A stretch of DNA of 38,931 nt from Candidatus Hodarchaeota archaeon. Its GTDB lineage: Archaea > Asgardarchaeota > Heimdallarchaeia > Hodarchaeales > Hodarchaeaceae. The notes below the pieces were generated by a model. It did no database searches. It was not told the DNA's origin and saw only the letters and a list, made by a program, of their open reading frames with translations. Location of the stretch: NCBI GenBank assembly GCA_016839785.1, contig JAEOTQ010000025.1:1-38931 (forward strand). Reading direction: 5' to 3'. A program made the translations under genes and the position numbers. Every line of letters starts with the position of its first letter. The first letter of the stretch is position 1. Of the stretch, positions 1 through 38,931 are shown piece after piece.

Positions 1-2
1 CA

Positions 3-890
3 TTGAGTAGTATAGAAGGAATGACTCCGCAAATAAAAGAGGATAGAAGTATCATTGATGGAAAATGGTACCGAATAATTGCCCTTCCAATAATCTACGA
101 AGGAAAAGTTGCAGCAATTGAGCTTATTCAAGATATCACAGCAGAAAAGCACCAAAGACAAATATTCGATTCTTTACAATCAAAAGATTCTTTAGTATTA
201 AATATTGTGAGACACGATGTTCCTAATTACTTGAATATCATCAATATGGCTTTAGAAAGTTTAAAAATGACGGATAATTTAGGAGAAGAGGAAAAAACTT
301 ACTTAAATATCGCACAAGCTAATGCATCCCATACAATATCCATTTTGGAAGAATTACGAAATTTAAGCAGACTAGAAGACCCCTTAACAAATTTGGAACA
401 GGTAGATGTAGTCTCAGTTCTAGAAAACTGTATTTCTGAAGTTTCAACTATGTTTCCAGATAAGAATTTACAAACAAAAATCGATGTAAGGATTTTAGAA
501 GACACTGGTATCATTTGGGCGAATAATTTACTTATGGATATCTTTCTCAATATTCTTACAAATGCTATAAAATTTACTCCTGGTCCAACGGTAAGAGTAG
601 ATGCCCAATTGACAAACTATCTCGATGATCAGGAGTACATTCAAATTGAGTTTGTTGATTATGGTAATGGAATACCTCCTGAAATTAAAGAAGTATTATT
701 TAATCGCGCAGAGAGACTAAATCGTGGTTGGAAGTCCTCAAAAGGGTCTACTGGTCTTGGAGTGACTATTGTTAAATCTTTAGTGGAAATATTTGGAGGA
801 GAAATATTCTACTTGAATAGAGTAAAAGATGATTGGACACAAGGGACGAAAATTATTATACGTTTTCCTCAAGTTCTTATAAGAAATTGA
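3..890 (+). CDS. Sensor histidine kinase (5'-truncated; end of PAS/PAC + HisKA + HATPase_c)
   Basis: H-box NIVRHDVPNYL, N-box DIFLNILTNAIKF, G1 DYGNGIP, G2 GSTGLGVTIV; PAC-like IELIQDIT; frame open to the window edge. Confidence 0.92.
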   Translation: MSSIEGMTPQIKEDRSIIDGKWYRIIALPIIYEGKVAAIELIQDITAEKHQRQIFDSLQSKDSLVLNIVRHDVPNYLNIINMALESLKMTDNLGEEEKTYLNIAQANASHTISILEELRNLSRLEDPLTNLEQVDVVSVLENCISEVSTMFPDKNLQTKIDVRILEDTGIIWANNLLMDIFLNILTNAIKFTPGPTVRVDAQLTNYLDDQEYIQIEFVDYGNGIPPEIKEVLFNRAERLNRGWKSSKGSTGLGVTIVKSLVEIFGGEIFYLNRVKDDWTQGTKIIIRFPQVLIRN

Positions 891-1178
891 TATTTCCTTT
901 TCGTCAAGGATTACAACTTTTTTATATCTCTCTGTGTTGTATGTATTCTCAAGGATATTTTTATACAATAGCTCTAGTCTAAAGACATATAAATAAATCG
1001 AGATGATTCTTACTTGCGAAGCAAGTGTTAAAACAAGTGTCTGAAAATAAAGATTCCTTTAAAGGAATATTAAATTTCATAGTCTAAAGCATTAGACGGG
1101 AAGTGGAAGTTTTTCAGTATAATGATACTGATACAGACGGTGTTTTCTACAACAGCGCTTTAGATACAAAATAACTAT

Positions 1179-1193
1179 CGAAGGTATTAAATA
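1179..1193 (+). promoter_or_regulatory. Putative archaeal BRE/TATA promoter
   Basis: CGAAGG followed by TATTAAATA; would place a TSS near 1215-1220. Confidence 0.4.
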
Positions 1194-1327
1194 TGACAAG
1201 ACAAAATACAAAATATAATGGCACCGCAAAAATTGGTGCAGTTTTTAATTCACTATTTATTTCAGTGAATAACAATACACATATTAAACCAGAACCTTAT
1301 GTTCCCATTAATATGCGAAGTGCTTAG
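1193..1327 (+). CDS. Possible 44-aa small protein (MTRQNTKYNGTAKIGAVFNSLFISVNNNTHIKPEPYVPINMRSA); alternative to an sRNA reading
   Basis: ATG..TAG ORF followed by a palindrome and a pyrimidine/T run; no homology recognised. Confidence 0.2.
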   Translation: MTRQNTKYNGTAKIGAVFNSLFISVNNNTHIKPEPYVPINMRSA

Positions 1328-1360
1328 ATTAATCTAAGCTTCTTTCAACCCCCATTTTTT
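1322..1360 (+). terminator. Putative terminator (18-bp palindrome then TTCTTTCAACCCCCATTTTTT)
   Basis: Perfect palindrome followed by a pyrimidine tract and T6 on the + strand. Confidence 0.4.
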
Positions 1361-1387
1361 ATGTCTACATCGGTTAAGACAGAGTCC

Positions 1388-2749
1388 TTACCAGTTTCTT
1401 ATATCATTCATTATTGACATGAATTCATTTTCCCACTCTGAAAAACCTTGGGGTGTGCTAGGATATCTAGCAAAAAGATGATCGAATTTTTGAACACCCT
1501 TAGCAATTTTATAGAGATTGTACAGTAGGTCATAACGTGGAAATCCCTTCAGTATGATTTTGAAGATATCAACTTTTCCAAGACTATTTCCTCCATGTAG
1601 AGTCATAAATTGATCTTGTGTAAGAATTTTACGTTTAAAAAGATATTCTAGTCCTGGTGTTTTAACTTTACGTAATGCTTCTGTGAATAATTGTAGTTTT
1701 GTGTGAGATAGGCCGAAGTCTTTCATTACTGCAATATTATATCCCCATAATTGTTGTTCTGTCACATCTTTCGCTTTTAACGCTTCGGAGGCGATTTTTC
1801 CTGCATAATATCCCGCTGAAAGAGCAGGCCCATGACCTTCTGCAGAAAAAGGATTTACATGAAAAGCACTATCACCTGCTGCTATAAAGCCAGAAGCAAC
1901 CGCATTCATTAAGGGATAGCGTGTAGGAATTGTATATCCACCTTTATCCTCCACCTCATAGGTTCTTGGAGGATAATATTTATGGAGAACATCTCTAAAG
2001 AGTTCTTTCATCCCTTTCTCTACGGACATATCGAGGTACCACCCAATGCCTATGTTAAGCCTTTTGGTCCCTTTACTAAAGATCCAAAAGTATCCTGGTT
2101 CAGGAATTATACTATCATAAATTAGTAAAATCTTCTTCTCATAATGATGGTCTTCTTTAAGTCGAATTATCTCTCTATAAGATGCAGCTACGTCTCTCTT
2201 TGCCATTTTCCTCTCTAAATTTGGGAATAACTCAGAAGGGATAGTTTTTCTTATCTGATAATTCCTTCCACTACAGTCTATAGTGATATAAGCCTTTATT
2301 TCGTAAGCTTCTTTATTTCCTTTTTCCCTAACTAGTGCACCTGTTACACTAGTTTCATCAACAATTGCACTAACAGCTTTTGTATCAGCTCGTACTTCTA
2401 CTCCGCTCTCAACCGCAATCTTTAGTAGACGTTGTCCGTACGGATGTCTATTTAGTACAAAACCATCACCGAATAATGGAAAAGTGACCCGGTCTGTTTG
2501 GAAGACTAATGCTTCAACAATATCAGCCACTTCCTCTCCATGGGGTAATGGGATTCCTAATTCCTTTTCTAACAGTTTCAAAGGGCCTAGATTAATCGCA
2601 TCTCCACAAATTTTATTCCCAATTTCCTCAAATGGTTTTGCATCTATTAGGATTACTTTATACCCCTTTTTTGCGATAGTTAAGGCTGAAAGAACTCCAG
2701 CAGGGCCCCCACCAACTACTAAGACGTCCGTATTCGCCATTATACCCAC
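1388..2749 (-). CDS. Geranylgeranyl reductase family FAD oxidoreductase (digeranylgeranylglycerophospholipid reductase-like)
   Basis: DVLVVGGGPAG Rossmann motif, KICGDAI, PGYFWIF, AAGDSAFHVNPFSAEG; likely start ATG 2740. Confidence 0.9.
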   Translation of the reverse strand: MGIMANTDVLVVGGGPAGVLSALTIAKKGYKVILIDAKPFEEIGNKICGDAINLGPLKLLEKELGIPLPHGEEVADIVEALVFQTDRVTFPLFGDGFVLNRHPYGQRLLKIAVESGVEVRADTKAVSAIVDETSVTGALVREKGNKEAYEIKAYITIDCSGRNYQIRKTIPSELFPNLERKMAKRDVAASYREIIRLKEDHHYEKKILLIYDSIIPEPGYFWIFSKGTKRLNIGIGWYLDMSVEKGMKELFRDVLHKYYPPRTYEVEDKGGYTIPTRYPLMNAVASGFIAAGDSAFHVNPFSAEGHGPALSAGYYAGKIASEALKAKDVTEQQLWGYNIAVMKDFGLSHTKLQLFTEALRKVKTPGLEYLFKRKILTQDQFMTLHGGNSLGKVDIFKIILKGFPRYDLLYNLYKIAKGVQKFDHLFARYPSTPQGFSEWENEFMSIMNDIRNW

Positions 2750-2905
2750 TTTCGTAACAGATTGAGAAAAAACTGCTCTGATTAAAAAGAAAATCGATCA
2801 CCAACCTCGCAAACATTTTCGCAAAACTTTTTTAGTGCGTTATCCAAACCTAGACAAATCTCAATTCCAATTTAATTTTGAGCAAGAATCGGAGCAAATT
2901 TCATA

Positions 2906-3937
2906 GTGGAATCTGACCAACGGCGATTATATCTTAATAACTGGGCATTGATGACTTCAGGTAATCGTGTTATGTGGTCTTTTGGTGATATCAACCAAGA
3001 AAAACAAGAAATGACTCTTGATTTTATCACAGCCTTATCCAAGCTCGGTTATGAAATTTGGGGAAAAGATCAATCAATAGGTACAATTCGATTACGATAT
3101 GCAACTCCACATCCTAGTCATGCACGTGAAATTATGATTATTGACTTACATCGGGAATATAACATTGTTATCTCTGATCCTCTTGTTACTACAAGACTGA
3201 TGAGCAAGATTACTGTTGATAATGACCAATCTCAGGATATCGATAATATTCGGAGTATCCTTGCTGGTTCTGCAGCTGTAACGTATTCAAAATTTTTTTC
3301 AGAAGGAAGCACTCTAGAACCATCCATTGTTGATGAAATTTTCCAGGAGGCCGTGACCGCGGTAACTTACAATAAGAAAGTCACTGTTGGAAATGGAGAA
3401 TGCTCATTTTCTGCTCTTTCAGTCGAAGAGCTCCTCTTTTTTCACGCATTGTTGAAAAACTTGTTTGAATCCCATTCTCGGTACGCGAGTTTCCCCCAAA
3501 CTAGACCTTGGGGAGTAGTTCATTCTAGTACAGGTGCTCCAGTATATCTTGAACATGAACCTCCGATTGATGGAGCACTGATAAGTGCTTTTTCGTCAGT
3601 AACAGCTGCATACTGCAATCTTTTATTTTCTGCGTATCCCTCCCGACTAGTTTTCGGATATGATGCCTCTTCAGGAATGGAATTTATAACAACAACAGAC
3701 AACATCTTTGTTATAAATAACCCTCAACGTCTTTTAAAACTCCAACGTTTCGTTCGTCAATGGAAAAAAGTACCCAAGCACATCAAAGAGGATCTAATTC
3801 CAGCAATGAAATCATATTTTGTCGATTTAGCTATTTTAGAGGAACGACAGCGTCTTAAGTCCCTCGAATTCCATCAAGTGATCAATAATTTTACACATAT
3901 GGGCATAAGAAGAGCTAGAGAATATAAAGAATTATAA
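2906..3937 (+). CDS. Hypothetical protein, probably two tandem longin-like domains
   Basis: Two units with an apparent beta-beta-alpha-beta-beta-beta-alpha pattern: WALMTSG-RVMWS..DFITALSKLGYEIW..IGTIRL..IMIIDL..IVISD and WGVVHSSTG-APVY..LISAFSSVTAAY..RLVFG..MEFIT..IFVINN. Confidence 0.55.
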   Translation: MESDQRRLYLNNWALMTSGNRVMWSFGDINQEKQEMTLDFITALSKLGYEIWGKDQSIGTIRLRYATPHPSHAREIMIIDLHREYNIVISDPLVTTRLMSKITVDNDQSQDIDNIRSILAGSAAVTYSKFFSEGSTLEPSIVDEIFQEAVTAVTYNKKVTVGNGECSFSALSVEELLFFHALLKNLFESHSRYASFPQTRPWGVVHSSTGAPVYLEHEPPIDGALISAFSSVTAAYCNLLFSAYPSRLVFGYDASSGMEFITTTDNIFVINNPQRLLKLQRFVRQWKKVPKHIKEDLIPAMKSYFVDLAILEERQRLKSLEFHQVINNFTHMGIRRAREYKEL

Positions 3938-4387
3938 AGGAACTGATACATCAGCAATCAAGGGATGAGTATACTCTATCAATTCTTTAACGGATATACA
4001 TACATTTTTTCCAGTATCCCCTCCTCCTCCATATACTATCTGTTGATTTAGAACGAGTTCATCTAGTATTGTTGGTAATTGAAGGCTAATGGGGGGAACA
4101 TCCCCAACATAATAGCCTGTTTGCTTTTTAACTTTTTTAGGAGCGGCTAGAGTAATATCTCGTACAAGTAGTAGCTTTTTCAATTTGGATGTCTTAATTC
4201 TTCGATTTCCTTGAAGAATTATCAGATAATACATCTTCGATGAATCCACTACAACGATTGTCTTTACTATCTCCTCCCTCTTACACTGAAGTTCCTTACA
4301 AGTCTCTTCCACTGTGCGTGTAGACGCATCTACAGAAATGATTGTTGCTTTCAATCCATTATTTGTGATATAATCCTGTAAATTCAT
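3932..4387 (-). CDS. YbaK/EbsC/ProX family aminoacyl-tRNA deacylase
   Basis: TRTVEE, IVKTIVV, TGYYVGDVPP, VYGGGG motifs. Confidence 0.9.
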   Translation of the reverse strand: MNLQDYITNNGLKATIISVDASTRTVEETCKELQCKREEIVKTIVVVDSSKMYYLIILQGNRRIKTSKLKKLLLVRDITLAAPKKVKKQTGYYVGDVPPISLQLPTILDELVLNQQIVYGGGGDTGKNVCISVKELIEYTHPLIADVSVPL

Positions 4388-4470
4388 CGCTAACCCTTAC
4401 AAAAACTGGAATTCAGAGAGGTAAAGAATATTAGTTTCGTTTAAAAATATGCGAGAAAATCTCTCTTATT

Positions 4471-5013
4471 ATGCTTTTTGGTGAAAAGATCTACTTACGT
4501 GGGTTAGAGCTCTCAGACGTTTCTGAAATTATGAAGTATTGGAATAATCGAGAGCTAAAACAATTCTTAAATGCAATAGCACCTCATTCCATCCAGGAAG
4601 AGGAAGAATGGATCAAAAAAACTTGGGATGAAAGAAAAAATGGTAAATCTTTCTTATTTGGAATGGTTCTTCTCGAATCTGATCTCTATATTGGAAATGT
4701 GGAAGTCAGAATTCTCGATACAATAAGTCGTCGTGGAAACCTTGGAATTGCCATTTTTAATCCAGAATATTGGAGTAAGGGACATGGTACTGAAGCAATT
4801 GGATTAATTCTTCAATACTCGTTTACAACGTTGAATTTACATTCCGTTGAATTAGAAGTTTTTTCAAACAATCCACGAGCTCAACAATGTTATGAAAAAA
4901 GCGGGTTTAAGAAAACGGGAGTGCGTCGTGAAGCTCTTTTTAGTAATGGAAGTTACATTGATATTTACTTACTTGATATTACGAAGAAAGAATGGAGATC
5001 TGCAAATCTTTAG
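4471..5013 (+). CDS. RimJ/RimL family GNAT N-acetyltransferase
   Basis: IYLRGLE, YWSKGHGTEA, LNLHSVELEV, NPRAQQCYEKSGF. Confidence 0.9.
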   Translation: MLFGEKIYLRGLELSDVSEIMKYWNNRELKQFLNAIAPHSIQEEEEWIKKTWDERKNGKSFLFGMVLLESDLYIGNVEVRILDTISRRGNLGIAIFNPEYWSKGHGTEAIGLILQYSFTTLNLHSVELEVFSNNPRAQQCYEKSGFKKTGVRREALFSNGSYIDIYLLDITKKEWRSANL

Positions 5014-5025
5014 ATTTTTACAGTT

Positions 5026-5793
5026 TTAATTTGCGGTTTTAGGCTGAGATATTGCTTCTTGAATCTGCAAAAGATCGGGTTGTGTAGGGTGAAATTTTCC
5101 AAATGTACAGAGATCTTTTAGATGACATTTATCACACAATGGATCGATTTTTTTACACACTAGTTGGCTATGACTGACAATTAATGCATGGAACTTCCCT
5201 AGAGTGTAATAATCTGAAGAAATCGATTTTGCGATAAATTCTTGGATAATTTCATATTTCTCCTTCAGATAATGAATCTCACCATAAATTCTTGCAAAGA
5301 AACGACGGGTATAAGTACCAATGATTGGTACTGAAACATAAAAACAATATACGAGTAAGGAATCAGCGGTTTCCTTCCCAACACCCTTTATTCGCAATAA
5401 CTCATCTCTTGAAGGTGGATCCAACCCCTTGGAATCATATTCTAGAAATATTTTAGAGAGGAAAATTAATGTTTGCGATTTTTGTTTATAAAAACCCGCA
5501 GGTTTAATCATCTCTTCAAGCTGTATAATTCCCAAATCTAAGAGATTTTCAAATGATTTGACATTACTCCTATAGAGATTGGAAATTGCTAAATCTACAT
5601 TGTTCCAATTCGTATTCTGAACTAGAATAGTTCCTATTGCAACTTCAAACAATTCTTCTCTGGATTTCCTCTTTAACCAAAGCATCCATGTCTCATGATG
5701 GGGTTCGATACGGTGAGAGGATGTTGACAATAACTGGTACAGGTCATTTAATTCCAAGGCAACCACTCTTAATATTTTTAGAGAAACATACAA
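5026..5793 (-). CDS. Endonuclease III-like HhH-GPD protein with 4Fe-4S cluster; conserved Asp replaced by Gly
   Basis: ILVQNTNWNNV, IKPAGFYKQKS, HhH LLRIKGVGKETADSLL, C-x6-C-x2-C-x5-C (CKKIDPLCDKCHLKDLC); IIGTYTRR instead of VVDxYTxR. Confidence 0.88.
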   Translation of the reverse strand: MYVSLKILRVVALELNDLYQLLSTSSHRIEPHHETWMLWLKRKSREELFEVAIGTILVQNTNWNNVDLAISNLYRSNVKSFENLLDLGIIQLEEMIKPAGFYKQKSQTLIFLSKIFLEYDSKGLDPPSRDELLRIKGVGKETADSLLVYCFYVSVPIIGTYTRRFFARIYGEIHYLKEKYEIIQEFIAKSISSDYYTLGKFHALIVSHSQLVCKKIDPLCDKCHLKDLCTFGKFHPTQPDLLQIQEAISQPKTAN

Positions 5794-6022
5794 ATTCTAG
5801 CTAAATTTTTCACATTCTCTTCACTGTCAAGGATAATTTACTAGTCTGTTGTGTCAATCTTTTGAGTCAATCATGAAACGAATTGTTAATAAATCCCTTC
5901 ATCATCCAGCAATTAGTTACTTTTGCTTTGCATTGAAACGTTTAATGTCGGGCAAAGGTAAAGAAAGATAAGAAATTTAGGATGAATTGTCTAGTCAAAT
6001 TCATATACATTGACAAAGTGAT

Positions 6023-6445
6023 TTGATTTGTATGTCCAGTCATGAATCAGATGCTCAGCTAGAGACCATTGCATGGCAAGTGATGATTGTCTCCGTTTTT
6101 CGACATACAGAACGACAAACTTTGAATTTATTACTTTCTCTTTTAGGTATTTCGTCATTAGATGATGCCACACGTCTCCTAGAACAAATTTTTGAATTAA
6201 TTCGAAAGGGGATCATTTATATTCCCGAAGCTAGACTAGAAATTTTTCACGAGGCACCAGAATTAGTAGATGTGTATTTAATTAAAGAATTCGATGTTGC
6301 AATGAGATCTTTAGTTGTAGAGTTATCTGAACTAAGAGTGAGATTAAGTCAAGTTGAAGAATTAGATTTTATTCCTCAGAAAGTTCACATCGACTGGAAA
6401 AATTATGTAGAGGGAAAATATATAAATTCAGGAAAAAATTTCTGA
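6023..6445 (+). CDS. Hypothetical protein (possible winged-helix); likely start ATG 6032
   Basis: 140-aa ORF filling the gap; IFELIRKGIIYI resembles a wHTH recognition helix/wing. Confidence 0.55.
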   Translation: MICMSSHESDAQLETIAWQVMIVSVFRHTERQTLNLLLSLLGISSLDDATRLLEQIFELIRKGIIYIPEARLEIFHEAPELVDVYLIKEFDVAMRSLVVELSELRVRLSQVEELDFIPQKVHIDWKNYVEGKYINSGKNF

Positions 6446-6584
6446 CTTATTGATCGAAAGTAATTATTCCCACCTGTAAGTATAGGAAAAGGATCTTTCC
6501 GCAAATTTTTATTCCTCTATTTGCCCTCCCTCAATCCTCCTCGGTGAATATCTATCGTAATTCATATATAGGAATTGTCCTTAA

Positions 6585-6800
6585 ATGACAAAAATTTCTG
6601 TTGAAGTCCCCCAGCACATACTAGATGATCTTCAAGTCCATATTGGAACAGATAGGAAATTTGTAAGCCTTAGTGATGCTATACGGGCTGCATTACGGAA
6701 GTTATTAGATTCTCTTGATGAAATTGATAAGCGCCATGGAAGAGGAGCCGAACTTCCAGGAGACATTAAACCAGACAGTTCATTATCAAGATTGGATTAG
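6585..6800 (+). CDS. Ribbon-helix-helix (CopG/MetJ/Arc) transcriptional regulator
   Basis: KISVEVP strand, QHILDDL helix, SLSDAIRAALRKLL helix. Confidence 0.85.
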   Translation: MTKISVEVPQHILDDLQVHIGTDRKFVSLSDAIRAALRKLLDSLDEIDKRHGRGAELPGDIKPDSSLSRLD

Positions 6801-7578
6801 ATCGGAGCAGAAAATATTGGAAACATTGATAATCTCAATTGGAATATTTTTAACACTTGGAATTTTTACATATATTGCTGCAAAGTACACTGCAGTTACT
6901 AATTCGTATCATGGGTTATTAGCGGGCTACATTCTATTTCTTACACTCGCTCAGTTCTTTGCTGCTAAAATAGCGATATTTAACCTTGATTTTATTTTCC
7001 TTGGTGAGTTTCTCGCACCTGTTGGGGTCATAGTCTTCCCATTTACTTTGCAGATAACCGATATGGTGAATGAGAAATTTGGTCGGCGAGCTGTCTATCA
7101 AATGATATGGATCGCTTTAGTCAGTCAAGTTATGATGGTCATCTTTTTGATTTTTGCATCATATCTACCAGTAGCTTTTGATCCAGATCCATTTGCTGCC
7201 TTTGCAGTTGTACCAGCTATTACTCTTGCATCTTGGATAAGTTTTTTTATCAGTGAAAGATTTGATGCCTGGATTTATGATACACTAAGAGAATGGATCC
7301 GAGTAAAAACTCAAGATGATTCAAAATGGTGGAAATACCTTTGGATTCGAAACGTATTTAGTGATATACTCAGCTTAGGTCTTGATTCCCTAATTTTCGT
7401 TCCATTAGCATTTTTAATTTTTCCCCTTCTCCAAGGATTCTTTGATCCAGCAGTAGAACCTAGTGCAATAGAACTAGTTGTAGACTTAATCATTGGTCAA
7501 ATCGCAATTAAATGGTTCTTAGGAGTAATAGATACTCCCTTTATGTATCTAACAAGATGGATATACGACAGAAATTAA
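6736..7578 (+). CDS. Queuosine precursor (preQ0/preQ1) transporter, YhhQ/Vut_1 (DUF165) family
   Basis: Multi-TM protein; FAAKI, FPFTLQITDMVNEKFGRR, ASWISFFISERFD, WIRNVFSDILSLGLDSLIF, IDTPFMYL; start uncertain (6715/6736/6817). Confidence 0.9.
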   Translation: MEEEPNFQETLNQTVHYQDWIRSEQKILETLIISIGIFLTLGIFTYIAAKYTAVTNSYHGLLAGYILFLTLAQFFAAKIAIFNLDFIFLGEFLAPVGVIVFPFTLQITDMVNEKFGRRAVYQMIWIALVSQVMMVIFLIFASYLPVAFDPDPFAAFAVVPAITLASWISFFISERFDAWIYDTLREWIRVKTQDDSKWWKYLWIRNVFSDILSLGLDSLIFVPLAFLIFPLLQGFFDPAVEPSAIELVVDLIIGQIAIKWFLGVIDTPFMYLTRWIYDRN

Positions 7579-7584
7579 GGATCA

Positions 7585-9717
7585 TTAATATTGAGAGAAA
7601 ATTTCTAAAATTTCTTTAATTGGGATTTTCTCTCCTTTCAATTTTATTGAATGATGATATTTTGTGTAATACTTTAGCCCAATACCCATTTTAAGTACAA
7701 AACGGTCAATTTCAGAAAGATTCACGATAGTTTCATTAAGAATATTCAATTTCTCGGTAATTTCATCTTCAGCTTCGACTTGTACTTGATCCCATTCTTT
7801 ATGTAAACCCTCATCTAATTGTTTTCGACACACGAAGATTACATCTATTCCAATGCTATTGGTTCCCCGTATCTGAGTACTTGTTTTCATCTCTGAATGG
7901 ACTGGATAGATGCTTTTAATGATGAATTTTTGATTTATTAGGGAATTTATCAATATAAGCCAAGCATCTAATTCCTTATGATGGAACGTAAAGATAAATA
8001 ACCCATCATCTTTCAATACCCTTGAAATCTCTTCAAAAGCAGCGGAAAGGCCCTCTTGATATTGTACGTCAGATTTTCCTCTCTTTATATTTTTTACAAT
8101 TTCAGTATCTTTTGGTGAATAGTCTGGTACGAACCAGGGATAAGTGTCTTTTAGCCCTAATCTTAACCAGACATAATAAAAGTCTGCTAGTTCAGCATAT
8201 TGTACATTATCGTAATATGGAGGATCGGTAACCACGAGATCAATAGAGTTTCTAGGAAGGGGAATTTTTGAAGATGAATGGCAGTATAGATGAACCAAGT
8301 TGGAATTAGTAATGTTTTCCTGAGTATTCATTAGGTTTGAATCAAATCGCACTTCTCCAACGATGGGTTCATTCATCTGTTTTCGGGCCGGTTTGCCTGT
8401 AGAATCAATGTAGATCTCGTAGGGAGCTTTAGAATACATTTTTACTTTTATTGTTTTCTTAAAAAAATTCTTGAACGTCCCTGTACCAAATCGCGCTCCC
8501 CAGGGATTATTTTCGCATGGATTCAAGGTGGCAGGATATGCATGCTTTCTGAATAAATTATAGATATAATGGTTTTTTCGATGGTATTCACAAAGCAAAT
8601 TATTATATTCTAAAGCTGTAGAAAATGTTACAAGCAGGAATTCTCTAATATTTTGATCTACAATATCCAGAATAGCAGACAAAAGTTTACCCAAAGATAA
8701 AAGTTGACGTTTATTATACATATCAGTAAAATAGGATATCTTATGGTTTAACAATTCTTGAGTCTTTGCTCCAGGGGGTATTTGTTGATTTGGTAAGGGT
8801 AAAGAATGGCCTAATGAGTCAAACTCTAACTCTGCCTCTTTAAAAAGTTTAATATCTGTTTCGTCTGCTGTTTTAAAACCTCTCAATTCACATTGTGGAC
8901 AGTAGAATTCAATAGCATATAGTTTCTCTGAAGGTTTTCCTTGCCTTTTATTTACATTTACGATACGTTCTGTATGCTCACAAGAAGGACAAAAAAACCG
9001 TCCCCTTTTAACAAAAAAGGCTGAGGACTCAAAACTCTTAGAACACTTCGGGCATGAAGAAGAAGAATTTCTATCAGTCAGGAAAAGATGGTTACAATCA
9101 GGACAGATAACGTAGTGTGTAGAATCATCCTTCCTATTATATGCAAAAAGAAAACTACGAAATAAGGGGATAGTTTCCTGGCATTTTATACATTTAATTT
9201 CTTTGATCCAGAAATAGTACATTACTTCAGCATTGTTCGAACAATACGAACACAAGGTTTTATAGTAACGTTGGATATCCGACTTGACTTTTTTGGAGAT
9301 GTTTTCGAATTCAATTTGGAGTTCACTCAAATCTACGTCTTCGACCTCCTTTTTAACAGTAAACCATGCCACGGGATTTAAATCTCCTCCAACAACTTTT
9401 GAATAGCCTAATCTTAACGCTTCGATAATTGTTGTTCCTCCTCCCATAAATGGATCTAAAATTGACTTATTTGCGAAAGAATGCTCTTCTAAGTACAAAT
9501 CCCAGAATGTCTTTTCGCCAGATTTAACCTTGTGAGGTATCGGTTCAATACTTGCGTAAATCAGAATAGAACGAAAAACTGACCCCAATCTACGAGCAAA
9601 CCATTTGTGAAGAGTTAATATCGGACGATAGTACCTTTTGGCATTGCTTTCACGATTCGCAATTTCACTTACTTGAGAGAATGGAAAATTTCTTTCGATC
9701 TCTTTCTCAAAACTCAA
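7585..9717 (-). CDS. DUF1156/COG1743-type Zn-ribbon DNA amino-methyltransferase (paralog B)
   Basis: LHKWFARRLGSVFR, motif I DPFMGGGTT, six CxxC pairs, motif IV TDPPYYD; TTG start at 9717 overlaps the tdk TGA (TTGA); ORF-track start 9747. Confidence 0.9.
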   Translation of the reverse strand: MSFEKEIERNFPFSQVSEIANRESNAKRYYRPILTLHKWFARRLGSVFRSILIYASIEPIPHKVKSGEKTFWDLYLEEHSFANKSILDPFMGGGTTIIEALRLGYSKVVGGDLNPVAWFTVKKEVEDVDLSELQIEFENISKKVKSDIQRYYKTLCSYCSNNAEVMYYFWIKEIKCIKCQETIPLFRSFLFAYNRKDDSTHYVICPDCNHLFLTDRNSSSSCPKCSKSFESSAFFVKRGRFFCPSCEHTERIVNVNKRQGKPSEKLYAIEFYCPQCELRGFKTADETDIKLFKEAELEFDSLGHSLPLPNQQIPPGAKTQELLNHKISYFTDMYNKRQLLSLGKLLSAILDIVDQNIREFLLVTFSTALEYNNLLCEYHRKNHYIYNLFRKHAYPATLNPCENNPWGARFGTGTFKNFFKKTIKVKMYSKAPYEIYIDSTGKPARKQMNEPIVGEVRFDSNLMNTQENITNSNLVHLYCHSSSKIPLPRNSIDLVVTDPPYYDNVQYAELADFYYVWLRLGLKDTYPWFVPDYSPKDTEIVKNIKRGKSDVQYQEGLSAAFEEISRVLKDDGLFIFTFHHKELDAWLILINSLINQKFIIKSIYPVHSEMKTSTQIRGTNSIGIDVIFVCRKQLDEGLHKEWDQVQVEAEDEITEKLNILNETIVNLSEIDRFVLKMGIGLKYYTKYHHSIKLKGEKIPIKEILEIFSQY

Positions 9718-10313
9718 GTTTTGGGTACTTGGTGGTGATTTACACATCTTGGTTCATAAGTTTCTGATAGTCCTGAATTTTCTATTAAGACTAACGGACT
9801 ATTGTAAGGACTTGGTTGTCCATCTATTAGTCGTTGTGTGAGAACAGCATAATGGTTACAATTAGGGTACTCACATATCGCGGTTAGACGTGTCACACGA
9901 TGTGCTCTTCCCACTAACGAGGGCATTGGTCCAAATGGTTCACCCCTGAAACTCAATAATAAGCCACAAACAATAACATGATATTCTTTCTGGATTAACT
10001 GTTCAATTACCTCAACTAAATTGTCTGTGAAAAACTGTGCTTCATCTACTCCGACAAATTTGCATTCTAAATTTTCTAAATATGATAATATTTCTTCAGG
10101 ATGTTTTTCATCGATTATTATTGCTTCTAGCTGCATATCACTACCTCTCGAAGCAATTCCAGGCTCACGAGTATTAACTGCAGGTTTAAAAACAACCCCT
10201 TTAATATCAGAGTAACGCAGTTCGTTAAACATACGAATTAAGAATTCACTTTTTCCTGATTTCATCGGTCCGAAGATAGCTTCAAGATATCCAGGTTTAT
10301 AGATTTCTGGCAC
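9714..10313 (-). CDS. tdk: Thymidine kinase (TK1 type)
   Basis: GPMKSGKS P-loop, FKP, VDEAQFF, GLLLSFRGEPFG, Zn ligands CEYPNC...YEPRCVNH; SD GGAGGA upstream of GTG. Confidence 0.95.
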   Translation of the reverse strand: MPEIYKPGYLEAIFGPMKSGKSEFLIRMFNELRYSDIKGVVFKPAVNTREPGIASRGSDMQLEAIIIDEKHPEEILSYLENLECKFVGVDEAQFFTDNLVEVIEQLIQKEYHVIVCGLLLSFRGEPFGPMPSLVGRAHRVTRLTAICEYPNCNHYAVLTQRLIDGQPSPYNSPLVLIENSGLSETYEPRCVNHHQVPKT

Positions 10314-10375
10314 TAGAGATTTCCTCCATTAGAAATTGACTTAGCATTTTATTTTTCTTTTCAGGGAGGTTATAA

Positions 10376-12460
10376 CTATTTCTTCATTCGAAATACTTCT
10401 CCTAAAGTTGTCTTTAGAGCATTTTCTGTCCCATAAAGAAGACGAAGTGATAATGAAGGCAGAATTTTTGCTAAAAATTTCTCCCACTCTCCATCTCTCC
10501 TTGTTCCTAGGTTATTTGAATAGGCTTGGATTTCTACATTGATTTCCTCCTCTAGTGATCCAGAAATGTTTTCTGCGGGATTAATCTCATCTTCCGTCGT
10601 TTTTCTTGCTACAAGAATAATATCGGTATTACTCCCCGTGACTGGTCTTGCTTGAAATTCGCTGATAACAGGATAAGCTTCTTTAAGCAAAAATTGACTT
10701 TCTTTTAGAGCGGTAAGTATTAAAATCCACGCATTGGTATTAGAATGATGAAAAGTAAATACTAGTGGTGAATTATCTTTTAATACACGATGACATTCTG
10801 TAAAGACTTTGATTAACTGAGAGACAAATTGATTCTTGTTTTTTTGTATTCCAATTTCCTCCTTATCCATGATAGTAGGAGATTCAAACCAAGGATAAGT
10901 CAATTTCAATACAACTCTCAACCATATATAGAAAAAATTCGCTAGCTCACTATACTGAATATAATCGAAGTATGGGGGATCAGTTAGTACTAAATCGATA
11001 GATTGATCAGGAATATTGTATTTCTTCAGGTTAATAGAGGAACCTGTAATTAACAGGGCATCAGGATTTTTACTTGTGACAAGCTGTTCGAAATTGTTCA
11101 CAATATTTGCATGGATGCGATCGCCAGGTACAGAAACCCGTGAAATTTGATTTTCTTTGATTTCAATCTCAAATGGAGCATCACAATATTCTTTAGCCTT
11201 AATAATCTTATCCAAGTAAGTAATAAATGTTCCATTACCTTTGTCTGTTCCCCAGACGTTATTCTCGACGTACTGCAATGGTACTAAAAATGATTGAAAA
11301 TTGAATATGTTTACAATTTGTTTCATTGTATAGTTATATGGACAAAGAACAGTGTGGAATTCCAAGCAGCTCGAAAAGGCACTCACGAAAAATTCCTTTA
11401 AATTTTGATCACTAATTGATAAAATGCATTCTAGCAGCAAGCTTAAACTCAATAATTGTCGAGAATTGAATAGATCTGCAAAATCTTGGAAACCATAATT
11501 AATTAGATTCTTTATATTCGGCCCCCTAATTGGCAGGTGTTCTCTTGGATATGGCAAACCTTCTTTCTGTTCTTCAAATAAACCCTGAACTGTGTTATAA
11601 TTTCTGATATCCTTATCTTCTATTTGTTTGTATCCGCGGTACTTGCATGTTTTACAGTAAAATTCGATAGCAATTTGTCTAGACGAGAATGATTTTAGAT
11701 TATCTTGAAGAATATCCACTAACCGAAATTCACTTTCGCACCTAGTACAGCTGAAGATTTTTTTTCTACAATTGCCTATTTTTGGAATAAACTTTGTATC
11801 ACAACTTGGACACACACTTGTAGAAGATAAATCCTCAGAAGAATAGAATAGCATGTCACAATCTGGACATATTACCATCGTTTCTGAACTCTTCCGTTGT
11901 TTCTTCCCTATGATGTAATATTTGAATAAATCCTGTTGCGATTGACAAGAAGGACATCGAATGGTACGAACCCAGAATGTATACATAATATCTGCTTGAT
12001 CGGATCCACATTCAGTGCATTTAGTTTGATAGAATTCGATTATTTGTTTTCCAACTTTGCTAAAAAACTTGGAAATGTGATCCTGAAATTTTGCTGTATC
12101 TAAGATATCTAGCTCCTTTTTTGTTGTGAACCAAGCAACAGGATTAAGATCGATCCCGACAGTTTTTACCCCTAGTCGATTAAGCTCAATTATGGTTGTT
12201 CCTCCTCCACAAAAGGGGTCTAATACAATTCTGTCCGAAAAATTATGGTTTTTGTAAAAGGCTCCTTTATCATCATCTGTAGAGCTAAACAAAGGAGCCT
12301 CTGAAAATTGAGCTATACCTACTGCTCGAAATGTGGAACCTGGCCTTCGTGCCCAAGATTTGTGAACTGAATATATTGGTCGATAAAACTGTCGTCTTTG
12401 TGATTCAACCTTTGCTATTTTTTGGATCTTAGCAATAGGAAAATCTTTTTCTAAAGGCAT
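10376..12460 (-). CDS. DUF1156/COG1743-type Zn-ribbon DNA amino-methyltransferase (paralog A)
   Basis: VHKSWARRPGSTFR, DPFCGGGTT, six CxxC pairs, TDPPYFD; SD AGGAGA upstream of ATG. Confidence 0.9.
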   Translation of the reverse strand: MPLEKDFPIAKIQKIAKVESQRRQFYRPIYSVHKSWARRPGSTFRAVGIAQFSEAPLFSSTDDDKGAFYKNHNFSDRIVLDPFCGGGTTIIELNRLGVKTVGIDLNPVAWFTTKKELDILDTAKFQDHISKFFSKVGKQIIEFYQTKCTECGSDQADIMYTFWVRTIRCPSCQSQQDLFKYYIIGKKQRKSSETMVICPDCDMLFYSSEDLSSTSVCPSCDTKFIPKIGNCRKKIFSCTRCESEFRLVDILQDNLKSFSSRQIAIEFYCKTCKYRGYKQIEDKDIRNYNTVQGLFEEQKEGLPYPREHLPIRGPNIKNLINYGFQDFADLFNSRQLLSLSLLLECILSISDQNLKEFFVSAFSSCLEFHTVLCPYNYTMKQIVNIFNFQSFLVPLQYVENNVWGTDKGNGTFITYLDKIIKAKEYCDAPFEIEIKENQISRVSVPGDRIHANIVNNFEQLVTSKNPDALLITGSSINLKKYNIPDQSIDLVLTDPPYFDYIQYSELANFFYIWLRVVLKLTYPWFESPTIMDKEEIGIQKNKNQFVSQLIKVFTECHRVLKDNSPLVFTFHHSNTNAWILILTALKESQFLLKEAYPVISEFQARPVTGSNTDIILVARKTTEDEINPAENISGSLEEEINVEIQAYSNNLGTRRDGEWEKFLAKILPSLSLRLLYGTENALKTTLGEVFRMKK

Positions 12461-12630
12461 TAATACTTCTCCTGATTCTTACAATAGATTAGATTTAATT
12501 TAATTATATGAATGATGATATTCAATCCTTGATAATTTTGAATTTGGATGACACCTTAAAATATATAACGAGGAAAAACTATACTTAATCTGATGATTCC
12601 GTAATATAAATTAATTGGTGTTTTTTCGTA

Positions 12631-13503
12631 GTGAACTCTCTTATCAGATCCGTAAAAAAAGAAGATTTACCTTCTCTTGAACATTTATACATTCAATGCA
12701 TGGGAAATTTTGAATATGCATTCTATAAGAGAAATTTTTATTCTTTTATCACTTCAAATAGTGATTTAATTAGAGTATCAGAGGAACCATCAGGGAATTT
12801 ATCAGGATTTGTTATAGGGTATATAGTTAACCCTCAAAAAGCCAGAATTCAAGCATTATTCGTGTCTAGTGATTATCGTAATCGAGGGATAGGAACTAAT
12901 CTTCTTAGATCAGTAGAAAGTCATATGATTACTAAATATCCAAATCTTAGCTTTTTATCAGTACGAATTCCAGAGGAATTCTATAATTCCCAATCATTTT
13001 TCCTAAATCGTAACTTCTCATCTATAGCAAAAATCAATGGATATGTAAAAAATAACCTAGATTTCCCTTTTTCTGTCAATAGAGAAGTATCTGTTCGAAA
13101 AGCTAAGAAATCTGATTTGAAAGGAATTTTAGAGATTGAAAAAGCATGTTTTTCAAAATACTGGCAAATGAATGTTGAGAAGTTCAAGCAAATCATGAAA
13201 AATCCTTATGAGATTCTATTTGTCGCCATTAGGGACAAAAAAATTGTTGGCTACAACTTTAATGCCGTTTCTCGCAGTGATCAAAGTGGTAATTACATTA
13301 GAATAGCAACCCTTCCAAATCAACAGTATAAACGTGTCGCCACTACCCTTACAGCACAAGCCTTCAATTGGTTTAGATCAAAGTATGTGAATCGAGTGAT
13401 CCTGACTACTTTCGCTGATTCGTTCTCCCATAATGAAATGTACCGAAAATGGGGATTTAGGAAAAACGATCAAGAAATTATCATGGCTCGGAATTATGAC
13501 TGA
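12631..13503 (+). CDS. Tandem (two-domain) GNAT acetyltransferase
   Basis: YRNRGIGTNLL in domain 1; VRKAKKSDL..EIEKACF, QQYKRVATTL, MYRKWGF in domain 2. Confidence 0.85.
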   Translation: MNSLIRSVKKEDLPSLEHLYIQCMGNFEYAFYKRNFYSFITSNSDLIRVSEEPSGNLSGFVIGYIVNPQKARIQALFVSSDYRNRGIGTNLLRSVESHMITKYPNLSFLSVRIPEEFYNSQSFFLNRNFSSIAKINGYVKNNLDFPFSVNREVSVRKAKKSDLKGILEIEKACFSKYWQMNVEKFKQIMKNPYEILFVAIRDKKIVGYNFNAVSRSDQSGNYIRIATLPNQQYKRVATTLTAQAFNWFRSKYVNRVILTTFADSFSHNEMYRKWGFRKNDQEIIMARNYD

Positions 13504-13517
13504 ATTTGAAATTGCCA

Positions 13518-14141
13518 TTATTTCCTCAACGTGCACCTGATTGAGTTCACGATATTCTCAGACTCAAGAATTTCTATACTAATGTAATCTGTAGTGTTTA
13601 TTAGAAAGAATTTTCGAAATTTCTGACTTAAATTTGAAACCAGAAACGGAAATGAACTCATAATTACTCCACCGTGGCAAACAACAATAATTTCTACATT
13701 TGGATTATCTGAATATCTCTGTTTTACATCAATTAGGAAATTTTTTATTCGTTTGCTTATCTGAGATAGAGACTCTCCCCCTGGAAGGGATGCATCTAAG
13801 TTACCATTTTCAAACCATTCATTCCAAAGATCCATAAATTTGGTCCAGCTTTTCGAGTCACTTTTACCTTCTAAATCTCCTACACTAAACTCGATAAGTC
13901 GGGAATCAATTTCATATTTAACTCCAATTTTTTCTTCCAATATCTTTGCTGTATCCACGGCCCGTTTAAGAGGACTACAAATAATTTTATCGATGTTTGA
14001 ATAAGAAAGTTCCAAAATTTTAACTAATGATTTGACTTGCATTGTTCCTCTATCTGTAAGTCCATGTTTGTATCCTGTATTGGAAAATATGTTCAGGACA
14101 TTCGCTTCGCTTTCTCCATGTCGGACAAATATTATTTCCAG
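13518..14141 (-). CDS. Histidine phosphatase (phosphoglycerate mutase family), probable CTG start
   Basis: In-frame extension upstream of the annotated ATG 14042 reads LEIIFVRHGESEAN..HGLTDRG; SPLKRAVDTA, GGESL, VCHGG; SD GAGGTGA 7 nt before CTG. Confidence 0.88.
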   Translation of the reverse strand: MEIIFVRHGESEANVLNIFSNTGYKHGLTDRGTMQVKSLVKILELSYSNIDKIICSPLKRAVDTAKILEEKIGVKYEIDSRLIEFSVGDLEGKSDSKSWTKFMDLWNEWFENGNLDASLPGGESLSQISKRIKNFLIDVKQRYSDNPNVEIIVVCHGGVIMSSFPFLVSNLSQKFRKFFLINTTDYISIEILESENIVNSIRCTLRK

Positions 14142-14247
14142 TTCTAAGTCACCTCTTTATAACAAGGGATGGCCAAATTTCCCCAGATTATATCTAAAGC
14201 AAGTGATTGATGAAACTAGGAACATCTTATCAAACCAACTAGTAATG

Positions 14248-15636
14248 TTACAGGCCTTTAGTTAAAGAATATGACGCCATCAAGTCCAGAATTTTTATAG
14301 CTGCATTAATATCATCAAATACGACACCACCCTCCGAGCGGATTTGAGAAGTCCATTGAGATTTTATGGCATCATCTCCCACTATATATGTGACAAGGGG
14401 TTTATTATACTTCTTCATATCTCGTACAACAGTTGGATCAAAAGTAATCGCAACTTGCATTGCTGCGACCATTAATAAAATCATATCAATTTCATCACTT
14501 TCAAACAGAATAGGAATTATTTGTCGCAGAGCTTCATCTAATCCATGAATCTCAAATGCAGGCCACGAATCGACTGGATTTTTTGGAGGCATCCAGTCTG
14601 GGAAGAGATTTTGGAGTTTATGAGTTGTTGATATGGATAATTCAGGGATTGTAATATTATATTTTGCAGCGATATCCGCCCCTATAACTCCTCCTGCACC
14701 AGTAATTGTAACGATTGCTAAACGTTTCCCATTAGGTAAAGATAATTTGGGAAAAGCTTCTACAATATTAAAGAATTCCCCAAATTCGGTTGCTTGTATT
14801 ATTTTTGATAGTTTCAGAAGATCTGAAAGCAATTGAGGAGATCCATGGGCATTACTAGAGGTGTGACTTAATACAGCTGATCTTCCTACTTCTGATTGTC
14901 CACCTAGTAAGCATATAAGCGGTCTAGTTCGTGTAAACTTTTTTGCTAGTTTTAGGTACTTTCTAGGCCGTTTTAATCCCTCAAGATAGAAGGCTGCGAC
15001 TTTAGTTGTCTCATCCTCCAAGAAGTTTTGGAGTAAATCACACTCATCAATGTCAATTCTATTTCCAATAGATGCTGCTTTTCTGATACCTGTGTAGCAT
15101 TCTGTGAATAATTGCAATATAACTGCCCTTGAAAAATATCCTGATTGTCCTACTATTGAAACCACCCCTTTACGTCTCATATCTGCGGTTATTGGTTCAA
15201 AAGTAGTAATTAATTCATCGGTTACTGTTCCCATGCAGTTTCCTCCCCAGATACGAATGTTAAACTGCTTTCCAAGGCATCTAATTTCTTCTTGAATGGT
15301 CTTTCCTTCCTTACCAATTTCTGCAAATCCAGCGCTTTCAATTATTATTCCTTTCACACCTTTTTGGTAACAGGCCTGGAGAAGAGAGGGAATAGTTCTG
15401 GGGGTGACAAATAATATTGCTAAATCAATGTTTCCAGGAATTTCGGTTAGGGAATGATAAACCTTCAATCCCATTATTTCCTTCGCCCTCGGATTAATAG
15501 GAAAAATTTTTTCTGTATTGGGAAATGTCCATAAAACATTTTTTAAGATCCCGTAGCCCGCTTTTGTACTATTTCGACTAACACCGATGATAGCTATCGA
15601 TTCAGGATTAAAAAAGCATGATAGATCAGGCTGCAT
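14248..15636 (-). CDS. Acyl-CoA synthetase (NDP-forming) alpha-subunit-like CoA-binding protein
   Basis: FFNPESIAIIGVS, SAGFAEIG, GGNCMG, GQSG, FYLEG, phospho-His SHT, TGAGGV, NPVD. Confidence 0.88.
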   Translation of the reverse strand: MQPDLSCFFNPESIAIIGVSRNSTKAGYGILKNVLWTFPNTEKIFPINPRAKEIMGLKVYHSLTEIPGNIDLAILFVTPRTIPSLLQACYQKGVKGIIIESAGFAEIGKEGKTIQEEIRCLGKQFNIRIWGGNCMGTVTDELITTFEPITADMRRKGVVSIVGQSGYFSRAVILQLFTECYTGIRKAASIGNRIDIDECDLLQNFLEDETTKVAAFYLEGLKRPRKYLKLAKKFTRTRPLICLLGGQSEVGRSAVLSHTSSNAHGSPQLLSDLLKLSKIIQATEFGEFFNIVEAFPKLSLPNGKRLAIVTITGAGGVIGADIAAKYNITIPELSISTTHKLQNLFPDWMPPKNPVDSWPAFEIHGLDEALRQIIPILFESDEIDMILLMVAAMQVAITFDPTVVRDMKKYNKPLVTYIVGDDAIKSQWTSQIRSEGGVVFDDINAAIKILDLMASYSLTKGL

Positions 15637-15747
15637 AGATTTTCCTCTTCAATCAAATATGGGCCGTGTAAAATCCTTGGAATTATAAGAGTTTTATATA
15701 CAAGCTAATATTATTCATAATTGGAAAATATTCTGTTGAGATGAATA

Positions 15748-16332
15748 ATGGCTCAGCGTAAAGATCAATCTATTAAAGACGGGATTTTTCATCCTTCATA
15801 TGACAAATTAGTGATATTTAAATGTGAAGTGAAAAACACTAAAGGATTTCTAAGAGATATTTCACTATCGACTGCTATTGTTGGATTATTTTCATTTCTT
15901 CTACTTGAATGGTTTGCAGTGATAATTGTACCAATGAGTTGGCCATTTCTTGTCCAATATTCTCTTCCTAAACATTATCAAACCATTCAATTCAACAAGC
16001 ATTCCATCTTTTTTGGTTCAGGATCGTTAAAAAGCCTTCTACTGTCAAAATCATTATACACCAATAATAAATTTCAGTATAGCGATATTTTTCACATTCG
16101 ATTCAATAAATGGGAAAAAAAGAAGCGAGGAGGAGTGAAAGATCAATTTGGGAAGATTGAAATCCAAATTAATCATCAAATACCAACTTTTCATTTTCTT
16201 ATTACTAGTGAGGATCTAGCGAAAATTGTCAAGATTTTCGATACTTTTCGTTTCCACTCCAAAGTGATAAGAAAACGCTCACGTGGAGAACTTATGTTAG
16301 TTTTCCCATTATCTCCTCGGTATAGTACCTAA
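15748..16332 (+). CDS. Hypothetical membrane protein (TM hairpin plus possible PH-like beta domain)
   Basis: Hydrophobic stretch around aa 39-70 followed by beta-rich basic region ending in a helix (SEDLAKIVKIF). Confidence 0.6.
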   Translation: MAQRKDQSIKDGIFHPSYDKLVIFKCEVKNTKGFLRDISLSTAIVGLFSFLLLEWFAVIIVPMSWPFLVQYSLPKHYQTIQFNKHSIFFGSGSLKSLLLSKSLYTNNKFQYSDIFHIRFNKWEKKKRGGVKDQFGKIEIQINHQIPTFHFLITSEDLAKIVKIFDTFRFHSKVIRKRSRGELMLVFPLSPRYST

Positions 16333-16417
16333 AACCTATCCTATTTTTTTCCTGAAGAGTTCTTATTATTGCTCAAACCTTTATAATTGTACTTTAATGC
16401 TTTTACTCTAGATTCTG

Positions 16418-17581
16418 ATGGATTCTTTGAAATTTTCGGCTTTAATTCTCATTGCATTAACGGTAATTCCGATCGGTCTTAACACAGATATCACACAAAC
16501 CGAATCTAGATATTCTGAACTTCCTTGGAATCTTCAGCAAATCAATATTGAAGGTGCATGGGATAGGACTACGGGAAGTACAGAAATAATCATTGCTGTG
16601 ATTGATACGGGAATTGACTTCTCTCATCCCGCACTTTCTCACACTCAATGGTTCAACACGGATGAGATTGTTAATAATTCAGTAGATGACGACAATAATG
16701 GTTATATTGATGATTATGAGGGATGGGATTGGATAAACCAGGATAATAACCCAGGTTGGCAGGTTGGAGATGAAATCCATCATCATGGTACGTTTATTGC
16801 GGGGATTATTGCAGCCAATGACAGTGAAGTACTGAGTGTCGCCCCAAAAGTAAAAATTATGTCCTTACGGGTTGTTGACAAGAATTCTCTTATTTCCAAT
16901 CCTGCAGGATTGGAGGAAGCAGTCGAATATGCTATTCAAAAAAATGTCTCTGCAATAACCATGAGTCTCGATTTGGTGATAGGCCCCCCAGGATTTCGAG
17001 ATAGTATTCGTTCAGCAATATCGGCGAATATTCCAGTTATTGGAGTTGCTGGAAATTCTGATGAAGGAAATGGATCCATAGTTTTACCAGGTAGATATAC
17101 TGAGGTGATAGCTGTTGGAGCATCGAACTCAAATGGAGAAAAGGCAGATTACAGTAATGCTGGGGAGGAACTTGAGATTTTAGCTCCTGGAGGTCAACGA
17201 TTATCCAACCAATTACAGAGTACCGCGACAAACGGGGGATATCTTTACGATATTGGTACTTCTTATGCAGCTCCCCATGTTGCTGGCGTTGTTGGGCTCA
17301 TAAAATCAATTAGGTTTAATTTCACCGTGGAAGACATCCGATATATCCTTCACTCTACAGCACATGATATCGGGTCTACTGGGTGGGATATAGAATCTGG
17401 ATTCGGAATACTGAATGCCTCAGCTGCAGTGGAATTTGCGCTAACTTATGAGGGTACAGAAACATCCACAACAACTTCTTCTCGTCCACCTGGATTATTT
17501 GGGATCGTTAGTATCTCTTTCTACGAGATAATTATTTTTCTTACCCTATTATTTCCCCTGTTACGCAAGAAACGTGGATGA
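16418..17581 (+). CDS. Secreted, membrane-anchored S8 subtilisin-like serine protease
   Basis: Signal peptide; triad AVIDTG, HGTFIAG, GTSYAAPHVAG; oxyanion AGN; C-terminal Thr/Ser linker + TM + RKKRG. Confidence 0.95.
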   Translation: MDSLKFSALILIALTVIPIGLNTDITQTESRYSELPWNLQQINIEGAWDRTTGSTEIIIAVIDTGIDFSHPALSHTQWFNTDEIVNNSVDDDNNGYIDDYEGWDWINQDNNPGWQVGDEIHHHGTFIAGIIAANDSEVLSVAPKVKIMSLRVVDKNSLISNPAGLEEAVEYAIQKNVSAITMSLDLVIGPPGFRDSIRSAISANIPVIGVAGNSDEGNGSIVLPGRYTEVIAVGASNSNGEKADYSNAGEELEILAPGGQRLSNQLQSTATNGGYLYDIGTSYAAPHVAGVVGLIKSIRFNFTVEDIRYILHSTAHDIGSTGWDIESGFGILNASAAVEFALTYEGTETSTTTSSRPPGLFGIVSISFYEIIIFLTLLFPLLRKKRG

Positions 17582-17617
17582 CGATGTGATATTCATCTAT
17601 TAGGCATTCTTAGTTTC

Positions 17618-19243
17618 TTAATCTGAACAGGTAGGTGATGTCCGAAAAAGACCGAGTTTATGGCGTGTTCCAGAGTGTATCTCAATCTCTTCAACATTAA
17701 TTAACCCACTCTCAAAGACTGATATAACATTAAATGAATTTAACCTGCGGGATCGAATTTTTTTACTTGAAAATGTTCCTGCATTTACAAAAACTGTATT
17801 CTCAACCTGCATTGTCGTAGCATAATGTTCTAATCCAGACAGTACTAAATGAACATTATGGGAAGTTAAAAACTGTATAACATCACCTGCATCCTTTATC
17901 GCTCTTTTAAAGTAACTTCTAGGTATTGGTAATACCGAATGGTGCATAGCCACCAAAAAAAACTTGTAATCTCCGTAACAGTCATATTCATGCTTAATCA
18001 TGCGCATTCGACTTCGACCTACATGCCCAGAGGGATCAGCACCTGTATTAATTCCTAAAACACGTACAGTTGGATCTTCATAAACAGGATCTAATGGGCC
18101 GATCTGTTGTACCCATAATTCTTTTCCAAAAGGCTGTAGATCACGAGTTCCTGGCACAATAAGGTAGGGGACATTCAATTCTCCCAACTCTCGAAGTTTT
18201 TGTTTTGCTAATGCAAAATCCTCTGGATAGGAATCATTTGTTAGATCACCTGTATGGATCAATACGTTAGGTTTTTCTCGGATCATCATCTTAATACCTA
18301 AGTCATATATTTGGGCTAAGAAATCGCTTCCGTTCGTAAAATGCGTGTCAGAAAACTGACAGATCTTTGTTACTAAGTTTTCTCCTGGAACTAAAAAACC
18401 CGTCTTCGTTGCTAATTCCCCCTTCCAGATTTGTTGAGTTTCCTGATTTGCAGTTAGAAATTTTGAATAAGAATCAGTCCCATAGAATTGAACACTGATA
18501 TTTTTATCTCTAACAATAATATCAACAAATGTATGACCTGCAGTTCCCCTAGTTTTAAAACTACTAAACGTACCTGAATTAATTAATAGTGCCCTACGCT
18601 CACCATTAGACAATGAAAAAACATTAGGATAATGTCGGTGCGCGGTTATGAGAACATCTATACCTGCTTTCCATATCACCTGAGAAACATCACCAGCATC
18701 TAAAATCATGGATCTTTCTCTACCTGTCGAAGGGATTGGTAATAAATGATGATGAAAACAGAGGATTTTCAATACATCATCTGGTATGGTTTCTAATTCG
18801 GCAATAGCTTCGATCCCTCGGTCACCAATTCGGCCAGTGTTCTCATCTGGTTCAGAGGAATCGATCCCCAGAACTACAATATTCCCTCCCGTATCCCTAG
18901 TGTCAATGAAAAACTGTCTTTCTCCAAAAAATCTTTTCCAAAGCTGATCTCCAATATTTCTCATGTCATGATTGCCAGGAATAGTATAAAGTTTTTTTAC
19001 GTTAGGAAAATGAGTTTGCAGAATTTCTTTTGAAAGTTCAAAGTCCTCATAAGTACCAGAGTCAGTAATATCTCCTAAATGGAGAACTAAAGCATTTGGA
19101 TTCTGTTTCAATCTTTTATTGATCAAAATTGCTCCTGTTTCAAACGCATCCTGATGAAACAGACCAGTGAACTTTGATATATGTGTATCAGAGAATATTA
19201 GCAATTCTTCAAGGTTAGATTTTCGTTTAGATTGTTTACCCAT
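17618..19243 (-). CDS. Tandem calcineurin-like metallophosphoesterase (Icc/CpdA-like), second domain degenerate
   Basis: Domain 1 SDTH/GDIT/GNHD/HHH/AHRH; domain 2 SDTH/GDLT/GTRD/MHH/GLEH. Confidence 0.88.
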   Translation of the reverse strand: MGKQSKRKSNLEELLIFSDTHISKFTGLFHQDAFETGAILINKRLKQNPNALVLHLGDITDSGTYEDFELSKEILQTHFPNVKKLYTIPGNHDMRNIGDQLWKRFFGERQFFIDTRDTGGNIVVLGIDSSEPDENTGRIGDRGIEAIAELETIPDDVLKILCFHHHLLPIPSTGRERSMILDAGDVSQVIWKAGIDVLITAHRHYPNVFSLSNGERRALLINSGTFSSFKTRGTAGHTFVDIIVRDKNISVQFYGTDSYSKFLTANQETQQIWKGELATKTGFLVPGENLVTKICQFSDTHFTNGSDFLAQIYDLGIKMMIREKPNVLIHTGDLTNDSYPEDFALAKQKLRELGELNVPYLIVPGTRDLQPFGKELWVQQIGPLDPVYEDPTVRVLGINTGADPSGHVGRSRMRMIKHEYDCYGDYKFFLVAMHHSVLPIPRSYFKRAIKDAGDVIQFLTSHNVHLVLSGLEHYATTMQVENTVFVNAGTFSSKKIRSRRLNSFNVISVFESGLINVEEIEIHSGTRHKLGLFRTSPTCSD

Positions 19244-19437
19244 CTTGTGTTCTTCCTTGTAATCTTTACTCCTTCTGTATGGGCTTTTTTCAGAAAAGGG
19301 ATTATTAGTGGTCCATCGGATATCCTTTGAATATAAATAATTCCTCCTTTATATTAATAAATACTCCCTTTTCTATGCTACTTACTCTTATCGAGAAACA
19401 ATCAGTAAGCTAAAGGTGTTACCTTGGAGAATTATTC

Positions 19438-21567
19438 ATGACTGCAAAAAATTGTCCTCATTGTAATGGAAGTGGAAAATTATCAACTAAAACGAAGAAA
19501 CAATGTCCTCACTGTCGTGGGATGGGTTCCACCAAGATTTTAATAGGAGGAGGAAAGCCTAAAGCCAAAGATGTCTGTTCTAAGTGTAAAGGCTCTGGGA
19601 AAATTGAAACAAGTAAAGAGAAAACTTGCCCTACATGTTCAGGAAAAGGAATTCTGGAATCCAAATGTGTAATCTGTGGGAATCCTCTGAAGGAAAACAA
19701 CGTCGACCTTTGTACTAGTTGTAAAGAGAAAACTACAATTCACAGGCTGATTCCTCCTGTAACTAAACGGATTGTTGAGTTTAATCTTCTCTATCAAGGT
19801 AATGTTGTAAATATCGTTGATTTTGGATATTTTGTTCAATTAGCCCCGAAAATAGAAGGACTCGTCAGAAATAAAAGCTTTTCAGGAAAGGTGGATGATC
19901 AAATTCTTGTTAAACTAAAAAACAAGAAAGGAGATAAATTTGAGTTCGAGGAAGTTAAGATAAATAACATATCAGATTTACCAATCTCTCGAATCCACGA
20001 TCCAATTCCTCTTCAAAAAATTCACCAGAAACGAGAAGTTGGGGTTTATCTCTCGTTTATTGCCCGAATTGAAAATATTCGACAAATACCCAAAGGCCCT
20101 AAAGTATTCACTCTGTTAGATGAGACTGGAAATATTGAAGCTGCTGCTTTTCATTTGGATTTTGTTGAAGAAATGGCCATAGGAGATATTGTGGAAGTAG
20201 CAGGACAATACAATGTTCATCGTGGGGCAGAACAGATCGAAATTTCTAACATGTTCGTTGTGGAAGATGCATATTCAAATGCATTTACAAAAAAACTGGC
20301 TAATCACTTAGATTCTATAAGTGAACCACAGTCTATTGACTTCTTAGTGAAATCTAAAGTCTTAAACCTTTTACGTCCAAAATTTATCGCGGTAGCGAAG
20401 CGTTTAAGGAGAGCATTTTTTGAATCTCAACCAATTATAATTAGACATCATAATGATTGTGATGGAATTTGTGCTGGAATCGCTTTAGAATTATCTTTAC
20501 GTCAATTATGGTTTGATATACATCAACAGTTCGATGAGGACAAGCTTCGTCATCTTATAAAACGTACAGTTAACAAACCTCCATTCTATGACCCATTAGA
20601 TGCAGTTCGAGATGTGAATTTTGCTTTAGAAGATGAAAACCGTTTTGGAGATAAACTTCCATTAATAATCATGCTCGATACAGGAAGTAGTGAGGAGAGT
20701 CTCTTTTCCTATAAACTTCTCCAGACGTATAATATGGAAGTTATGGTAGTTGACCACCATTTTCCCTCAGCTTCTGTTCAAGAAGTGGTTAGTACTCATT
20801 TAAACAATTATTACGCTGGCGGAGATTACAATATCTGTACAGGTATGCTTGGAGTTGAGCTAGCTCGTTTTGTTAATCCAAATGTTACAAAAGATATTAT
20901 GCATATCCCTGCAATTTCAGGTATTGGTGATAGAGTAAAAGGGGAGGAATTTGATCAATATTTAGAGTTTGCAAAAGAACGTAATTACACAGTATCATTC
21001 TTAACTGATATCGCCATTGCTGTAGATTACCAAGCATATTTCCTAAAATTTTCACCTGGACGGCTTTTATTGACCGACCTTCTTGGGATCAAGGGAACAG
21101 ATGAACGTCAGCTAGCATTTGTAAAATTATTAGCTACAGAAGCCCGAGACCTTCTCGAAAAACAGTTGCAGATCTCTCTTGAATATTGTCAAGAAACTGA
21201 TTTACCTAATGGGATACATTTAGCTATTTTAGATGTTGAACAGTTTGCAAGTAGATTTGACTATCCTCCTCCTGGAAAGATAACAGGAAGCCTTTTTGAT
21301 CATCTTGGTAGTAAAATTCCAAACGTACCATTAGTTACAATTGGATTAGGCCCCGATTTTGCCATCTTTCGATCTCAACACGTGAAACTTGATTTTCCAA
21401 ATCTAGTAAGAAATTTAGCAGACGACATGCCCCATGCAAACATTGAAGGCGGAGGTCACGAAATTGTCGGGAGTCTAAAATTCATTACAGGGGCAAGAAC
21501 CGAATTCATGAAGCTAATTCAAGAAAAATTAACAATAATTAGCGTTTCAATTTCGGAGAGTAAATAG
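19438..21567 (+). CDS. Archaeal RecJ-like DHH phosphoesterase with DnaJ-type Zn finger, S1 and OB folds (COG1107)
   Basis: Four CxxCxGxG repeats, S1-like DFGYFVQL, OB FTLLDETG, RHHNDCDG, DTGS, DHH, GGGH. Confidence 0.92.
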   Translation: MTAKNCPHCNGSGKLSTKTKKQCPHCRGMGSTKILIGGGKPKAKDVCSKCKGSGKIETSKEKTCPTCSGKGILESKCVICGNPLKENNVDLCTSCKEKTTIHRLIPPVTKRIVEFNLLYQGNVVNIVDFGYFVQLAPKIEGLVRNKSFSGKVDDQILVKLKNKKGDKFEFEEVKINNISDLPISRIHDPIPLQKIHQKREVGVYLSFIARIENIRQIPKGPKVFTLLDETGNIEAAAFHLDFVEEMAIGDIVEVAGQYNVHRGAEQIEISNMFVVEDAYSNAFTKKLANHLDSISEPQSIDFLVKSKVLNLLRPKFIAVAKRLRRAFFESQPIIIRHHNDCDGICAGIALELSLRQLWFDIHQQFDEDKLRHLIKRTVNKPPFYDPLDAVRDVNFALEDENRFGDKLPLIIMLDTGSSEESLFSYKLLQTYNMEVMVVDHHFPSASVQEVVSTHLNNYYAGGDYNICTGMLGVELARFVNPNVTKDIMHIPAISGIGDRVKGEEFDQYLEFAKERNYTVSFLTDIAIAVDYQAYFLKFSPGRLLLTDLLGIKGTDERQLAFVKLLATEARDLLEKQLQISLEYCQETDLPNGIHLAILDVEQFASRFDYPPPGKITGSLFDHLGSKIPNVPLVTIGLGPDFAIFRSQHVKLDFPNLVRNLADDMPHANIEGGGHEIVGSLKFITGARTEFMKLIQEKLTIISVSISESK

Positions 21568-21771
21568 ATGGGCAAAAAATGTGCCTCCTGCAATCTAAAT
21601 CTTACCGATGACCCAAAAGTTCGAGTTTACTCATACTGGAAGCTTAAATGCCCTGATAAATGGCACATATTCGTTCGTAATGAATCTATATCAAAAAAGA
21701 TTGACGCTCCTTGTTCAGAAGATAAAATCCTAAGACAAAAAATTAGAAAAGGATTCCAAATCAAGGACTAA
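21568..21771 (+). CDS. Small basic Cys-containing hypothetical protein
   Basis: ATG directly after the upstream TAG, SD GGAG; CxxC plus two further Cys. Confidence 0.55.
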   Translation: MGKKCASCNLNLTDDPKVRVYSYWKLKCPDKWHIFVRNESISKKIDAPCSEDKILRQKIRKGFQIKD

Positions 21772-21782
21772 ATTCAAATAAA

Positions 21783-22394
21783 TTGGAGATTAGTATCTTG
21801 AGATTCCAAATTGAGAACTATGATTCTCAACATGAGGACCAATGGTTAGAATGTTTAAAAGAGACATTTTACGACTCGTTATATTATGACACAATGCTGA
21901 AATTTAAGCCTCGTTACGAACAACCTATTGTCGAACTCGTTACTCTTCATGGAGAGAAAATTGTAGCCTTTCTCGATATTGAGATGATACCACCCACAGA
22001 GCAGTTATGTAGAAAAGATGAGGCCCATTGTGGCCAAATAACCCTGATTGGTGTTCATCCGGATTATAGACGCAAAAATTTAGGCACAAATCTTCTTGAA
22101 TATGCAATTAAGCATATTAAGAATAAGTTCAAAGCTACCCGGCTTGAAGTTTCATTTCGAGAAGATGAGGGAATTTATAGATGGTTCCATTCAATGAAAT
22201 TTCTTCCTTGCGATAAATACTATGAAGTTAGTTTCAGCCAAGATTTTTTCATTAAGTATGGAATTGAACTTCCTTTCGGAATCAATCCTAGCGTTTTAAC
22301 TGGATTTGTTGACCAAGAAGGGTTCAGGTACTTAACTACCGATCATCCTCCTGAAAAGTCCTACTCTTATTTGATAATGGAAAAAATCTTATAA
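21783..22394 (+). CDS. GNAT family N-acetyltransferase
   Basis: IGVHPDYRRKNLGTNLL acetyl-CoA-binding motif. Confidence 0.85.
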   Translation: MEISILRFQIENYDSQHEDQWLECLKETFYDSLYYDTMLKFKPRYEQPIVELVTLHGEKIVAFLDIEMIPPTEQLCRKDEAHCGQITLIGVHPDYRRKNLGTNLLEYAIKHIKNKFKATRLEVSFREDEGIYRWFHSMKFLPCDKYYEVSFSQDFFIKYGIELPFGINPSVLTGFVDQEGFRYLTTDHPPEKSYSYLIMEKIL

Positions 22395-22397
22395 TTT

Positions 22398-23729
22398 CTA
22401 TTCCTTTCTGAAAATTAGACAGTACTGGTGGCATCTATTTCCTACCCAAGCATTATTTACTCCTAACGCGAGTAAACGCTTATCATCCTGTAACCAAATC
22501 TTTTCATCTTTTAGAATCCAATCAGTATCGGATATTGAAGTTGCAGTATCGTATGCTAAAGGAAAAAGTTTCCCTTCAGTAAAAACGTTGTTTGTAATCA
22601 CCACTAAGTAACCTTTGGGTTTCATAAGACCATGTATTTGTGTAAAGATGTTTTTCTGTGTCTCTAAAAAGAGGTTGTAATCTTTAATATTTGCTAGATC
22701 AAGTCGATCTAAATCACTATATTTAGTGTCGAGACCTTTATTTTTCCGTTCTTTCTGACGCATTTCAGTGCGATCTAATTGACTCCAATACGGCGGAGAG
22801 GTAATTACTAAGTCTATCTCAGAATAGCCCTGTTTCGACCAAATGTCTGTTACGTTCATACTATTGTCATGAATGATATACCAATAACCTTTTTCTTGTG
22901 TTGAATAAAGTGAACTATAGGGAAGCGCCACAAGAGGTGCGAGCCGCTATTTACTAATCTGAATATAGCGTTCAGATAGTTCAATTCCAATTGCGTTTCT
23001 ATTACATTGCTTAGCAGCGAGTACTGTACTCCCACTTCCTAAAAAGGGGTCAACAACTAGCTCTCCAGGTTTAGTAAAAAAAGTGATGAACTTTCGTATT
23101 AGTATTTCGGGAAATTTTGCAGGATGTAAAATTTCGTTTTTATTACGAGGAGGTGGTCTGACAATTATCCAAGATTTTGTCATTCGGAGCCATTCCCTGC
23201 CCGTAAGATAATTTAATTTATTTTTTTTACTTAAAATACCAAAAGGACGCTTTTTTCTCCCGTATTTTAAACTTATCATGCTTGTTATTCCCCTTTGCTG
23301 CTCTTCTGGCTTGAAAACGAGAAAACTATCTTCTTCTGTTTCATTAGCGATATTTATCAATAAATATTCAATTTCTTGATTGTAGATTGTCCCTAAGTGT
23401 GAACGGATTGTTTTTGTAGCTGATAGGAAAAGGGAGAATCTTTGAGGATCAATAGATTTTGTAAGCACAGGGATAAACACCAAGGGTGTCTCTAGATCTA
23501 GGTAATAGAAGATTAAGTCTTGTTTTTTTATCCTTATTTCGACTTGAAAACAGTTCAAATTATTTTGGGCAATAATTTCCCAAAATTTCCCAAACGCGGT
23601 ATTTTCTGGATTTTTAAGGAGGTCTTCAAGAGAAAAAACCTTTCTTAAGGAGTGGGGGCGGCAAATAAATTCAAAATAATCCCATATTTCATTCGCAGTA
23701 TCCTTTTGACCATTAGATAAAGAATTCAT
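22398..23729 (-). pseudogene. N4/N6 DNA methyltransferase (SPPY type) interrupted by one in-frame TAG at 22947-22949; pseudogene, readthrough or split gene
   Basis: The two track ORFs are in the same frame: ...HPAKFP..DPFLGSGST..GIELSERYIQISK*RLAPLVALP...ITSPPYW... Confidence 0.75.
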
Positions 23730-23864
23730 TGAATATTCCAGCTTCCTTGAATCTTAGCTTTGTTCTCTCAATCTACAATGATACTCGATGAGAAAGTTAA
23801 AAAGGATATTTGGGTGAGGCTAGATGAAGTCAATTCCAAAATTGTCTTTTGGAGTAGTGTAAAT

Positions 23865-24242
23865 ATGCCAGATTATTGCGTTAATTGTGGTCAAAAACTT
23901 AATCCAGATGATATTTTCTGTAGTAACTGTGGTGGTGAAGTTGAAGCTCGTAAAGCATCATATAGCCCGAATTCTAGTTCTACATCAGACTATTCATCAC
24001 ACAAACTCATGACACAACCGAAATTATATCGAAGTCGGGATGATCGGTGGATAACAGGTGTCTGTGGAGGTTTAGGCAAACACTTCAATATTGAACCAAT
24101 TCTCTTTCGAATTGGATTTATTCTTGGATTATTTTTTTATGGTACGAGTGTTATTCTATATATAATCTTAGCAATTTTCGTTGAAGAAGAACCACTGAAT
24201 TCAGAATTTGCTCCTCCTAATAAAGCTGAACCACCGTATTAA
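23865..24242 (+). CDS. Zinc-ribbon + PspC domain membrane protein
   Basis: YCVNCG..FCSNCG; KLYRSRDDRWITGVCGGLGKHF followed by TM; ATG 23865 preferred over TTG 23760. Confidence 0.88.
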   Translation: MPDYCVNCGQKLNPDDIFCSNCGGEVEARKASYSPNSSSTSDYSSHKLMTQPKLYRSRDDRWITGVCGGLGKHFNIEPILFRIGFILGLFFYGTSVILYIILAIFVEEEPLNSEFAPPNKAEPPY

Positions 24243-24349
24243 CCAGTAAAATCGGTTACAGACTGGTATTTAACATAGTTAGTTGAATCTCGTATCGACC
24301 TTTTTAAAACAGTTTCACTTCTCTGCTGAGATTAATTAGGATTACGGAT

Positions 24350-24586
24350 TTGACAAATATGAACTATGATATTGAATTACCCGAAGAATTAGTAAATTAC
24401 TTCAATTCTGTTTTTACAGTATTCGAATTAGGATTTCCCGACAAGGAAAATATGTTAAAACACATATTACTCGAGGGACTCGAGCATAGATTGGAACACA
24501 TGGCTGAAAACCAAAGTTTTAAACAACATAAGAAATATCACAATCTCATTGATACAGAAAAAGCCAAATGTGTTGTCTCTGAGTGA
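24350..24586 (+). CDS. Small protein, possible ribbon-helix-helix fold; likely start ATG 24359
   Basis: YDIELP strand, EELVNYF helix, GF turn, DKENMLKHILLEGL helix. Confidence 0.5.
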   Translation: MTNMNYDIELPEELVNYFNSVFTVFELGFPDKENMLKHILLEGLEHRLEHMAENQSFKQHKKYHNLIDTEKAKCVVSE

Positions 24587-24653
24587 GTGCACTTTTCAGC
24601 TGAACAAATTCTTTTTCTGAGACACCTCAAGAGTCATTATACTTGAGGGGTTC

Positions 24654-24839
24654 TCATTCCTTTTTCCCATATTCAATTTCCAAGGAAATTTCTTTAATAT
24701 CCATTCCTTTTATACGCAAGGAACTTACCATTCCAAATACAGACTGTCCAATAAATTCCTGCACAAATTGTTTTATACCAATAGACTTACCATTGACTTT
24801 GAGTTTCACATCGCATACTTCTTTCATTTCTAACACCAA
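24654..24839 (-). CDS. Small protein resembling the C-terminal domain of archaeal MobB
   Basis: VKLKVNGKSIGIKQFVQEFIGQSVFGMVSSL pattern. Confidence 0.6.
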   Translation of the reverse strand: MVLEMKEVCDVKLKVNGKSIGIKQFVQEFIGQSVFGMVSSLRIKGMDIKEISLEIEYGKKE

Positions 24840-24910
24840 GAATAAGTTTAAATATTCTCTAGGAGATAATTTTTAAAATTCTATCCTGAAATTTAGGTGA
24901 GTGTATTCTG

Positions 24911-25660
24911 GTGTCAGTTTTGACCTTAATAAACCTAGAGAATGTTTCTAAAAACTATACAATGGGTGAAGTTGAAGTTAATGCACTATCAGATCTTACC
25001 TTGGAGATAGAAAAGGGGAAATTTGTTGTCATGATAGGTACTTCAGGTACTGGTAAGAGTACATTATTAAATCTGATAAGTGCCATTGACACCCCAACTA
25101 AAGGAAGAATTCTAATCGAAGGAGTAGATATTTCATTTCTTACCCGAAAACAACGCGCCCAATTTCGTAGACATAAAATTGGATTTATTTTTCAGTTCTT
25201 CAATCTTATCCCAACGCTTACTGCAGTTGAAAATGTTGAATTTGGTCTCGCACTGGTAGGTGTTACCTCTTCACCAGGAAATACGTCTTATGACACAAAA
25301 GACATTCACTCAACCGCTTTGGAATGGCTAGATAAAGTTGGACTTGCTCATAGAGCTAACCATTTTCCCAGTCAAATGAGTGGGGGTGAACAGCAAAGAG
25401 TTGCAATAGCAAGAGCATTAGCCAAAAATCCTCCCATTATAATAGCTGATGAACCAACAGGTAACTTAGATTTTCGTACAGGAATCAAAATCCTCAAATT
25501 AATGAAGGAATTAAATAAAGAAACCCAGAAAACTTTTGTCATTGCTACTCATAATAGTCAGTTAGCGAAGATTGCTGATTACGTAATTTCTCTACAAATG
25601 GGCGGAGTGGAAACTTATGAACAAATTCCACATGATGATTTAGACAAACTCATATGGTAA
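24911..25660 (+). CDS. ABC transporter ATP-binding protein (LolD/MacB/SalX family)
   Basis: GTSGTGKS, GFIFQFFNL, MSGGEQQRVAIARAL, ADEPTGNLD, ATHN; SD AGGTGA upstream. Confidence 0.95.
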   Translation: MSVLTLINLENVSKNYTMGEVEVNALSDLTLEIEKGKFVVMIGTSGTGKSTLLNLISAIDTPTKGRILIEGVDISFLTRKQRAQFRRHKIGFIFQFFNLIPTLTAVENVEFGLALVGVTSSPGNTSYDTKDIHSTALEWLDKVGLAHRANHFPSQMSGGEQQRVAIARALAKNPPIIIADEPTGNLDFRTGIKILKLMKELNKETQKTFVIATHNSQLAKIADYVISLQMGGVETYEQIPHDDLDKLIW

Positions 25661-28350
25661 GATATCAAAAAAAAAGGACGAACGAAATGAATTTTCTCTC
25701 GCGATATTGGCGTAAAAAATTGATTGGTGACATCAAACAGCAGAAATTGTTGTTCTTTGCACTTTTTTTCCTTTGTATCTTTGGAGTGGGATCCTATGTA
25801 ACTCTCACGATGGGATACACAAATCTATATTCATCTTTAGATAAAATATACACAAAAACCAACTTTGCTGATGTAGAAATCAATACTCATTCTGATGTTT
25901 GGTACAATATATCAGAAGTAAATTCTTTTATTAATAATTATAGTATTTATTATCCTGAACTTGAGATGATTAATCATCGTCTCTTAGTGAATTCTGGCTA
26001 TAATTCATCGATTGATACAAAAGAATACACGCGGTATCAATTAACTGAAGGTCGAGCAATTGGATTAAATTGGAGTTTATCTGCAACTGAAAGAGTTAAT
26101 GGATTTATTTACAATGAAGGAACTGAACCAGTTCATCAGTTACAAAATAATTCAATTCTATTAGAAGCTCACTATGCTCATGTCTATGACTTACATGTTA
26201 ATGATTTTCTTCAAACGAAAATATATGGCCAAAAGTTCAATTTTACAATCCAAGGAATCGTTTATAATCCAGAATCACTTATTGTGATCCCGTCTCGTCA
26301 TGAATTTTTACCAAATAATCGTTTTGGAATAATTTATCTACCTTTAAAGATATTACACGAGTATACTAACCTGACTGGACTTGCAAATAACATCATAATT
26401 AGAGTCTCCGATAATTTATCCATTAAGGCTCGAAATCAAATAATTTCTGATTTTTACGTTAAGCTTAATGATCAAACCAATAATTCATTTACCTCACCAG
26501 TCTATCAAGAGTTCCAAGTATCAAATTGGGCATTAAATATGGATTTGGAAGAGATCCAGAAGATTGCTATTGCTCTCCCGGTTTTAATTCTTGCTGTAGC
26601 AAGTATTGCAATTTTTATTACATTAAATCGGCAAGTACAAAGCCAACGTCGAATAATAGGTATAGCCTCAAGTCTTGGTTATACCCCAGTCGATATTCTC
26701 CTTCATTACGCTTCTTTCTCCTTTATATTAGGACTAGTTGGGAGTGTCATTGGGATACTTTTAGGTGTTGGTTTATCTGGAGGTATAACATGGATTTATG
26801 CTTATTTCATGCTTTTCCCAGCAATAATTTCCATTGAATTACAACTCGGAGTCATTATTAGTGCTTTTATTATCGGAACATCAATAACGTTCATTAGTGG
26901 TATAATTCCAGCCATTAAAGCCAATCGTTTGTCACCCCGAGAAGCTCTTCAAGGAAATTTAATGATTAGTAAAGGGGGTCACTCTTTTTTTGAGAGAATC
27001 CTACGGATTCGCTCATTCAGGATTCGATTTACCGTACCTATCCGAAATTTTTTCAGGCAGAAATCACGGACTACTGCAACCATTATAGCTATATCTGCTT
27101 CTGTTATGATTTTAGTTGTATCAGGTGCCTTTAACGATTCAATAAATGGTGGAATATCCAGACAATTTACAGAGACATCTCAATACCATATGTCTGTGAG
27201 CTATGAAGGTTTTAAGTTTTCAGATCTTGGATTACTTGAAGATATTTCTTATATTAGTCAGCTACCAGGAGTTGAATCAGTGGACCCAGTCCTCGAGATC
27301 CCTTCCATTATAGAAACAAATGGTCGTAAGGAAGAAGTATTGATTATGGCTTGGAACTCCTCAAGTCCACAAACGCACAAATTTCAATGGACTTCTAAAG
27401 CTGATCAATTAATACCGAAGGATGGTCTCATTCTCACTTCTGGATTGGCTAGAAGTCTAGGTTCCTCAACTGGGGATACAGTTTCTTATGGATATCCAAG
27501 AATTCCCTATCTCGGTTCCGCCTATAAGGCAGCCGTTACTATTTGGAATCTTTGGGGAGGAGGCGATAGAAGTCGTAATGAAACGCTAGAGTACTTAACT
27601 TCTCTCATCACCCAAAACAAGGATACATTATCTTTCTCTAGCAATGCAGAGGAGATAAATTTTAGATATGAGGATATCACTGTTACTGGAGTATCAGAGG
27701 AAATCTGGGGGAGTATTATATATACTACGATTCAAACGCTAACTGATTCAATGGGTATTGATATTTTTAAAAATTCTTTTCTTGATATAGACTTATCCCC
27801 TTGTTCTAAGCTTATTTTAAAGATTAGTAATCCTAATAACCTAACTCTATTAGAAAATATTAAGACAGAAGTCAGCTCTCTCAGTGAAATTCGATCAATC
27901 ACCTTCGGTTATGATTTACGAAATTCCATCAACCAGACTTTGACAGCTTTCAATATAATTGTAATAATCTTCATATTTTTCGCCTGTATTCTAGCTGGAG
28001 CGTCTATTTTTACTACAATTCACATAAATTTCCAAGAACGATCCCGAGAAAGTGCTACTATGCTGACCCTCGGTTTATCTGATCAAGAGTTCTTATTTAT
28101 CATTTCAATCGAAAACTTTTTTCAGACCCTCTTAGGAATTTTAGGAGGGATACTCCCGGGCCTTTGGCTTGCTGATTGGATTTTAAGTAATGCTCTAAGA
28201 GTTTTTTATTTTCCCATTGTTGTTTCTATTCAGACTTGGCTGATAATTTGGGTGGGTGTTTTATTAATCGTCTTAGTATCCCAAATTCCAGCTATCGTTC
28301 AAGGAGTTAAAATGGATCTTGCAGAGGTCACAAAAGATATCTCAAGATGA
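25654..28350 (+). CDS. FtsX/MacB-like ABC permease (duplicated architecture)
   Basis: Two repeats of TM-extracellular domain-3TM; QRRIIGIASSLG and ERSRESATMLTLG; start overlaps the ATPase stop. Confidence 0.92.
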   Translation: MVRYQKKRTNEMNFLSRYWRKKLIGDIKQQKLLFFALFFLCIFGVGSYVTLTMGYTNLYSSLDKIYTKTNFADVEINTHSDVWYNISEVNSFINNYSIYYPELEMINHRLLVNSGYNSSIDTKEYTRYQLTEGRAIGLNWSLSATERVNGFIYNEGTEPVHQLQNNSILLEAHYAHVYDLHVNDFLQTKIYGQKFNFTIQGIVYNPESLIVIPSRHEFLPNNRFGIIYLPLKILHEYTNLTGLANNIIIRVSDNLSIKARNQIISDFYVKLNDQTNNSFTSPVYQEFQVSNWALNMDLEEIQKIAIALPVLILAVASIAIFITLNRQVQSQRRIIGIASSLGYTPVDILLHYASFSFILGLVGSVIGILLGVGLSGGITWIYAYFMLFPAIISIELQLGVIISAFIIGTSITFISGIIPAIKANRLSPREALQGNLMISKGGHSFFERILRIRSFRIRFTVPIRNFFRQKSRTTATIIAISASVMILVVSGAFNDSINGGISRQFTETSQYHMSVSYEGFKFSDLGLLEDISYISQLPGVESVDPVLEIPSIIETNGRKEEVLIMAWNSSSPQTHKFQWTSKADQLIPKDGLILTSGLARSLGSSTGDTVSYGYPRIPYLGSAYKAAVTIWNLWGGGDRSRNETLEYLTSLITQNKDTLSFSSNAEEINFRYEDITVTGVSEEIWGSIIYTTIQTLTDSMGIDIFKNSFLDIDLSPCSKLILKISNPNNLTLLENIKTEVSSLSEIRSITFGYDLRNSINQTLTAFNIIVIIFIFFACILAGASIFTTIHINFQERSRESATMLTLGLSDQEFLFIISIENFFQTLLGILGGILPGLWLADWILSNALRVFYFPIVVSIQTWLIIWVGVLLIVLVSQIPAIVQGVKMDLAEVTKDISR

Positions 28351-28485
28351 TTACATTAGAATCGTTTATCTGCAGTATGAGAATATGTGTTAAAAGGCGT
28401 ATGAATGTATCCTATGATATCATATTCAACTTTTAAACTCATAGAAATGTTAACCTCTTTTCTAAAGCCTTATTATGATTCACAA

Positions 28486-29916
28486 TCAATCTTCAGAGGT
28501 GGGAATATTAGCTACAACTCGCCCATCATGTTTTAGATCGATTAAATCACGTTGATGCAGCGGTTGGAGTTGGTTCTCTAACACAATTGGATCCATGCCC
28601 ACACTTTTTGCTAACGCTTCTAGACTCATTTCCCCATTCATACGAATAAGAATCGTAATAGGCGCATAATTCGATAATGAGAGTACCTGTTCAATATAAT
28701 CATTGATGTTTCTAACTTTAGTTAAAGCTTGTGTAGTAACTTTAGTGAGCTTTATATCTGATTCCTGATCTTTTGCTTCTTTTAGCTCTGCTTTAATTCC
28801 ATCAATTTTAATTTTATATTCCGTAATAGTCTTGGATAAACCATCATTTGCCTCCATTAGCTCTGTTATCTGTGTATCCATTTCTTTTGTTTTTTCTTCT
28901 AGCAAAGCATTACTAGAGGTTAATTCTGTTATTTGAGTCTGTAGGTCTTTCGATATTTCCCCTCTTTTTTCCTGAGCTTCAAGCAATTTTGATTCTAATT
29001 CCTGTATTTCAAGTTGGAATTGCTTAGTTTTTTCTCTTAAACGAGTTTTTGCTGACTCTTCATATTCTTCCTTAACTTTGGCTAATGAAATTTGATATTG
29101 CTCATCATTGAATTTGTATTTTTCCTGTTGCTCTTGGATTAATTTCTGATATTCTTCTTGTTGTTCAGAATAAGCACTCGCCCATGTAGCCATTGCTTCA
29201 GATGCTTGTGATTCCATCAAAGAGTTTAATCTTGTCACTTCAGCTGATTTTTCAATTAATTCCATTTGTAAGGAGGCATTTTTTTCTTCAAGTGTTTTGA
29301 AAAGTTCATCTTTGTCAGTAACCTTTGTTGATTTGTCATTTAAGTCGCTTAAAGTCTCCTCCAACTGGAATGATAAATTCTCATTCGCAGTTTTCTCTTC
29401 TATCAGTAGGTTCTGCATTTCTTTTCGATAATTGGAAAATTTTGCCTCAATATCTAAAAATTCTTTTTCTTTTGCCGTTAATTGTTCTTCTAATGACTCT
29501 TTCAGATGATTTAGGCGGGATAATTCACCTGCTTGATTTTTTAGCTTTTCTTGATCTTCTTGAGCAAATTTTTCACCCTCTTCCATAGTATCAAACGATT
29601 CATCGTCAATTAACATATTTTTTATCCAATTAAAAGAGCTCATTGTTATACGTGTTAATTGGCTTTCAATGGTTCTATTAACATCCTCATCAAATGATTT
29701 CAATAAAGTATCTACATGTAATCTATCTTCATGCCGAGTAATGATATTGGACCGATTCATCAAGTCATTTTTGAACCCACTGATAGACACCCCCAATGTC
29801 TGAATCGCTATTTTTCTATCCTTAGCCATGTCTTTAATAAATTCTAACCCATATTTTCGTAATTTGGATTCATTTTTTTCATCCATTGCCGCCAAAGGTA
29901 TCACTTCATTCGTCAT
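28486..29916 (-). CDS. Long coiled-coil protein with C-terminal winged-helix domain
   Basis: About 290 aa of E/K/Q/L heptad-like sequence; C-terminal GEMSLEALAKSVGMDPIVLENQLQPLHQRDLIDL. Confidence 0.75.
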   Translation of the reverse strand: MTNEVIPLAAMDEKNESKLRKYGLEFIKDMAKDRKIAIQTLGVSISGFKNDLMNRSNIITRHEDRLHVDTLLKSFDEDVNRTIESQLTRITMSSFNWIKNMLIDDESFDTMEEGEKFAQEDQEKLKNQAGELSRLNHLKESLEEQLTAKEKEFLDIEAKFSNYRKEMQNLLIEEKTANENLSFQLEETLSDLNDKSTKVTDKDELFKTLEEKNASLQMELIEKSAEVTRLNSLMESQASEAMATWASAYSEQQEEYQKLIQEQQEKYKFNDEQYQISLAKVKEEYEESAKTRLREKTKQFQLEIQELESKLLEAQEKRGEISKDLQTQITELTSSNALLEEKTKEMDTQITELMEANDGLSKTITEYKIKIDGIKAELKEAKDQESDIKLTKVTTQALTKVRNINDYIEQVLSLSNYAPITILIRMNGEMSLEALAKSVGMDPIVLENQLQPLHQRDLIDLKHDGRVVANIPTSED

Positions 29917-30002
29917 AGGGTAGTCCTATATGAGTCAAGTACAAACGGTACAGTAAAAATATTTGCCTACAAGTGAGGTTTTGTTATGAAAATTCTCGGC
30001 TA

Positions 30003-31031
30003 TTATTTCCATATATTGCTTGTATTGCAGGGAACGGGAATATCTTTCATGGTAAAAAGTCCTGCACTAGATTTATAAGCATGAGGAATTAAATTTGCTA
30101 CCATAGCTGCCGTACCAAGATCTCCATGTATCCCTCCTATTATCTTTTGATTAATATTCGGTGTTCCCTTAATACTCACCCTGTCAAATTCCTCTTGATC
30201 CCCTGCATAAGCAATAAAATCCATTGAAATCATAACTTCTCCTGTTTCTGGATTTCTGTAGGTAGCACTGCTTTTTAATCCACAAACATGCCCCTTTTGA
30301 ACCGATTCGTTATAAGAAGTCATAAATTCCTTTGAGGTGAGAACTGGTTCTGGTGAATTTTCCACGATCCTCCCATCAGGCAGACCTAAGGCTCCAAGGA
30401 TCATTTGTATCGACTCTGTTAATCCTACATGACCTGTAATCTCCTTTTTCTTAATTTTTTCCTGAAATTCGCTTGGAGATAAACCAGTACCTATTTTTCG
30501 TTGAAAAGGTTCCCTCCTTTTAGATGAATTCATCATTCGCGTAATAGAAATCCCCTCTACTCTCTGACAGGGAGCTGTCAACACAATTGGTAGTAAATCC
30601 ATTAAGAAACCAGGATTAATGCCTGTACCGATCACAGCACACTGATTTTCTTTGGCTAATTCGTCTAACTCAATCGAAAGTTCAGGATGGTTAACATATG
30701 GATAAGAAAGTTCTTCACATATAGAAATAACATTTACACCCTTAGCTAAAACCTCTTTAATAGTTGATGCAGTATTTAGTAAAGAGGAAGACGTGGCAAC
30801 AACAGCTACATCGACTTGGTTATTAATCAGGATAGGTTGAACACTTTTTTGAACTAATATGTTAGGAGCTGTTGAAATTTTTAAGATATCATTTAAAGAT
30901 TTACCCAGAAGCTCGGAATCAATATCTACAACTCCTAGAAGATTGATATTCTCACGAGAAACTAATAGATGAGTAATGAGCTTGCCCATTGGGCCTAAAC
31001 CAATCTGTACGACATTAAAACTTTCAGCCAT
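30003..31031 (-). CDS. NAD(P)-dependent amine dehydrogenase, 2,4-diaminopentanoate dehydrogenase (Ord)/DapB-like family
   Basis: QIGLGPMG, NVISICEEL, GTGINPGFLMD, GHVGL, GIHGDLGT. Confidence 0.85.
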   Translation of the reverse strand: MAESFNVVQIGLGPMGKLITHLLVSRENINLLGVVDIDSELLGKSLNDILKISTAPNILVQKSVQPILINNQVDVAVVATSSSLLNTASTIKEVLAKGVNVISICEELSYPYVNHPELSIELDELAKENQCAVIGTGINPGFLMDLLPIVLTAPCQRVEGISITRMMNSSKRREPFQRKIGTGLSPSEFQEKIKKKEITGHVGLTESIQMILGALGLPDGRIVENSPEPVLTSKEFMTSYNESVQKGHVCGLKSSATYRNPETGEVMISMDFIAYAGDQEEFDRVSIKGTPNINQKIIGGIHGDLGTAAMVANLIPHAYKSSAGLFTMKDIPVPCNTSNIWK

Positions 31032-31043
31032 TTTAATTCAGCC

Positions 31044-32009
31044 TTACCTATAATTGTTTGAGTTAAAGAATTTTTCTGCATTCTTCCAATAGAAATGTTC
31101 TAAAATTTCTTTAGGAAGATTTAATCCATTAATATAAGTTGGAGGATTTTGATTATCTTCATCAGGAAATGGAAGTTCAACATCTTGTAAATTACTTTCC
31201 CAAAATATTCTTTGAGACCAATAACGAGTGGCTAAGTACTCTTTATCGCGATCTTCCCATCCAACTGATAAATCTGTAGCAAAAAGAATTCTCTTGTAAT
31301 GTTTGTCGAAAAATGCTCTAGTTTGTTTGGTATTTCTCCCTAATTCCCTAATCATCCATTTTGTTGAAGCCGTATCAATGTAAAGGTTCGGAAAATCATT
31401 CAAATCTTGAGAAGCTTGTTGTAAATTTTCTGGAAGACTATGAAAGTGTACGCTAATTATTTTTAAAGAATTATACTTTCTCAAAATTGTTCGAAACTCA
31501 TCTAATGCCTGTTCTTTGGTTCTATATCGCCCCACATCTTGGTATTTCGTAGAATACCAAATATCTGGGTCAGCAACATGAATATCCATTGGAATTTTAT
31601 AATCTTCAATTGAGGCAAACACAGGATCAAATATTGGCAAAGTAAGTGAAAAAGATTTATCTGCTTCAAAAAAATCAAGGAATCTAGGGCCAAACCATAA
31701 TTTGACCATTGAATATTCTTCAGAATGAGCTTCCTCAATGGCGTTAAGGATTCTCTCTGGTTCATGACTTGCAAAAGCGTCAATTGGTAGATAATAAGCA
31801 AATGTGATCAAATCTTCATGTCCAGCTTCTTCAAGAGATTTTTTTACATCAGGTGCAGCGATTCCCATAAAATGATGCACACCATACTCACGACCAACCT
31901 TTAGTAAAGGTTCAAACGCATCAGCACTCCATATATGAACATGAGAGTCCCAGATCTTTGTATTAAGCTTAGAGAGTCCATTCGTTGGATTAGAAAGATC
32001 AAAGTTCAT
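31044..32009 (-). CDS. Amidohydrolase_2 family metal-dependent hydrolase
   Basis: DSHVH, IHVAD, VH, YIDTAS, RILFATD, YWKNAEK. Confidence 0.85.
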   Translation of the reverse strand: MNFDLSNPTNGLSKLNTKIWDSHVHIWSADAFEPLLKVGREYGVHHFMGIAAPDVKKSLEEAGHEDLITFAYYLPIDAFASHEPERILNAIEEAHSEEYSMVKLWFGPRFLDFFEADKSFSLTLPIFDPVFASIEDYKIPMDIHVADPDIWYSTKYQDVGRYRTKEQALDEFRTILRKYNSLKIISVHFHSLPENLQQASQDLNDFPNLYIDTASTKWMIRELGRNTKQTRAFFDKHYKRILFATDLSVGWEDRDKEYLATRYWSQRIFWESNLQDVELPFPDEDNQNPPTYINGLNLPKEILEHFYWKNAEKFFNSNNYR

Positions 32010-32232
32010 GGTACCGCAATTTTTTTCTCAATGCCATAAATATGATGTTTATAGAGAGGAAAATTCGAGAAAAAAAAAGAATCATTAAATGTAAATAACT
32101 TCTGATAATCGAACACAAAAGTCATGAAGAATGGGGAATTATCCAAATAAAAACCGATACAATAGGTAAATAGAAGAAAGTGAAAGTATATTTCCTTATC
32201 ATACAATATCAAAGTCAAATTGATAGACGGAT

Positions 32233-32976
32233 TTGAAACTAATGTCTAACTCCCCTCCTCTATTATTAAAAGCTATTCTTTTTGATTTTGATGGGACATT
32301 GGTCGACACAAAAACGTATTACTTTGGATTGATTGCTGATTATCTTGGTACGGACCGTGAGGATACTATTTCTCTAGCGGGTAATTTAATCGAAAGAAAA
32401 TTATTACCTAAAGATGTAAACGTAAGATGGAAGATAATAAAAGCTTCTTATCAAGTTTCACGAAAATTGGGATTTGGAATCCTACGTTCTCTAAGAGCTG
32501 TCTGGTTTCTTTCACAAAACCATTCTAAAAAATTCTCTTCCGCACAACCAACAGAAGGAACTATTCAAGGATTAAATAGATTAAAGGAACAAGGAATTCA
32601 ACTAGGAATTATCAGTTATACTTCGCGCAATAAAATCTCATCCTTTCTAAAAAAATATTTTCAGGAGGGTACTATTATACCAGAGAGGAATATTTTAGCA
32701 AAAGGAGATTTTGGAAAATCGAAGGAAGATGGGATTGAAAAGTTTCTAAAATTATTTGACCTGAAACAACAAAAGCAATTGTGTGCCATTGTTGGGGATT
32801 TAGGAGGGGATATTATTTCAGGAAATAATCTTGGTATCACAACCATTGGATTGACAACTGGATATGCTCCAGCAAATATATTAAAGATGGTAAATCCCTC
32901 AAGGGTATATAATAATTTAACAGAGCTGGCTGAAGTTGTCAAAATTCCTTCTAACAAGGTTCTATCCAAGCCTTAG
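32233..32976 (+). CDS. HAD-superfamily hydrolase (phosphoglycolate phosphatase-like)
   Basis: FDFDGTLVDT, GIIS, K, VGDLGGDI. Confidence 0.9.
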   Translation: MKLMSNSPPLLLKAILFDFDGTLVDTKTYYFGLIADYLGTDREDTISLAGNLIERKLLPKDVNVRWKIIKASYQVSRKLGFGILRSLRAVWFLSQNHSKKFSSAQPTEGTIQGLNRLKEQGIQLGIISYTSRNKISSFLKKYFQEGTIIPERNILAKGDFGKSKEDGIEKFLKLFDLKQQKQLCAIVGDLGGDIISGNNLGITTIGLTTGYAPANILKMVNPSRVYNNLTELAEVVKIPSNKVLSKP

Positions 32977-34465
32977 CTTTCGTGACTGCTTTATTCCAGA
33001 AGTGAACGAGTTTTGTCCGTTCCTCATCCACCATATTTGGATTAAAGACTCTATCAACAATCCATTTTTTTCTAAGCTCCTCGAAGTCATGCCAGAAATC
33101 TACTGCTAAACCTGCAGCATATGCTGCTCCTAGCGCTGTCGTTTCCTTGATTTTCGGTCTAACACATTCAATACCCAATATATCAGCCTGAAATTGCATT
33201 AATAAGTTATTTTTCGATGCACCTCCATCTACCCGCAAACTAGATAAGTTAACCTTGCTATCTACCTCCATTGCTTTAAATACATCCAAAGATTGAAAAG
33301 CAATCGATTCTAATACTGCACGAGTAATATGTGCTCTGTCACTTCCTCTAGTTAGACCCACAATTGTACCACGGGCAGTTATATCCCAATGGGGAGAAAA
33401 TAGTCCAACAAATGCGGGTACAAAATAAACTCCTCCATTGTTTTGCACAGAGGATGCCAATTCTTCTGATTCTTTTGCTGTTGAAAAGAAGTTTAATTGA
33501 TCCCTAAGCCACTGTACAGCTGCACCACTAATGGCAACACTTCCTTCGAGTGCATATGTAATGTCCTTACCTACTCCATAACCTACTGTTGTAAGTAATC
33601 CCGATTCCGACTTGACTATATTCTTTCCAGTATTCATTAGTAAGAAGTTGCCTGTTCCGTAAGTATTCTTCGCATTTCCGGTTTCAAAGCAAGTTTGCCC
33701 AAATAAAGCCGCTTGTTGATCACCGAGATCGCCGCTTACAGGGGGCCCATCTCCAGAGGTACATTTGACATATCCATATATATTTGCGTCACTAGAGGGA
33801 CGTATTTCAGGTAACATTGAACGAGGGACTTTCAGAATTTCAAGTAAGTCATCATCCCAGTCCAATGTTTTTAGATTCATCAACATTGTACGAGAAGCAT
33901 TAGTACAATCTGTAACATGAACACCCCCCTTAGTACCTCCAGTCAAATTCCAAATGATCCATGTATCAATATTACCAAATAAAAGCTGACCATTTGCTGC
34001 CTTTGAGTGTGAATCACTTTTATTATCCAATAACCACTTAATTTTTGGGCCTGAAAAGTAAGTTGCGGTCAATAGACCCGTACGAGCTTTAATCTCTTCT
34101 TCAAAACCGTCTTTTTTTACTGATTCACAAATTTCATTAGTTCGAGTACACTGCCAAACTATAGCATTAAAAATCGGAATCCCTGAATTCTTATCCCACA
34201 CAACCGTTGTTTCACGCTGATTCGTGATACCAATAGCTTTTAAATCCATGATAGATAATTTTACGGATTGAAGGGCTTTACGCATAACATATTCTGTATT
34301 TCTCCATATCTCCTGTGGATCATGTTCAACCCACCCAGGTTTGGGAAAGATTTGTTCATGTTCTTTATAATACGAACCAAATATATTGCTATCGTGGTCA
34401 AAAATCATAAATCTTGTGCCTGTAGTCCCCTGATCAATTGCACCAATGTATTTTTCCTTTGCCAA
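32951..34465 (-). CDS. glpK: Glycerol kinase
   Basis: AIDQGTTGTR, GITNQRET, YFSGPK, GDQQAALFG, KNTYGTG, RVDGG; TTG 34465 with SD GGAGTG preferred over the track start 34537. Confidence 0.97.
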   Translation of the reverse strand: MAKEKYIGAIDQGTTGTRFMIFDHDSNIFGSYYKEHEQIFPKPGWVEHDPQEIWRNTEYVMRKALQSVKLSIMDLKAIGITNQRETTVVWDKNSGIPIFNAIVWQCTRTNEICESVKKDGFEEEIKARTGLLTATYFSGPKIKWLLDNKSDSHSKAANGQLLFGNIDTWIIWNLTGGTKGGVHVTDCTNASRTMLMNLKTLDWDDDLLEILKVPRSMLPEIRPSSDANIYGYVKCTSGDGPPVSGDLGDQQAALFGQTCFETGNAKNTYGTGNFLLMNTGKNIVKSESGLLTTVGYGVGKDITYALEGSVAISGAAVQWLRDQLNFFSTAKESEELASSVQNNGGVYFVPAFVGLFSPHWDITARGTIVGLTRGSDRAHITRAVLESIAFQSLDVFKAMEVDSKVNLSSLRVDGGASKNNLLMQFQADILGIECVRPKIKETTALGAAYAAGLAVDFWHDFEELRKKWIVDRVFNPNMVDEERTKLVHFWNKAVTKAKAWIEPC

Positions 34466-34554
34466 AGAGATAACACACTCCAAAATTCTGACTCTGGATA
34501 ATAAAAGCTCCAACAATTCGATACTGAGCTTATTCAAAACTGATAAGCTTATTC

Positions 34555-35088
34555 TTAATCAAATTCTTTATCTATTTTTCTTTTCACCTGATCCAAGAGA
34601 GATTGGTTTTCGCCAAAATTACATCTAAGGACAATATAATCGAATATGAGTTCAAATTTTTGTAAAAAATCATCAAATATGGATTCACGAACGACTATTA
34701 TATTTCCCCGAGGACGTGATAAAACTGTTTTGAGTACAGAAGAATATCCTTTTCCATTCATTTCCAAGATGCCAATTTCATCAATGAAAAGGAAATCAGA
34801 ATACTGTCCCTGCTTAATATGTTCTTTTGCGAGAGTTAAGTTTTCCTTACTGACTCGAAATTTGCCCACTGAAACAGCTGATTCGTGACTCCTTGCTTCA
34901 AATAACACCCTTTTATCACTTTGAATTAAAAAGAACCACCGTACTGTGTTTTGAATTGTAATAACTCCACCAACAGTGAGTTCACGCTTCTGAATATGAT
35001 GTAGAATATCAAGACACAGGGTAGATTTCCCTGATTTGCGAGGACCTGTAATTAAAAAAGAGGGATTCTTATCCACCATAATCATCAA
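34555..35088 (-). CDS. Nucleoside-triphosphatase (THEP1/NTPase_1-like P-loop)
   Basis: ITGPRKSGKS, VGGVIT, VGKFRV, FIDEIGILE. Confidence 0.85.
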   Translation of the reverse strand: MMIMVDKNPSFLITGPRKSGKSTLCLDILHHIQKRELTVGGVITIQNTVRWFFLIQSDKRVLFEARSHESAVSVGKFRVSKENLTLAKEHIKQGQYSDFLFIDEIGILEMNGKGYSSVLKTVLSRPRGNIIVVRESIFDDFLQKFELIFDYIVLRCNFGENQSLLDQVKRKIDKEFD

Positions 35089-35298
35089 AATTTCGTTTTG
35101 TTTTTTTGAAGAGTTTTATCGGAAAAAGTCCTAGGATTTTCCACACTTGATAAATCATTGAGATTGCTGTTCTAGAATGATCTATTTTTAACAAGTGATA
35201 TTCATTAACAATCCAGATGTAATATATGAACTTTGAGGTGAAATTGTTCACTTAAAAATACAAATAGGTCAAATATTGAGTAAGTCTGAGAGAAAAGG

Positions 35299-35334
35299 TG
35301 GTTTTTAAGGAAATATTTATCTCCCTAAAAACCA
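35299..35334 (-). terminator. Hairpin downstream of radA
   Basis: TGGTTTTTA...TAAAAACCA inverted repeat, followed on the minus strand by CCTTTTCTCTC. Confidence 0.45.
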
Positions 35335-35342
35335 GGATTTGA

Positions 35343-36428
35343 CTAGTTGATATCGATAATTCCATCACCAGTGATGGCAAAAACCGTTTCATTTTCAGGT
35401 AAAAGAGGTGAGTCGGCGATTCGAGCTATCCGGCGTTCACCCTTGGATTTTCGAAGGTAAACACGGGTCTGACTTGCATGGGCTACAATATGTCCCCCAA
35501 CAGGAGAAGTTGGATCCCCGAAAAACATATCTGGTTTAGAATGGACTTGATTAGTGAGGATGACGGCCATATTTCCGACTTCTGCCATTTTAAGCAAGGT
35601 ATGGATATGTTGATTCAATTTTTGTTGTCTGCTTGCTAATGTACCCCGACCGATATATTCTGCACGAAAGTGGGCAATCAAAGAGTCAACAACAACCAAC
35701 CCAATTGGTTCGGTTTGGCTGTCTTGAGCTGCTTTTTCAGCCAGGACCATCTGATGGTCACTATTGTAAGCACGACCATGCAATATATTTTTCAATACTT
35801 CTTTAACATCCAAATCACCTTCCCACCTTTTTGACATGTTTAAAATACGTTCAGGTCGAAAAGTTCCTTCGGTATCAATATAAATAACTTTAATAGGACC
35901 ATCAACTCGTAATCCTCCCAGTTCACGAGGTAACTGGGCTGCAACACATAGTTGATGCGCTAATTGAGTTTTTCCCGTACGGTATTCCCCATAAAGTTCA
36001 GTAACTGCGCCAGTCTCGATTCCACCGCCAAAAAGATCGTCTAGCGAAGCTGAACCTGTAGTAACCTTTAGCATATTTCGGCGACGTTCTAGTACTTCAT
36101 CTGCAGCGACAAAACCAAAATCAAGAGCATCTCTCGCCGCTTGAATAATCTTACTGGATGTTGCTTCTCCAAGATTCCCTACTGCGACAAGTTGACCAAT
36201 ACTTACTGTTGCAAGAGATTCTAATGTACCAAAACCTGATTCACGCAATTTTTTTGCGGTAGCAGGTCCAATACCTGGTAATTCATCTATGTTTCCAGAT
36301 GATGCTTCTTTACTTAGGGGTGCAGTAGGAGTAGTGGGTGGATTTTCTGACATTTCCACTTCCAACTCTCCTCCTTCCTCAAGAGTACTTTTACTATCAT
36401 TGTTTGATTTTTTTTTGCGAGGTGGCAT
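35343..36428 (-). CDS. radA: DNA repair and recombination protein RadA
   Basis: HhH IDELPGIGPATA, GEYRTGKTQ, YIDTEGTFRPER, VVDSLIAHFRAEYIGRGTL, TNQV, GGHIVAH. Confidence 0.97.
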   Translation of the reverse strand: MPPRKKKSNNDSKSTLEEGGELEVEMSENPPTTPTAPLSKEASSGNIDELPGIGPATAKKLRESGFGTLESLATVSIGQLVAVGNLGEATSSKIIQAARDALDFGFVAADEVLERRRNMLKVTTGSASLDDLFGGGIETGAVTELYGEYRTGKTQLAHQLCVAAQLPRELGGLRVDGPIKVIYIDTEGTFRPERILNMSKRWEGDLDVKEVLKNILHGRAYNSDHQMVLAEKAAQDSQTEPIGLVVVDSLIAHFRAEYIGRGTLASRQQKLNQHIHTLLKMAEVGNMAVILTNQVHSKPDMFFGDPTSPVGGHIVAHASQTRVYLRKSKGERRIARIADSPLLPENETVFAITGDGIIDIN

Positions 36429-37198
36429 TCTGAAATTATCCTACCAATTTAGTATGAGATGATAAGATATGATTCATGCCCTATTTTAACTAAACAGAGC
36501 ATTACGTCTAAAAGATCCTCCGTTTAATTGTAATTCAATGTGCTCTCCCGATGAAATAATGAAAAAAAAACTTGGAAATCGGATGAGAAGTAGAAAGAAC
36601 TAATTTTATGCAGATTTTTTTGCTAGAAAACTGATAATTACAAGATTTCGTCAATTTATTGAGAATTTGAAGCTTAAACAGGGATTTTAGATCATTTTTG
36701 TCATTTTCAAGTGCCTCTCTCACTATTGAAAATAAGCTGTTCTTTAAGGAAATCTTGGAAGGTAATGAAGTAATGTAAATCAATGAAAAAAAAGATTTCA
36801 TTAGGAAATAACAACTGTTCAAAGATAGTCGAGAGCTTCACTTTCGGTTAACTCCCTTTTGAGCAATCAACTTCATAAAAAGTAATGAAGATGAATCTTA
36901 TTTCAACGTATAAATTTCCCTGCCTTGTTAATAGCATAAATTTTGTGATATTTCCTTTACACTTATCGTATAACAAAAATTTCCTTAAATTTTTATCAAT
37001 CAGATAGTCTCCTAATCCTAAATACCGTATAGCTGTTAATGTAACTTTTATTAGAAAACTACTCCCATCCAGAGCTTATTATTGTTTTAAAATTGCGTCC
37101 TCAAGACTTTTTTACGATGAGATTAAATATTCACATAATACCGAATAAAAAGGTAACTTTCTGATTGAACCCGACTTAATTCTGTTCGAGATGAAAAA
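36429..37198. other. Candidate replication origin (oriC) upstream of cdc6
   Basis: 770-bp AT-rich non-coding gap; mini-ORB-like 12-mers CTCCCGATGAAA (36545-36556 +), TTCCTAATGAAA (36796-36807 -), TTCGAGATGAAA (37185-37196 +). Confidence 0.5.
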
Positions 37199-38491
37199 AT
37201 GGCGACACCGACAAAGAATTATTCATTCTCTGATCTCTTTGGTACACATAAAACAATCTTTCTTGATGAGGACGTAAACCAAGGAGAAAAGGTTTTCACC
37301 TCTTCTTATACCCCTCATTCCATCTGGCATCGAGAAGAAGAGATGAAAGCCCTTGTATCATATTTTAAGTCAATCATCGTTAGTCCAACTACTTCTAGTA
37401 AAAAGGTCATTCTCTACGGGCCAGTAGGAACAGGAAAAACAGTTATATCACATGCATTTGGAAATGAATTGGTAAATTATTTGGCTAGAGAACGAAATCA
37501 TGGTGATCCTAAGTTCAGATATTTCCATATAAATTGTAGGAAAACTAAAACCCCACATCTTATTCTCACAACGGTTCTTCGTTATCTTGTATCAGGCTTT
37601 CCGTTACGAGGGTTTTCCGTTGATGAGTTACTCCGCATGTTTACCTTATTACTTTATGAACAGAACTTAACCGTGCTTCTTGTACTTGATGAGATAGATT
37701 ACCTATTTCCTGAGGAAAGAACTGATTTTCTTTACTCTCTTTCAAGGCTAGAAGAATCACCCATACTTAGAGAAGAATTTGGAGTGAGTAATCGTTTAGA
37801 GAGTCGTTTTAATCTTCTAACGATCACTCGTGATAAAAACTTTCGATATTATTTAGACACATCAACAGCTTCATCTTTAGGGCGAAATTATATTACTTTC
37901 AACCCCTATACGCGCTACCAACTCTTTGATATTCTTGCTTCTCGAGCTGAATTAGGTTTACGCGAAGATTGTTATAATGATGAAATACTAGATACGATTG
38001 CAAACCTCGCTGAAGAAAAAGGTGATGCTAGATTCGCTATTGAACTGCTTTGGCGGAGTGCAAAAATCTGTGAAGCAGGGGGAGAAAAAAAACTGTCAGC
38101 AGAGCATGTAAGGAAAGCAGTAGTAGAAGTATTACCAATTGAAAAGTCAATCATAGACGATCTGAATACTCACCAGAAACTTGTCCTGTTAAGTATAGCA
38201 CGCCTTCTTTCTGTTTGCAGTCAATCTTATGTTACTACTCCTGAGGTTAGAAGAGAGTATGAAATGGTTTGTGAAGAAGCTAATAATATCCGACCCAGAC
38301 GACAAACACAAGTATGGGCATATTTAAAAGATCTGCATAGGCTTGGAATAATTCAACAGGAAGTAGAAAACCGTCACCTTGCTAATGGACGTTCTATAGG
38401 ACGGATTTCAACCATACGGATTCGAGACATTCCAACTGAGGAGATCATTCAGACATTGAACCATTCAATCGAGGATTCCTCACAATCCTAA
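37199..38491 (+). CDS. cdc6: Orc1/Cdc6 replication initiator
   Basis: YTPHSIWHREEE, GPVGTGKT, HINC, LVLDEID, FNPYTRYQLFDILASR, GDARFAI, C-terminal wHTH. Confidence 0.95.
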   Translation: MATPTKNYSFSDLFGTHKTIFLDEDVNQGEKVFTSSYTPHSIWHREEEMKALVSYFKSIIVSPTTSSKKVILYGPVGTGKTVISHAFGNELVNYLARERNHGDPKFRYFHINCRKTKTPHLILTTVLRYLVSGFPLRGFSVDELLRMFTLLLYEQNLTVLLVLDEIDYLFPEERTDFLYSLSRLEESPILREEFGVSNRLESRFNLLTITRDKNFRYYLDTSTASSLGRNYITFNPYTRYQLFDILASRAELGLREDCYNDEILDTIANLAEEKGDARFAIELLWRSAKICEAGGEKKLSAEHVRKAVVEVLPIEKSIIDDLNTHQKLVLLSIARLLSVCSQSYVTTPEVRREYEMVCEEANNIRPRRQTQVWAYLKDLHRLGIIQQEVENRHLANGRSIGRISTIRIRDIPTEEIIQTLNHSIEDSSQS

Positions 38492-38929
38492 TCCAATAAT
38501 AAGCCAATTTACGCCAAACCATAGCACTCCTCCAAGTAAAGCAGCAATAGGCACAGTCACTATCCATGATACAACTATCATTTTTACCATCTGCCTCTGA
38601 ATAGGTGATCTTTCTGCCCAACCAACGGCAATCATAGCTGCAATTAGAACATGAGTTCCACTTAAGGGGAATCCTAGAAATGTACCTATTGTCATTATAA
38701 GAGCAACCGAAATCATTGAAGAAAGTCCAGAAGTTGGATTCATCTCAACGAGTTCATTTGCTACGACCCGAATTACTATTTTTCCTATTACTATTAGGCC
38801 TAAAGCCATGCCAAAACCACCTAACAGCATCATTAGCCACAGATTTGTTGTTGTAGTTACACCTTCGAATACTTTCAAGCCCAAAACTGGTGCAATAGAG
38901 TTTGCTACGTCATTTCCAGCCCTTGATGC
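38480..38929 (-). CDS. PiT family inorganic phosphate transporter (5'-truncated)
   Basis: GNDVANSIAP read in the in-frame extension to the window edge; GFPLSGTH; SWIVTVP. Confidence 0.9.
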   Translation of the reverse strand, partial: ASRAGNDVANSIAPVLGLKVFEGVTTTTNLWLMMLLGGFGMALGLIVIGKIVIRVVANELVEMNPTSGLSSMISVALIMTIGTFLGFPLSGTHVLIAAMIAVGWAERSPIQRQMVKMIVVSWIVTVPIAALLGGVLWFGVNWLIIGLGL

Positions 38930-38931
38930 AG

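Follow-up and report, generated by a model that had tools for sequence, protein, structure and literature searches.

Dam and CcrM are solitary ('orphan') DNA methyltransferases, and enzymes of the Trm11/Trm14 type join a THUMP-type RNA-binding domain to a (D/N)PPY core. Among the described systems closest to the locus studied here are the DUF499-centred, BREX-related (BR or Hma) operons, whose methylases are DUF1156 proteins. According to the accessible portion of one preprint, all BR methyltransferases have three HTH-like domains at the C-terminus (bioRxiv 10.1101/2025.10.09.681413), and in the available text of another report T4 infection was unaffected by HmaB of Halomonas (PMC11232893), a result that weighs against the reading given below. 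We analysed a 38,931-nt stretch of DNA (the window) from G000, a Hodarchaeales (Asgard) genome that is 84.5% complete, in which two methylase genes, A and B, enclose a thymidine kinase gene, tdk. The initial annotation had proposed that the three genes form one DNA-modification module. We consider it probable, at roughly 75%, that A and B encode solitary DUF1156-type amino-methyltransferases and form a chromosomal pair passed on vertically, between which an unrelated housekeeping gene landed.

Gene order and the start of B

The open reading frames and the sequence bore out the reported order, with A, a 62-bp gap, tdk and B all on the minus strand (Table 1). The reported overlap between B and the end of tdk also stood, and the TTG named as the start codon of B proved ambiguous. 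This TTG (9717..9715) lies in the B frame and overlaps the tdk TGA (9716..9714), while starting B at the in-frame ATG of position 9747 would lengthen the overlap with tdk to 34 nt, so that the end of tdk is overlapped either way. Two observations favour the TTG: in the ATG-initiated B model the pLDDT was below 50 at residues 1-11, and B orthologues from outside the tdk-bearing subclade began to align only at residue 12-17. Counting against it, the TTG was conserved in three of the four aligned tdk-bearing genomes and replaced by CTA in G019. The ATG was conserved in all four, but it falls within the conserved tdk RCVNHH codons. The GGAGG box of the spacer was kept in three of the four genomes and read AGAGG in G019, and tdk started with GTG in G000 and with TTG in the remaining three. 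The tdk-B overlap was present in every one of the four; such tight coupling can reflect functional pairing, and it weighs against the reading we prefer.

Table 1. Positions of the A-tdk-B genes and of other features in the window.
Feature	Coordinates	Strand	Description
MTase A	12460..10376	-	694 aa, ATG start; ORF and translation
A-tdk spacer	10314..10375	-	62 nt from A stop to tdk start; GGAGG Shine-Dalgarno-like box 5' of start
tdk	10313..9714	-	199 aa, GTG start; TK1-type thymidine kinase
MTase B	9747..7585	-	720 aa from ATG 9747, or 710 aa from TTG 9717
Vut_1 (YhhQ-type) transporter	6715..7578	+	Convergent to B; PF02592, 121.9 bits
GNAT acetyltransferase	12631..13503	+	Divergent from A; Pfam; synteny anchor in slot survey
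Additional methylase gene	22398..23729		Interrupted by an in-frame TAG

The 32 other ORFs scanned in the window were housekeeping genes, RadA and Orc1/Cdc6 among them, and none encoded a nuclease, a helicase or a defence-type ATPase, in agreement with the earlier statement that a restriction partner is missing from the window. Of the 16 same-genus loci that reach beyond B, 15 had Vut_1 beside it (the gene was not detected in G016); Vut_1 is a conserved synteny anchor that lies outside any system.

Shortened relatives of DUF1156 methylases

A and B were 38% identical across 658 aa (E 2e-141). Both exceeded the cut-off of 26.7 bits for N6_N4_Mtase (PF01555; A 59.4 bits, B 53.2 bits), and both scored below the gathering score of 24 for DUF1156 (PF06634; A 22.9 bits, B 19.3 bits). 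Proteins that bear PF06634 aligned with B from its residue 15 at 41% identity, and the HKWxARR segment of the DUF1156-type N-terminus was conserved. Scores against the NCBIfam equivalog NF042963 (A 121.2 bits, B 118.6 bits) lay far below its cut-off of 1000 bits, and the best PADLOC match was HmaB. The translations and alignments confirmed the motifs previously attributed to both enzymes: motif I (DPFxGGGT) reads DPFCGGGT in A and DPFMGGGT in B, the second motif reads DPPYF in A and DPPYY in B, and each protein has six CxxC pairs. A third paralogue, C, is encoded away from the A-B locus, belongs to the same length class, and keeps the SAM motif, DPPY and the three-zinc-ribbon insert as A and B do. 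Motif I and DPPY were retained in all 19 A, all 17 B and all 10 C sequences. The amino-methyltransferase core of B is ordered as motif I (residue 98), a putative target-recognition insert containing six invariant Cys pairs, and then DPPY (residue 508). In an AF2 model of B (pLDDT 89.5, pTM 0.90), the zinc-ribbon insert of ~330 residues splits the catalytic core, after which only ~70 residues follow, modelled as helices 652-673, 679-697 and 710-719 plus a short hairpin.

A, B and C are relatives, with the C-terminus shortened, of the DUF1156 methylases encoded in DUF499-centred BREX-related (Hma) defence operons. B was 41-44% identical over 97% of its length to DUF1156 methylases of RM-like operons. 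Against the 913-aa DUF1156 protein P0063, its identity was 41% across residues 2-757 of that protein. The likeness to HmaB and the BR methylases comprises the N-terminal helical segment with HKWxARR, motif I, the insert with six CxxC pairs, DPPY and FTFHH. The difference is that A, B and C lack ~155 C-terminal residues; B ends at the position of P0063 residue 757, and the region of the HTH-like triad of BR enzymes is missing from it. At ten loci of full-length relatives, the downstream neighbours of the methylase were a 130-aa gene (9/10) and an SF2 helicase (6/10), and the upstream neighbours a ~300-aa protein (7/10), whose profile matched the PglZ-domain chain 9nv3_C (E 5e-7), and a DUF499-like ATPase (5/10). 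These operons agree with the Type-3 BR layout as given in the accessible part of its description (bioRxiv 10.1101/2025.10.09.681413). B, unlike the BR methylases, has no adjoining ATPase, PglZ, small partner or helicase, and A and B sit at a conserved chromosomal position and not in a defence island.

If A and B were the methylase arms of a dispersed BREX-related/Hma-type defence system, then its ATPase and effector would be encoded elsewhere in the genome. The homology to methylases of DUF499-centred operons speaks for such an arrangement, as do two results of the genome-wide search for partners that had been suggested earlier. These are one DUF499-like ATPase gene in G000, on contig C198 (96.3 bits), which is 20-23% identical to the operon ATPases that it clusters with, and a helicase-like match, 27% identical, on contig C25. 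SNF2 and NOV_C gave no match in G000, nor did tblastn with PglZ and the 130-aa partner of the full-length relatives; because the genome is 84.5% complete, these partners are best described as not found rather than absent. Together with the window free of defence partners, this agrees with the description of the two methylases as stand-alone. The DUF499-like gene, moreover, adjoins uvrC/uvrB, where it is separated from C by 48 kb and does not share a contig with A and B. It was detected in only three of five other genomes of the genus, with no match in G001 (94% complete) or G002 (93% complete), both of which carry A and B. The lost C-terminal region and a core-chromosome locus with conserved flanks argue in the same direction, and we regard a dispersed defence system as very unlikely.

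In a phylogeny obtained by a quick search and rooted on one long-branch outgroup, in which the deepest splits among A, B and C are provisional, the three were each monophyletic (SH-aLRT 100; 19 rows in the A clade, 17 in the B clade). B grouped (97) with full-length bacterial and archaeal DUF1156 proteins and with short forms from another Asgard family. The trees of A, B and C recovered the same species groupings, and dN/dS was 0.08-0.13 for the methylases overall (0.12-0.13 for A). These trees and rates mark A, B and C as old lineages, each conserved across the genus, inherited separately from the others and subject to purifying selection. We also considered A and B as recent diverged duplicates and rejected this, since B clusters with the full-length DUF1156 proteins and not with A.

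A conserved pair around a variable slot

We surveyed the space between A and B in 18 other same-genus genomes, in which the flanks were conserved. Thirteen had A-DUF47-PitA-B, with a PhoU-like DUF47 gene and a PitA phosphate transporter in the slot. One (G006) had A directly beside B with the slot empty, and one (G005) had 13 kb between them, containing a 1988-aa ATPase, a histidine kinase and opposite-strand genes. tdk occupied the slot in three (G002, G014 and G019), and a separate survey added G004, so that the methylase-tdk-methylase order that had been singled out is limited to one subclade of five species including G000. An Eco57I-type methylase lay between the GNAT gene and A in most other species. 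A and B are thus a pair conserved across the genus, and the space between them is a variable slot.

The kinase itself is of the TK1 type, which is known from bacteria and some archaea. It matched the whole PF00265 profile with its residues 9-194 (112.6 bits, cut-off 20.6) and scored 170.1 bits against the NCBIfam equivalog NF003296, 13 short of the cut-off of 183. Across 17 sequences the P-loop and the Cys/His zinc-ligand columns were invariant (G15, S19, G20, K21, D90, E91, C147, C152, C190 and H193). Apart from that shortfall, the G000 copy differs from other TK1-type kinases only in its position between two methylase genes. It was the single PF00265 match in G000. tdk was detected in 15 of 21 other same-genus genomes, and only four of 16 other tdk loci had A and B within 1.5 kb. 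Elsewhere tdk belongs to a nucleoside-salvage cluster, where a deoxynucleoside kinase gene (dNK) lay directly upstream of it in five of seven other genomes examined. Further members of the G010 cluster are MFS transporters, a PGM/PMM-type mutase, PfkB and Bmp/PnrA, and the clusters of G001 and G017 hold a 252-253-aa phosphorylase-type ORF (PNP_UDP_1, by Pfam on the G001 copy only). G000 retains the cluster on contig C220, with a PNP_UDP_1 gene at the position that dNK-tdk takes in G010. The tdk genes of the subclade formed a clade (99/99) nested in the tdk clade of the genus (100/100), and tdk dN/dS was 0.03-0.05. The gene is the ordinary single-copy salvage gene of the genus, relocated from the nucleoside-salvage cluster.

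These results bear directly on the proposal that A, Tdk and B work as a single module for DNA modification, in which the methylases might, for instance, form a heterodimer or a strand-specific pair whose action is linked to thymidine salvage or to that of a modified nucleoside. In its favour, A, tdk and B all point the same way, B begins before tdk has ended in the four aligned genomes, the arrangement was kept in five species whose methylases have diverged to 65-79% identity, and the window holds no partner genes. Against this, the order is found in one subclade only, among slots that otherwise hold DUF47 and PitA, nothing, or unrelated genes; tdk is a single, vertically inherited copy with variable neighbours and a home beside dNK; and A and B, present without tdk in other species, are older than its arrival. 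On present evidence the module looks largely refuted, and we consider it highly improbable.

In the reading we prefer, the ancestor of the subclade lost the DUF47-PitA pair together with the upstream Eco57I-type methylase, after which the single-copy tdk of the genus moved from the salvage cluster into the slot. Co-transcription of tdk with B, and perhaps a translational coupling between the two, would be only a consequence of the site at which tdk landed.

Substrate and role of the solitary methylases

The best structural neighbours of the B core were Trm14 (3tlj, Z 17.3), Trm11 (6zxv, Z 17.0) and TrmN (3tma, Z 16.8), tRNA m2G methyltransferases that we take to share the (D/N)PPY amino-methyltransferase class with A and B; generic methyltransferases scored about Z 15. 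Among solved folds these come closest to the catalytic core of B, with an rmsd of 2.5-3.3 A across 174-182 residues (3tlj, 6zxv, 3tma, 5e72), and the alignment covers only ~180 of 720 residues, namely the Rossmann core that in B is split by the zinc-ribbon insert. The neighbours could indicate that A, B and C, instead of being DNA methylases, were recruited from an ancestor of the defence type to act as methyltransferases on RNA (tRNA or rRNA) or on other amino groups. As far as the available text shows, the core of HmaB likewise has m2G tRNA methyltransferases as its top structural neighbours (PMC11232893), and in the portions of the literature on DUF1156 methylases at hand we found no DUF1156 enzyme with a demonstrated DNA motif. 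The genes are also core-chromosomal, vertically inherited and partner-less. The margin over generic methyltransferases, on the other hand, is just ~2 Z units, no THUMP or other RNA-binding domain was matched by Pfam in A or B, and the identity of 41-44% to methylases within RM-like operons extends over nearly the full length. The distribution of the methylases is patchy as well. A B-type match was present in 21 of 21 same-genus genomes, and the broader count gave 19/20 in the genus and 43/76 in one other Asgard family, with no match in 49 scored genomes of four other identifiable families of the same class (f3-f6), an unusual pattern for a core RNA-modification enzyme. We judge this non-DNA alternative unlikely.

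A, B and C are most likely solitary amino-methyltransferases, probably m6A DNA methylases. The target of each would be an exocyclic amino group, with adenine N6 the likeliest, within a DNA motif of its own that would be read by the zinc-ribbon insert, and each alone may act as an orphan 'epigenetic' or self-marking methylase. Like the Dam/CcrM-type orphans, A and B have no cognate nuclease nearby, are inherited vertically, keep their position and are under purifying selection. They differ in methylase family and architecture, and in that three paralogues occur alongside further conserved solitary methylases in these genomes (two Eco57I-type, two small N6/N4-type and one SPPY-type). It is a long shot that all of these partner-less enzymes constitute a Hodarchaeales-wide epigenetic toolkit, which may have been built from disarmed defence methylases, and in which the tdk-B coupling may have been kept in the subclade because it links dTMP supply at replication to methylation of new DNA. 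Under the solitary-pair reading, ordinary thymidine salvage would simply continue from the new location. Since an ordinary tdk moved into a changeable slot, the arrangement would be a chance outcome of gene order, not a novel system for DNA modification.

The methylase pair and the slot between its genes

Open reading frames placed the paralogous methylases MTase A and MTase B and the intervening tdk co-directionally on the minus strand. A spacer of 62 nt separates A from tdk, GGAGG precedes the tdk GTG, and a TTG in B's frame (9717..9715) overlaps the stop codon of tdk, TGA at 9716..9714. This candidate TTG start is kept in 3 of the 4 aligned tdk-bearing genomes and the candidate ATG in all 4; the ATG falls within the conserved RCVNHH codons of tdk, and with either start B overlaps the end of the kinase gene. 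Residues 1-11 of the ATG version of B are disordered in the AF2 model, and alignments to B orthologues outside the tdk subclade begin only at residue 12-17. A and B share 38% identity over 658 aa, both pass PF01555 while scoring slightly below the DUF1156 gathering score, and each carries DPFxGGGT, DPPY and six CxxC pairs. Reading frames, spacer, overlap, motifs and profile matches thus confirmed the A-tdk-B arrangement described in the initial annotation.

Coordinates of the methylase locus and of other features discussed in the text (G000, source genome; C plus number, contig; L plus number, locus)
Feature	Location	Coordinates	Strand	Remark
MTase A	window	12460..10376	-	694 aa
tdk	window	10313..9714	-	199 aa, GTG start; full-length PF00265-type TK1 match, 112.6 bits
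MTase B	window	9747..7585	-	720 aa counted from first ATG
SPPY methylase	window	22398..23729	-	in-frame TAG at 22949..22947
RadA, Orc1/Cdc6 and PitA fragment	window	35343..38491 and 38480..38929		RadA and Orc1/Cdc6 ~25 kb from methylase pair; PitA fragment cut by contig end
MTase C	L011 (G000:C198:46000-64000)	8046..10190	-	conserved second methylase island
Divergent DUF1156 methylase	L012 (C4)	8571..11186	-	871 aa
DUF499-like ATPase	L014 (C198)	5814..8402	+	862 aa
Slot of G005	L037	6183..17788		
Arrestin-like gene	L060	10188..11021	+	another Asgard family
Operon of a full-length relative	L071	4606..10952		

The window is ordinary chromosome. Its other genes encode a geranylgeranyl-reductase-like flavoprotein, a tRNA-editing domain protein, several GNATs, an HhH-GPD glycosylase, a Vut_1 transporter, a histidine phosphatase, an acyl-CoA synthetase-like protein, a subtilase, an ABC/FtsX pair, a glycerol-kinase-like FGGY protein, RadA and Orc1/Cdc6. 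Flat composition and these housekeeping neighbors led us to reject a provirus or mobile island. Near-identical proteins bear source names from Hodarchaeales/Heimdallarchaeota, which sets the organism among the Asgard archaea. A sigma-70 promoter/terminator scan, which is unsuited to an archaeon, was uninformative (23 sites against 21.9 expected). A PitA fragment cut by the contig end is 39% identical to the PitA found between A and B in G010, another genome of the genus. One in-frame TAG breaks another methylase gene, in which motif I is followed by SPPY; its relatives have uninterrupted frames of 443-535 aa, and the break may mark a pseudogene, a sequencing error or recoding.

We compared the A/B region across 18 other genomes of the same genus. 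The order A-DUF47 (PhoU-like)-PitA-B was found in 13 of these, the DUF47 and PitA identities coming from Pfam on the G010 and G001 copies. The slot is occupied by tdk in three (G002, G014, G019), A directly adjoins B in one (G006), and 13 kb, with genes partly on the opposite strand, lie between A and B in another (G005). The G005 slot encodes a 1988-aa AAA/STAND-like ATPase, a 275-aa ORF without a Pfam family and a PAS histidine kinase. Of the 18 genomes, 13 (G005 and 12 of the 13 with DUF47-PitA) carry an Eco57I-type methylase gene immediately upstream of A; the tdk genomes lack it and have the GNAT gene directly after A. HhH-GPD, Vut_1 and GNAT flanks are common across the loci. Since the flanks are shared and the slot contents vary, A and B form a conserved pair whose intervening genes change.

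Origin of the thymidine kinase gene

B-type matches were found in 21 of 21 same-genus genomes. The kinase turned up in 15 of the 21 other genomes of the genus and, outside the genus, in 1 of 19 genomes of the same class, and A and B lay within 1.5 kb of it at only 4 of 16 other tdk loci (G014, G002, G004, G019), whose tdk copies are 88-89% identical. Directly upstream of tdk in five of seven other genomes examined (G010, G012, G015, G001, G017) was a deoxynucleoside kinase (dNK; PF01712); in G011 and G006 its neighbors were other genes. The G010 cluster also holds MFS transporters, a PGM/PMM-type mutase, a PfkB kinase and a Bmp/PnrA binding protein, and those of G001 and G017 a phosphorylase-type ORF of 252-253 aa (PNP_UDP_1; Pfam on the G001 copy). 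In the source genome this salvage cluster persists on contig C220, where a PNP_UDP_1 gene occupies the position that dNK-tdk take in G010; the strongest dNK matches of the genome lie on C206 and C208, and tdk itself is in the window.

A careful tree of 17 tdk sequences unites the five copies lying between methylases in a clade (99/99) within the genus clade (100/100), and its groupings agree with those of the methylase trees. Within the source genome, tdk is the sole match to PF00265. Taken together, the tree, the salvage-cluster context and the single match indicate that a resident salvage gene moved once. That tdk is a second, specialized kinase was ruled out by its being the only PF00265 match and by its nested position within the genus clade. 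Prediction of a complex between MTase B and Tdk (919 residues; alignments A1 and A2) gave 0.00 against a mark of 0.32 and, run without controls, bears neither way. The kinase-linked modification module proposed in the initial annotation was therefore not supported: slot contents vary across the genus, and tdk is a relocated salvage gene.

Shortened DUF1156 methylases and their partners

Bacterial and archaeal DUF1156 proteins of ~900 aa match 97% of the length of MTase B at 40-44% identity. B aligned to residues 2-757 of the 913-aa full-length protein P0063; since the alignment ends there, B lacks ~155 C-terminal residues, together with a ~45-residue insert. In its AF2 model (pLDDT 89.5, pTM 0.90) nothing but three helices and a short hairpin lies beyond the core.

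We examined ten loci of full-length relatives and clustered their flanking ORFs, because the DUF499 profile PF04465 misses the divergent ATPases of these operons; it matched in 2 of 5 full-length relatives' genomes, one match lying ~10 kb from the methylase if contig C16 is the methylase contig. Alongside the methylase (10 of 10), we found a DUF499-like ATPase in at least 5 loci, a ~300-aa protein in at least 7, a 130-aa gene immediately downstream of the methylase in at least 9 and a 526-aa protein with SF2 helicase motifs in at least 6, all of these being lower bounds because the methylase lies at the edge of several contigs. The profile of the ~300-aa partner matches a PglZ-domain chain (9nv3_C, E 5e-7) and PorX-type regulators. 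These operons have the Type-3 layout of the BREX-related (BR) systems centered on DUF499, as set out in a preprint (bioRxiv 10.1101/2025.10.09.681413). Loci L071, L072 and L091-L099 hold operons with the DUF499-like ATPase, short PglZ, methylase and 130-aa gene; the 526-aa helicase of such operons occurs in bacterial and Methanosarcinales loci, and L092 and L093 have two extra genes (~610 and ~650 aa) inserted before the methylase.

None of these operon genes accompanies A, B or C, the third paralogue, in the source genome. Profile searches of that genome gave no match for SNF2 or NOV_C, and tblastn gave none for the PglZ partner or the 130-aa gene. The earlier observation that A and B stand without a restriction, DUF499 or SNF2 partner in the window was upheld. 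The genome's sole DUF499-like ATPase lies beside uvrC/uvrB; it scored 96.3 bits in the genome search, yet hmmscan of the ORF gives no Pfam family, and at 20-23% identity it groups weakly with the ATPases from operons of full-length methylases. A DUF499-like gene occurs in 3 of 5 other genus genomes and was not found in G001 and G002.

To the activity, fold comparison brings the following. A fold search independent of Foldseek placed the m2G tRNA methyltransferases Trm14, Trm11 and TrmN first (Z 16.8-17.3), followed by generic methyltransferases at Z ~15. The same m2G neighbor is reported for HmaB, the DUF1156 methylase of the Hma system (PMC11232893). Foldseek of the whole B model against the PDB was uninformative, probably because the insert splits the core, and returned generic Rossmann methyltransferases only (query-normalized TM-scores 0.12-0.14); phmmer of B against PDB sequences gave 0 matches at E <= 0.01. 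The modeled fold neighbors fit an exocyclic-amino methyltransferase and do not decide between DNA and RNA. Judged from sequence, DNA N6-adenine methylation is the most likely predicted activity of A, B and C, since they are homologous to methylases of restriction-modification-like operons, no RNA-binding domain was found and the distribution is patchy.

A third paralogue, distribution and significance

MTase C lies in an island of the order beta-CASP, 272-aa N6_N4 methylase, divergent HAD hydrolase, MTase C, 260-aa N6_N4 methylase and a convergent 580-aa Eco57I-type methylase. The HAD-MTase C-260-aa methylase core and the 272-aa and Eco57I-type methylases recur in 9 of 9 other genus genomes compared, and beta-CASP in 7 of the 9. 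A 966-aa Dna2-like helicase-nuclease with a RING finger lies near C in three (G016, G011, G019); other loci end before reaching it. The source genome also encodes the divergent 871-aa methylase, with a full DUF1156 match (74.7 bits) and 26% identity to B; it has no partner genes, its neighbors being TldD/PmbA, thioredoxin and MCP genes.

A quick maximum-likelihood tree of 80 sequences was rooted on this divergent protein, and its deep branching order is provisional because a single long branch supplies the root. Each paralogue is monophyletic with SH-aLRT 100: A with 19 rows, B with 17 and C with 10. B falls together (97) with full-length proteins and with another Asgard family's short forms, and the tree mixes short forms among long ones. 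All 19 A, 17 B and 10 C sequences retain motif I and DPPY, and the six CxxC pairs occur family-wide. Against G014 and G019, dN/dS was 0.12-0.13 for A, 0.08 for B (no dS was obtained against G019) and 0.03-0.05 for tdk, ratios that are rough because synonymous sites are saturated (dS above 1.2). Besides its own A, G019 has another A-type copy (L087, C197), whose sister in the tree is the G013 A (SH-aLRT 100) rather than the G019 A; from its placement this copy could reflect transfer or a mixed bin.

In a phylum survey of 301 genomes, counting matches at E <= 1e-80, the family was found in 19 of 20 genomes of this genus, 43 of 76 of family f11, 4 of 6 of family f23 and single genomes of three other families. 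There was no match in 49 scored genomes of f3, f4, f5 and f6, the other identifiable families of the class. The f11 short forms stand without partners in housekeeping contexts (such as ECF-transporter genes, an arrestin-like gene or IscS-NifU-GNAT). At L060 an arrestin-like protein (Arrestin_N and Arrestin_C) adjoins a short methylase.

We put at roughly three in four the probability that the locus consists of two solitary DUF1156 methylases in shortened form, with a housekeeping tdk that moved in between them. Because the proposed kinase-linked modification system is not there, the locus is not worth pursuing as a new system. We found no description of shortened solitary DUF1156 forms in the portions seen of the literature on DUF1156, Asgard or Hodarchaeales methyltransferases; the supplementary tables of the BR preprint (taxa, neighborhoods) may include them. 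Hodarchaeales are described as the Asgard lineage possibly closest to eukaryotes (PMC13700489), and the reported first Asgard methylome covers other Asgard lineages (10.1101/2024.03.22.586370). Asgard methylomes are barely known, and A, B and C are therefore clear candidates for motif assignment, given Hodarchaeales long-read data. What remains is a modest but real finding: a defence-type DUF1156 family, stripped of its C-terminal domains and partners, has become fixed in a Hodarchaeales genus as three chromosomal genes, each conserved on its own.
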